This document shows, piece after piece, positions 1 to 64,000 of a stretch of 64,000 nucleotides of DNA. The DNA is from Dimorphilus gyrociliatus (taxonomy: Eukaryota; Animalia; Annelida), in NCBI GenBank assembly GCA_904063045.1, contig CAJFCJ010000013.1, positions 418,623 to 482,622 of the forward strand. The letters are read 5' to 3'. The notes under the pieces were generated by a model, which was not told the origin of the DNA, made no database searches, and saw only the letters and a program-made list of their open reading frames with translations. A program made the position numbers and the translations under genes. Every line of letters begins with the position of its first letter. Position 1 is the first letter of the stretch.

Positions 1-149
1 AAGACGAAAAAGTAACAGATTTATGAGAGATCGTGTATTTTCTCTATAGTATACCTCTTAAAGAGAAGATAAATATTTGTTGGACTCTTCGTATTAAGAA
101 TTATCCTTTCTTCTCGAGTTTTAAGAATCGTTTTTGACAACTTAAAAAC

Positions 150-1563
150 ATGACGTACAACAGGAGTTTGGCGAGAGTCAAAGTGAAGAATCGGATTTCT
201 GATATGACCTTATCAAGAGTTATTGAGAGAATTGAAGAGGATCGCCTTATTAGAATCGCTCATTTAGATCACGACAGATTGGATGTTCACGATTTCCTCA
301 AGGAGATCAACTATTGTAAATCGGATGATCTTCCAGAGTCAAAAATGTAATTTCATAACGATTTATCTCCTCTATCCGTTCCATAATTTTGTATTACCTT
401 TCCTTTACAGATGGCTGGGCGATAGAGTTGAAGCCCTTGAGAGGAGGATGCAGAGGCGACGGAATGCCGAACGTGACGTTCTTACGGCACCTCCGGGTAG
501 GGTGAATAACTCAGTCATATCAGTAATCGCTAAACCAGAGCCGGTAAGAGGTAAAACTGCACCCGAACCGACAAGAAATCTACCTTACGTTGAAAGAAAA
601 ACTGCTAGGACAGCGAGAAGTCCTAATGTCCTTAAATTGTCCGATAAGAGACCAGTAACAAAGCATACAGTGGAAAAACGCCAAGAAACGAAGCGAAATA
701 ACTTTATTAACGTTGATGATTATCAGAACGAAAATGATGTGGATACGGAGGAAATACTAGCAGATGTAAGGGATGAAATTGAGCTTGTTGCAGAGGAGAA
801 TAAGCCCAAATCCATTTTACTCCCGAGTATATTAAATAAGCATTCGGATGATATTAGTCGACCCCCGTCCGTTGTTTCATTTACCGACAAACCTACAAGA
901 GTCGTTTATACAGCAGTTGTTCATGCTAGTCACGAAGATGATACTGGAAATTTTTCACAATACTACAATGATGAAGACAATACAGAAGATGACGAAAATT
1001 CAGATCAACAAGAGATAAAAGAAAAGGGAGCGAAAGAGCAGACAAAGAGTAAATTGAGAAAGGTGTCAACCACCTCCTCCAGAAAGTTGAAAACTGGAAA
1101 ACTAAAGAAAAAGCCTACGCCTAAACCGAAGAAAATAGAGAAAAAGAAAGAGCCCGAAGAAGTTGTATTGCTGCCAAGTACACCATCTAAGAGTCTTATT
1201 ATACGAACTCCAACAGCTAACTCAATGGTTAGGACTAGGCAGCCACTTGTTAGATCGGCTATAAAACGAGAGACGTTGACGCCCAGCCGTGTTTCCATAA
1301 CAACAGAGGACAGAAACGCTTTTGTTATGCGTCAAATTTTAACCGAAAATTCACACATGCATAGAAGATCAGCTAAAAAATCAAAGCAACCTTTAAGTCA
1401 AAGAATAAATGACTTTTATGAAAAAATTGATAAACTTCGACAAGAAGTCGACACCGCCGCCAATTGGATGCCCACACCAAAAAAGACTAAGAACCTAACA
1501 AAACGCAATACGCTGAGAACTGGCGGTTTAAGGGCCGCTCTCCAATTAGACATTGACGATTAA
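150..1563 (+). CDS. Uncharacterised Lys/Glu/Arg-rich, probably disordered protein (~449 aa, 2 exons: 150-346, 411-1563)
   Basis: The ORFs at 150-350 and 283-1563 join in frame through a 64-bp GT-AG phase-2 intron (347-410; ...ESK-I-WLGDRVEALERR...). No domain recognised. Confidence 0.7.
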
Positions 1564-1877
1564 GGATAATAAAATAACTCTCCTCCTTTTTTCTTCCTCT
1601 ATCTCCTCCCAATATCAAGGTATAGGCCTACTCTTTACATATACTGTATATCGACAAAATATAAATGTTACATGTAAAAAAAAACCAGTTTTCTCTTTAG
1701 TTGTGCTTATATGCATAGTATATTCCGTTATAAAATTGATCTTATATACGACATTAACTAACGAAACAATGGGCGGTGAAAATGAATTGACGTTTCTCTA
1801 TTCATAAAATGTATTGAACGTGAAAGAGAGACGTCAATAAGTAACGGACAAAATTTTTTCTACTTTATTCAGTCGAT

Positions 1878-2455
1878 ATGAATTGTCAAGATGACGCTGA
1901 GTTAACTAGAATTTTATTCGATTTATGTCAACACCAAGATTTCAGTTCGCAAACTTTAATGCCTGATTTTCAAATGCCAAACAAAAAGCCACTTGCCGTT
2001 GAGACTAAACGCCAACAGCAAAACAGACAAACTACGACGGTTAATAGTACAAAATTTCGAGATATGGAATCGTGGAAGGAGAGTAAAAGGATAAAATATA
2101 GACAAGGTCAAGGCTCTTTTGACCCTTATTCCAAGAAAATTGGCCAAGATTTACTGTAAGTATGAAAAAGAAAAATTAATAGTTGTCAAATATGAGCGTT
2201 AATCGGGCGTTAACTTTCATTTTTCTTTTCTAACCAACAACCTATAAAAGACCAGTCATTCATAAATTGGGTGTTATCAGGTCGTTAGCAAGATTGGTTT
2301 GGTTTGAGGATGAAGATAAGAAAATAGAACCAAGACGGATAAAGAAGACCAAAATGCCTGGTATAATTATTCCATCAACAAGAAAAAGGGAAGAGAAAAC
2401 GTTTAAAGTGTCAAAACAATCTATTCAATACAATTCCTTTGGGAAAAGGTTATAA
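1878..2455 (+). CDS. Possible small uncharacterised protein; exon structure uncertain
   Basis: 93-aa ORF after an acceptor-like ttttattcag, a gtaagt donor at 2156 and a second basic ORF at 2267-2455. No motif recognised and no clean junction established. Confidence 0.3.
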
Positions 2456-2761
2456 ATATAATAAACAAAGAAGAAAAAAGACTGTATTTATTCAAAACAT
2501 GTTGTTTTTTTAAAAAAAAAGGAAAAAAATGAAGTTTTCAACTGTCTGGTATCTTTCCTTAACAGATGTAGAGTTTTCATATAAAATAAATAAAAATATA
2601 TATATATATATATATATTTATATTTTTTACGTATTTTTGTATATATATATAAATTATGTACACATTTATATATCCATATATTTTTATCTTTCAGTCACTT
2701 TCGCTCATTATCTCTCTCTCTCTCTCTCTCTCTTTCTAAAAGATACTATATACAAATAGGA

Positions 2762-5700
2762 TCAATTTTTCACTTTCATTTTGTTTTTCTTAGCAAGATT
2801 AACGTACTCTTCTACCATTTTCATAAGTTTTGTTTTATTTATATTCGGGCTAGAATGGTTTCCAACCTATTTTAAAGATTTAAAAATATATCATTATTAT
2901 CTATTTATTGAATTATTTATGATGAATATTGAATACCTTAATAACAATCCTCTTCATGATGTATTTATATTGTTCTTTTGTTATTTCTTTCTTTTTATAG
3001 AAGTCTTGTAAATATTGCTTAATTGTTAGTTCGACGGCTTTGAACTTTTGCTTTTTTTCTAATTTCGTCTGTTTTTTAAAAAAAAAAAAAAGTGAAAAAA
3101 TAATTAAATATTAAGCAATATATAATTACCGCTACATTGTTCATAACTGTTGCCGATACCATAGGATCACTTGGTAAATCATTTTTCTTTCTTTTAGAGG
3201 ATCTTTTATCCATTGATTCGTCTAGGGATTTCTCGTCTTTTGGCGAATTTGCAATGATTTGGAAAGAATCGTCTGCATTAGGTGAAGGGAAATTAGAGAG
3301 ATCTAAAACGTCGGAGGAAGGAGAATAGGAGTCGTTGTTTTGTTCGCGACTATCTTCCTTCAACGTCGATGTTCGATCCTTATTTCGTTGATCCCACGGC
3401 TCACGAAACGATTGCTTCGATTCATTGGGTGGTTGTTTACCATCGTGGAAGATCGCATTGATACGAGTATCGAGATCGAGTATATTTTGAGCAGTTCCAC
3501 TATCAGATTCTGCCCCTGAAATATCCATTGATTGTGGACTATGATCAATAGAGGGCGGTGACCTTGATTTAGGATTTTTTATAGCTGAAAAATTCAACAA
3601 ATAATTAATACTAGAAAATAAATAAAGAGGGTAGAGATTCTTTTTTCCTTACCATCTCTATCTTGGTCTCTTCTGGATTTTGAAATAGACTGCCATTTAC
3701 TTTTTCTTGGTGCTCGAACTGGTGAAGTAGATTGCTTCTTTTTCACCTCCTTAATTCTATCAACTTTTCTTCTGTCATCTGTATTTGAGACTAATTTATT
3801 TTCTCGACGATTTCTCGATCTACTTCGACTTCGATTTCTGGGGTCTTTCGATTCGTCGATTGTCGCTTCTGTGCGATGTAATCGACTCGCCTCAATTATT
3901 CTTCTAGCGTCTGGTATGGGACTTTCTCGCTTCTCTCTTCTTCTATCCACTTCTGGACGATTGTTTAAAGAGTTTGAGGGGTTACTATTATTATTATTTG
4001 TTGAATTTGTGCGATTTTCCCATCTATCTGGTCGCCTAGAATGAAACGGACTAGAACTCCTGCGAGAACCTGAGCATTCTTCTTTTCTAAATCTTTTTGA
4101 CCGATCAGGACTGGGATACCTAGCTGAGTAGCTAGAGTCTTCCTTCCTCCAATAACGATCTGGAGATGAAACTCGTTGATCGGACGAGAAGCTATCATTT
4201 CTTCTATCCCGATCTCGGTCTCTTTCCCTGTCTCTTTCTCTCTCCCTGTCGCGATCCCGATCCCTATCTCGATCTCGGTCTCTATCTCTGTCTCGATCAC
4301 GTCTCTCTGGAATATAACAATCCGAAGGATATCTTGGATACTGACGACTGATTTCACTGCCTTGACGACAATGATTATCGCTTACACCATCGTAATCGGT
4401 TGTCTTCTCGTCTTTGCCAGTTCGTCCCTTTCTACCACGACCTCTACTTCCATGTCTACTTCGACTTCGACTACGACTCTTGCGTTTGTGCTTCTTATCA
4501 ATTTTCACTGAAATCTTCCCTTTGTCCTTGTCTATTGATTCTCGTCTTTTAGTGTGTTTTTCACGCGATCTATCTCTTTTTATTCTTTTAAATTGAATTT
4601 TATCGCCATTTTTGTCTTCTTTCAACTCCCCCTCTTCATCATCATTCGGCTTTCGGTCACTTTCAACTTTCTGATCTTCCTTTTCTGAGCCAGCTTTTTC
4701 ATTGTCATTCTCAGAATCTCTTTCGTTTTTATCTTCCTTCGGTTTGTCATCTGTTTTATTGCTCTCGGATTTTTCTTGACCGTTGTCAGATGAAAGTTCC
4801 TGATCGTAGGCTGGAGTTTCAGTATTGTTATCTTGGGGTTCGGGACTATTATTTGATAATAGTAAATTATCTTCCACTTGCTGTTGTTCCTTATTAATAG
4901 GTAATTGGGTATCGTTTGAATTTGAGCCATGACTTCCATTATTTTCTTTGTTATCTTCCGATTTTTCTTTGGTATCGTTTTCGTTTGCTGCTTCGCCATC
5001 CTTTTCAGTCTTACTAATTTCTTCTATAGTTCCGTCGACGTGAATTTTAAGATATTTACTCGGCACGTGAAGTCTACGCTGTCCGTCCAATATGGACGAT
5101 AATAAGTCAACTGTTGAAGTTGATGCAGCCCTTTTTAAGCAATTACGAGACGTTATGAAGCGATTTCTGAGAACAGGTAGTGTAGCTAAACCATGACTAT
5201 TTCCGCTAAAATTTTCTCTATCATCATCAAGAGAAGGATGAACATTTTCATCTGGATTTACATCGTAGTTTAAAGAAACGGACCGACTGAAATCCAGTTT
5301 ACTTCCTTTCATTTGAGGTATCATACGACCAGGTTTTGGTAGAGTAATACCAAGTTTATCGGCAATACGAGACTTAACTGACCGAGTGGAACGGGATTTA
5401 GTTTTGAGACGCTTTCTTTTTGTCTTCTTTCCAGACTTAGTTTTCCGTCGCTTTTTACGACGACGTCTTCTCTTAATCTTACATCTTTTTCTAATAATAG
5501 CCGTTCTAGCACGGCGAACAGGAACAATTACTTTTTTCTCTATTTCATTTTCAGCCTATAATTCACTTAAATTAAAATTTCAAAAAACATCAAAATATAT
5601 TTCACCTTTATTTCGTTTGTAGAATCTTCAACTGATTTCATTTGCTCCAAGAGATTACGCATATATTCTTCTCTATCATTTAAATCCACTAATAAAGATT

Positions 5701-6626
5701 ATAAAGAAAAAAGAGTAAACATTATCAAGTTACTAAAATATTTAAAAAGTAAATGAAATCGAAAAAAAAAAAACTCTCTTCTTACTTTTTGAGAGACAAT
5801 CCATACAAAACCAGGAACCAGTTGGAATTTTGCTTAGAGCAGGCGTATAGCAATACGTGTGACATCTTTTTTTATTGAAAAAAGTAATAATAATAATTAT
5901 AATAGTAATAACAATAGGAAATGAACAGTAATTACCCTCTATCACAACGATCGCATAATAATAAATTAGCTTCATCGTCCTGTCGACCACATCCTTCACA
6001 GTGAGCTAAATCTTCAGCTGTAACCAGATCGTCACCGTCTAAATTTAAGGCTTTTTCCTCTACTTCAATCTTTACAAGTTAAATTAGTTTATTATAATAT
6101 AATCTATTAATGTTGAATAGAATTACTTACACTTTCAATAAATTTATCATCAACTGTTTTGATAATCATTAATCCAAACGGTTTGCGATCTTGAGGGCAT
6201 GTACTTGACGACTAGAGAATAAAAGAAAAAAATTATTAAGATATGATTATTCTTATCAAAAATCATATTTTTTATAATTGCATTTATATTACTTTTGTCC
6301 ATTCAGTCAGGCAGTGTTCGCAAAATACATGATCGCATACGTCTGGTGAGGCTAGTCTATCATTTTCTCTAAAATCTCCATAACATATACCGCAATTCTC
6401 TCCGTTGGTTTTCGGTGGTGAAATATTTAAGTCGTATATTTTATTTTCTTTTCCAACATCATCGTTTTCCTCTGTTTCGTCCAAACTTTCATATTCCTCA
6501 TCATCAGAACCATCACTTGAACTTTCTTCATCTGAGTCTGCTACAGTGTAAATAGGCCTAAGTAGGTATCTTTTTTAAACCTGAGCCCTAGTTACCTGTT
6601 AAAATGTCTTCTATATCCTTCTCCAT
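2762..6626 (-). CDS. PHRF1: PHD and RING finger domain-containing protein 1-like (RING - PHD - RS/RD-rich - C-terminal SRI domain), multi-exon
   Basis: Spliced exons give a RING (CGICYGDF...CDHVFCEHCLTEW|...TCPQDRKPF), a PHD (CEGCGRQDDEANLLLCDRCDRG|CHTYCYTPALSKIPTGSWFCMDC), a long RS/RD-repeat exon (3594-5324) and an SRI-like end (KAVELTIKQYLQDFYKKKEITKEQYKYIMKRIVIK|...KLMKMVEEYV). ATG at 6626, TGA at 2762-2764. Confidence 0.88.
4205..4310 (-). repeat. Coding (RD/RE)n dipeptide repeat in the PHRF1-like RS region
   Basis: Translation reads RDRDRDRDRDRDRDRDRERERDRERDRDRDRR; the DNA is a degenerate 6-mer repeat. Confidence 0.85.
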
Positions 6627-7098
6627 ATTATCCTTAAATGATTACACAATTGGCTGAATTATTACCAGCTTAAGAACATGGTTCCTTCAAGATTTCCCCA
6701 AAACGCGTAAGAGAAGCGTTGAAAGTTATATTATATGTAATTTGAGCTTTGAGATCAATGAAGAAATAGTTCACTATTCTTACCAACTAGTTTATAATGA
6801 CTTTTATTAATTATTTCGATTAATTTTAATTGAGTAATATCTGTAAAAGATATTAAAATCGTGTAACAATACTACACAAGCATTACAAGAAAAAGCCCGG
6901 ATTTAAAATGGCGGTTATTCCAAAATAGACTGGTTCGCGCCTTTCTTATATGTTTAGCCAGCAGATGGCATTGACAATAAAATTAGTCACGTTGGCCGAG
7001 CTAGTTGATTAACAATATTTATACACATTAAGTTACAAGACCGATTTTTATTACAGCGCATCAAGCACAGTTCGATTAGTTATTAGTTTTAATAAATA
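6627..7098. promoter_or_regulatory. Compact bidirectional promoter (PHRF1-like / BCR-like) with YY1-like AAAATGGCGG (~6905) and CTCF-like GCCAGCAGATGGCA (6957-6970)
   Basis: Head-to-head start codons about 470 bp apart; motifs read directly from the sequence. Confidence 0.55.
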
Positions 7099-10000
7099 AT
7101 GGAATTGCTTGAGGAACTTCGTAGGGAATTTAGTGACAGGTTCCCGAATGATGTACTTCCTTCTGCCATAGAAGATTGTTTGGATGATGGAAATTTAGCA
7201 CAGGAGCAAATGGAAAAACTGCGTGACGATATAGAGAATTTTCGGCACAAGCTACGACTAAAAGAGTATCTATTACAATTCTTGGAAACGAAAAGCGTAA
7301 AATACGAGCGGAAACCGACTATACTTTCACCTTCAATGAAAGAAGCTCTTGAAAAATTCAGTGACCCTGACGCTGAACTCGAATGCTCTTCCCCATTCTT
7401 CTTGGGAAGTGACAGGGGTGAGTCGACTACCGAAGATAATTTTGAAGAATTCAATCCGGTCGTTAGTCCTCCGTCGGATAGCGAAGCCGAAGATCAATTC
7501 CCAACGAGATATGAGAAATTCAAAGGTTTTCAAAGGATATCAAAGAGGAGCATTGATGATGAAGACGACCCGGAAAGCGAAAACAAAATTTACGTGAATA
7601 TTCAACTAAAATCACTCGGTTCGTTAGCTTCCAGACCAAATAGAGGTATATATAAATTTATATATATAGTATATATTTGTATTTATGTACATAAACTTTT
7701 TTTATGCGCATCTATATGCCGCACAGTACAACACACTGTTAGCTAGCTAGCTGTACACCTTACACTATAATACTATATGCAATATATTGAGTACAATATG
7801 ACCAACGTCTTACATATTGTATAATATTTCTTGTAAGATGAGAAAGTTGTTATTATAATTAGATATTGTATAATTTACATAAATATTAATATATTTCGGA
7901 ATATTTTTTTTCTATCAGTATTCCATAATGGTTGCTGAACTTGCAGAAATAATTACTGATTAATGTACAGCGCTAATTATACGAGTATTTAAGGATATCA
8001 TAAGCACATATCATATTACTAGATAACTTATTCATTTATTATTTGTTTCCTTTTTAGATGCAATTTATTTGGAAGAGGGTGACAATTCTGTAAGTTTTTC
8101 CGCGCCACCTCTATCTCTCTCAAGTTTGAATAAGACAAATTTTATACATAAAGAAAATGTTATAAATGCTTTACAGATTGATAGTAATAAATTAAAGGAT
8201 AGAAAAGCTTATCTTCAAGGTTTTTTAACTGATGAGATAGCATATACTAAAACTCTTAGCCAATTAATGGCTGTAAGTTGTTGATTCTATTTAATAACAT
8301 TATAAAACTAATCAAATATAATTAAATTTTCCTGAACAGTTGAAAGAGAAATTAGAAGATGTTCATAGAGAGTCAAAAAAATCATCAAAATATGTTAAGA
8401 CTGACGATATTGATGTTATTTTTAAGTGTATACCGGAAATGTATTCAACTCATGATAATTTTGTCGAAATGCTGAGAAATACCTTAGAGAACTACAATAG
8501 AGATAGCGAAATAAGCGATATCTTCAAGAACATGGTAAAAATATTATCTTTTTTTATTTATAATAATTAATTACTGTTATATGACCTAGAAACCATAATA
8601 TATATTAATATTACAAATTTACTCTTCATTTAGATAACTACTGATATAGATATTGGACAAAATTACATAAATAATTATTCAAAAGCTTCTAAATGTCTTG
8701 AAAAGTTGATTGAACAAATTGATAAACGTAAAGAGTTAAGGGATATTGGAACTTTTATGCGTTATCAATTACAAGAGATAGCGTCGGCTAGGAAGGAGGA
8801 AGTTAAAAGTTCTAGTAAAAATGATTTAAGAGAATGTATCGAACCAGGCCAAGAAACTTATTTAAGTTAGGAATTTTAGCGCTTATTTATTCAATACTTT
8901 TGCCTAAACATTTATTTTATTTACCCAGCTTTGCTGCAGAAGCCTATTACACGAGTACAAAAGAATCTATCAATTATACCGGTAAGGATTATTTGTCTAT
9001 TATTTATAATTTCATCATGTTTTTTTCTCTTTATTTTTTTCTTTTTCACTTTTTTTTAAAGGAACTTATAAAATTAACGCCAGAAAATCATAGAGACTTT
9101 GCTAGATTAAAAAAAATTACTATTGAACAGCAAAGCTTTTTAAAGACTTATGAACCGAAAGTTATAGAAGTTAGTGGGTTTTGCAAAACAAAAAGCATTA
9201 ATAATATCTTCTTCAACAAATAAACGTTTTTATTTAATAATGTTTTAAGGGAGAAAAGGTACGACACGATTTAAAAAATTGCGTTGTTGCCGAACAATCT
9301 GGTTACAGGAATAGATTAAGGACTTTGGTACTATTTAATGACTGTATTGCTTGCTGTAGACTGATAAGACGTGAAAAGTACATACATTAATTAGATTATT
9401 CATAATTTTGTTTAATTAATTCGTTACCTAATTTTAATATTATGATATGTTTAAAGGATAATTTTGTTCTTGTTTTCTCTTTCAGAGAAAATATACAATT
9501 AATGTTAAAATGGTTTACGCCTGTATTGGATATTCAGGAACTTATTCCTCAAGAGGGTAACCAAAGTCGTATGGCTGAGTTAAAAAGGCTTAGAGATAAG
9601 CTAACAGATACTGGTAATGAGATGAATAAACGCCGAAAGTATATCGACTCTTGTGACAATATTATAAGTGCATATGGTAATTTAAATAGGGAAAATAAGG
9701 TATTCAAGGGAAAAAATTACATTTATGTATACAGTATATATATAATCGATTTCCACAGGACCAACATCAACAGACATCTAAATTTACTCAGGAGAAAGAA
9801 ATGGCTATTTTTGATAAATTAGCAAAGGAAGCAAGAGAACTAACCACTAAATTAACGAGTCTCGCACCATTTTTACCCCTTGTCGTAAGTCATAAATTGA
9901 AAATAGTTATCAAAATTATATCTAATAATTAATATTTCATGTATATAGATAAAAAGTAAAAACAAGAAATCCCATACTGTTTTGTTTACATCAGAATTTG

Positions 10001-12811
10001 AAAGAGGTGAATGGATGAAAGAAATTTTTGCGCAAAAAGCCAAACAGGAAAAGATTACTAAAAGTATATTTATACTTTATCTATAGTTATAGACAAACAC
10101 ACATACAAATTTTTTATATTTAAGCTCTATAAATGTTTCAATCTTTTAGATGTTTGCATATAACCTTTCATTTATATTTCGTTAATTAGATTATTATTTA
10201 GTTTTGTTTTCTAAGTAATTATTTTTAATTAATTAAAACGTGTAGGTTCGGATAGACGATCAAGTCCAAGCAGAGTTCCAGGTTCACCATTTAAAAGACG
10301 TTCTTTCAGAATAAACAGTAGGTTGCGGAATATATTATGAATAGCATTTTGAACGAATTTTGTATGGAATGGCCACAGACTCTCTTTTATATTTATATAT
10401 ATATATATATATAAACATATACATATAAAAATTTATACTGTATATATATATATAAATTGTCTTTGAAACAAAAACAGTTTATAATGCTTCTCATAGGGTT
10501 TTTTTTTAATAATTTTGCAATAGTCTTAGTAAAAAGTTATTTATTTCGACGTATTAAAGAAATGCTTTTCTCAATAATAGGCTCATCAAAATCTTCTTTT
10601 TCCTTACTACGACGTATGTAAAAAGAACAAAAATTAAAAAAAAAACAAACAAATCAAATGGCTTAATGCACAATTTTTTTTATTCCTACTTTTTAAAAAC
10701 TGATTCCCTATTAAAAAAATTCAATAAATATGGTGGTGTTTTTTTTGCGAATTCCTTAATTTAAAAATTCGCTTGACTTAGATTTTTTTCCTTTTTATAA
10801 CGATTCTCTTTTTAATAATAGATGTGTTTCCTATACATATATATATACTATATATATATATATATATACTATTATATGTATAGTTTTGTTTATCTAAAAA
10901 GATTTTTTTCTAATTTTTAATAGAATTGGCGATTTTGATTTAACTTTGAAAAAACTAATGAACGATTTAACAATAATTGCAAAGTACCATTTATTTTTAG
11001 TTTCATGTTTTACCTCTCTCTCTTTTTCTCTGTCTCTGTCCTTTTTTCTTTTTTTCTCTCTTATTTCAACGGACAGAGTAATTTATTTGGTCTATATAAA
11101 TATTAAATACGTCCTCATAATTAGAGAGATCTATTAAATTTTTGCTTTTCATTTTTTCTACGGCATTTATGACCTTTGATTAGAAAGACAAAAGGAGCAA
11201 CAAGTATAATTTCATTAGCTTTTATTTGTGTGTTTTTTATTTTTCCCATATATTTAAATTAAAAAGTTTTGTTTTTTTTTGAGGACTATTTTAAAGTACA
11301 AATTTTTTAAATAGAGTGGAGTATTGAAAAATAACAAATGTAATTATCTACACTTTTGTTGTTTTTTCTGTTAGATGACGATAGTAAAATTTCGAGCACT
11401 GACGTACAAACTTCGCTAAATTCTATGGCCTGGGAATGTTTAGCTGATCCTTTAGACATGTTTACAGGTAATTATTATAGAGATGAAAAGTTTTCTTTCT
11501 ATAACGAAAACTAATTATTGTTCAATTATAATAGATTCTACAACTACTACCCTTATAAATGGTTCAGGTCATATTATTATTCATAGAGTGAATGGTTTAA
11601 CAGATCCAATAAGTTAGTTTATTAATTATTAAAAAAATTTTCATCTTATTATTTTAAAACTTTTCAAGATATCAAATGTGCCGTTGAAGCTGATTCTTTC
11701 GGACAAAGATATATATATAGTTGGACGAGGCTAATACCAAGAACACTTAAACCATCCTGGGAAGATGAGGGATTTTGGGTTGACTTTCAAGGCAGTGAAA
11801 TTATGAAGATTTACGTTTTTCAAATCGACGAGGGAAATGATAAAATTATTGGAGAATGCTCAATGCTTGTAGGTCATTTTTTATGATATAAAAGAATAAA
11901 AACATAACAAATATACTATTCACCTATATTTTTTTATTCAGCTCAGTGAATTGTATAAAGATAGGATATGGCAGAAAAAAAATTTTACTATCAATGAAAA
12001 AGAAGTCTCTATCGATGTAACTATAAATTTTCAAGATATGTCAACGGCTCATCGTCGAAAGAACAAAAATGACGATTCGGCCTTTTTCGGAGTTGAAATA
12101 AAGGATATTTCTGCTCGTGAACACAACTTGGTGCCTTCAATCGTTCAAATATGCGCTGAGACTGTAGAAGAAAAGGGTAAAAATGCCGAAGGCATTTACA
12201 GACTATCTGGCCTCTCTCAAGAAGTTTCCAAATTGAAAGCATATTTCGAGAAGGGTAAGAAGAGTTATTTATTTTTTAAAAGTAAAGGCATAGAGACTTT
12301 TTACTATTTTCAGATATGTATAAGGCGAAGAAATTTTGCAACGAAGGCGATATTAATACAGTCTGTTCCGTTATGAAGTTATTCTTTCGGGAACTTCCAC
12401 AAGCTCTGCTATCTGGGCTGTATAAGGCAACAGAAAATGTCGACACAAAAGATCTACCACAAATTATAAAACAATTTTTGAAAGATATAAATACCAGCTC
12501 TTCAACAAGATGTGTATACGAAACAGCTAGATATTTATTTATCCATTTGGTTCAGTAAGTGTTTTAATCAATTTTTTTGGTTAGTTAATTAATTTGGTTT
12601 TTTTCATTTTCTCAGAATCGAAAAGTATCGCGATTCGAATAAAATGACATTGTCCAATTTAGCCACGGTATTTAGTCCAAACCTTTTGGAAAATCCTCTA
12701 GAAACTGGTGAAATAACTAGCGTTGATGAATTACACCACTTATCTATCAGGCAAACAAATATTCTGCATACTGCCTTGGAAATGACGAAAGCTGGAATTC
12801 TATTTACTTGA
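7099..12811 (+). CDS. BCR: Breakpoint cluster region protein-like RhoGEF/RhoGAP (N-terminal oligomerisation coiled coil - DH - PH - C2 - RhoGAP), ~18 exons
   Basis: N-terminus MELLEELRREFSDRFPND...LRLKEYLLQFLE resembles the BCR oligomerisation domain; DH-like (LQGFLTDEIAYTKTLSQL, LKELIKLTPENHRDF), PH-like (LFNDCIACCR, LKWFTPVLD), C2-like (KPSWEDEGFWVDF) and RhoGAP (VPSIVQICAETVEEKG..EGIYRLSG, DINTVCSVMKLFFRELP, KMTLSNLATVFSP). TGA at 12809-12811. Confidence 0.85.
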
Positions 12812-15800
12812 AATTTTCATTTTGTTTTATCTAGTCGCTTATCGTGTTCAATTTTATACTGTTAATACTTGATTATTTTTTTCATAAGCTTTCATAAACT
12901 GCTTATAAAGTGGATATTGCTCTTTTCTTAGCATTATAAAAATCTAGCATACAAAACTAAAATATCTACTTCAAGCGAGGGTGATTGGTACCTTAACGAA
13001 ATAAAATTCCCAAAAATATTATCTACAATACCACCAACATTAAACATTTTTTCAACAAATACAATACGCGGGCTTATCTATTTTTTGAACAGGTATAGAT
13101 CGTAATATAAAAGATAAAAAAGATATGGCTAATGGATTAATTGATAAACAGAAATAATAAGCCATGAATTTGATAGAGACAAAAATAGTGGAGAAGAAGC
13201 TAGGCTTATAAGGCCTCTAAGTTTAATTATTCGAGTTTTTTTTAGCCTAATTATCACTTTATACAAAATTTGGCCAATAATAACTGAATTGTTTCTGCCG
13301 TCGTTTACTTTTCCAAACAAAACGTTAGTTGTTGCCGATACCCTGTCAACTGAATCATACATCATCAAGCACATTTTGTACCATATGGAAAGTTGATGAA
13401 AAGAACTTAATGAGATTTAATGATGATAATAAAGTAATTAGTACAGAGAGTATATACATATCCTTCTCCATTCATAAATCATTTATATTTAGCGCAGAAA
13501 TCTTAAGTAGCTATAATTTAACCTTGACTGGCAGTTGATTCTCTCTCTCCGCTAAATCCCTAACTAGAGATAATTCTCAGAACAGTACAAGTCTTATTCC
13601 AAGTGTCAACATAGATTTTACTTTATTTTATTCACAACATTTGTTACAACGACTACATATAGACACAAATTTAATTAGCATATATACGAACTGTATATGT
13701 TTATATTAGTATAAATTTCACCAAAAGACAATATAATTTATCATTGGATGGAATAAATAAGGGTGAATATTTTCATATCAAAGCACTTTCTAAAGTTTAT
13801 ATTTTAAGCTATAATAGACATAAATGATTTAGTAGAAAAAAGCAAAGTCTGTATGATTTATTTTGTTAAATTATTTTGAAAAAAGAGAGAAAATCATACA
13901 TTTTCAGCTCATAAATTAAGTTTACATATATTGGCTAAAGAATTATTTAAAAATAAAAAAGTCTTTCGGGTTTTTTTTACTTGGTAATAAAAAGGTGATT
14001 TATTGATCAGATTGAGGCTTTTTTTTTATTTATTATTGACTTTATTGTACTTGTTTGTCTCTATAGTTCAGAATAGAAAAGTGTAAAAAATGAGGTTATT
14101 TAATGTAACAATTTTCTTCTCTTAAGTTAATACGATCATCTAAATTGGAAACATTTTTTTTCAAATAAAAGTATTTTTGTACGTTTATTATTATTTATCT
14201 AAAAACTGGGGCGTGGTACATTTTTCATTAGATAGATAGAACCACAAGAATAGGTCAAAAAGCATAATATCGTTGAAACAACGCCTTAGTCAGGCATTAT
14301 TGGAAGAATTATTACTATTTTCTACTGAAATGATTATTTTGACTTTAAGTACTTTAATTATGAGATTGACCTCGAAAAGTATATAATTGTGCCAAACATG
14401 CACACAAATTCCCATTTATTCTCTTTCTCTCTCGCTCAATCTACCAACTAATACTTGAGATGATGTCTGTGCTCACAATTTTAATTTGGCACAATAGAAT
14501 TATTACATTAAAAGTCACCATAATACTAATATCTTTAAGAATAAGTAAAACTCTTCATGATAATAACCTCACAGTAAATATAAACTAAATTGATTTCCAA
14601 AGATTGAACCCAACAAATGTTTGTGCTTTCTATTTTATTTTATCTCTCTCTCTCGCTCTCTTTCTTTCTTTCTTTCTTTCTTTCTCTCACTCTCTACTTT
14701 TTGTCTTTCACTCAAATAATGATATGGAAGCGGCTGATTTGGAAAATATGTTAAAAATTTAACAAGCAAACTATGTTAGTAATCAAGGAATACCTACTTT
14801 AATAGAACAATAGAACATTTAAGTAAAATACCAATTCACAAAATAGAACAGTCTGTTGTGTAAACTGGTAAGTTTGAGAAATTCGTAAAGAAAATTTTTC
14901 AGGTTATTTAATCTTGATATTTATGAAAAAAGTTGTTAATTTACTGAAAACATTTCTTATACTTAGCTATCTAGGATCTCTTTACCAGGAACCATTCAAA
15001 TAATCACAGTTAGCGCTTTGGAGCACGTTTTGATTAGAAAATTAGTTTACATTAAAAGAGATCGGTCATTGTTCAAAAACAGTTTACATTAAGATACATT
15101 TAAAACATTTTGTGAAATAAAAGTATTCAATTGTGTTGAAAAAAGCTTTAGAAGAAGGCAAATGAAGAAACTTTTCAAAGGATAACTTAGGATAATCAAA
15201 TAAAAAGAACTAAAATTACAATGTGCAATGGAAAGAAGAGGAGGAGGAGGAGGAGGAGGGACGGAATACGGATGAATTATGAATGAGGAGACGAGAAAAG
15301 CTACGTAAAATAAACTAAAAATTGTTTGTGTTAAAAGTAAAATAATCATAATTAGATGCTAAGTTAGAGAACAGACTTTGAGAAAAGATAACAACTAGAT
15401 AGATTTAAGAAAAGAAACGTGGTGATTGATGATAAGAGATGTGCTACACTGAAAGATGTTTACAAATTGTGATAATTGTAACATCAACTCCATAAAAATG
15501 TGTACATTTCTCGAATTAATGCGATAGTGCAAAAAAAGAAGTTGTTTGCCAAAAAAGATATCTTATTTATCATTCACTTCTACTGTCAACTAAGTTTTTT
15601 GACGCATTATTTCAGGTTTAGATTGTAGAAAATGGATTAGTAAAATACATTATACATGTAAAAGATGAAAGATATGTACAGCTACTTAATTCAAGTGACG
15701 GTGTGTGCTTTATGGTATATGAAGGCGAGTAAAATACACAAAAATTTGTGCTATTGTGATACAATTCTTTACCTACGACAACATCGACTGTCTATATTAT

Positions 15801-17279
15801 TTTTGCAGGATGCTATCAGCCTAACGTTAATCTTATTCTTTTGGTCAATCATTAAAGTATGCTAAGATAAAAAAAAAACAAAGGTGTGATATGATCTATT
15901 ACCTTATCTATGTTCGTGTACATGTATATATTCATGTATATATATAACCTCCCTTTTCACACATCAAAGTCATATTATATAGACTTGTTAAGAGTTACCA
16001 CCCCATAGAAATGATTGTCATTGAACTTTATGATTTGAAGTTATGAATGTATATTTAGTTCCCCTTTTCACAATTTATTACCAAATACCCAAAAGTCCAT
16101 CTAATTTACAGACTTTGCTTTTAAATGTAGAATAATAGGACAAATTATCTTGTTCGATGGAGTTATACAAAGGAAAGTTGTAACTTTTAAAATATAACAC
16201 CTATACAATAAGCGCAATTACACAGGGTTTCAAAGCTCTTGAACAAAGGAATATTTCCTACTTACAATGCAGATTATAATTTTCTTTCTTTTCATTCTTT
16301 TTCTGTTGATTTCATTTTCTTCACTACACTCACAAGGACCAGACTTTTACATAGACATATATATATATAATAAACCATCTAACGACTCTATGGAATGAAG
16401 AGTAAAATGAATAGATGAAATTTCATGCATTGCCGTAAAGGTGTTACCCACATTTTTTTTTTTTTGCTCTTTTTCGGGAATTTTTTTCATTAAGTCACCG
16501 GGTAAAAGACATTCAAAACTCTGTAACCGTCTTCCCAATCTCCATTATTCTTTTGGATAGTATTTGTCAGTTATTTTGCCTGTAAATCATAAAAAGGGAG
16601 ATTTAGTTTATAAAAATTTATAAAAACATATTACGATACTCATAATGTCTACATTTTACAGCGAATATTTAAGTTTATTTTTTCATTTAGATGTGTGTAT
16701 TAAAAACAACCGGAAGTTGGTAAAAATTCTTAAACCAGGTGATTCAGTCTCTTTTTTTGTCATTAGGGAAAGACTACGAACGCTAAAACGGCAATATGTT
16801 AAGTATACTTTTCTTATATTTTTTACTGCTTTTGTACATCGAACAGATGGCCTTTCGATATCATCAACATTGTAAATTTGTCCAAAAGTTACCCTGCGAC
16901 CCATTTTAAACATTTAAAAAGTTTTTTTTATTTAACAAAAAGAGAAAAAAAGAGGAAATTTATCAATGAAAACTTTTGTCATTTAAATGAAGCTTTATCT
17001 ACGAAAAAGTAACAAAGATATTTCTTTGAAAGTTTCTTTAATTTCTCTATTATCTTCTTAATATTATGAAAAACCATTTAAGAGTACTTACTCTTTGGAA
17101 CTGACTCAAATTTACCCAAAAAGAGATAATTTTCAGAGGAAGAACGGCTACTGTAATTCTCTTCTCTCTTAAGTTGTTCTTCAGCAATTACAGTTGTTTC
17201 TCTTTTGTTATAGATAGAAAGATGTTGACAAGTGGTTGAATGCCATGACCATAGAGAAAGTGACAAATAATGGTATATG

Positions 17280-17340
17280 ACAATCGCATCTGCGCAATAC
17301 GAAATCCCCGCCCCTACTCATCGGTGATTGGTTGAAAAAT
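17280..17340. promoter_or_regulatory. Promoter-like island: GC box (CCCCGCCCC) and CCAAT box (GATTGG)
   Basis: The motifs lie in a locally GC-rich patch in AT-rich DNA; the gene they serve is not identified. Confidence 0.35.
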
Positions 17341-18346
17341 CTTGTTACTCTTATTTAAATAATAATATATTCATTTTGACCGCGTTCCAGCTAGAAATAA
17401 TGTATGAAATTGTTTGACGAAGGTAAAATTAATTGCGATATTTTCATGTTTTCTATCGTCAATTAACATCCTATTCAAACATTTTTGGCAAAGAAACAAA
17501 ATCAAAGTTTTATTAATCAAAATCAAAACACAGAAAGCAATGAGAGTGCATTTTGAATTTTATTTATACTAAACCATCGATTACCCTGGAAACTCTCTAC
17601 ATTAGAGTCTTATTTACCTTGACAACGTATAATTGACCAAGGTATGAAAAAACGACCCAAGAACGCCCACTTTTACTTGCCTACATTCCACATTTATAAA
17701 CTTTCCATTGTCAACTTCATTAATTAATTTATTCAAATAGCAGGATTTAATTACCCGATTTAATTATGCTAACGGGTGATGGAGAATATGCGTCTTTCTT
17801 CACGCATAGTATTAAACTGTTACATTGACTACATGGTAGATAATTCACAGTTTTCTCTTGATCATTACTTATCTATAAAGGTGTTCTTAAATAAGTTAAA
17901 CTAATTAGAAACCATATAATTTACTCGAAAAGTTACAATATTGTCCTATTATTAAATTGTTGGCAGGTGTACAGCAAATCCTAACAGTTGGTTTCTCTTC
18001 TTTGTACCACCAATGAATGAACTTTCTTTCTTCTCTTTTTTTTTAAAAAAAAAACATAAACATGCAATAATTAATAAATACAAAAAGATAAAAGCAGTTG
18101 ATTGTAAAAATTTGTTGATGTTTACATTATGAAAATTGTTTATAAATACTTTACGTACGTTTTCTTTGGATAGGAAGAGCGTATGTACAGCATGTTTAAA
18201 TATAATAATTTATTAGTAAAAAAGGAAAAAAGAACAATGTCAGCCATTTTATATATATATATATATGTCTTTTTTTATAATTAGATTAAAGAAGATGTAA
18301 TTAGAATTAATTCGTTGAATAAAATATTATGTGCTGGATGAGCCAT

Positions 18347-20675
18347 CTAGCGTCTAGAGGGTGACGACAGACATCTAGTGGCTATTGAATAGGCTTCCCT
18401 TGGAATAATAAAGCGGCGAATATGCTGATGGGAATCGTCAGAAATGAGATTACTTGAATAATTGCATTTCTTTTCTCGAATTAATACAGTACCACCAGCA
18501 ATTGGAACATTATCAGCTCCAGTTATATTAAATCTTTTGAGGCCTGTTACTTGACTAACTAATTCCCTACCCCTACCCTTAACGTTATCAGCTAAGAAGT
18601 TAGCTATTCGAAATTCTAGGTTGGTGAGACTTTTATCACTGGTTTCCTCATCAAACCAATCATTAGAAGGCTGAAAATCTCCAATCTTTGGCGGCGCTGT
18701 TTTAGGTCGAAGGATATTGGATCTAACTCTTTTTTGGCTTTTCATCCAATTCGTATCAATTCTATTAGTAAGCCTTTCCAATTCTCTACGTGATCTCGGT
18801 CTCTTACCCGATGCCTGCCTCCTAGCCCTTTCTAGTTTAATTTCAGGAGGCAACTTTTGTAATTTAGCACCTTTTTTTGCAGTTTCCATATGCTGTCGAG
18901 CTTTTTCGGCGTTTCTGGTCATATAATAGATTGTACCTGGTACGCAGGGGTCTATTAAAGGCGTTTTATTATTTAAGAAGAGCTTAATTAATTCACTCAT
19001 AGTTTCAGCTTTTTTGTCCAATTGTTTATCTTCATTACTTGGCAATTCCTTGGCTATTATCTCTTTGATTTTGGCAAATAACGGAACTTTTCTAGGTAAC
19101 CAAGCGTCTAATTTACTTAAAGCTAAATTTTGAAACATAACCCAAGTGGTACCTGCCTTCCTAATTAATCGTTCTATATTCTTTTTATCAAGATAGTAAC
19201 AAATTGTATCCGTTTTACAAAAGACATTTAGAGCGTAAGTTTCCATGTTTAGTAGCATCTCTAAATCTCCAATAATCTCATTCTCTTCCATCCAGCATAC
19301 TTCTATCTCTCTACTCTTCATTCTTTTCTCGGCAGCCGAATAGCCTTCCTTTCTTCTAACGCGTATTCTTTCCTGAGAGACTATTGATTTCTTTTCTTTT
19401 TTAACCTTTAAAATTGTGTCATACTGCTCTTCGTGCATTGATGGTCGGGTGGTAACCTTTGTTCGGCCCCTGGTTAAAAACATTTCTCTCTCAGCAGGAT
19501 GTAATAAGATCTATGAATTTTACCTTAGGATAAAGAATACTCCAGTAAACGGCTGGCCTTGTTTAAAGATAAATGAATCGTATGCGAATACTTCTTTTCT
19601 TAAGCTCATTTCCATCAATCTTCGAGATTTAGAAGACCAATCTTTAAAGAGGGGACAAGCTCTAACAAACTCGTTCTTTTCCCTAAAGTCTCTTTCATGC
19701 TGAGTTTTTAGAGTCGAATCAAACAGTTCTTTGTCAATAACGAGTAAATGAGTTTCTTCTTCCGACAAGATAGATGCATTCCTTACAGCATTATCACTTA
19801 TCAAAGCTATTTCTCCGAAACATTGACCTTCACCTATAAAAACAAATATGAATCGTACGAATATTTATCAACTGTAATAGTATTTATATTATACTTTGTA
19901 AATACAAAATTCTTTCTATCTAGGTCTATCAAAATCCAAAAGTTAAAAAAAGACAAAATTACGAAATTCAACTAAATTTCATTTATTTTTTTACCATAGG
20001 AAGTTATATATTTTCCTAGATCGTTGGATAATCCATTATCTAATTCTTCTCTATCATCCGCATCCTCATTTATCAATGATGTATGTATATGAACAGACAC
20101 CTTTCCGCTAAGTATAATGTAGAAACTGTTGATTAATAGCTATTATTATCATACTATTTCATGTATGTTTGTAGTAAATAAACTAAAGGGAGAAAAAGAG
20201 TGAGTGAGAGAGAAAGAGAGAGCGAGAGAGAGAGAGAGAGAGAAAGATAAGGATTATTATATCTTCCATGACTTTTTGAGCACGATCATTAAATACCAAT
20301 TTATTTGCTCTTTCGTTCTCTCTCTTTTAACAGGAGAAAATATCTCAAATCATATTTTACCTTCGACCAATATCTCCCTGCTTTATGATAAGCTTATTAC
20401 CTTCTACGTGATCGTACGAGCAATTCCTTAATAAGTTGGACAATTCGCCTATTCATAATAAATTACTTAAGATAACAGAAACAATAAGAAGATAACGGAA
20501 GCGATAATTTTAATATTTTATGCAAATCAACTTACTAGACTCTAAATATTTTAAACATTTTCCCTTTCTCCTTAACCAGGGTAAGAGGATGGCAATTTCA
20601 TTTTTACTCCTTTCATTTGGTAACCTACTAATTAATTCCAAGGCTTTCTTTAACATAGAATTCATTATTGAAAGT
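18347..20675 (-). CDS. Cyclic nucleotide-binding domain-containing protein (two cNMP domains, CNBD2-like); 5' end not found
   Basis: Spliced exons: RSKNEIAILLPWLR..|SELSNLLRNCSYDHVEGNKLIIKQGDIGR|FYIILSGKVSV..|GEGQCFGEIALISDNAVRNASI..LLVIDKELF..CPLFKDW..IFKQGQPFTGVFFI|..NEIIGDLEML. The FGEIAL...R.AS phosphate-binding cassette is intact in domain 1. Confidence 0.8.
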
Positions 20676-23184
20676 CTATACGAAGAATAACTGAAAGGCT
20701 GCTTTTTTAAAAACTAGGTGCAAAGTTATTCCGCAAACAAGTTCTTAACTGAATCACGTATGTAAACAAACGCTGATTGGCTTAAGATCGTATATTTTAG
20801 AGAGTTTAACTAAATTATATACGAAATTATTTAGTTTATTATTAAATATCTTAATGATTGCAAATTACATATGACGTTCTTGAAATAGCGACTAAGAGAG
20901 GGTGTAAGAGAAGAGTATAAGATAAATTCGTCTTTTCCTAGCTTATCTCTTCTCCATCCTTTTTTCTCTCCCTCCACTCTTTACCAAAAAAAAATTGCTT
21001 TTCTATTCACTTTGCTAAATCTTTCTTTCTTATCTTCTCTTCTGTTAAAAGATACCCTTTTCCTAACCTATTATAATTTATGTCTAGCTGTAAAATTACT
21101 TAGGCCTATTGTTTTAAGTTTTAACAGCTGGTATCAATAATCAACAGTTTGTAAGTAATCAAGTAATCCTATGATGAAAAGTTTGCTTTTCTTAAATTTT
21201 AGTCCGCTTTTCTTCAATTAAGTTTCTCTTTTAATTAGTAAAAGAAGAGTAATAGACATTAATGAAACGAATTTTACGTCCCAAGATGATAGAAATTAAG
21301 TTAATTATGACAAGTTTGAATAAAGGAAGAGGCCAAAAAGAGTAAATTCTATTGATTTTCCTATCCAAAGTCAGTGTTATTAAGATAGTCGAAAAAAGGC
21401 GGAATAAGTGTACCGATACGTAAATAATAGATATAAAATATAGAGAATAAAAGGGAATAGGAGGTTGAGTTCCGGTTCTGTTTTAAAGCAACATTAAAAA
21501 ATGATGGAGTGATTATATAGAGTATTCTATCTACCATTCTTTGCTCCTATATCGTACAGTATTCTCTTCATCTCATCCTTCTATCTATTTTTCATATATG
21601 TTATTCTATTAGAGGAAGGCGGACATATCAAATTGATAATCTAGTAAAACTTTTGATGAGTACCAATTGAAAGAATTTACAAACAATTTCGCTAATGACT
21701 ATTAATGTACGAAATCCCTTTACCAACACGTTTTTATCGCAAATTAGTGCTAGAAATGGCTTTTCCATTGACTGATGAATAGGTTATATTACGTCCATTA
21801 TCTTCATTTTATTGCTAAGGATGCCTATAAATGTTCCTCTATATAAAAAAAGAGAGATGTTAATTTAAATGATTAGTACATTCTTTTCATTTTAATTCTG
21901 ATTGATATTCTGCTGTGACCTTTTCTTTTTTTTTACATACATCTATACATACGCACACGCGCATACAACATAATATAGAGTTCTGGAGTACATCTACAAA
22001 AACCCAAATTGAACTTCCACAGCTTAAAAAGCTTAATAAATCATATTAACACAGGAAAAACATATTGTTTCTTTGACTATTTAAAAAATACTCTCCTTTC
22101 CCCTCCTCTTCTCTTTAATCCTTATATTCTTATCATACTATTTTTCCTTATCTCTTCAATATTAATGTACTATCAATATATTTCTACGTTTGTCAAAAAG
22201 CTATTAATTTACATTATTCTTCTTTATTTACATAGTAAGTCGACATATTTATCTATTGATATGATCTTTAGTAAATTATTGAATTGGTCACATAATTCCA
22301 GGAATAACGTTTCACTATTGTCTTATTATCTATTCTTTTTACTTTTGAGTAGTTTTCTAAATTAGATTGGTCAATTATTCAAATATACCTATTTTATAAA
22401 GAAACATTATTTAAAACCGAGTTAATGATTATTGACTTGTGCATTTAATTGTATTAATTAATATAATTAATATGTAGGAGAATGAGAAAATGAAAGACAG
22501 GAATAGAGAACGAGATAGAGAGGCGTAAGAGAGAAAGAAATAAAGAGAAGTGAAGAAATCTCCAATATTCATATCCAGAGAAAGAGAGAGAGAGAGAAAA
22601 AAGAAAATGAAAAAATAACTATTAAAAAAAAAAAATTCAGTAAATGTGCATCAAAAAAGCGCGCGTGTTATTTTTTGTTTCTTGCGGAACGTTACGTAAT
22701 AACTAAATAGTTTGCACTGACACCAGTATTTTTTTCCATATAAATATTACAAATAAATTGTTTTGTTGTTGTTGTTGTTTTTTTTTTTATGTACACATAC
22801 ATACTATTCACACGTAAGCTTTCTCTGTATGTGTGTGTGTGTGTGCGCGTGTGTGTGTGTGTTAATTTTTTTTTGTTTTACACGCATTAAAGTCATATTT
22901 TTGATGAGACAGAAGAAAAAATGTTCAAAAATTGGCACAGGATTAGCGGCAAATGAAAAAAAAAACAAAGACAAAGAAGAAGAATAAGAAGAAGTAATAG
23001 TAGAAGAAGATAGAGTTCGAATTCCATTCTTTAAAAGGATATATGTATATATATATAGATATATACATATAAATATATATACACTTCAATTACATATACA
23101 TATATATATATATAAAAATATATACATATATATGTAGTACGTATAAGAATATTTAGGACATATATGATTAGTATGTATGACGTA

Positions 23185-26100
23185 TTAGTGTGGGGCGAAA
23201 TGGTGTCCTCGTTGAATGAGGTCGTGGTGCATTTGCTGGGCTATGAGTTGACGCTGGATCAGGGTGTCCCTCTCTAAAAGGGCTGGAGGATATCCGGCAG
23301 GTGGCGTCGGAAACGATTGTGAACCCATTAGCGGATGCATGTGTAATCTGGCTAAAGGATCGTTGAGGGCCATCGATCTTTCCGCCTGCATTCTTTCGGC
23401 TGTTGGCACGCAACGGTTTTAATCGAATTAAGCGGCTATAAAGTGTCCGCCACTTACCCAAAGCTCTTTCGCGTTCGCGTTGTAGAATATCTGGTGGGTA
23501 AATACCGGTAGGGACGGGAAAGGTCAAACCTCCGTGTAAAAGGCCCGGTCCAGGAGGTAGCGGTAGACCCCTTAGCGCGTAGTCTCTTTGCATTTGGAGA
23601 AATTGCGCTTCGGCTACTTGACTCGAGGTAGCTGTAGGTGATGTGGCTGAAGAACCTGGTTTCATTTCTAATTCTCTTTTCATTTTTTCCTGCAATTCTA
23701 TTTCCCGTAGTTCCCTTTCCCTCATTTCCCTCTCTCTAGCATCCCTCTCTTGCTTATCGCGCAATAATTCAGCCTCCAACCTCTCACGACTTGATTGCGA
23801 AGTAGTATAAATAACCCTCTGGTTCATATCCGGCGTCATATTTAAACCTCCGTATGGCGCTTGGGACACGGCTGTTTGCCCTAAGCCCAAAGCATAAGCT
23901 CTATCGCTGTACGCCCTGAGTTGATGCAGGGCGGGGGTATCAGAGTTAAATATCGGCGGAGCGGGTCGGTTATTCAGCATGTGTACGTGTGATAAGACTT
24001 GTGCGTCGGCTGTCTTATTTTCCGGCGGCGTCTTCCTAATCTTCTCCTCCTTAGGCGCCGATTTTGTGGATGGATGGCGATTGCCCTCTGCCCTTGCTGC
24101 TTTCCTCTTAGCGAATTTCGATCCTGGTTTTATGGCATATATAAGATCAGTTCTACTGCAAGAGTTGCCGCCTCTATCCAATCGCCTTATAATAATGGCA
24201 TTTGCATACTCCTTCTCAACTCTGTCTACAACTTCTGGAGTACTTTCAACAACACTGGTCGCCGCTTCTTCGTCCGTATCCGGTACATTCGTTTCTCGTT
24301 TGACAGTCGTTTCACTTGGAGTTGGCGATTCGATTATTTCAGAGTTTGGTGTTTGAGAATTGTGCGATAGCGTCTCTATACTTGATCTCCTAGGTGGTAG
24401 GTTATCAAGCACATTGGTTTGCGTACTAGATATGTTGAGTTTGTGCGAATTAATATCCGGAGTCGTTTCATTTTCTAAACGCTTCAAAGGAGGCGGTGGA
24501 CCGTGAGGACGGCTAGAATTGACGGGCGTTGGCTTTTCCCAAACGTCCTTAACTTCTTCCTTTATCTGAGTTGAAATCAACGGCGGCGGATGATGCTGTT
24601 GAACGGGCGGAACGGCCAAAATTGGCCTCGGAGGAACGTGCCTGTCATTGGGCTCTATTTCCATTTTGCAAGCGGACGATGCCGACGTGGATGGCTGAGC
24701 CTTACTCGATTGCTGTTTGGCATTAATTTGTTCTTCCGCCAACAAACTGTCAATCGCATTAATTGCAGGTTTAACAAGTGATTCGTCCTCGCCCCAGCCT
24801 CCACTGTTTCCGCCTTCGCTGGATCGACGTTCTTTCTTAATAGCAGTAGGTATAGAATCCTTATCATCACCAGATTCTTCACCATTCGTCTTAGAGTCGG
24901 ATGTCCGTCTCTTATCCGCCCCGCTGCTTTTATTATTATCCATCGAATCAGGCATCTGTGTAAAGAGGAAATGATAAGAAGAACCGCGAGGTGTCGACAC
25001 TATACACCTGAATAGACTTATACAAATAAACTGCTTATAAAATATGCATTAGCCGCCAAGCAAAACAGAAGCGGCATCTACAAAACAGTAATAGTAATAA
25101 ATACCTAAATTCGAAACGTACCTTAGGCTTTTTGCTCCGTTTCCATAGATAATAATACTCGACGAGTTCGCCCTGCCAAAAATGCAATACTATCAATACT
25201 TTTCGGTAGATTAAAAGAGAAATACTTTTACAGGTTATATCGAATAACGAACTCGATCTTTTCTCGCATTTATTTACACAATATCAATGTTATAATCGTA
25301 CATCAAATAGTCGTTGGAATTGCTTAAAGCTACAGGCTTTGGTTTGAAAGGCACAAAATTAAAACAAATAGGCAGGAAACTAAGGGAAGAGGATGGATGG
25401 ATGGATGCAACATCAATAACACAAAAGGAAGGGTAAACGGGTATAACAGCAACCCGACTTTTAGATTGTACAAACAAGAGGAAAAACCGCGTAAAAACGC
25501 TTAGCCACATCTGCTACGAATGTACATACATTCAGTAGTTTATTGCCCAATTCACCCGGGCAAGCTGTTCCAAACAACGATCATTTCAGATATAATTTTT
25601 ATTTCCAGTTGTCGTTAGTTTAATATTATTAATGCTTCTATTATTATTCAATAGTCGACCTCAGTGTCGAAGATGCGGGTCGTAAGGTGAAAGGCGTGCA
25701 AGATGAGAGAGAGTAGCAGGCAGACAAAAAATCAATAATCTCACCACCAGATGGCGTCAAAGAAGAAGGGAGATGCGAAAGAGGTGAGACAGGGGGTGGT
25801 GATAGAGGTTGTAGAATATAGTAGCAAACGCCAGTCAACACTAAAGAGGGTCAACAAAGGAAAAGAGGTATGGAGGGGGTATGTTTTTGAGGAGGGGTTG
25901 AAGAAAAGGGGAGGGCTAGCAGATGAGTAAAGAAGGTATAAATAAGAAAATAGGAAAAAACCGCGGTAAGATTCCCCCTGGGGAGAAGCAACAACAGGGC
26001 AAGACGCACATCTTTGTGATTTGCGCCAATTACAATTGCAACTAGCGCAAGGCGCTAGCCCGCTGCTTAGTTGGAATAGGGCGGGAATAGCCGGCGGGAA

Positions 26101-28170
26101 TATTAGCGAGTAGTTCCTATTGTCATCACACGTTCTATTATATACGCCATTTCTACTTCGGCTCTAATTAGTTTCATTCCCTTAAACGCGTACCAGCATA
26201 CCATCAAACGGGTAATATTAGTAAAGCGAAAAATATTATAGAGGCGTAGTTGAGTATTTAAGTATTGTAGTAAGATTGAAGAAGGATTTCATACGCAAAA
26301 TCAAAGCAGAGAGACATTTACGAAACGAACTGGGCGACTTAATCGGGCGTGATAAACAACCAAGCGCCTTTTGTCGGTGCTACCGTAAAATCGCTATATA
26401 ATTATTAAAAAAGAAGGCCGGTAATTTTGCGCTGCCGCTAATCTAACCTCATCCGTATTATAGGATTAAGAGTTCGTGCCTGCCACGGCGTAAATAAGCA
26501 GGTGTAACGCTATACTTATATGAACATGAAAGCGAAATTAATCACAACGAGTCGCCCTCTAAATCGATTCGAACACGTATATTCCTTACCACTTTCTTAT
26601 TGGGGAAGAATTCTTCTCGCATCCTGTAGAAATTCTTTCCAATCTGCTTAAATCCTTTAGCGAAACGTTTCTGGTTGAAAAAGTAAGAAAAACAAACATA
26701 ATTAATCATAGAATCTTTCTTTCCTCCTCCCCTTCCTACTCCTCCTCCTCCTCCTTCCTTTTTCTCTCATTTTCTCTTTCCCCTTTCACCCCTATTCACC
26801 TTTCCCTAACCTCTTATTTTTTATGATTATTTAACGTTTATAGGATGAAACGCAATTACTTTAAGTGTAATTTTAAAAAAAAATACTATAAAAGGGTAAA
26901 TTAAGGGTGAAGCTGAATAGAAAATAAGAATTGATATACAGTATACACAAGCCAAGGATTGAAGTAAAAAGAGGATGATTTAAAAAGAAAAAAAATGAGA
27001 GAGAGAGAGAGAGGAAAATGAAAGCAAGAGAAAAAAGTTTCTATGACCCGCGGCTGTGTGCGGCGCACCGTGCCCTTCTTTGTTATCGGTCCTTTCAACT
27101 ATTGAAAGGCATGGCATCGAATCAACATTTTTATTACGCACTTGATCGCCGATACGCTAATTAAATAGACAAACTTACCGATTCTTCTTCGCCCCATTTT
27201 ATCTCAACACTAGTAGGTAAAGGACGTTTAACAAGCTTTTGCAGAGCTTCTCCTTTATCGTAATCGCAACCGTGTAACTAAATTAAATAGAAAGAAAAAA
27301 ATTCTGAATGAATAGAGAGTATATAATACTACAACCAAACATAAAAAATTAAATTACAACGAGACACGCAGCGCTCGTCTTTGTTATTGTATTTTAAGAG
27401 TGATACGGTAAGTATGTATGCATACAAACACGTATACTGTATACCTTCCTATATATATATATATAGTATAGTATAGTATATGTATTATTCTGTATAGTAT
27501 ATATAGTACATGTATATAAACTGTACGCATACTGTTTATAGATAAGATATGAATGTTTTGTGTTTTTATGTACGTGTATTCCATGCCTGTATATATCATA
27601 ACCGTGTCTATATACAAATAGTGCTTTTAAATATGTTTATGTAAGAAGAAAAAGGCGGCGGTGGCGGCGGCGGCGGCGGCGGCGGCGCGACTGACTCAGA
27701 TCGATAGCAGGCGTTGATAGAGCGAACGTAAACGCGATAATGTATAGAGGGGAATATTCGATTGGGACAATTATGAATAGATAGAGCCAAGAGATATAAA
27801 TATATGTATAGCTTTAAAATACAATACAATAGTGAGGAAGACTTACAATATCAAGGGCATTGACGGTTGTACAGTCTTGAGAAGCCGCTTGGCACCTGTC
27901 TTGCTCGCTTAACGACGTTGCCGGGTCGCACATTCCAACAAGGGCGGCCATTGATCTAGCCGCTTGCAAGTAAACTAGTACATCACTATCCGATATGGCG
28001 CCTGGCGTCCATCGTATTTGTTCTCGACTAACCCAGCTGTTGTCGTCGGTCTCTTTGCTGCCATCGGAACATTCCGGTAATTTTGCTTGATACCCAGAAC
28101 CGACGCGAATCTGACCTTGTATATTAGACGCCAGCTTGCCGTCACTCGCTGTTGGATAGAGCAATTTCAT
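23185..28170 (-). CDS. RERE: Atrophin/RERE-like corepressor (ELM2 - SANT - atrophin domain)
   Basis: ELM2 (GQIRVGSGYQAKLPE...YLQAARSMAA...ALDI|LHGCDYDKGEALQKL), SANT over three exons (WGEEES|KRFAKGFKQIGKNFYRMREEFFPNKKV|GELVEYYYLWK), an RE-rich segment (ERDAREREMRERELRE) and an atrophin C-terminal motif (AERMQAERSMALNDPLARL) after a 58-bp intron (23400-23457). The start codon is uncertain. Confidence 0.88.
27654..27686 (+). repeat. (GGC)n trinucleotide tract in an Atrophin intron
   Basis: About 11 GGC units with one GGT interruption, read directly. Confidence 0.85.
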
Positions 28171-29354
28171 TAGCTTTAATAAACACAAACCAACTGCTAA
28201 AAGATTAAGGTGATTAACTGTACAAGGCGGCTTAGCGAGAGAATATACTAAATATCTTACAAACCAACCTGTAAATAGATCGTTTTGCCATTTACTGAAC
28301 GTGTGCTAATGCAAACTACCAACAGATTATTCCGCTCGTTTTACAATCATCATATCTCATTATCAAGCTACTTTAATATACATGTATTGTACAGGCACGC
28401 AATTTTCCACCCGCCCTTTATCCATTTAATCAATATTTGCATTCTTGCCTATTTCAAACTATACAGTCAATTTTACAACAAACCAACTCTGAGTGCTTGC
28501 TATTTATTCGGATCGAAGTAGTATAAAAAGTTATAAACGAGCCAATCATAGAAGGAAATTAACAATACAGTACACTATCGATCAATGCAATCTCATTCGC
28601 CACTTATCTGGCACCATTTGCACCGTGCTTACTGTTTAACATGCACTGCAAATATGCGGTATGTAAACAATCGAATTACCTTACTCTACTGCAAAAAATC
28701 GTTTATAAAAACTTTCACACGATTATGTCCTCTCTTGTTTTAATCTCTCTGTTTTTTATCTATCCATCTTTTTTTATCAATCCAGTAAATTAGCGTATTA
28801 ACATTGATTGTAATGATCACTCGATTATTCTAGTACAAATTGTACTAACGTTGCTTTAAGGTGCGACGCTGATTTATAGACCGATCGAAATCGTGCCATT
28901 TGATCTTCAAGCGGCCTACGAATATTAATTAAACACCGTTCGGCACAAAGAATCCTAACAAAACGCAGCTATTTACCTCCGATCTGTAGTCCCTATGTTT
29001 TTAATTCAAATCGCCCGTCTTCAATTTATTCCTTTTATTACAAATGCGATCAGCGAATTGTCATAAAACATCTTGTAGTAGTATAAAAATGCTAAAAAAA
29101 CACAAAAACTCACGGAGAATTTGTACATATGATGTTACCGGCACGTAACGGCCTCGATTATTCGTTTATTGCCTACCACGCAGGGCCAATCAGCGACGGC
29201 GTTACAATAAAAAACAATCATGACTATGTTATACACTAGATGTCATCTTTAACAACTTTGGACATTACTCATAAGATAATTTCAACAAAAATTTGTAAAC
29301 TAAATATAACAAGAAATAAAGTATTTTAAATGCAATTTGTCTGTTCTGTTTGTT

Positions 29355-29976
29355 TTAAAAATAAAACTCATAAATGTCCCTTTCAAAGTCAACTTCCATT
29401 ACTTTTGCTAATAAGTCTTGTGGATTTACTTTCACCTCCATATCTACATCTTCATCGTCACCTTCCCAATCTCCGAGTTCTTCATCAAATTCTCCGTTGT
29501 CAATTTTGTGCTTATTTTCCTCGAACTCTTTGTCGCTTTCAGGACTACCGGGTAGAGTCCAACCATTTCCTAAGTCATAATTGTATAAAAGAAAAAGCAC
29601 TCCTTGTACGGCTGATTGTAAGTCACAGGATGCTTTATCCCACTCGTCCAAAATACTGATGCAAACTGTTCCATCTTCATTTATGTTTGGATGGTAAATT
29701 CTATTTTTACAGACAATTGCTGGGGAATTGTCAGGATAATTTGAAGGTAATTGAAACTGAAGAATTGTAAATAATAATAACTTATATTTTCTTTGTTGGT
29801 ACACTACTTACTTCGAAAGAGTAAGTCTGTTTTGCAAACAATCCTTCAGAAGGTGTTATATTAATCGAAAAACGTGTAAAGTCGTCTTCCCAGTCTGCTA
29901 ATTCCGCTTGATTCGCGGTAAAGCTTGGTAAATTTACATATAGATCTCTCAGTTGTTTAGCTACTACTTTCATCAT
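29355..29976 (-). CDS. Divergent ubiquitin/NEDD8-conjugating enzyme E2 (Ubc12/UBE2M/F-like) with acidic tail, 188 aa, 2 exons (29976-29812, 29756-29355)
   Basis: FSINITPSEGLF...F|FQLPSNYPDNSPAIVCKNRIYHPNINEDGTVCISIL, with intact HPN and active-site Cys; 55-bp phase-0 intron. Confidence 0.8.
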
Positions 29977-30933
29977 TTTCTTAGTAGAATGTAATGATTT
30001 ATTAAAAATTATGTCTAATAAAATTCTCTCTTATAAGTGTCTTTGTCAAATCGTTTCGTGAAAATGTGAAGCTATGTTGCACAACTTTTCATTTTAAAGT
30101 TTTCAGAACTCGTTAGTGCGCATGTCTCTAGTTCTGGGTTCACATTCCAACTAACTTATTCGCCTAATCATTCAACTTCGGAACTGGTAAATCTATTGCA
30201 ATTTCAGGCTTGCCCGTACTAGACTGCTTACGTAATTCCTGACTACTAACACAAATTTATAAATAGATTGGGTAAATTTCATTTATGTAAGAAATACTTT
30301 CCTTACACTTTTTTCAATAGTGTTATCGATTGTAAGCAAATTACCAATTTTCAACAAACAAACATATTAAGATAAAATTATTTTCTTAGAAAATCGAAAA
30401 CAATTGATCGATCAAATCGATCACTTTTATCAATCTTTTATACTACTATTTTCTTTATTTGTGTTATTTGAAACAGAAATCGTACATTTTATGAAAAATA
30501 TTGATTTCTTGCAACAATGTTGCAATTTAAAAAAAAAATGTTAAGATTTTCTTTAAAGGTCTCTAATTAATCATATGTTTTTTTCAGCCATCTATTTATA
30601 CATATATATATTATTATTATTATTACTGCTATAATAATAATAATAATAATATTAATTATATATTATTATTATAATCTTTTATGTAAAAATTAGTATATAT
30701 ATATCAATATTTATATTATAGCATGAATATAGTTCAAAATCTTGATTCCTTTATTTTCATAATTAAGTAATTTTAATAAATACGTTGAAAAACAATTATT
30801 AGAAAATATAAACATATGCGGTACTACGAAAACTGGCGGTATTTCCGTTTCCTCTCAAGAGTAAACTAAACTTCCTCAGAAGGCAGATTAAGGAATTCTT
30901 TTATATAGAAAACGCCTTTGCATAAATAATAAT

Positions 30934-31529
30934 ATGGCAGATAACCAAGAAGGTGGCTTTGAGTGGGCGGTTCGAGTTGGCGACCTAACTGTCATCAGAA
31001 GCAAAATTGAAGAAGTATAAAATATCCATTTCCTCAATTATAAAAAAAAAATAAAAAAATATTTGTTTCAGACTCCAACATTAGCAAATGAAATTGGTAG
31101 AACTGGTAGACCACCACTTTGTGTCGCTGCAGATTATGGTCATTTTGACGTCATAAAGTATCTAATTGAAAGGGGAGCAAATGTCAATGTAAGCAAAAGA
31201 ATATCTATAATAAGTATCAAGCAGAGGTGTATAATTTCAATTTCAGGCTTGCGACAGTCACGGAATTACTCCCCTACTTTCTGCAATCTACGAAGGACAT
31301 AAAGAATGCGTTGAATTATTGCTCTCGAATGTAAGAATCTTGTTTCTTGGTCCTTCTCTCATTTTTAGCCCATCCCCTCTTAAGCATTCCCCCATCCTCT
31401 TTACAATCGACTATTGAAATTAATTAAATTTAACTTTTACAGGGAGCAGATAAAAGCAAAAAGGCGCCAAACGGGCAATCCTATTTAGAATGCGCTGAAG
31501 ATTCTGTTATTAAGTCTTTACTTAAGTAA
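30934..31529 (+). CDS. MTPN: Myotrophin / V-1 (small ankyrin-repeat capping-protein regulator), 4 exons
   Basis: Spliced protein [18 protein letters not shown]...|..[28 protein letters not shown]|[28 protein letters not shown]|[28 protein letters not shown] closely follows myotrophin. Confidence 0.92.
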
Positions 31530-33334
31530 ATTAAATGAATGTCAACTTCAATGTAATCTGAAGGGGTGTATGACGACTATATGTATAAACAGTACTTCAT
31601 CCGGAGAGGGTTTATAGCCTAAAAAGCCTTGTTCAAAAAGCATTTTTTTTATACTAATCTCTATTTACCAATAATAATTTGTTAAATGTTTTTCATAAAC
31701 TCCCAAAAAAAAAGAGAAAATAGCTATTTTATTTATCTTCTCACAATTTCCTCTGAGTTGAGACTAATAATTAAACATAGTACGCTTCTAATTTAAAGGC
31801 TTTTAGATATGCCTAAAAATTTGTTTAATCTCTTGAAAATGATCTTTATTGTTTTTTTTCTATAATTTGTTTAAATGCTCGGTGAAACATATAGATATTA
31901 TATTACGCCACCTATTGGACTTAAAAAAATTGCTGTGATAAAATAGAATAAAGCTTAAAATTCTGTTGTAATAGCACTTCATAATTTAATAATATCTTTG
32001 AAATGTTAATAAGAAGTTTAATAAATAATGATAGGCCCAGTAATTGGAATTGTAAATAGCTAAGGGGAAAAAAGCCTACAATACAAATAGGCCCTGAAAA
32101 AGAGACTTTATTAAGTGTATGTTTGTACGGTAGAAGATATAAATAGCTAATAAGCAAGTATTTTCTCTACGAATCTTAGTTTCTTCTCTGAAAGTGTTAT
32201 ATGTTACAAAAGATGGTTCTTTTTTTATCAACGTTTGAGAAACATTTCTAAACAATAGTAGGTCCTTATAGTCACTAATAAAAGGATAGTTCTTCATTGT
32301 TATCTATTGAAATGATGATAAATATTTCATCTCCATCCTGTTCATTCATTACTTGTTCTCGAAAAAAACTGTCACTCTACAAAAGCGTATTCCTCCTTGG
32401 TTTATCTTTCTTTCTATTTGTTCTCTTTCTCAATGTTGATGTATTATATAAAGCGTATTGGTTACCAGTAAGAAAGATAATGTAAGGTAGAGATACAATG
32501 TAATCTATAAAAACCTATCAAAAGGTGGGCGTTCACGCAAATTGTAATGGAACTATAGCATTTTCTCTCCCTTTGTTAGAAAGTTGCAAGAATAGTATTA
32601 GATCTTGTTCAAACAGATAACTACTAATAAGCATCTTCCGCTCCAAAACTACATAAAGTCACTCACTATGACTATTTTAACGTACGAAGAGCATAATAAA
32701 ATTTATACTAAGACTTTCCTAATTCTTCCATAGTTTTTACAATACTGTCCCGATAGGCCTTTTTATTTGACATATCATTTGAAAGGATAATTATGAAATG
32801 ATTAAAAATCGTACTAAATCTAAGTCGTGCGTGGTATAATATCTTGACAAACAGATTAAGGATGCATGTAAACTGAATAACAGATAACCATAATAAAATA
32901 CAAAAACATTTTATCATTTACCTAGGAAAGATGGCGGAAGCATTTGAACTTCATCTTTCTCTAGATAAGGTTTGAATAACGAATAATTTTTGTATTTGTC
33001 CCACATTATTCATTGCGAAAAGAATAATAATAAAAAAAAGTAAATTCCCTTAAACAACACAAATTAGTGATAAACCAACTAAGTTATCGCATAAAAAAAC
33101 TGGCTGGACCTTATCTCTTTTGCTAATTACTTGACGAAAGGTCATAAAATATTTTAGATATAAAACAAGGAATATGGACTAACGCGTAGTCTGCGTCAAA
33201 ATTTTTATCGCTATAGCAGAGAGGAGAGGACTGATTGGTTATTGACGAACAAAGATAATCAGTGATAAGTGATTAGATTGTAGAGAACTTACCTGTTTCG
33301 ATTCTCTTGTTATCTGACTGCCGTTGAGAGAAGA

Positions 33335-34864
33335 ATGTATCGTGCTTTTGTCCTCTTCTCATTCTTTGCCTCTTTCCTCCTTTTCCAGAGCGCCTATGCT
33401 CGTAAGTATTAATTATTAATTATGGTCATTTAATAGAAAACATCCCGCTTTCGAATCAGAGTTTTTATTAACGCTTTACTCCTTTTTACTTTTATCTAAT
33501 AAAGAAGAAGAAGCTGAAAGAGCTGAAAATCCAGCAGATTTAATTTTGGGAAAGGTAGAAGTCTATGTTGAAGAAGCCATTCTTAAACTTGGTCAAAATA
33601 CTAGATTAATTTGTATTACAAAATTCAAGAAAAAACCAGATACAGACATTACTAGTATTTGGTTAAAAAAAGCTTACGATTCGGACATTAACGAAACCGA
33701 AACTGCAAGCTTAACTCTGGGTCCAACTCTGATAAATGAGTACTATCAACCTCGCTACAGTGTTAAAATAAATGAAGACAATAAAAACAACATGTATACC
33801 CGTAATTATACGCTTTCAATAGTAAATGCTTCAGTGGCCGATTCCGGATTATTTGTGTGCCTGCACCAAATAGGTACTAAAAGATTTTCCGGTAACCATA
33901 GCGTTCTAGTGAACAAAGTAATTGGAACCTCCTGGAACACTTCTGCCTATGACCAAACAGCAAATAGGTCATTGGTTGAGGAAGGTTCTCTAGATGCTAA
34001 AGCATCAGAGACATACGACTTGGAATGTTCAGTTAGACACACTAGCAATTTGCACGTTTACAACAGAGCTGATGTATATATTTCTGGCACAAAAGAGAGT
34101 AAGAAAACCAACGTCAGCAGCCTTTTCATTAGGACCAACGCATCTAGAAGCTCAACCGATGAGAACTACATTAAAACCGCTGTAGATGGTGCAAAATTCG
34201 AAAAAGATCCATTAATCCAATTATACGATACAAGTCTTAGAAACAAAAAATTTAAGTTTAACTATACCCATAACGGTCAATACCTTCATTGCTTTGGCGC
34301 AAATGACAAATCTGGAGCCGGTAGTAAAGATGCCGTCATTAGATTGAATATTACTCATGCACCAGCATTTAAGTGTGATCACGTCCAAAAAGCTTCACTG
34401 CACGCCACCAACAATGCAATAAAATGTAAAGTCTACGCCAACCCTATGATTGCTAAGGAAATGTACTGGGAATTCTCTTACGGTGGAGATAAGTCTAAGC
34501 TTCGCCCAGGACAACACAAGGGTAAACACGACTATAGAATAACCGCCGGAATTAAGAAGAAGACCAACGAATATGTTGAATTCTCTCTTCACTTTGCAAA
34601 AATTCGACAAGAATACTTTAAAGATTATAAGTTGGTAGCAAAAAATTCTGAAGGAGAAAAGTCTGTTAAAATCCGATTGCAACAAAGTAAGAATCAATTT
34701 TTAATTTAAAAAAAAATAACAATTTCATCAACAATTCTTTTAACTCTTTCCTTTTATCTTCCAAAATAGAAACTTCACCGAGAGGAGCTGCATCCCAAAC
34801 AACGGCTCAATTTAGCATGCTTTCCATTTTATTTGTTGTAGCAAGAATATTCTCCAAAGCTTAG
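33335..34864 (+). CDS. Secreted, probably GPI-anchored immunoglobulin-superfamily protein with three Ig-like domains; exons 33335-33401, 33505-34686 and a final exon ending at 34864
   Basis: Signal-peptide exon MYRAFVLFSFFASFLLFQSAYA; Ig motifs (LIC..W..YTLSIVNASVADSGLFVC; LECSV..GQYLHC; IKCKVYANP..W..YKLVAKNSEG); C-terminal hydrophobic tail RGAASQTTAQFSMLSILFVVARIFSKA with no cytoplasmic domain. Confidence 0.78.
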
Positions 34865-36140
34865 ATGTCAAATGTTGTGTTTTTAAAAAGAAAAGTTTTT
34901 AGAACTTAGCTTGTGATTAGTGGCATGTCGAACCCGTAATATATAAAGAAAGCTTTTTTTTTTAATTTAAATAAACATTAACAAAACAAAAAAAATGGAA
35001 CTTACATATTCTGGAAAATTCTTAAAAATTGGCGCCAATCGGATATGCGAAGTTATCATTTCCATAGATAATTATGAATCAACATGCAGAGGTTAAAAAT
35101 AAAACTAATTGGTATAATATCTCTTTTATCCGTGTTATGTTAAAAATTGTAAAACAATACTTTAGTTATAAAACTAGAAAATGGAATAGAATTTACAACT
35201 ACTAATATATTCCCTTCTAGGAGTTCTTTAATTTTTCAATATAAATAACTTTGTCTTTGAAAAGAAAATAATTAAATTAATAATAATAAGAATATAATAT
35301 GAATAGTTAGTTGTTATTTATACTTAATGCTTTAGAACGATTAACAAATTAGAGGTGATACGCAAAGTTTACCTAACAATTTCTTTGTTTATCGCTCACT
35401 CAATTAATATTTATTCTATCTATAATATTTTGCTGAAAAAATTGTATTTTGATGTAAAATATGTACTTACAAAAAGAACGTGAATATATATATATATATA
35501 TATAACATAAATACATATATATTTTTTAAATAGTTTAGAATTGACGAAGTTTTTATTATTTCGTTTAAATGAGAGCAATTTTCTTTATTGATATTGTAAT
35601 AAATTCATATCTTAATAGACATAAAAATTTATTCATATTCATGTTTAAATAGTGTTCTGGATTAAGAATACAATTTTTCGCAAAAAAAAATTAGGTTCCC
35701 TTATCTTTTTGTAGTAACCTAACGAAATCTTATGAAAAGTACTATAAGAGGAGAAAAGATAAAGTCAAAGATATGAATTTTTCATATTGTCCACTCTAAT
35801 TTAATATATTACACTTTACGGTTTAAGCAAAGAAACCGTCCTTATTGTTTTTTATGAGAAGGCTATATAATGACGGCCATAAAAATATTAACAACCACTA
35901 GATGGCGTAGGCCGCTGTGGTCGATAATACAGAGTTGTGGGTTTGATACTAAAACAAGACTAGATATAAAAACTATCAGTAAAGGTTAGTCATACTTAAA
36001 AAAAATAATAAAGATTACTAGCAGACTTTTATTTAGACAATTAATTAATAGAGGTAATTTTAAAAACTAAACTTTTTGTTTAAGTAATTTGAAACGGCTA
36101 CAACCATTATTCTTTACGAACGAAAGAAAAACCTGCAAAA

Positions 36141-37419
36141 ATGTTTAAATATCATTGTCGAAACTTTGTAAAAATAAGCATGAATAAATGGTATAAGCAA
36201 ATTTTTCAGATGGATTTCGGACCGATTGAATGGCGCCCTAAATTTGCAACTAAACAGGGTGAAAATGCTCTCTGTGCACCAACGCCCTTCCTAGCTATTA
36301 AAGAGGAAGAAATGATGAAAAATATGAATAAAATGATGGAGTTGATGAAGCAATGGCCAAATGTTGATTTGAGACCCCATTTTAAAGCCCATAAATCGGT
36401 TGATATTGCAAAACAACAGATAAAGTTGGGAGCTGTTGGCATTTGTTGTCAGACACTTACTGAGGCTGAATCAGCTGTTTATGGTGGCTCAATAGAAGAT
36501 GTTTTCATATCGAATGAAGTTATTGGTGTAGGAAAAGTGAAAAGGGTTGTTCAATTAGCCCTGAAATCCAAAATATCCATTTGCGTTGATAATGAAGAAA
36601 ACATAAAAGATTTGAGTCAACTCGCTAAGGAATCTAATGCTAACTTAGATCTTGTGATTGAGGTTAATGTCGGTCAGGATCGATGTGGTATTAAACCTGG
36701 TGCCGATGTTGTACCTTTAGCTAAACTTGTAGAATCTTTACCGAACGTACACTTTAAGGGAATTCAAGCTTACCATGGCTGGAATCAGCATGTTAGATCA
36801 GCAGCTGAAAGGAAAGAACGGACCAACACTGTTGCCGGACTAGCACAAAAAACGGTTGAGTGTCTGCAGTCGGCCAACATTAAATGTCCCTATATTACGG
36901 GTGGTGGTACGGGAACTTTCCCCTACGAAGCTGGAACCGGTCTTTTCACAGAAATTCAACCAGGTTCCTACGTCTTTATGGACGCTGACTACAATAGGAA
37001 TCTGAATGAAAAGGAGACTTTCTATAGTGGCTTCGTTCAAAGTCTTTTTATATATACAACAGTTCAAAGTATAACTGGTGATGAGAGAGCTGTTGTTGAT
37101 AGCGGTATGAAAGCTGCTAGCTTAGATTCTGGACCTCCCTTGGTAAATTTTGAGTCATGCTGAATTAATCAATTCAATAATACTGCAATTAACTTCTCAA
37201 CAGGTGGCGGGAAAAGAGGATTCAGTCATCTATCATTCTGGCGGGGATGAACACGGAATATTAAGACCGAACGATGGCTTTAAAGTTGGACAAGTTATTC
37301 AATTAATACCTGGGCATTGTGATCCAACTGTCAACCTTCACGATGTTTACTATCTGATAGATGGTAATGAGAAGGTTAAAGCAATCTTACCAGTAAATGC
37401 CAGAGATGCTGGCGTCTGA
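36141..37419 (+). CDS. Fold-type III PLP enzyme, D-threonine aldolase / D-serine dehydratase (DSD1) family; exons 36141-37142 and 37204-37419
   Basis: LRPHFKAHKS (PLP lysine), GICCQTLTEAE, GQDRCG, FKGIQAYHG, TGGGTGTF, EIQPGSYVFMDADY, DEHG and PGHCDPTVNLHD; one 61-bp phase-0 intron. Confidence 0.88.
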
Positions 37420-38400
37420 AATGCTTGACATAGAAGTAACAAACAATTTGAATAATTTTGATTAATTCAAAATACAAAAAGATTAACAATAATAATAATG
37501 TAACTTCGTAAAGGATATTTGCATGACGTAGATTTATTTACAGCTAATAAGCCTATAAAGAATGAGATTAAATATTACTGTTTGTTATTTGGTAATATTA
37601 AATGATATCTTGAAACTTATAGCCAAATGTAATATTACTCAGAGTGTATTTATACAAGAAGTCATTTCAAACTTTCCCCTCCCACATAGGTGATTACTAT
37701 TGCACCTGACATTTATTTATTTCCAGATAATTCCAATTATATATTATTATTATAATAGGATATGCATTGTACAGCTTAAAAATCTTTAACAGAATTTACA
37801 GTTTATATCTACTGATCCTGATTCTTCCTTAATAGCTTATTAGTCTTACTAACTGTAGTATACAAAGAGTCTTAACAAGATGTCACTTTGTAACGGGCTG
37901 CAATTATAAAATATTTTATTGATTGAAAACTTAGATATTGTTCTGCACCATCTTGTTTAACAACGAACAAATGATTTAGTATTTGGGGTTAATAACCACT
38001 TGGTGAATTAAATTTGCAGTTATAATTTTGAATATTCTTCAACGAAAAATACGTTATAATCAAACATGTATTTCGATTAGCTATTAATGATAATTTCTTC
38101 TCTTTCAATAAAGGATAGATGAAAATCTATGGTGGTATGCTCAAGTTCTCTTTTATAGAGTATAGTGATTTTGCGTGTTTTTCAGCGATGGGATACTAGT
38201 ATTAAAGCTTTTTTTGGTATATTTTATCGTTTTCGACTTCCAGATAATCTTTTTGTATTAAAATGTACTTGTAAAACTTCGAACAACCTTATTGCCGCCG
38301 GAAATTATTCACCGGAAATGCTTAATATTAGTGTCGCACTTCCTGTTTAGCAGACAGCATTTTAACTATTGCAGTCGATATAATTCGCTCTGTTTTAGAG

Positions 38401-39151
38401 ATGTCTTCAGTAAAACAGTCTTGCTTGTTACTCCAAAAACAACTCGCAGGTACGTTAATAGTAAAATAAGAGATAAAAAAAAGAAGTACAATATATAGTA
38501 CAAAAAATTACGTCTTTTTTTTTTCTAATGATTTATCTAGAGTATGATACATTTCACAATCCTGTCGGACAGGCTGTGTTATTATCTATGTAGTCTATAC
38601 ATTCTATAATTCTTTTCGTTCCAGAATTACAAAAAAATCCAAATGGAGGATTCTCAGCTGGTCTTATAGACGATGATAATATTTACAAATGGGAAGTCTT
38701 GATATATGGACCACCAGATACATACTAGTTTGTCATATTTTTTCCATGTAACAATAATTTATTTATTCTAATGATACGAATTTAAAACAGCGAAGGAGGA
38801 TTTTTCAAAGCGCATCTGACTTTTCCCGAAGAGTATCCTCAGAGACCCCCTAAAATGGTATTTGTTAGCGAAATTTGGCATCCGAATATCGAACAAAATG
38901 GTGATGTTTGTATCTCTATACTTCACGAGCCAGGCGAAGATAAGTATGGATACGAAAACGCAAACGAACGCTGGTCGCCTGTTCATACTGTAGAAACAAT
39001 AATGATGAGCGTAATATCGATGTTGGCTGACCCAAACGCGGATTCCCCTGCCAATGTCGACGCTGGAAAGGATTGGCGTGAAAATAAAGAAGAGTTTCGG
39101 AGAAAAGTCAGCAAATGCGTTCGAATGAGCCAAGAGAGCGCATTTGACTAG
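38401..39151 (+). CDS. UBE2G1: Ubiquitin-conjugating enzyme E2 G1, 3 exons
   Basis: LLLQKQLA|ELQKNPNGGFSAGLIDDDNIYKWEVLIYGPPDTY|EGGFFKAHLTFPEEYPQRPPKM..WHPNIEQNGDVCISILHEPGEDKYGYE..ERWSPVHTVETIMMSVISML, including the UBE2G acidic insertion. Confidence 0.93.
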
Positions 39152-40646
39152 ATGTTGGCCGTGTATGACATTGGCTTTTGCCTTATATGTCGCAGCTGGG
39201 AATGAACTTGTGATTCTTATAGACTGCGTAATTAATCACTGTTATGTGTAAAATGTAATGCAGGAGCTAATTTATGCACGTTAATCAGGAAAATTTTTAT
39301 TTAAGATCTTAAGGATAATTTCGCTTTCATTTTTCATCTTACAAAAATTTACTGTAATACAGCGATTGTCTGACATTTTATAAGCTTTAACGTCCATTCA
39401 ATAGCTTTTTATTAAGTATCTTGGCCAATATTCTCTATTATTTGAAACAAAACACTTTCAGATTACAACGGTTAAATAACCACAAATAGTTTTCTAACTT
39501 TTTGTTTTTCTAAATAGCTCATTATCTATTTTTCCTGTTTTTTTTTGTTTATATACAGTATATTCTTCAACTTCATTCAAAATTTTTATACTATTTAATT
39601 AACTCTCTTTTTCTTCTTCTCTTCCCTATACGGATATTTAATAAGTTTTGTTTTCTTAATAGAAAACCCCATGTAATTAGACTCATCGCTAAGCGTCTAG
39701 AGACTAATATGTAATTAATGAAAATACACTGTACGGATGATGGTTAAGACAAATGACCTTTGATACAGGTCATAACTTTCTTATTCTCTCCTCTAAACAG
39801 GTTACCTTTTGGTTCAAAAACCTCAATCGACCCATCTAACCTTTGTTAAATCGATAGATGGCAGTAGAGGGCAGGGGGCAGGGAAGATAAAAAACTATAA
39901 TAATGCAATATGAGAAAGAAAGAGGGAGAGAGAGGAGTTTTTTTAAACGTTCCCAGTACTTTAGAAAGCGATATCATAAAATAACAATTCCAAAGTAGTC
40001 AATTAATAAGTGTATTTATAGATATAAGAAAAAACCAACACAAGTAGAAGTTTAAATGAGTAAGTGAAATGTTATCGTTATCTCCTCTTGTTCATGTTTA
40101 ATCCATGATTTTTTTCATATCAAAATTGGCAAGTCACTTTAATTTTTTTTGTATAGAAAGAAAACAATTTTCATTCATTTGTTTTATCTAATTGCCAATG
40201 ATTTAACGTTTAAAATGCCGATATTTTATACTAAAGAAGGAAAATTATCATACAAATTACATGAAATTAATTAAATTTTGCAGTAGTATTTCTAGCCTAC
40301 ATAGAAATCAATGGTATTTAATCTTTGGTACTATAAATATCTTAATTATCTACTAGTATAATAGCACTTTTTCCTTATGTATGGTACATCTATATATTTT
40401 ATTGTAAATGTCTATTTATTATGAAAAAAATGTCTCTTGCCTCGATAGTATTATTCCGATTACATATAAGTTGAATAATGGTTGAGATTTTTTAAGAATC
40501 CACAAAAGTTTTCGGGTTGTAGGAAGTATTTTCATATGAAAAAAAGATAGGCTATATTTTCTGATAAAAGCTTTGCTTGTAATGTCGTTAATTTCTTCAT
40601 AGACGTGAAAAGGATTTATAATTTTCAGATGTCTTAATAATATTCG

Positions 40647-42186
40647 ATGGGTCAACGAAAGGTGGCGGCGTCGTCGAAAATTATATGTAAATGAAAGCGG
40701 TAGCAAAGCGACGCAAAAAAAAACCGATTTCCAATTGATCCCAACAGTGACGATGGCTTCCAATTTCGCTCCGGAATTAATATTTTTATTATTCAAAGCT
40801 GGGGATGCCATGCTTGAACCAACTTTAAAACTGTTTCTTTACGAATCAGTTCAGCAGTCCGGTGAGAATGATGCGACAGCACAAGAAAGAGGAGCAACTT
40901 ATATGTTATTGCACAAGATTGTTATAAATTTACCAGCATTAGTATTAGGCTTAGTATGTGGTGCGTGGAGTGATAAAGTTGGAAGAAAGTTGCCCATGAT
41001 GTTACCTTGTGTCGGAGCAGTTCTTGGCGCTCTGGCCTATATCGGTAGTGAAATGTTTTACCCTCATATTCTTCCGTTAGTGTTGGTGGGAGCAGCCGTC
41101 CGAGGGTTATTGGGAAAATCAGCCGTAATTAGCATGGCATTACACTCGTATATTACGGATACAACTAGTACGGTTAGTCGCACTACGAGATTGGCAAGAT
41201 TATTATCTATGAATTACTTTGGTTATTTTTTCGGCTCCCTATTAGCTGGAATTTTACTAGATGTCGTAAGATTCAACATTGTATTCAGTATTGTAGGACT
41301 TATTAACGCTATTACATGCCTAATAATTGTATTCTGTCTAGAAGAGACATCTGAACTAGGCATTGCCAATTCCGATCTTTTCTCCATACAAAATATGAAA
41401 GAATCGTTTAGTGTTTTAACCAAGGAAAGATCGCAGCGATTTCTTTTACTTTCATTCATAAGCTTGGTAACGCTCTGGCAAGTTTGCAAAGCTGGCGAAG
41501 TGGATGTCACATTGTTGGTTGTCGAACGAAAACCGTTGAATTGGCGTCACGCTTTATATGGCTACCTATTGGCTGCCGATTACGCTTGTTTAGGTCTCGG
41601 TGTGTTGTGTTTACTGCCAATATTATCAAAAAGAATGCATGATGTGAGCTTGGTACTAATAGGTATCTTCTTCAAGTTTGGTCGCGTCATTTGTATAGCC
41701 GTTGGCGGTAGTTCATACGTGATGTTTGCTTCCGTTGTCGTTGGAGCTCCTGCCTCAATGGTTGTATCCGGTAGTAAGTCAATCGTATCCAAGCTTGTTC
41801 AGTACGACGAAGTTGGGAAGATATTTTCTCTTATGTCCACCGGCGAAACAGTATCTAATTTAATAGGAGCTGTTATATTTACGACCGTTTATAAGATAAC
41901 ACTTCCAATATGGCCTCCAACGGTCTTTGTAATTGAAGCTGTTTTCTTCTCATTATTATTCTTGGTTATTCTATGCCAAGCTTCACATATTAAACAGTGT
42001 ACTCCTAATGAAGATGAAACCTGTAATGAAAGTAAAAGGGACAAAACTCCACTCATCCCAAATATTAAACATACACCACCCACACCAGAAAAATTTAGCG
42101 ACCCAACGTACTCATCGACTGTCGAGAAACACGTGTCTTTTTCGGATTGTTTAATCGAGAAAAAGCATACCGTTCGCTTCAATTAA
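40647..42186 (+). CDS. MFS transporter of the SLC46 (proton-coupled folate transporter / PCFT-like) family; probable short first exon 40647-40686 and main exon 40748-42186
   Basis: About 12 hydrophobic segments; GAWSDKVGRK (MFS motif A), SYITDTTS...RT.R and SKLVQYDEVGKIFS, typical of SLC46. Confidence 0.8.
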
Positions 42187-45100
42187 ACTCTTTATCATTA
42201 TAAAAGGATGATATTGGTCGATTTTCTTCATGTATTTTGGGTTTAAGAACATAAGGGTAATATAAAAATCAAGGGCGTTTGTCAATTGGTAATTATTGAT
42301 CTGTCTCAGGCGTCATGTGCTTTTGACTGTAGAGCATAGTTTCTAGTCGTTAACCTAAACCTACTCTATCCTTATACTGAAATACAAAATTGTTATGGCC
42401 CTGTTCCACTGGCATGATCACTATTACTTATTTCTATCTTACATGGCAATTTCGCTATTTTCAAGTTTTAGGAAATGGAAAGTCGATTTTCACTTTTCCT
42501 TTTTAACAATGAACATTTTATAGACTTTTTTCGATCGCCCTTCCTTTTCCTTTAAAGGGCAGCGTTAAACAAATACCGTTACCATATAAGGTAATTTTGC
42601 TGTTTTCAGGTTTTTATATTTGAAAATTGCTTGGAGTGTTTTTTGTTGCGAAAAAAACAATAATCAAACTAGTTTATATTATTACCTTGCCCTATCCCCT
42701 AAAGGATAATTCAACAAAAAATATAGTTCTTGAACATAAAAAACGTGTCCATTTTCCATTTGTATTACTCCGTTGTGACTCTACTCAATTCTTACATAAA
42801 CACTTAGTATAAAAAATTGTTTTTTGGAGCAAACTGCGAAAGTAGTCCGATAAGCAAATTTTCAGTGTATAAAAAGGGCAAAATTTTCAGTGTTAATCGG
42901 AGTCTTGGCTTTGTCCAGGGTATCCCGATGTGGAAGTAAGTATTCAGAATGAAATACTAGAACTTGGACGAATTCTAAAGTTTTCTTTCTCTTTCTTCTA
43001 GCTCTTTCACAGAAGTCTGCATCTATTTCGTCGTCATAAGGAACATTTCAATGTTATCGTATTGCAACAGTTGTTTTTTGCTCCTGCTCTGGTCCGGTCT
43101 TCCACCGAGAAGTACGTGTATCTGCCCTCGTGATTCCGGATCGGATAGAAAATTTTTCACTTGCTGAAAGCTTGCCAATGTCTTCCCTCTCCCTTTCATT
43201 GGGGGCTGGGTTGATAGGCATGCCTTTCGGAGTGTGACTATGTAACCTTGTTATGGCACGAAGACAATCTATACACTTTCCACAAAAAAACCTCTCCTTT
43301 TGGATGGGTGATACAATTCGCTAAAATCCTTTATTTTCGTGATTGATTGGATGCAATATTAATATTTCGACAAACTTCTTACAAAAAATGAGGAAGATCT
43401 GAAAGCAAATTATTTGTCTTTTGTTTTGTCAAAATTATAAATAATAAGTGACCAATACAATATAAACTTTGTTTCTTGAAACACACCTTTCGCCTTTTTA
43501 CATTTTAATAGGAATATGTAAAATGCAAATACAATATTTTAGATGTTATAATATATGCATTGATAAATCAAAATAGTCGTATCACGTCTAATATCCCTTT
43601 TCTAAATGAGAGTCGATTTTTTATTATATTCTTAGAAATTTTTTTTCTTGAAAATTCGCACCTTTTTATAAACCAATAATTTAATTAGTCATTGGGAATT
43701 CTCCTCGAACGGAAACTCCTAATAAATATCTTTCCTTTCTTTTGGCTAGAAAATTGATTATAATGCTTGATGAATATACAAATAGCCATATGTCAGATTT
43801 GATCAAATGAATTTATTCATTTCTTATCATTCTGCACAACAATAAAGAAATAACATGTTTTAATTGTTTTCGATTCGCTAACACGGAGAAAAGGTTTGCT
43901 TTGACACTCTGGCAAAGTAGGTCGTTTCAATGTCAAATATATTGTCTTTAAACCCAATAAACTAGTCGGAAAAGTTATCTAAACTACGAATTACCATAAT
44001 TATTTATACGTATAAACGTTCGATATAATTGATTCCAGTGAGAGAAAATCTAATTTTCATAAATAACGAAAGGAACATTTAAAAGGTTTGTAACTGAAAA
44101 CGACATCTATGGGATATAAAAATGTGTTTTTGTTAAAGAGAGTTTTCTCTTGGAGAACACAATGAATATTGGGTTAAAGATTACGCTGGAAAAAGTTCCA
44201 AAAATACTGACCAACTGTCTCTTCTATTCTTCACTAGCTTATAAATAGTTTCTCCTTTAAAATGACTTAAAGAAATTCTTCTTACGATTTCAAATCTTTT
44301 TTCTTGAGCCAATCTAATTCGAATGCTCCAACTTTCCAAAGTGACTTGGGTAAGCTACATTACTGACTACGTCATATCCTTCTTTAATATTTAATATTGA
44401 TACGTAGGCCTATTTGAAAAATTTTTTGAAGGAAAAAACGTCTCTTTTTTTAAATTCAAATTTATTGTAATTTTCTTTATTTAGATGTATGAAAAGAGGT
44501 AAATAAACTGCTTTAATAGAATTATAAAAGGCTTTGAAAGGAAAGAAAAAAAAAAGAGAAGCTAATAGAGTATCCATATAAAATTCCTAAGAGACATTTT
44601 AAAAAGTTATGGTTAACAAATGTTAGGTAAAATTACACTTGAAATGTTATAGTTTTCATTTTTGATTGTTGTTCTATTTATAAAATAAGGATAACGATTA
44701 GTTAAGGTTCCTTTATTGTGACTACTTTCAGGGGATTTAAAATAGTACCTTATTTTTTTGCGAACGTGAAAGAAAATGAAAATGTACTAAACAACTGAAA
44801 ACACAGTGATAGCCCATATCCAATTAATGACGAACTTAATAGTTACTTATATTTTGTACATTGCGGTACTTATATGGTATAAATATCAAAACTCTATTGT
44901 AAGGGGAAAGAAATAATGTTCATGGCTTTAAAATTTGATTTTTTTGCTTGACATTTATTATAAAGCAATTTATTACTGCCTGATTATGGTGAACATCTTT
45001 TTTCACAGCTAATTGTTTAATTGCGTTAGATTGTGTAGCATTAATAAGCCGTACAACCTTCAATATGTTTAGTTCTTTTTTGAAAAATTAATTTTATTTT

Positions 45101-45869
45101 TTACTTGACATACAAAGATATATAATTTTTAAATATTATGATTTTGTCGTCGTGACAGAGGCATAAAAAGCTTCTTTTGTTTGAATAAAAACAGAGAAAT
45201 GTAGTCGAACTATTCTGGAGGCTAGTGACCGTTTAACCGCCGAATAATTACCGGTGAAAAAAGTTACCGGTAAAAAATTATAAAAAAAATCATTTATTTT
45301 AAAGATAATAAATGATATTAATTACTGACTTAATATTAAAAAAATCAAAATCAAAATCAAAAACCGGTTCCGGTACGGGAACCAGATTATTCATCATTAG
45401 AAATACGCGTCGCCTGAAGTCGAAGTTAAATGGATAATTCTCCAGACTCAGAAACGGTAACATACTATTTATTAGGTTTAAGGCTTCTATAAACTTTTAT
45501 CTAACCATTGACGACGTATTGCTGCAATTTGTTTACTTTTCATCGACTTTGGTTACCCTTTAAAATTTCACTATGACCACGGAGATTTTGTATAAAGTTT
45601 CGTGCATATAATTTTTATTTTTTAGCTATTTTAGATAAAGATATATTTTTCTCCTTTAACAAATTACTTACTTTAATTAGAAATCAGCTTTGTCTTTTTT
45701 CTACATTTTAAACTAGGGATTATTATTTATTGTATACAATTTGCCTTTGTGAGATATTGGTAACCAGTCTTCAATTTTATTGTCTAAAGTTTGAATTTGG
45801 CTGATATTAGGTTAATTTTTTCTATATTTTCTTATTCTTTGTTTGTTTCAGGACGCTCAACCCAAAAGG

Positions 45870-48589
45870 ATGATATCTTCGAATGAATTGGACTCGATAC
45901 AAAAAGACTTAAAAGCAGCTATCCAGAATCATGCAGTATGTACAGAGGCCATATACACTTTTTTAACATTATCACTTTAGTTCAAACTAACCGTTCATAG
46001 TTGGAGGAAAATCTCTCCTCTGCTTTTTTGTTTTTGCTTGTTCATAGAGAATCCATTATTAGAGTTCGTACTAACTTCACATGGCACAAAATTAACCTAA
46101 ACTAGTTTTAGTTTTTTAGTCAGTGGCACAATCTAGATTAGATTCCTCTATATTCGGTATAATAAGATTTATAAATTTTTCCATTTTTTTAGGCTCTTGG
46201 TATTAAAGCAAAACAATTTCCGGATGTAAGTAGCGTATGTTAATGATTTATGCCTGTTCAGTTTATTTGAAACTTAAACTAAAAAAAAATAATATATCTT
46301 GCCTCTGTGATTCTACTTATTTTCATTTCTTCAGATAATTGTTTTCTCTTTAGTTTTCTCTCTTTCTTTCATTTATTTCTAATTCTTTCTGCTGAGATGA
46401 TTCTTAAAAAAAAAAAGAAAATTTAACGTGTACCACATTTTATTTACAAGTTACATAATTTGTCAAAATTGCAGGATAAATCTATTCGAGTAGAACTAGA
46501 TGGACTTGCAGAAAAAATTATGGTCTTAAACGATAAACAGGTATTTTGGTATTTCATTTTTTTTTTTTAAACCTAATTTATACATTTTTTCTCTATCCGA
46601 AAATAGAAAGAAGTTGTGAATAAAATAAGGCAGCTATCGAATGCAACAAAGCAAAATAAACAGGAGGTTTGTTATTCAATTAAAGTTGTTTAGAGATTAT
46701 TTTATAAATTATACTTTCATTGATGTCTCAGGCGCCAGCGATTTTGAGTAAAGTTTCGATTATGAGTAGAAGACCAAATGTTTCGAGGAGCCCATCTATT
46801 TTGTCTCCGGCAAAATCTCCAAACAGAAATTTACCCTCACCAAAAGTGCAAATAGCTTCTAATTTCCCTGCTCAACACAAACCTCGGAAGTCTGAACTGA
46901 AACCTCGATGCCATTCTCCGCCTATTAAGGTAAACCACATCAAATACTAAGGTTATTATTTGAGAAAGAATAAGCTGTTTTATGAAAACAGGTCCCTTCT
47001 TTCCAACCATCAACGCCTCCTTCCCCGGCAACACCACCCATAAATCGATCTCCTTCTATTACGCCGAGTAAAAAAGCCAAAATGTACAACGCTCCAAAAG
47101 TTCGATCTGTAGAAAAGAGGACTAGTCCTCCTCCTGATAATACAATGGAACATGAAGAACCTGTATACCCTTTTAGCAATGGTTGGCTAAGTTCCGAAAA
47201 GAATCCCGAAAAGAGTGCCGAATTACAATTTATGTGGAGTTTGAAATTAGTACCTATTGCCCAAGCAGAGGGTAAGAAAAAAATTATTAATAAATATTTT
47301 AACTAACTGCAAAACGTTCAAAAGAAATGAGGAAACGACGTTCAGAAAGGAAGCGGAGGAGCACTGCTAATCCTCAATTTAGTTATAGTAACTCTGCGGG
47401 TGGAGATGTAAGTAAAGTCCTTTGTTTTCTTGTTAACTTTATATTTGAAAGTTAATTAACTTCGCACGATAACAACGAAACAAAAAAATTCATTCTTTTT
47501 AATTGCATTTTTAATTTATCAAACTTCTTTTGTTGCCATAGTAATTCTTTTACCCGTTTCGTCTTATCTCGAGTTTAAATTTTTTCCTATTTTTACTTAA
47601 ATAATAATTATTCAGAGATTTCGAGGAAGAAAGTACTATTCCGTAATTAAAGCGGTAAAACCTTTGAAATATTAGGTGCATCCTATTTTCAATTTATTAT
47701 TCATATTCTAAACGGAGCTTACTTAATAACGTATATTGTACAATAAAAAGCTAGTTCAGTAAAAGATAATCGAAAACGAAGAAGAATTATGCTACTATAT
47801 GTTCCAGATCATTTACAGCTTTAAAAAGACACTTGAATAGATTGTAATATTACGCATAGTTTTAATATATTTTTTTACTTTTTTTTTCAACTAATCAGAA
47901 TTAATGCTAAAACTATTATTCGTACTAATTATATAAAATTTATTATGTCTGCTATTTATTAATATGTTCGTTATAATTTTTGTTATTTTCCTCAATTATT
48001 CTTGAGTACAATTTTTATTTTTTGTGCTTTTTTTTTTTATATATTCCCTCGCCCCCTCCCCCCCTTCCTTTCACACACAGTCCTCTTTAAACAAGTACTT
48101 GTGCAATTGTCCAGTTTTTCTGTTTTGTTATTCAAAGGCTAATTACTTTTCTCTTTTTATTTCAACAGTTATCTGACCGGCGACCAAAATCTTCTAGTTT
48201 TTATCATACGTTGAGTTCTCGTATGAGATGTAAGATATAGTTATAAAAGAGATTGACTTTTTTCTAAAAGTTTTCATTTAATTTTATTACAGCTCTTGAA
48301 GATGAAAAGTCATCATTAACAGATAGTATTGAAAAAAGTCGAACTAATGTTAGGAATATGAAAACAAATAGTGAAAACAAAAAGAAAAAAGCTGATGTAA
48401 ATGTCATTTATCTTATTATTACAGAAATTATTCTTTCATTTAATTAAGCCTTTTATAACCATCTCTCTTTTACTTTTACAGGAATTAGTTAGCATAAATA
48501 AATCGAACCAGGTAAAGTTAAAAAAATTGGAGCAATATCTATTAGCAATTCAACAACTCGTTCCGAGTCCTAGTCCTCCAAGTGAATGA
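45870..48589 (+). CDS. PHF21A: PHF21A/BHC80-like protein; N-terminal coiled coil, RKRRSTANP motif and C-terminal coiled coil present, no PHD finger seen
   Basis: Spliced exons ELDSIQKDLKAAIQNHA|ALGIKAKQFPD|DKSIRVELDGLAEKIMVLNDKQ|KEVVNKIRQL match the PHF21A N-terminus; PEKSAELQFMWSLKLV..RKRRSERKRRSTANP matches PHF21A FMVSLGLV..RKRRTTANP; final coiled-coil exons end at TGA 48587-48589. Confidence 0.72.
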
Positions 48590-49475
48590 ATTCATCTCCT
48601 CATTAATATCGTTATAATTATTATTATAATTATGTTCATTGTGCGAGAAGGTGCTAAAATGATTTTTTTCAAATTATTTGAAGACACCTGCCTCTATAGG
48701 TTTTAAAATCAAACTCTTCCGCTTGATATAGCAAATTATGATTATTTTAACTTTATTATTTATTACCTATCATTTTAGTGCCGAATCTTTAAAACATCCT
48801 ATCTGTCTTTTTAGTAAAAAGAGATGAAAACACATTTTTTTTATTGTTAAAAAAAGTGTTCTACTGAGAAAAAATACTTGTTGTTACGATATTTTTCATT
48901 GATATATATCATACTAGTCATATGATATTTCTTTGTTCACGTTTTTCTTATATCCATTCATTGTATGGAGTTTATCATAATTTTTTTTTTTGGGAAAATT
49001 AAGTACCTTTGTAAATGGATAGAATTATTTACATTCAAAAATATATGGATATACTTTATATCTCTATGTACAATATCAAGTATATTGTATATATAGATGT
49101 TTTTATGAAATTTTTGTTTTTCCATTATTTTATGGAATTACTCTTTTTTTTTGAATTAGATGATTTTCAAAAGTTTGTTAATGTGTCGTTTTTGGTCTAC
49201 GATGTAAATGTTTAAAATGTTTGTTGTTATTTTTTTTCCCAAAAAAAAAGAAAGTAAAAAAGAATAATTATTTAAAATTGGGAAAGCTTTTTTCCTAATT
49301 TCATAAAAATGTATCATCAATTTTTAATACATGTAAAAAAACAGAAAAAATATGTAAAACGATTACTTTTTTGGACAATGAATACATTGGCATCAACAGA
49401 ATAAAATTTTATATTTGTATATTTACGTATATAACTAAACGTTATGCTTGAACGATAAAATCTAATAATCGTAAT

Positions 49476-50882
49476 TTAAAAAGTATTCTTAAATTTTTGA
49501 TGAGATTTTACATCGATTACCTTGAGTTTAGGCGAAATCTTATCCAAACCCGATAATTTTATCACTTGTTGTTTTGGATTACTTTGCAACAGCTTTAGAA
49601 CATGAGAAATGTCCATAAAACGTCTAACTTTATGAATTGGGGCTTTTTCGAATAACAGTCTTAACTTTCTTGGAATGAGTGAGTTTTCAAAGAAACTTGA
49701 TTCTCTGTATGAAAAATTATGAGCCAATTTTCTTATATGAAGATTTTTCGTATGAAAAATATGCCATAAAGAACACCCCGGTAAACAAATGGATGATCGG
49801 CAATTACAAGAAAACTTTGGCAGAATCAAAATGCGCTTTGTTATATTTGCTAGTTGAATAGCGTTCTCCAAATGTTTTAAACTATTTTTGTTATTAATTT
49901 CTGAGGATATCACCAAATATTTAGCTGCTTCATTTGTATAATAACCACGGGTATTTACTGACCACTTTTTCAATTCCTTCAGAATATAGATTCGACTCTC
50001 GCTATCCTTAGGACAGTTATTTCCCCAAAGAAAGCCATTCCAGCTTTTCTTTAATTGGAAGCCTCTTGTTAAATTACAATCAAGCGTAGGCAGAATATCA
50101 TCTAGTTTATAGATTTTATATTTTCTTTTATGAGTTTTAAGTACCTCACGTAGAGCGTTTTCCCTTGACATTTTCTTGGATAAAGCACCAACCTGTTTCA
50201 GTAGAGTTACAACTTTCTGACTTGAATAGAGAGATATTGGAATAAAATCATTGGAACCATAATTAAGTCCAAGATCGAAATTTTTCGACGGTAGATGCGG
50301 ATGTCTCAAAATAAGACTGTCAACTAAGGATATCATAACGGAGTACGTCTGACCAATCGATTTGCTGGCTGAGTAGAATGCACAGTTATTAAATGATAGA
50401 TAGCGACTGTCAACTTTTGGAATTTTACAAGGTAGACAAGGAATATCACGTTTAATCGACCATAAGCTATCGCAATCCTTTTTATGTTCGGCCATCAAAA
50501 AATAACTGGAGAACTTTGCATTTTGAGCATGAAGTGCGTAGTTGACTGCTTGTTCTACAGTTGAATGGTTGAATAAGGCAATAGTAACTTTCTTATGAAC
50601 AGTTGCACGCGCGCGTAAGGCCCCATAAAGCGAAACAAACTTAAACTTGCTTCTATCAAATGTCCTATTCTTATGCTGGCGAGAGTATTTTACAATTGGT
50701 ACTTTATATCTTAATCTAGCTAAGGAAAGCTGTTGGTGTCGTTGTCCATCATCAAACAATGACATAAAGAGATAAATTGAAAACACTACAGCGGTTATTA
50801 GAGCTGTTGATCGTAAGAAGCTACCTGTAACTAAAATAGGTTGATAAAACAATCTATTTGTTACTTGCATAAATACATACAT
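49476..50882 (-). CDS. Intronless type II membrane glycosyltransferase-like protein (nucleotide-diphospho-sugar transferase-like N-domain plus O-fucosyltransferase-like C-region)
   Basis: N-terminal TM (ALITAVVFSIYLFMSLF), a GT-like segment (TIALFN...AVNYALH...YFLMAEHKKDCDSL...YSVMISLVDSLILRHP) and a C-terminal LENAIQLANITKRILILPKFSC resembling the O-FucT 'Al.lA..lnRtLvlP.f.C' motif. The family call is from memory. Confidence 0.5.
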   Translation of the reverse strand: MYVFMQVTNRLFYQPILVTGSFLRSTALITAVVFSIYLFMSLFDDGQRHQQLSLARLRYKVPIVKYSRQHKNRTFDRSKFKFVSLYGALRARATVHKKVTIALFNHSTVEQAVNYALHAQNAKFSSYFLMAEHKKDCDSLWSIKRDIPCLPCKIPKVDSRYLSFNNCAFYSASKSIGQTYSVMISLVDSLILRHPHLPSKNFDLGLNYGSNDFIPISLYSSQKVVTLLKQVGALSKKMSRENALREVLKTHKRKYKIYKLDDILPTLDCNLTRGFQLKKSWNGFLWGNNCPKDSESRIYILKELKKWSVNTRGYYTNEAAKYLVISSEINNKNSLKHLENAIQLANITKRILILPKFSCNCRSSICLPGCSLWHIFHTKNLHIRKLAHNFSYRESSFFENSLIPRKLRLLFEKAPIHKVRRFMDISHVLKLLQSNPKQQVIKLSGLDKISPKLKVIDVKSHQKFKNTF

Positions 50883-51588
50883 ATTCGTGGCATTTTAAGT
50901 CAGAAGCTGATATTTCTTCAGTACTTCACTTCACATTGGTTTTTTTGAAGAATTCGGTCATTATTTTGTTCCAGATGTGAATTATTGCCAATTTAGACAA
51001 GTGCTCTAAAAAATAAAGGGAAAAGTATACCAGTTTTCGTTGAATGGTATGTCTAAAATACGGTTATTAATTTCAAAGTCTATAAATATAAAAAAAAATA
51101 GCCCATAAAATAATCTATATAAAACAAATTCAAACGTTAATCTGTTAATACAAGTACTTTAAGAAATATATGTCCAGCAATTATTTATTTCGCAAAATGT
51201 TAGACCCTCATATCAGGACTTTTTTTTACATAACGAAGGTCAGTAAATTGTTGTTCGGGCCATATTTTAGTCATTTTTCTCCGTTAATAATTTACTTTTA
51301 TAAAAATCGGAAAAAATTCAAGTTTCTTTTTAATATTTTAAAATAAAACCGATTTTATTTATTTGTTTCGGACAGATTTTGTTAATATATACTGAGAAAT
51401 TTCTGAAATAGAATTTCTTTCAATTTAAATTGTCAATATTATATGAAGTACTCAACGTCTCCATCGAAGTTTCTAGACTAACGGTTAGTGGATAGATCAC
51501 AAGATCCGAAAAAAGTCATTTTTCACATCTCAAATTTTACCTGACCATTCTCACAAAGAAGTTTCCAATAATTAGCTTTTATGTAGCT

Positions 51589-52490
51589 ATGTCTTGTACC
51601 AATGTTTTTGGACATCCACAACGATCAGGAGTTGATTTTTCCACAGAATTTAGAAGTTGGAATCGTCCAGTCATGTTAGGGAAGCGAAAAAATAGGTCAG
51701 TGTAATTTGTATAATTTTCAATTCCACGAATTAATTTGGTTAACTTTATCTTGTTTATCTTTTAATAGCACACCATTAAGTAGGGATAGTTGTCAAGAAC
51801 CTCCTGAAAAATTATATGTTGATGAACAGTTTCTTTGCGATCATCTGCGTGATATCACATTATTAAAAACGTAAGTTATTATCTATAATTTATAGCTTAT
51901 TTTCTGTAGTTGATACTTTTAATTTCAGCGAAAAGAAGGAAGTTATTGAAGAAGAGGAATACACAATTAGCATTTCCGATGATGTACGACGTCAGTGGGA
52001 AAAATTTACAAGGGACGTTCTACCACCTAGAGTTGTTGAAGATATGTAAGTTTACCATCTCCTCCTCCTTAATGACCCCTTTTTTTACAATTTTATTTTA
52101 TAATTAAACAGCTCGAAAAGACAATCGATGCAAATGGTCCTATGGAAGCCATTACCTGTTGACGAAATAGCATCAAAAAATGCTAAGACAGCCAATACGA
52201 GCCAGGGCAGTGATTTATGTGAAGGTGATAGGCCAGTTTCCTCAAACTACATTAATTCAGAGTTCACGTCACGTGAATTTTTCAACAATAACAACAACCA
52301 CAATAATAATAATAGTTCGGATTGTAATCTGAATCACAACAACAATAACAATTCCCAAATTACTAATCAATATGCAGTAAATTATCAAGAAAATGTATCA
52401 CCAATGAATGGTATTTCGTATAGTGAAGACTTTTATACAACTTCGGACATGAATGATTATCAGATCGATGATAATGAGACTTGTGACTAA
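51589..52490 (+). CDS. CCDC117-like protein, 4 exons
   Basis: Exons splice in frame (MSCTNVFG..GKRKNR|STPL..KLYVDEQFL..|..VLPPRVVEDM|SKRQSMQMVLWKPLP); MQMVLWKPLP matches the CCDC117 MELVLWKPLP motif. Confidence 0.6.
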
Positions 52491-54178
52491 CTTTATATTG
52501 ACTAATCTTAGCGTTTTTAATTGAGTTATATGCTACAGCTTGGTATCCATGTCCTACTTTACTATAAACTCATTATCCGAAACCTTATCCGAACTGTCAG
52601 AGCAAAGTTGTGTTCATATAGGCATCTTTAGACAATATTGCATATTGAAGGATATAATATACTGTATATGTGTATAAATATATATAATATTTCTTTTGTC
52701 GTACGATTGTTTCATTTTCATATTAAACATTTGGTACGGTAATTAATCTATGATTATTATTTTAAAATATAATCAAATTGTAATCTCTTTAGTTTTTAAT
52801 AGCTAAAAAAGGAATCTTAATGTATCATATAAAACTAACAGGTCTACTTGATAATATGATGGGAACATTTGAGAACAAAAGATTCTTCTTCAATTGGGAC
52901 AAAGAGTTAAAAAGTCTTGTTATATATTTTTTATTTTGTTTTGTTTAAGATGCCATCTATCGAGATGAGATTGAGCAATTTGTAATTTGTTTTTTGTTTT
53001 TCTTTTTTTAAGGCGTTATCGGTTTTTCCGACGTTCCCAACTGGAATACTGCATTTGTAAGATTGTGTTAAGCTGAAAGGAAGTAGATTAAAATATTAAT
53101 CGTATAACGAGTGAAATTATGCAGATGTTCTAAAGAAAATAGGTTTTTGTATAATTAAACAAGGCGTTTTAGTGAAGAATCAATGATTAGAGTGAAATAG
53201 ACGAAGCCTATTTATGAATGATTTGCATAGAGCTGATAAGAATGTCTTTTAAACTGATCAGACTGAAAAGTGATGTCAATTTCGATAAGGATTGCATTGA
53301 TTTTAAACCGTATACTCCAATCCAAATTAGATTAGGTACAAAAGGAATGTCGCTCTTAGGGTCGTAGGGTTGAGATGCTCTCTACTAGTAGTGCTGGTCT
53401 GTCTTTGACAAACGTCTGAAAGATGGCGCCTTTTGGAGAAATATATTTGTAATCATTTTGTACGTGTCTATGAATGTTTAAGAAAGGAGGGAATGCATAG
53501 AAAACAAATAAAAGGTCTAACAAAATTCTCCCATTCTCCAGTTTCTTGCCTTTCTCTCCTTTCACCCTTTTCGCACTTTTCTTTCTTTATTTAATCCTCT
53601 TTCCCAGTCTATTTTTTCAGGTCTTTTATATAATCCATTAACTGGGGAAAAAGAGTAAAAAAATCTTTTTCTCTATCACCGAAGGTTAGCTCTCTTTCGT
53701 GTCCCCTCTATGTAATATATACTGGTCATTTTCAGTTAAAGAGAGCAGGGATTCTGAGACAGTGCAGGTATGAAAATTGATGAGGAGGCGACTGCCTACT
53801 CTACCTGAGAAATTATAGTTACTTAGCTTAAAACGACTAAGTGTTCTGCATTATGCACGGCGCCGCATATGGCGCCATCCGTTGTATATAAGGGCTTGTT
53901 TATCTTCTTTTAAGCTTACTTTTTTGTGAGTCTCCCTGCTATTAAATGGAAGGCTCTTTTTCGCTTATGTATCTGATATAGTATTTAATTACTCTCATGT
54001 AAATTTTCATCTAAGAGAAAAGGATTTGTTCTTCAATAAAACTTGATATCATCTTCTCTCTATATATGTATATATATTATAAATACAGATATATACATAT
54101 ATATATATGTATATACATATATTTTTACAACATTGTTTGATATTCTGATAAACATACTGAAAATAACAAGAGAAGACA

Positions 54179-54448
54179 ATGGATTTTTATGAAGATGAAG
54201 TTGTTAATTACGCTACAGGGGTTTGTCAATTAAATTTTTATTAATTTCCCTTTACACTGTACCTATATATATTATATTATATTATATAGATATTTATCCC
54301 TTTATATATACTCATGGTTTCTCTATACTTTCATAATCGATAAATGTTTCCTTCATTTTTCATACATGTACTCCTTTTACTATTAACAAGAAGAGCTTAA
54401 CTAGAAAATGAATAATACATGCAATTTATTATATAAACGCTATATACA

Positions 54449-54490
<42 letters not shown>

Positions 54491-56771
54491 GGTCTACAGT
54501 ATATAATGAAGAATACGTTATAGGTATATTATATTTAAGGAAGCGCATACTATGCATATTTAGTTTGTATATAATATACCTGTTAACGCGTTATTTCCGT
54601 TTAAATTTTTGTTCTTTATATTTTATATATACGGTAATACTGTATATATTATATTCTCATATATACGTATATACGTCTAACAGATTCGGGCCCCACCCTT
54701 AGGAGACGCTTTATATCACATTTTCCTGTTCTGGCATAGGAACGATAGAGAATTTTCTGACCAGCTTATCGAACGATTGCAATGCGCTCGTAATGCCTTC
54801 AAATGTTGTTCTCAATATGATATATACAAGTCGGATGGGGATATGACGTTATGTCAAAGTATTTTATCTGGTGTTAAATATTGTTCAAAGGCACTGTTAA
54901 TAGCTAGTTGGGATTCACTTGAGCTATGGAGAGAATGCGAAGAAGCAATTAACGAAGAATTGGATATAGGAAGAAAATTTGTTGTATTACAACTTAATCC
55001 TCAACTGGATTTACCGACATCCTTATCGGAATGTAATGTTGTTAGTATAAAAGATGATGACTGGTGGATGAAACTATTAGATTCATTAGCACCGGTTGTC
55101 CATTTGTCGTCAACATCTCCAAGTTTGGCCGGTGTAAATCCTGGTAAGTGAAAATATTGAACAAGTATAAATAAAAATTAAATTTGGTACAAGCAGGAAA
55201 AACTAGAGTAGAATTTGCACGCATCAAAGCAATTCCTTCCCATTTATTTGCCATGATACACTCCCTTGAGAGCGTTCTTTCACTACTAAATTTCTCTAAA
55301 CTTGACTTTTTATCTGTATAACTTCATTATACAAATTATACGTCTTACTTCTTTATTTCATTATTAATAACGCTGTTTATTTAGACTTATTCTCTTTTCT
55401 TTTTAAATTAGCCTTACAGAGTGGGCACTTATTATTTAGCGCCCGGTCCCACCTCACTTGGCCAGGTAGAGAAATAATTGGTGATCAGGTACCCGAGGAG
55501 TTACTTTCGCATGGATTACAGGTATTATTTATTTGTAGTTACTATTTAGACGATTGTAAATTGTTCTATACTACTTTACACGGGTGTACACTTGTACCTG
55601 ATTTTTCCCTTTTCCCCGTCATTTAAATATCCCTGTAAACATGGTACAGATATAATTATGCATAGGAATCTAGTTAATATTCTACCTATAGAGAGGAGAG
55701 AAAGAAAAAAAGAGTGGAAAAGAAAGATTGAGATAGATAAATAGATAGATAGATAGATAGATAGATGGATTGATTAATATTAGATAGATATATAGCATAG
55801 ATAGAATGGTAAGTATAAAGAGAGAGAGAGAGAGAGAGAAAGAGAGGCAAAAGAAGTAGAAAAAATAGCATCTGTATAAGTAATTAAGTAATGGAGATTA
55901 GTTTAAGCCAAAAAAAATGAATGTATATATTTTTTTCAGGGAGAAAATCCCATATGAAAAGTGATATATAGAGTATTTCGTAAAAATAAATGTATAAATT
56001 AATACCTTCTATCAAAAATTCATGTATTATTTGAAAGGTTTGTCTTTTAATATCCCACAGATTGATCCTGAAGTCTATGAAAAAGCAGTTGGGACTCTTA
56101 TGTCTAGTTTAAAAATTAAGTGCCATTTATGCTTTTTCTCAACACCAGCTGCGGCAATATTCTTTATTGTCTGGTTCATATTCTGCCTCACACTAATACC
56201 TTTCATAGAAATTAAAGTGATTCTCTACGGACAGACTAGTAGCGGCCTTGAATACGTACACGGTGCTCTTGTTTGGCTTTGTACACTCACATTATATTTG
56301 TTCGTAAGTCACCTCGTCAAAAGACAGGTAAGATTAACCATTTAGAAAGCTTCCCTTACCAAAATAAGTTCCTTTCTTTACATTCATATATACAATATTC
56401 ACTGTATATGCAAACATAAATAGACTATATATAGTAAATAAAGCATGCAACTTTTCTCTCCCTCTCTGTTATGATTCTTTCTCGAGGTTTCTTTTTTCTT
56501 CTTCTTCTTCTTTTGATAGAGTACTCTAAAGCACTTTACTATTTGTCCTTATACACATTTAATTTATATCCAATACTAACAGATATATACAATATATATA
56601 TATATATAAAGCACTTGTAGAAATGTTTGTATATTTGTTTTATCTTTTCAGCTTCGAAAACAATTAAAAAAGACCATTTCAAGCGTCAATTCAATATTTA
56701 TCAAACAGAATGTACTTTTGGGTAGTGAGGAGTTAGGCCTAATAGACTGCAACAAGTATTACGTATCCTTT

Positions 56772-56807
<36 letters not shown>

Positions 56808-56813
56808 TACTAG
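54179..56813 (+). CDS. N-terminal TIR domain fused to a TMEM268-like two-TM module; exons 54179-54220, 54684-55143, 55412-55521, 56061-56327, 56652-~56813 (3' end uncertain)
   Basis: TIR-like LYHIFLFWHRNDREFSDQLIERLQ...SILSGVKYCSKALLIASWDSLELWRECEEA...KFVVLQL..LPTSL; then VPEELLSHGLQ|IDPEVYEKAV, two hydrophobic helices, and KQLKKTISSVNSIFIKQNVLLG resembling TMEM268. All junction phases are compatible. Confidence 0.7.
54450..54487. repeat. (TA)n microsatellite, intronic
   Basis: About 19 TA units read directly. Similar TA tracts occur near 2596-2617, 10400-10410, 35490-35500 and 56777-56803. Confidence 0.9.
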
Positions 56814-56908
56814 TAATAATCCCTTATAATGTTTTTTTACTATCTATAATCTTTTATCTCCGTAACTGCAATTAAAACGGGTAGAGGAGTGAGAGCAGGG
56901 TATCTTGA

Positions 56909-57816
56909 TTATAAATTATTAGCTTTACCGTAGTCTATAATTCTTTGCAGGGCATTATTTTTCGTTTGTTCATCAAGTCTTTTATTAATTAATTCCATTT
57001 GCCACGCTTCTGCCCTCATATTACGGCCGACTGATGAACATGTAATAGAACTTTTTCTACTATTATCTTCTTCTGGTTTGGTAGCAATTTTTACTGTCTT
57101 TTCAATACGAATTGGTGGTTCTTGATCTATTTTATAGTGTACATCATTTGCATCATCTACGTAATTTTCATGTTCTATTGAGGGTCTTTTATGCAATCTC
57201 TCCCTTTTTACTTCTTCTTTTTCTTCTGGGGACAAAATATAGTCATTATCACCATCTGTTCTGGACGCAAAGTCCTCATCTCCATCGTCGAATGTTGCTA
57301 TTTTAACTCTAGTTCGAGAGGGACTAGGCTTAAAGATATCGTTTTTACCAGGTTGAACCATTCTAGGTACATAGTCAAATACATCAACCTATAGAGTATA
57401 AAAAATTAAGTATATTTGCTCGAGAATATTAAATAGAATACTAACATCGTTCATTTCATCCATCATTCGCTTTTCATATATATCGGGATACAATTTCTTT
57501 AGACAATTTTTTCTCAGTCTATTAATAGGTTGTACTCTTAATGATCGGCTCGGTAGCTTTAATTGGTCACTTTTTTGCTTTTCAATAGTCCATTTAAACA
57601 TGAGAACTGCATTGGAAAAAAAATCATGTAACTGTCCATAAAGTTATTTGTCGATACCATTAGCGGCCATTTTGTTACTATGACAATAGTACAAACAATT
57701 AAGCCTAGTTTCGATTTGGGATCTATTTTTTTTTGGGGGAATATAGAGTAGACGGAATATATAATATATTTCCTAATTATGAAATTCTCTTACCTTTCCT
57801 TATCCCATATTTCCAT
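56909..57816 (-). CDS. Uncharacterised acidic/charged protein, about 4 exons; start uncertain
   Basis: Possible splice path MEIWDKER|SQIETRLNCLYYCH|ILMFKWTIEK...MMDEMND|VDVFDYVPRMVQPGKND...QRIIDYGKANNL with GT-AG introns. No domain recognised. Confidence 0.55.
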
Positions 57817-57969
57817 TCCTGCTACTTTCCTTTTCACTTATCCTGAATACTTTTCAACGCTTAATATCTCTCATAAAAAGAGAATCATACTCATTAGGAT
57901 TATTTTTCGTTCATTAGAATACAAAAAAGAGAAAATATTCCTTTTTTCTTGTTAATTAAAATCAAATTT

Positions 57970-58110
57970 ATTCATTCATTCATTCACTACCTACTGACGA
58001 ATATATAGGGTATTCACTCATTCATTCATTTATCCATCCATTTATCCATCCATCCATCCATATATCTATTTGTCTGTCTATCTATCTATCCATACATACA
58101 TACATACATT
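57970..58110. repeat. Mosaic tetranucleotide microsatellite (ATTC/ATCC/ATCT/ATAC)
   Basis: Successive runs of related 4-mers read directly. Confidence 0.8.
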
Positions 58111-58274
58111 CGCACATTCATTACCTGTACCATTGTTATATCCTTTTCATAGCTCTTTTTCTTTTCTATACGTTACAAACACTAACAAACCATGTAAACA
58201 GGCACAAAAACGAAATACTCTCATATTTTTCATTATCATTATTTTTTTCCCTTATATTTTTATCCTCTAATCAT

Positions 58275-58986
58275 TTACTTTTTGCAACGACACTCAGGTT
58301 CATAATAAATTTCTTCAGGGTTATTCCAACTTCTTTTACCGGGACCATTCCAATCAGCTGCCTGTTTCAGGGCTTAAATAGAACAGCTTTATTAAAGCTT
58401 AATTATTATTTTTCTCTTTTTTTTTACATAGAAATAGACTTTATCATTTTTTTAAAATTATAAATTCTTTTCATTCGAGAATAGGCCTACCGAATAATTT
58501 AGCTCCAACGCTTGAGGGAGAGCGTAGCCTAGCATGAATAAGAAAAATTGAATAAATATGTATTATGCAAAAATTTTTCTATTAATAAATGATAATAAGA
58601 TATTTATTATTAGTTATTTGACAAACTCACTTCATGTAATGCATTTCGATTTCTTTGACGATATCCTTCAGAATTGTATTAGTTCCATCCTTTTTTAAAC
58701 TTTCCACCCTTGATTAGGAAAAGATGCCATATATGGATAAAAGACATTTACATAATTGAAAATGCACTTTGGTCAAATTTTTTCGTTTTTTTGTATTAAA
58801 ATTTTTTTTTTTTTGATTTAGGTTTCGTTGGCGGCTTTCATCTTTCTTTCTCAAATGTAACGAAATAGGGACACTATAAGAGCTTAGAATAATCTTGGAG
58901 CTTTATTAATAAAACTTACTTTTTATAATTAAACGAAAAATGGAATTAATATATTTGAAAGGTATAAAAAATTTCATTTATTCATT

Positions 58987-59026
<40 letters not shown>

Positions 59027-59162
59027 GAGGAGAGAGGGGGAAGGGAGAAAAAATAAAACAGAGAAAAATAAATGAGATATCCTTTAGAACTTACATTGTA
59101 CTTGGTCTTATTAAAATTACTAGCCAACAGCCATATAGATAAATAAGTAATCTTCCATTCAT
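58275..59162 (-). CDS. Candidate small secreted prepropeptide (neuropeptide-precursor-like), 3-4 short exons
   Basis: Signal-peptide exon MNGRLLIYLYGCWLVILIRPST (59162-59095, gtaagt donor); exon 58708-58631 (VESLKKDGTNTILKDIVKEIEMHYM, gtgagt donor); a 38-nt exon near 58491-58528; last exon ADWNGPGKRSWNNPEEIYYEPECRCKK*. Confidence 0.45.
58991..59022. repeat. (AG)n microsatellite
   Basis: 16 AG units read directly. Confidence 0.9.
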
Positions 59163-59863
59163 TCTTGAACGAATTAACAGGATCGTTTGACTCTTATCAG
59201 TCTAGTGTCTCAACTTTAAAGAAAACCAAATCGGGCTGATTTATTATAATAATTTGATGCTAATTGAAAGCCTCTTCTCATTAGCAAATTTTTTTGTTAA
59301 ATGACAAAAAAATTCTGTCTTTTTCTTTTGTTTTCCTTAATATCTAATTTAAATAGTTACACTTTTTCTACTACGAAATTGGACCTTGTCTGGTAAGCAA
59401 TTCTCTTTTCTTGTCAGTTTCTTACTTAAAAAAAGTTTTTTTTAAGGCTTACTATCAAGAAATACTGTCTAAAAAGCATAACTCTTTCGCCAACCCAACT
59501 TTTAACGCGGAAGAAGATCTATCTGCTTCATCCTCAATGACAACCTGTCTGTCGGATATTGTTATCAAAGAAGATCTGTCCGAAGAAACGGAAGACAAAC
59601 TACTATCTTATAGCGCCGAGTACACGAGTCTACTGATAAATAGGAACTTTTCATTTGATCACTCAAATTTACATTGTATAGGATTTCCGTGCCTTTGTCA
59701 GTTCGCGCAGCATAAAAACAATATTCGATCTAAATAGGAACTTCTTGGAATCTGTATTTCCCATTTATTTAAAGGTAAAATAAAATTCAATTTTTAGTTA
59801 AAAAGTATATCAAAGCACATTTTGTTTTAATGTCGGGAAATTCAGAAAAAATCTCTCTTCCTT

Positions 59864-61211
59864 TTAAAATAGATAAACGATCAAGAGGAAGGCGGAAATG
59901 AAACCGAAGAAAACGTTTACTTTATTTACGGCTGCAGAATTTACTGCAAAAAAAAAAAGAAAATCATTATACCTAATACATTATTAATTGTATGTAAATA
60001 ATATACAGAATATATACAAATTAATTGCTACCTACCAATAAATTCAATTTTAAAATTAGCTTCTTTCTCCTCATTGTTCTCTAGAACAACCTTTATAGTC
60101 ATCTTAATCTCACCCTCTAAATCTGCTTCATCAGAAAAGCTAATATCACCAGTATAATTACGCGTGCCACTATTATCTTCGATTTTTAAACCAACTCCGT
60201 AATTGGTGTTGCCGCAAGTAACGCTATTCTTATCGTTTCCCCATATCAAGGCCGTTTCATTGCAATCGATATCTGCAGTTGTGCGGATACTGCACGGTAA
60301 CGTCACATGTCCTGGCTTAAACGCTTTAATCGAATAATTTTTACAACTCAAATGAATTTGGGAAGTGATGCCTGCAACATCAGTATTCTGTTCCTCCGAA
60401 GGCTCCGTTGTGGCCACAGTTTCTGTTACTTTTGTTGATTCGATAGCTTTTTCCGTACTTGGAGTTAAGTTACCCTGTTTAGGCTCGACGGTTGATATTT
60501 TGCTATCAAGATTCGATTGTGTAGATGATGACTCAACTCCAACAGATGAAGTGGTCAAATTTTCTGAAATATCGAATGTTTTTACAGTGACAGTATCCTC
60601 CGCAGTGTTGTTGGTTGTGCTGGTAGTGACAGTATTATCTGCAATAGTATTGGTTGTATTGACAGCGGTCTCATTGATAGAAGTTTTAGAATCTGCCACT
60701 GTTGGAGCTTGATTCGTTGTTCTATCATTCGCTGTTGAATCTTGTAACTTGGAAGTTGTTGTTTGCTTATTATCTTCTTCGGTAGAAGTGGAAATTTTCT
60801 TGGAAGTTTGCAAACTAGCTGTACCAGTCGTTTGCGCTGTTGGTTCTTTTGTGCTCTTATCAGTCTCTGAAGTAGTTGAAGGTGACTTCGTTGTTGAGAG
60901 ACCTTCTGAAGTAACAGCCGTATTTCCTCCAACGGTAGTAGTAGCTTCGGCTGCATCTCCTACAATATTTTAGAATATAGCAATTTATTACAACATATGA
61001 AAAATAGAAAAGTCGTTTTCATACCTTTCACATCATCATTGTTTAATTTTGCAGCTGTAGATGTAATTGTAGTTTCTTGACCTGTAAAAAAGACAAGATT
61101 GATAGTCACTTCTATAATCATTTTCGCTCTTAAAAACAATTTACCTGTGACGAATAGCACAGTCATATGACAGAGAACTGCTACAAGAAAACATCTCTTC
61201 GACATCATCAT
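59864..61211 (-). CDS. Probably GPI-anchored mucin-like (Thr/Ser-rich) surface protein with one degenerate Ig-like domain; exons 61211-61145, 61081-61025, 60959-60036 and a final exon ending at 59864
   Basis: Signal peptide MMMSKRCFLVAVLCHMTVLFVTG; long T/S-rich stalk; HVTLPCSI...LIWG...TRNYTGDI; hydrophobic C-terminus NSAAVNKVNVFFGFISAFLLIVYLF*. All introns are phase 1. Confidence 0.72.
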
Positions 61212-61941
61212 TGTTAAAGCTTAAGAATTTACCGCTTCCTCTGAAACAACACGATGTTCCGAAAAAACGTTTGCAACTGTTTAAATCTATGCTTAACCAC
61301 CTATAAGAAGACTTTTTATGGAAGCAACTACTCAATTTGAGTAAATACTATTCAAAGTTTTCCACGTCGGCAAGTGCAACTCAGTATATGCCTACGTTTT
61401 CCCTACAAAAATATCCAACTTGTTTGTGCATTTAATATTATGTAGAAAACTCTTATTTATCCTTAAAAGAAACAATATACTATATATATACACAGTATAT
61501 ATATTGTATAGAAGAAATACTAGGAGGAAAATAAACGGTCTTGGGTCAAGGGTACCATACTATATATTTATATATCCGAATGTAATATTTATTCAAAAAT
61601 TGACAATGTTTAATTTTTAAAACATCAAACATTATTTTCTAAAAAGCTTTTTATCTTTAATAAGTAAAAAAAAAAAACAAAAAAGAATACTCAAAATTTT
61701 AATCAATCAAAGGCAAGACAGTTAGGTGATAAATTAGCAATAATCATAAGTACTGTCGCTGTTTTGTCTTCAGCTTCAGTTCAAAGTTCTTGGAGAGAAC
61801 TATGTTTTTCAATTAGGATTTCATTCCGAGGAACTGTTAGAAGAAGAAAAAAAAAGACGGAATTGTCAAAAGTATAGATTCTTATGTTAGTTAGGAAATG
61901 AAAATTAAGAAATTCGTTTAAGTTGACTGAGGGTTTTAATG

Positions 61942-63647
61942 TTAGCGTTTATTGGAAATGAACTTTAGTATGTAATTTAGGGGTGGAATTTGCCATCCAA
62001 CCTTTAATATAAACCCAATAATGACGCTGAAGAGCATAATCGGTAAGAATAAACCAAATTGACGTCTTGAAGGTCCTTTAGCCATAAGTCTCTCCAAAAA
62101 TTTCAGCTTCTTATCAGTGTAAGGAGGGTATCGGATATCATTCAATTTTTCCATTCCTGAGCAATTCATATGATACAGCGTTAAAAGAAAATAAGTATTC
62201 TCTAGAGATTTAATTACCTTGCTTCTTTTCCAGCACTCCCTTTCTATGGCAGAATGTTTCTAGTGTAAACTTTCCGTGGTAGGCACCACATCCACTTTCT
62301 CCAACTCCTCCAAATGGGAGTCCACTTATACCTTTTTGGAAAAAGAGATAAAAGATGAAAAGTTTATAAAATTATATATTTAGAAATGCTTACCAGCTTG
62401 CATAATAGTATCATTAACGCAAGTTGATCCGCTGGATGTTTGATTCAAGAATTTTTCTTTGATTGAGCTCTTCTTAGTGAAGACGTACAATGCTAAGGGT
62501 TTTTCTCTGCTATTGATAAAGTCTATAGCTGCATCTTCATCCTTTACAGTTAAAATTGGCAAGACAGGCCCGAAAATTTCTTCTTGCATACACAACATAT
62601 CGGCAGTTGCATTTTGAATGATTGTTGGGGCTATGAAACGGCTTTCGACATCAGTTTTACCACCAACGACTATTTTGTCACTGGGAGCGTCGTCAATTAG
62701 TCTTTTAATTCTGTCAAAGTTGCGCTTGTTAACAATTCGACCGAAGGATTCGCAATGTTGAGGGTCATCTCCGAAAAAGGCGACTAAAGCCTTTTTCAGT
62801 TGCCTCACAAGTTCGGGTTGAATTTCTGATGGGCAAAGAATATAATCGGGAGCGATACAGGTCTGGCCGGTATTGCAGAAGCGACCCCATACAATACGCC
62901 TAGCTGAGATATTTAGATCGGATGATGGACAGACATAGCATGGCGACTTTCCCCCAAGCTCCAAGATTACTGGAGTTAGGTGCTTAGCTGCCGCTGTTGC
63001 AACAATTCGCCCAACGGATGTGCTTCCAGTGTAGAAAATCATATCAAATCTCTCGGAGAGAAGAGCTGTCGTTTCGGTAACGCCTCCTTGCACAATTTGA
63101 AAAGTATCATTATCTAAATACTTCCTGCAGAGTTTCTCAACAACAAAGGCAGTTGCGGGCGAAACTTCAGAGGGTTTCAAGACAACGCAATTTCCTGCAG
63201 CAATAGCTCCAACTGCTGGCATAAGAGCTAACTGGAAGGGATAGTTCCAAGCTCCCATGATTAGGACGACGCCGAGAGGATCTCTTTGAATGTAAACATT
63301 GTCCATAATGAGTTCAATACTTTTAGAAATTTTTTCCCTCTCCAGCCACTTGTCTAGATTATTAAGATGTTGAATTGCATCATTTCTCACTTGAATAACT
63401 TCCATTAAAATGGTTTCTGATTTCGGTTTACTTAAATCTTCTTTCATTGCAGCAACTATTTCATCTCTATTTTCATCAACCATCTTAACTATTCCTTCCA
63501 ATTGACTTCGTCTCCATGATAACGATCGTGTCTTACCGGTGCCGAATGTTCGACGCAGGTCAGTTATAAGCTAAAAAGTTCAAAAACTATTGCATAAACA
63601 GAATTCGCAAATGTGAAATAGCGTTCTACCTGCTGATAATTGTCCAT
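61942..63647 (-). CDS. ALDH3A2: Aldehyde dehydrogenase family 3 (fatty aldehyde dehydrogenase-like, with C-terminal TM anchor), at least 4 exons
   Basis: [78 protein letters not shown], and a C-terminal hydrophobic [18 protein letters not shown]. Confidence 0.9.
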
Positions 63648-64000
63648 ATTATTTCGATCTTAAATGACTCTTATGATTGGAAGTTTCTAAATTAGCAGTC
63701 TTAATTGCTTAACTGATGGTATTATCTTGCCAATATCCTGTACTATGACCAGTTTCTGGCTACTGCTTATGACCATGAACTTTATTGTCGTATCAATATC
63801 TTTTTCCATTAAAATATATTTAATATGAAATTTCTTATTTTTGTGCAGGTAGAGGGTAAAACCGAAGATTTTTCTAAATACGAAAATACTTCAGAAAATC
63901 CGGCCGATAAAAGGGAGTTTTACACTGTGTTCTTTAAGATAAAAAATACTCAATCAATAATGATTTAACACATTCAAAAGAAGGCCTATCTGCAAGTACG

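Follow-up and report, generated by a model that had tools for sequence, protein, structure and literature searches.

The window analysed here is a stretch of 64,000 nucleotides from the annelid Dimorphilus gyrociliatus, and on its plus strand, at positions 54179–59737, lies a seven-exon gene encoding a protein in which a TIR domain is fused to a membrane module of the DUF4481/TMEM268 type. The coding sequence of 1314 nt corresponds to 438 residues. GenBank annotates only a TIR stub of 169 residues here (DgyrCDS9362), which ends at a stop just within intron 2. Five coding exons (exons 3–7) are left without a model and the reference annotation is therefore wrong at this locus.

All features of the gene are on the plus strand. 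If the 169 contig letters found before exon 2 are contiguous with exon 1, the 5′ UTR would cover at least positions 54052–54178; it contains two upstream ATGs, each of which opens a short reading frame only. Exon 1 (54179–54220) consists of the ATG at 54179 and 13 codons, and both this ATG and the GT donor are kept in the relative L001. Exon 2 (54684–55143) holds the entire TIR domain in 153 codons and ends with the first base of a split codon. The linker and the start of the DUF4481-like module are encoded by exon 3 (55412–55521) and a hairpin of two transmembrane helices by exon 4 (56061–56327). Exon 5, after correction of its 3′ end, covers positions 56652–56762 and has a donor (TAC/GTATCC) which is conserved in L001. 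It is followed by intron 5 (56763–59356, 2594 nt), which hosts one or more expressed genes of the minus strand, as seen from CT..AC joints and contigs inside it; a minus-strand gene of 217 residues is annotated there by NCBI. Exon 6 (59357–59392, 36 nt, LHFFYYEIGPCL) has AG/GT borders that are kept in the relative, and exon 7 (59447–59737) encodes the C-terminal end of the DUF4481 module and the stop codon. A pattern scan 3′ of the stop located an AATAAA at 59779–59784, the likely polyadenylation signal. The motifs YHIFLFWHRNDREF (box-1-like), SLELWRECEEA, PEELLSHGLQ and SSVNSIFIKQNVLLG, which had been pointed out in the sequence-only reading, are all found in the predicted protein. That reading had proposed five exons spliced in frame; exons 1–4, the start of exon 5 and the GT..AG borders agree with our model and the spliced frame is intact throughout exons 1–5, but its 3′ end was misplaced and exons 6 and 7 were missing.

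The gene is transcribed and spliced. Contigs from the run X1 carry the spliced joints 54219/54683, 55142/55411, 55517/56057 and 56324/56649, which connect exons 1 to 5, and the GT..AG joint 59391/59446 between exons 6 and 7. A contig of 1007 nt spans exons 2, 3 and 4 together with the 169 letters 5′ of exon 2, and the joint between exons 4 and 5 has 27 letters on its shorter side. Since exons 1–4 are spliced in contig sequence and exon 4 is joined to exon 5, the TIR and the membrane parts belong to one transcript. The GenBank annotation, with its TIR-only model and none for exons 3–7, would suggest two separate genes, DgyrCDS9362 and at most an unrelated membrane protein downstream of it. We find this scarcely credible and have rejected it, because the joint 55142/55411, with its GT..AG borders, ties the TIR exon to exon 3 within a contig which also holds exon 4. 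Moreover, intron 2 is crossed by no X1 contig (depth 0 at 55144–55342), and the paralogous, nemertean and bivalve proteins contain both halves in one chain.

The junction between exons 5 and 6 (56762 to 59357) is absent from the X1 contigs, which is weak evidence as contigs drop rare paths; we infer this link from conservation and from collinearity with the relatives. A gene ending in exon 5 would instead encode a protein of 347 residues with a (TA)n-encoded tail, and exons 6 and 7 would belong to another transcript, started for example inside intron 5. Besides the missing joint, such an ending is favoured by the contig over exons 6–7, which is unspliced from 59094 and has a depth of 596 vs 60 for exons 1–4 (it also carries a minus-strand intron), and by the GenBank model of the paralogue, which terminates in the same way and appears to be cut short likewise. 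However, the relative keeps the donor at 56762/56763 but not the tail obtained when exon 5 is read on into the (TA)n microsatellite as far as the stop at 56813, as had been proposed earlier, and the tail was discarded for this reason. Purifying selection also acts on exons 6 and 7, with the same frame logic, and the two exons complete the DUF4481 module in the order seen in the nemertean and oyster proteins. An ending in exon 5 is thus very improbable.

Every exon and splice site is retained in the syntenic contig of the relative L001 (dS ~0.4–1.7). Taken exon by exon, dN/dS lies between 0 and 0.07 except in the 14-codon exon 1 (0.65), which indicates that the gene is under purifying selection. 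The TIR exon has a dN/dS of 0.068 and exon 7 of 0.060; in exon 3, 35 of the 36 residues match the relative (dN/dS 0.011), and all 12 residues of exon 6 are identical. Exon 3 can be aligned to the paralogue and to nemertean and oyster proteins. Exons 6 and 7 are collinear with the nemertean and oyster proteins, where exon 6 falls on the 'FNIYFLYYQRQEC' block.

The AF2 model of exon 2 (pLDDT 88.4, pTM 0.81) contains strands at 11–16, 41–43, 67–74, 99–103 and 118–121 with helices between them, which is a flavodoxin-like TIR fold. In a Foldseek search with this model all 26 matches at E<=1e-3 are TIR domains, and the atlas features of exon 2 reach 0.92 to TIR clusters. Comparison by VIA-align gives a Z of 15.3 with the TIR of TLR1 (rmsd 2.5 Å over 133 residues), 14.1 with that of the oyster TIR-STING and ~11.9 with SARM1. 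The N-terminal TIR-like domain proposed in the sequence-only reading is therefore supported by the model and by both structural comparisons. Pfam falls short of this, as TIR_2 matches exon 2 with 16.7 bits (E 0.011), below the curated cutoff of 28, and nothing is matched with the GenBank model of 169 residues, but structure search and the family profile do recover the TIR, and the TIRs of the relatives pass the Pfam cutoff. Exon 2 alone, compared with PDB sequences by phmmer, returns only a chance match to eL18 (E 0.21) and a family profile is needed; with this profile TLR15/2, TLR1, TLR10, TLR2 and TLR6 are matched at E 1e-20 to 1e-25 (best 6.7e-25) and NADase TIRs score far weaker. Among proteins of 84–268 residues, a word search with exon 2 retrieved the GenBank stub together with a single fragment from a relative. 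The TIR of exon 2 is nearest to those of TLR1/2/6/10/15 and MyD88, not to SARM1. Its BB-loop region (SQYDIYKSDGDM) is without the 'RD' motif that most family members retain, a loss which could weaken either kind of TIR activity. As for the layout of Toll/IL-1R proteins, there is no LRR or Ig match and no hydrophobic leader ahead of the TIR, which starts at about residue 24; as for that of SARM1, there is no ARM or SAM match and only 14 residues precede exon 2.

Kyte-Doolittle hydropathy of exon 4 in windows of 19 residues peaks at 2.69 and 1.82, corresponding to two helices. Pfam, run exon by exon, matches DUF4481 on exon 7 with E 5.9e-4 and 19.7 bits (cutoff 25) over profile positions 228–292 of 293, and gives no match for exons 3, 4 and 5 taken singly. 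Exon 4 shares 51% identity with the paralogue P0003 (E 1e-31), which itself scores 27.9 bits against DUF4481 (cutoff 25) at profile positions 24–153, the region matching exon 4 included. The HC..PCLCQ motif of exon 7 aligns with RHT....CLCQ of the relatives, H...CLCQ being common to all of them. The oyster relatives carry PF14800, and in the atlas chordate TMEM268 clusters are among the nearest neighbours of the C-terminal half of an oyster relative; atlas features and shape search agree with the DUF4481 assignment. The AF2 model of this module from the Lineus relative is poor (pLDDT 63, below 50 in the C-terminal third), and therefore it served for the atlas shape search only and we make no claim about the fold. 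The C-terminal half of the protein is of the DUF4481/TMEM268 type and is made up of a short linker, the two-helix hairpin and a C-terminal domain of ~145 residues ending in H...CLCQ.

The fusion of a TIR to a TMEM268-like two-helix module, as suggested in the earlier reading, is thus upheld by the common transcript, the Pfam score of exon 7 and the relatives having the same layout. Vertebrate TMEM268 (C9orf91; PF14800) shares with the worm protein two adjacent membrane helices and DUF4481. The human protein, 342 residues in length with DUF4481 at 38–328 and helices at 104–126 and 130–152, has no TIR, as was stated earlier for vertebrate TMEM268, and none is present in the vertebrate and arthropod DUF4481 clusters inspected. 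With a two-helix hairpin and no ectodomain, the protein should have both termini on one side of the membrane, in agreement with the earlier proposal. Basic residues flank both helices and there is neither a signal peptide nor an ectodomain, which would place the TIR and the C-terminal domain in the cytosol and leave no more than a short loop on the opposite side.

The TIR-DUF4481 architecture is found in three phyla, namely annelids, nemerteans and bivalves. Besides the D. gyrociliatus paralogue (DgyrCDS8831), it is present in the nemerteans Lineus longissimus (LOC135487228) and Tubulanus polymorphus (LOC141899026), in the oysters Crassostrea virginica (LOC111118802), Magallana gigas (K1R0M7) and Saccostrea (LOC134252490), and in scallops and an ark clam (Tegillarca KAJ8307269, Mizuhopecten A0A210Q012 and three others). 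A word search with the paralogue P0003 returned only itself. These proteins have the same order of parts, an N-terminal TIR, a G-(Q/H)-(V/L)-L linker, two helices, a Y-Y/F...C block and H...CLCQ, and share an invariant Trp, and most of them a Glu, in the TIR. The worm proteins are shorter (438 vs 470–550 residues), without the long N-terminal leader or C-terminal extension; in the membrane region they share only ~15% identity with their nemertean and oyster counterparts. The present copy differs by the lost BB-loop 'RD', and the oysters by Gln in place of Glu. A classification of invertebrate 'ecTIR-DC' families was reportedly given by Gerdol et al. in 2017. Searches of the literature for TMEM268 or C9orf91 together with a TIR domain found nothing, and the one paper found on DUF4481 makes no mention of TIR. 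The architecture is, however, already listed, as untested, in Table S2 of a 2026 preprint (10.64898/2026.04.20.719644). The gene is therefore a new member of a catalogued but uncharacterised family, and its architecture is not confined to the worm.

The glutamate to which catalytic importance had been attached is Glu100 of the protein (codon 54939–54941, residue 86 of exon 2). It stands four residues after the invariant Trp (W-R-E-C-E), within the model helix 76–92, taken as alpha-C, and aligns with the Glu of the TLR 'WCxYE'; its position was assigned by sequence alignment alone. Published tables treat this position as catalytic and equate it with TLR2 E716, TLR4 E750 and SARM1 E642 (Table S2 of 10.64898/2026.04.20.719644), so the W-x3-E glutamate is present as claimed. 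Among the 21 family TIRs, 15 keep the Glu, including both worm paralogues, the relative, the nemerteans and Ridgeia, while the oysters have Gln and three others Asp, Met or Ser. The members without Glu retain the TIR, and the oysters the whole architecture. The residue is not restricted to NADases. TLR2 and TLR4 carry it as well and the oyster relatives have Gln in its place, so its presence is no proof of NADase activity.

We consider it probable that the protein is a membrane-held TIR of the TLR/MyD88 type on a DUF4481 hairpin which acts mainly through scaffold-type TIR-TIR assembly. The hairpin would anchor the TIR and concentrate it at the membrane, and might engage a partner, for example an integrin, at its membrane-proximal tail, by analogy to mouse and human TMEM268. 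In mammals, TMEM268 binds the tails of ITGB4 and CD11b via its residues 1–152 and aids antibacterial defence (PMC6748091, PMC11169502); its knockout worsens sepsis in mice. Integrin binding is thus proposed from the mammalian proteins, across a low sequence identity. Upon clustering, the TIR would associate with further copies of itself or with other proteins that bear a TIR, and the signal would be passed on. Such assembly is rated as the main output. Because the Glu at the catalytic position is kept, part of the signal may come from turnover of NAD+ to cADPR, as reported for TLR-type TIRs (10.64898/2026.04.20.719644).

The sequence-only reading had suggested a membrane-tethered TIR NADase or adaptor activated by oligomerisation. 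If the protein is chiefly an enzyme, oligomerisation would trigger cleavage or cyclisation of NAD+ at the site containing the Glu, leading either to NAD+ depletion and cell death or to a messenger of the cADPR type. The retention of Glu in a helix taken as alpha-C, and in 15 of the 21 family TIRs, speaks for such an enzyme. In TLR4 and several invertebrate TIRs the production of cADPR depends on the Glu, and four scallop TIR-DUF4481 proteins are scored GLU in Table S2 of the same preprint, at 1.5–2.3 Å from ThsB E85 (10.64898/2026.04.20.719644). Yet the TIR is still kept where the position is occupied by Gln, Asp, Met or Ser, and of 61 animal TIRs with Glu that were assayed in E. coli no more than 12 showed activity. 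The present copy has a degenerate BB-loop motif, and in sequence and fold the domain is nearer to TLR/MyD88 than to SARM1 or the bacterial NADases. An enzyme of this kind is possible but, on balance, doubtful. It is less plausible still that the protein is a TMEM268-like membrane chaperone which saves partner receptors, integrins for example, from being degraded in lysosomes, with the TIR providing an extra binding surface without signalling of its own. This function is documented in mammals, the DUF4481 module is conserved without a TIR from arthropods to chordates, and a comparison of the two worm paralogues shows higher identity in the membrane exon (51%) than in the TIR (37%). On the other hand, selection on the TIR exon (dN/dS 0.068) is as strong as on the rest of the gene, the TIR is kept across three phyla and its catalytic-position Glu and invariant Trp are mostly conserved, so we regard a chaperone with a silent TIR as unlikely.

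Among known systems, TLR1/2/6/10/15, MyD88 and Hydra TRR-2 give the best profile and structural matches and share the box-1-like start and W-x3-E. However, the TLRs carry their TIR C-terminal to a single helix and a large LRR ectodomain, whereas in the worm protein it is N-terminal to a hairpin without an ectodomain; MyD88 is a soluble protein with a death domain. SARM1, plant TNLs, bacterial Thoeris ThsB and AbTIR have in common with it the TIR fold and the equivalent alpha-C Glu, but SARM1-type TIRs are less similar (Z ~11.9 vs 15.3 for TLR1, with profile E-values weaker by many orders of magnitude), and the ARM/SAM, NB-ARC or SLOG partners of NAD+-cleaving TIRs are lacking. The oyster TIR-STING (PDB 6wt6/6wt7) is likewise a non-receptor TIR fused to a second part, and its TIR is a close match (Z 14.1). 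TRAM and TIRAP are lipid-tethered TIR adaptors, held by a myristoyl group or a PIP2-binding motif. In these three the partner module is STING, a myristoyl or a PIP2-binding motif, and none has a DUF4481 hairpin.

The fusion offers, as a hypothesis, a link between TIR signalling and the poorly understood vertebrate TMEM268 with its integrin-stabilising and antibacterial phenotypes. Vertebrate TMEM268 is known to stabilise ITGB4 and CD11b. In a 'Rosetta stone' reading, which is tentative and rather improbable, the TMEM268 family would be functionally coupled to TIR signalling; the lophotrochozoan fusion would be a membrane-tethered, clustering-activated producer of a cADPR-type messenger beside adhesion receptors, and vertebrate TMEM268 would cooperate with TIRs on other chains, for example those of TLRs or their adaptors. 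The gene described here is a compact example of the three-phylum family. Its TIR, of 153 residues on a single exon, is therefore easy to express, and the family provides a natural contrast between Glu in worms, nemerteans and scallops and Gln in oysters.

The TIR-DUF4481 gene of the annelid Dimorphilus gyrociliatus is carried on the plus strand by seven exons. Exon 1 (54179–54220), exon 2, which encodes the TIR domain (54684–55143), exon 3 (55412–55521) and exon 4, which encodes two helices (56061–56327), were read from the DNA in frame with GT..AG borders, and the 3' end of exon 5 (56652–56762) was set at the donor where TAC is followed by GTATCC. Exon 6 (59357–59392, 12 codons) and exon 7 (59447–59737, 96 codons and the stop codon) were read further downstream, with an AATAAA 42 nt past the stop codon. 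The coding sequence is 1314 nt in length (438 residues). Exon 2 is 100% identical to the GenBank protein DgyrCDS9362 (CAJFCJ010000013.1, assembly GCA_904063045.1), and the GenBank model at the locus, of 169 residues, comprises the first two exons plus two read-through codons, ending at a stop at 55149–55151; exons 3–7 are without any GenBank model. The finding is an annotation correction and a further member of an already catalogued family.

A five-exon gene had been proposed in the sequence-only reading. Its exons 1–4 and the start of exon 5 are retained, but exon 5 ends at the donor at 56762 rather than at 56813, and two further exons lie 3' of it. Extension of exon 5 into (TA)n up to the stop at 56813 was rejected, as the read-through tail is not conserved: it reads VSFFMSFF-stop in L001, a syntenic contig from a related species, and VSFFHIYIYIYIYIQY-stop in D. 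gyrociliatus. (TA)n microsatellites are present at 54438–54496 in intron 1 and at 56780–56806 directly 3' of the exon 5 donor, and the latter accounts for the spurious open tail of the five-exon model. The GenBank model of the paralogue DgyrCDS8831 from the same genome terminates in ...CNKYYVSFLFTILRAFI, apparently by read-through of the corresponding exon 5 donor, so that its last two exons are probably missing as well.

Transcript evidence comes from a single public run covering the stretch, of a kind not on record, in the form of assembled contigs with spliced joints. In one contig of 1007 nt, exons 2, 3 and 4 are spliced together at precisely the sites predicted, and 169 letters precede exon 2; intron 2 has no contig coverage (depth 0 at 55144–55342). 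Therefore, a single spliced RNA carries the TIR exon together with the membrane exons, and the earlier assignment of both parts to one gene, as opposed to two separate genes, is upheld. The exon 1/exon 2 joint is present separately in the run, as are the exon 4/exon 5 joint (shorter side 27 letters) and the exon 6/exon 7 joint (59391/59446, GT..AG); no exon 5/exon 6 joint is reported among its contigs. The contig over exons 6 and 7 (59094–59900, 803 nt) is unspliced back to 59094 and has a depth of 596, compared to 60 for exons 1–4. Joints of both strands occur in it: a plus-strand intron at 59393–59446 (GT..AG) and, on the minus strand, 58707/59094 (CT..AC). The contig is probably an assembler's merge of overlapping transcripts from both strands but could, alternatively, represent an abundant plus-strand transcript which begins inside intron 5 and covers exons 6 and 7.

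L001 (16.7 kb, run SRR23372228) retains all seven exons and their AG and GT borders, and an aldehyde dehydrogenase neighbour is common to the two loci. Nei-Gojobori comparison of D. gyrociliatus with L001 gave a dN/dS of 0.068 (dS 0.95) for the TIR exon 2, 0.011, 0.074, 0.046, 0 and 0.060 for exons 3, 4, 5, 6 and 7, respectively, and 0.65 for exon 1, which has only 14 codons. Among the four introns compared, three are about 50% identical and the second is 81% identical. The conserved exons and borders and the low dN/dS indicate that the gene is functional in both species over its full length.

Similarity and domain searches of the spliced model were run exon by exon. Exon 2 scores 16.7 bits on Pfam TIR_2, under the cutoff of 28, and by language-model features it groups with TIR clusters (0.92). 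An exhaustive search returned 17 relatives at E<=1e-3, and the majority of those scanned exceed the Pfam TIR cutoffs. The AlphaFold2 model of exon 2, built on an alignment of 21 family TIRs, is confident (pLDDT 88.4, pTM 0.81) and shows the TIR strand-helix order; every significant Foldseek match is a TIR domain, with MyD88 and TLR1 on top. By VIA-align, Z is 15.3 with TLR1 (2.5 A, 133 residues) and 14.1 with each of Hydra TRR-2 and oyster TIR-STING; SARM1 reaches about 11.9. The TIR domain recognized earlier is thereby confirmed. The family profile matches the TIRs of TLR15/2, TLR1, TLR10, TLR2 and TLR6 at E 1e-20 to 1e-25, MyD88 at 1e-15, AbTIR at 1e-8 and plant TIRs at 1e-4 or worse; the domain is of the TLR/MyD88 type and not of the SARM1 type.

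The invariant Trp of the family is residue 82 of exon 2, and a Glu follows four residues on (W-R-E-C-E, codon 54939–54941), within the modelled helix 76–92, which we take as alpha-C. Its counterpart among TLRs, according to the profile alignment, is the Glu of 'WCxYE'. The catalytic-position residues are SARM1 E642, TLR2 E716 and TLR4 E750 (Hurieva et al. 2026, bioRxiv 10.64898/2026.04.20.719644, Table S2), and since PDB entry 1o77 names TLR2 C713 in its title, TLR2 E716 is the W+4 residue. The residue previously named as an NADase-type Glu is therefore the right one by position, but it is not diagnostic of NADase activity. It is kept in 15 of the 21 family TIRs, with Gln in three oyster proteins and Asp, Met or Ser in three others; the 'RD' of the BB-loop region, kept by most relatives, is lost in this D. 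gyrociliatus copy. Among bivalves the position varies, being Gln in three oyster TIR-DUF4481 proteins (P0020–P0022) and Glu in four scallop ones (Table S2), which offers a ready-made comparison for testing activity.

The two helices encoded by exon 4 are hydrophobic (Kyte-Doolittle 2.69 and 1.82), with basic residues preceding the first and a KRQLRKQLKK run after the second. The encoded protein has no leader peptide, and by the positive-inside rule both of its ends should be cytosolic. Exon 4 is 51% identical to the paralogue DgyrCDS8831 (E 1e-31), which also has a TIR and, in the region corresponding to exon 4, exceeds the DUF4481 cutoff with 27.9 bits; exon 7 aligns to the final 65 positions of the Pfam DUF4481 profile at E 5.9e-4, under the cutoff. 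In exon-by-exon alignment, exons 2, 3, 4, 6 and 7 are collinear along full-length relatives, exon 6 coinciding with the block 'FNIYFLYYQRQEC' and exon 7 with 'RHT....CLCQ', while the aligner put exon 5 too far C-terminal. Human TMEM268, in comparison, has 342 residues with helices at 104–126 and 130–152 and DUF4481 at 38–328, and is without a TIR (PMC6748091).

The same TIR and DUF4481 design is present in the nemerteans Lineus longissimus and Tubulanus polymorphus, in the oysters Saccostrea, Crassostrea virginica and Magallana gigas (K1R0M7), with PF01582, PF13676 and PF14800 recorded, in the ark clam Tegillarca, in a mollusc cluster with 54 members, TIR proteins of 527 residues that match the module in shape (TM 0.67), and in four scallop proteins listed with 'DUF4481' and GLU in Table S2 (10.64898/2026.04.20.719644). 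In Table S3, a 'no' stands beside the representative of the scallop cluster, and we take it to mean 'not tested'. One of the closest TIR matches, a TIR-only model from the tubeworm Ridgeia, seems to stop at an identical exon border. In arthropods and chordates, the DUF4481 clusters examined carry PF14800 alone, and the open-access literature contains no link of TMEM268, C9orf91 or DUF4481 to a TIR. Public databases already contain the architecture under the name 'uncharacterized protein', a supplementary table of one preprint lists it too, and the D. gyrociliatus gene belongs to this catalogued family.

The architecture, expression and conservation of the gene are direct observations; a cytosol-facing TIR anchored at the membrane by the DUF4481 hairpin is inferred. 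The first 152 residues of TMEM268 bind the ITGB4 and CD11b tails in mice and human cells, TMEM268 shields both from lysosomal degradation, and its loss aggravates sepsis (PMC6748091, PMC11169502). By analogy, the DUF4481 hairpin may dock on a partner receptor. Scaffold-type TIR-TIR assembly is the likelier output, because the TIR is TLR/MyD88-like and oysters have lost the Glu. A Glu-dependent, cADPR-type activity is less likely but a realistic alternative. Of 61 animal TIRs bearing the Glu, just 12 yielded a product in E. coli, and the active set included TLR4 and two invertebrate TLR TIRs, which made cADPR (10.64898/2026.04.20.719644).

Intron 5 hosts one or more expressed minus-strand genes (observed over 56816–59391), with CT..AC joints at 57385/57443, 58372/58491, 58527/58630 and 58707/59094. 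The first three joints have a depth of 138.5, equal to that of a 1652-nt contig over 56816–57958, and therefore the annotated 217-residue gene in this intron (56909–57670, minus) and the joints beyond it may be one transcription unit. The minus-strand ORF 56909–57361 terminates in the strongly conserved ...RNMRAEAWQMELINKRL...GKANNL, which looks like an amidated-peptide end. The neighbouring Ser/Thr-rich ORF (60028–60813, minus; 8813–10171, minus, in L001) has a mucin-like composition and a Cys-containing C-terminal domain; its largest ORF is 452 residues in L001 compared to 261 in the window, suggesting that it evolves fast.
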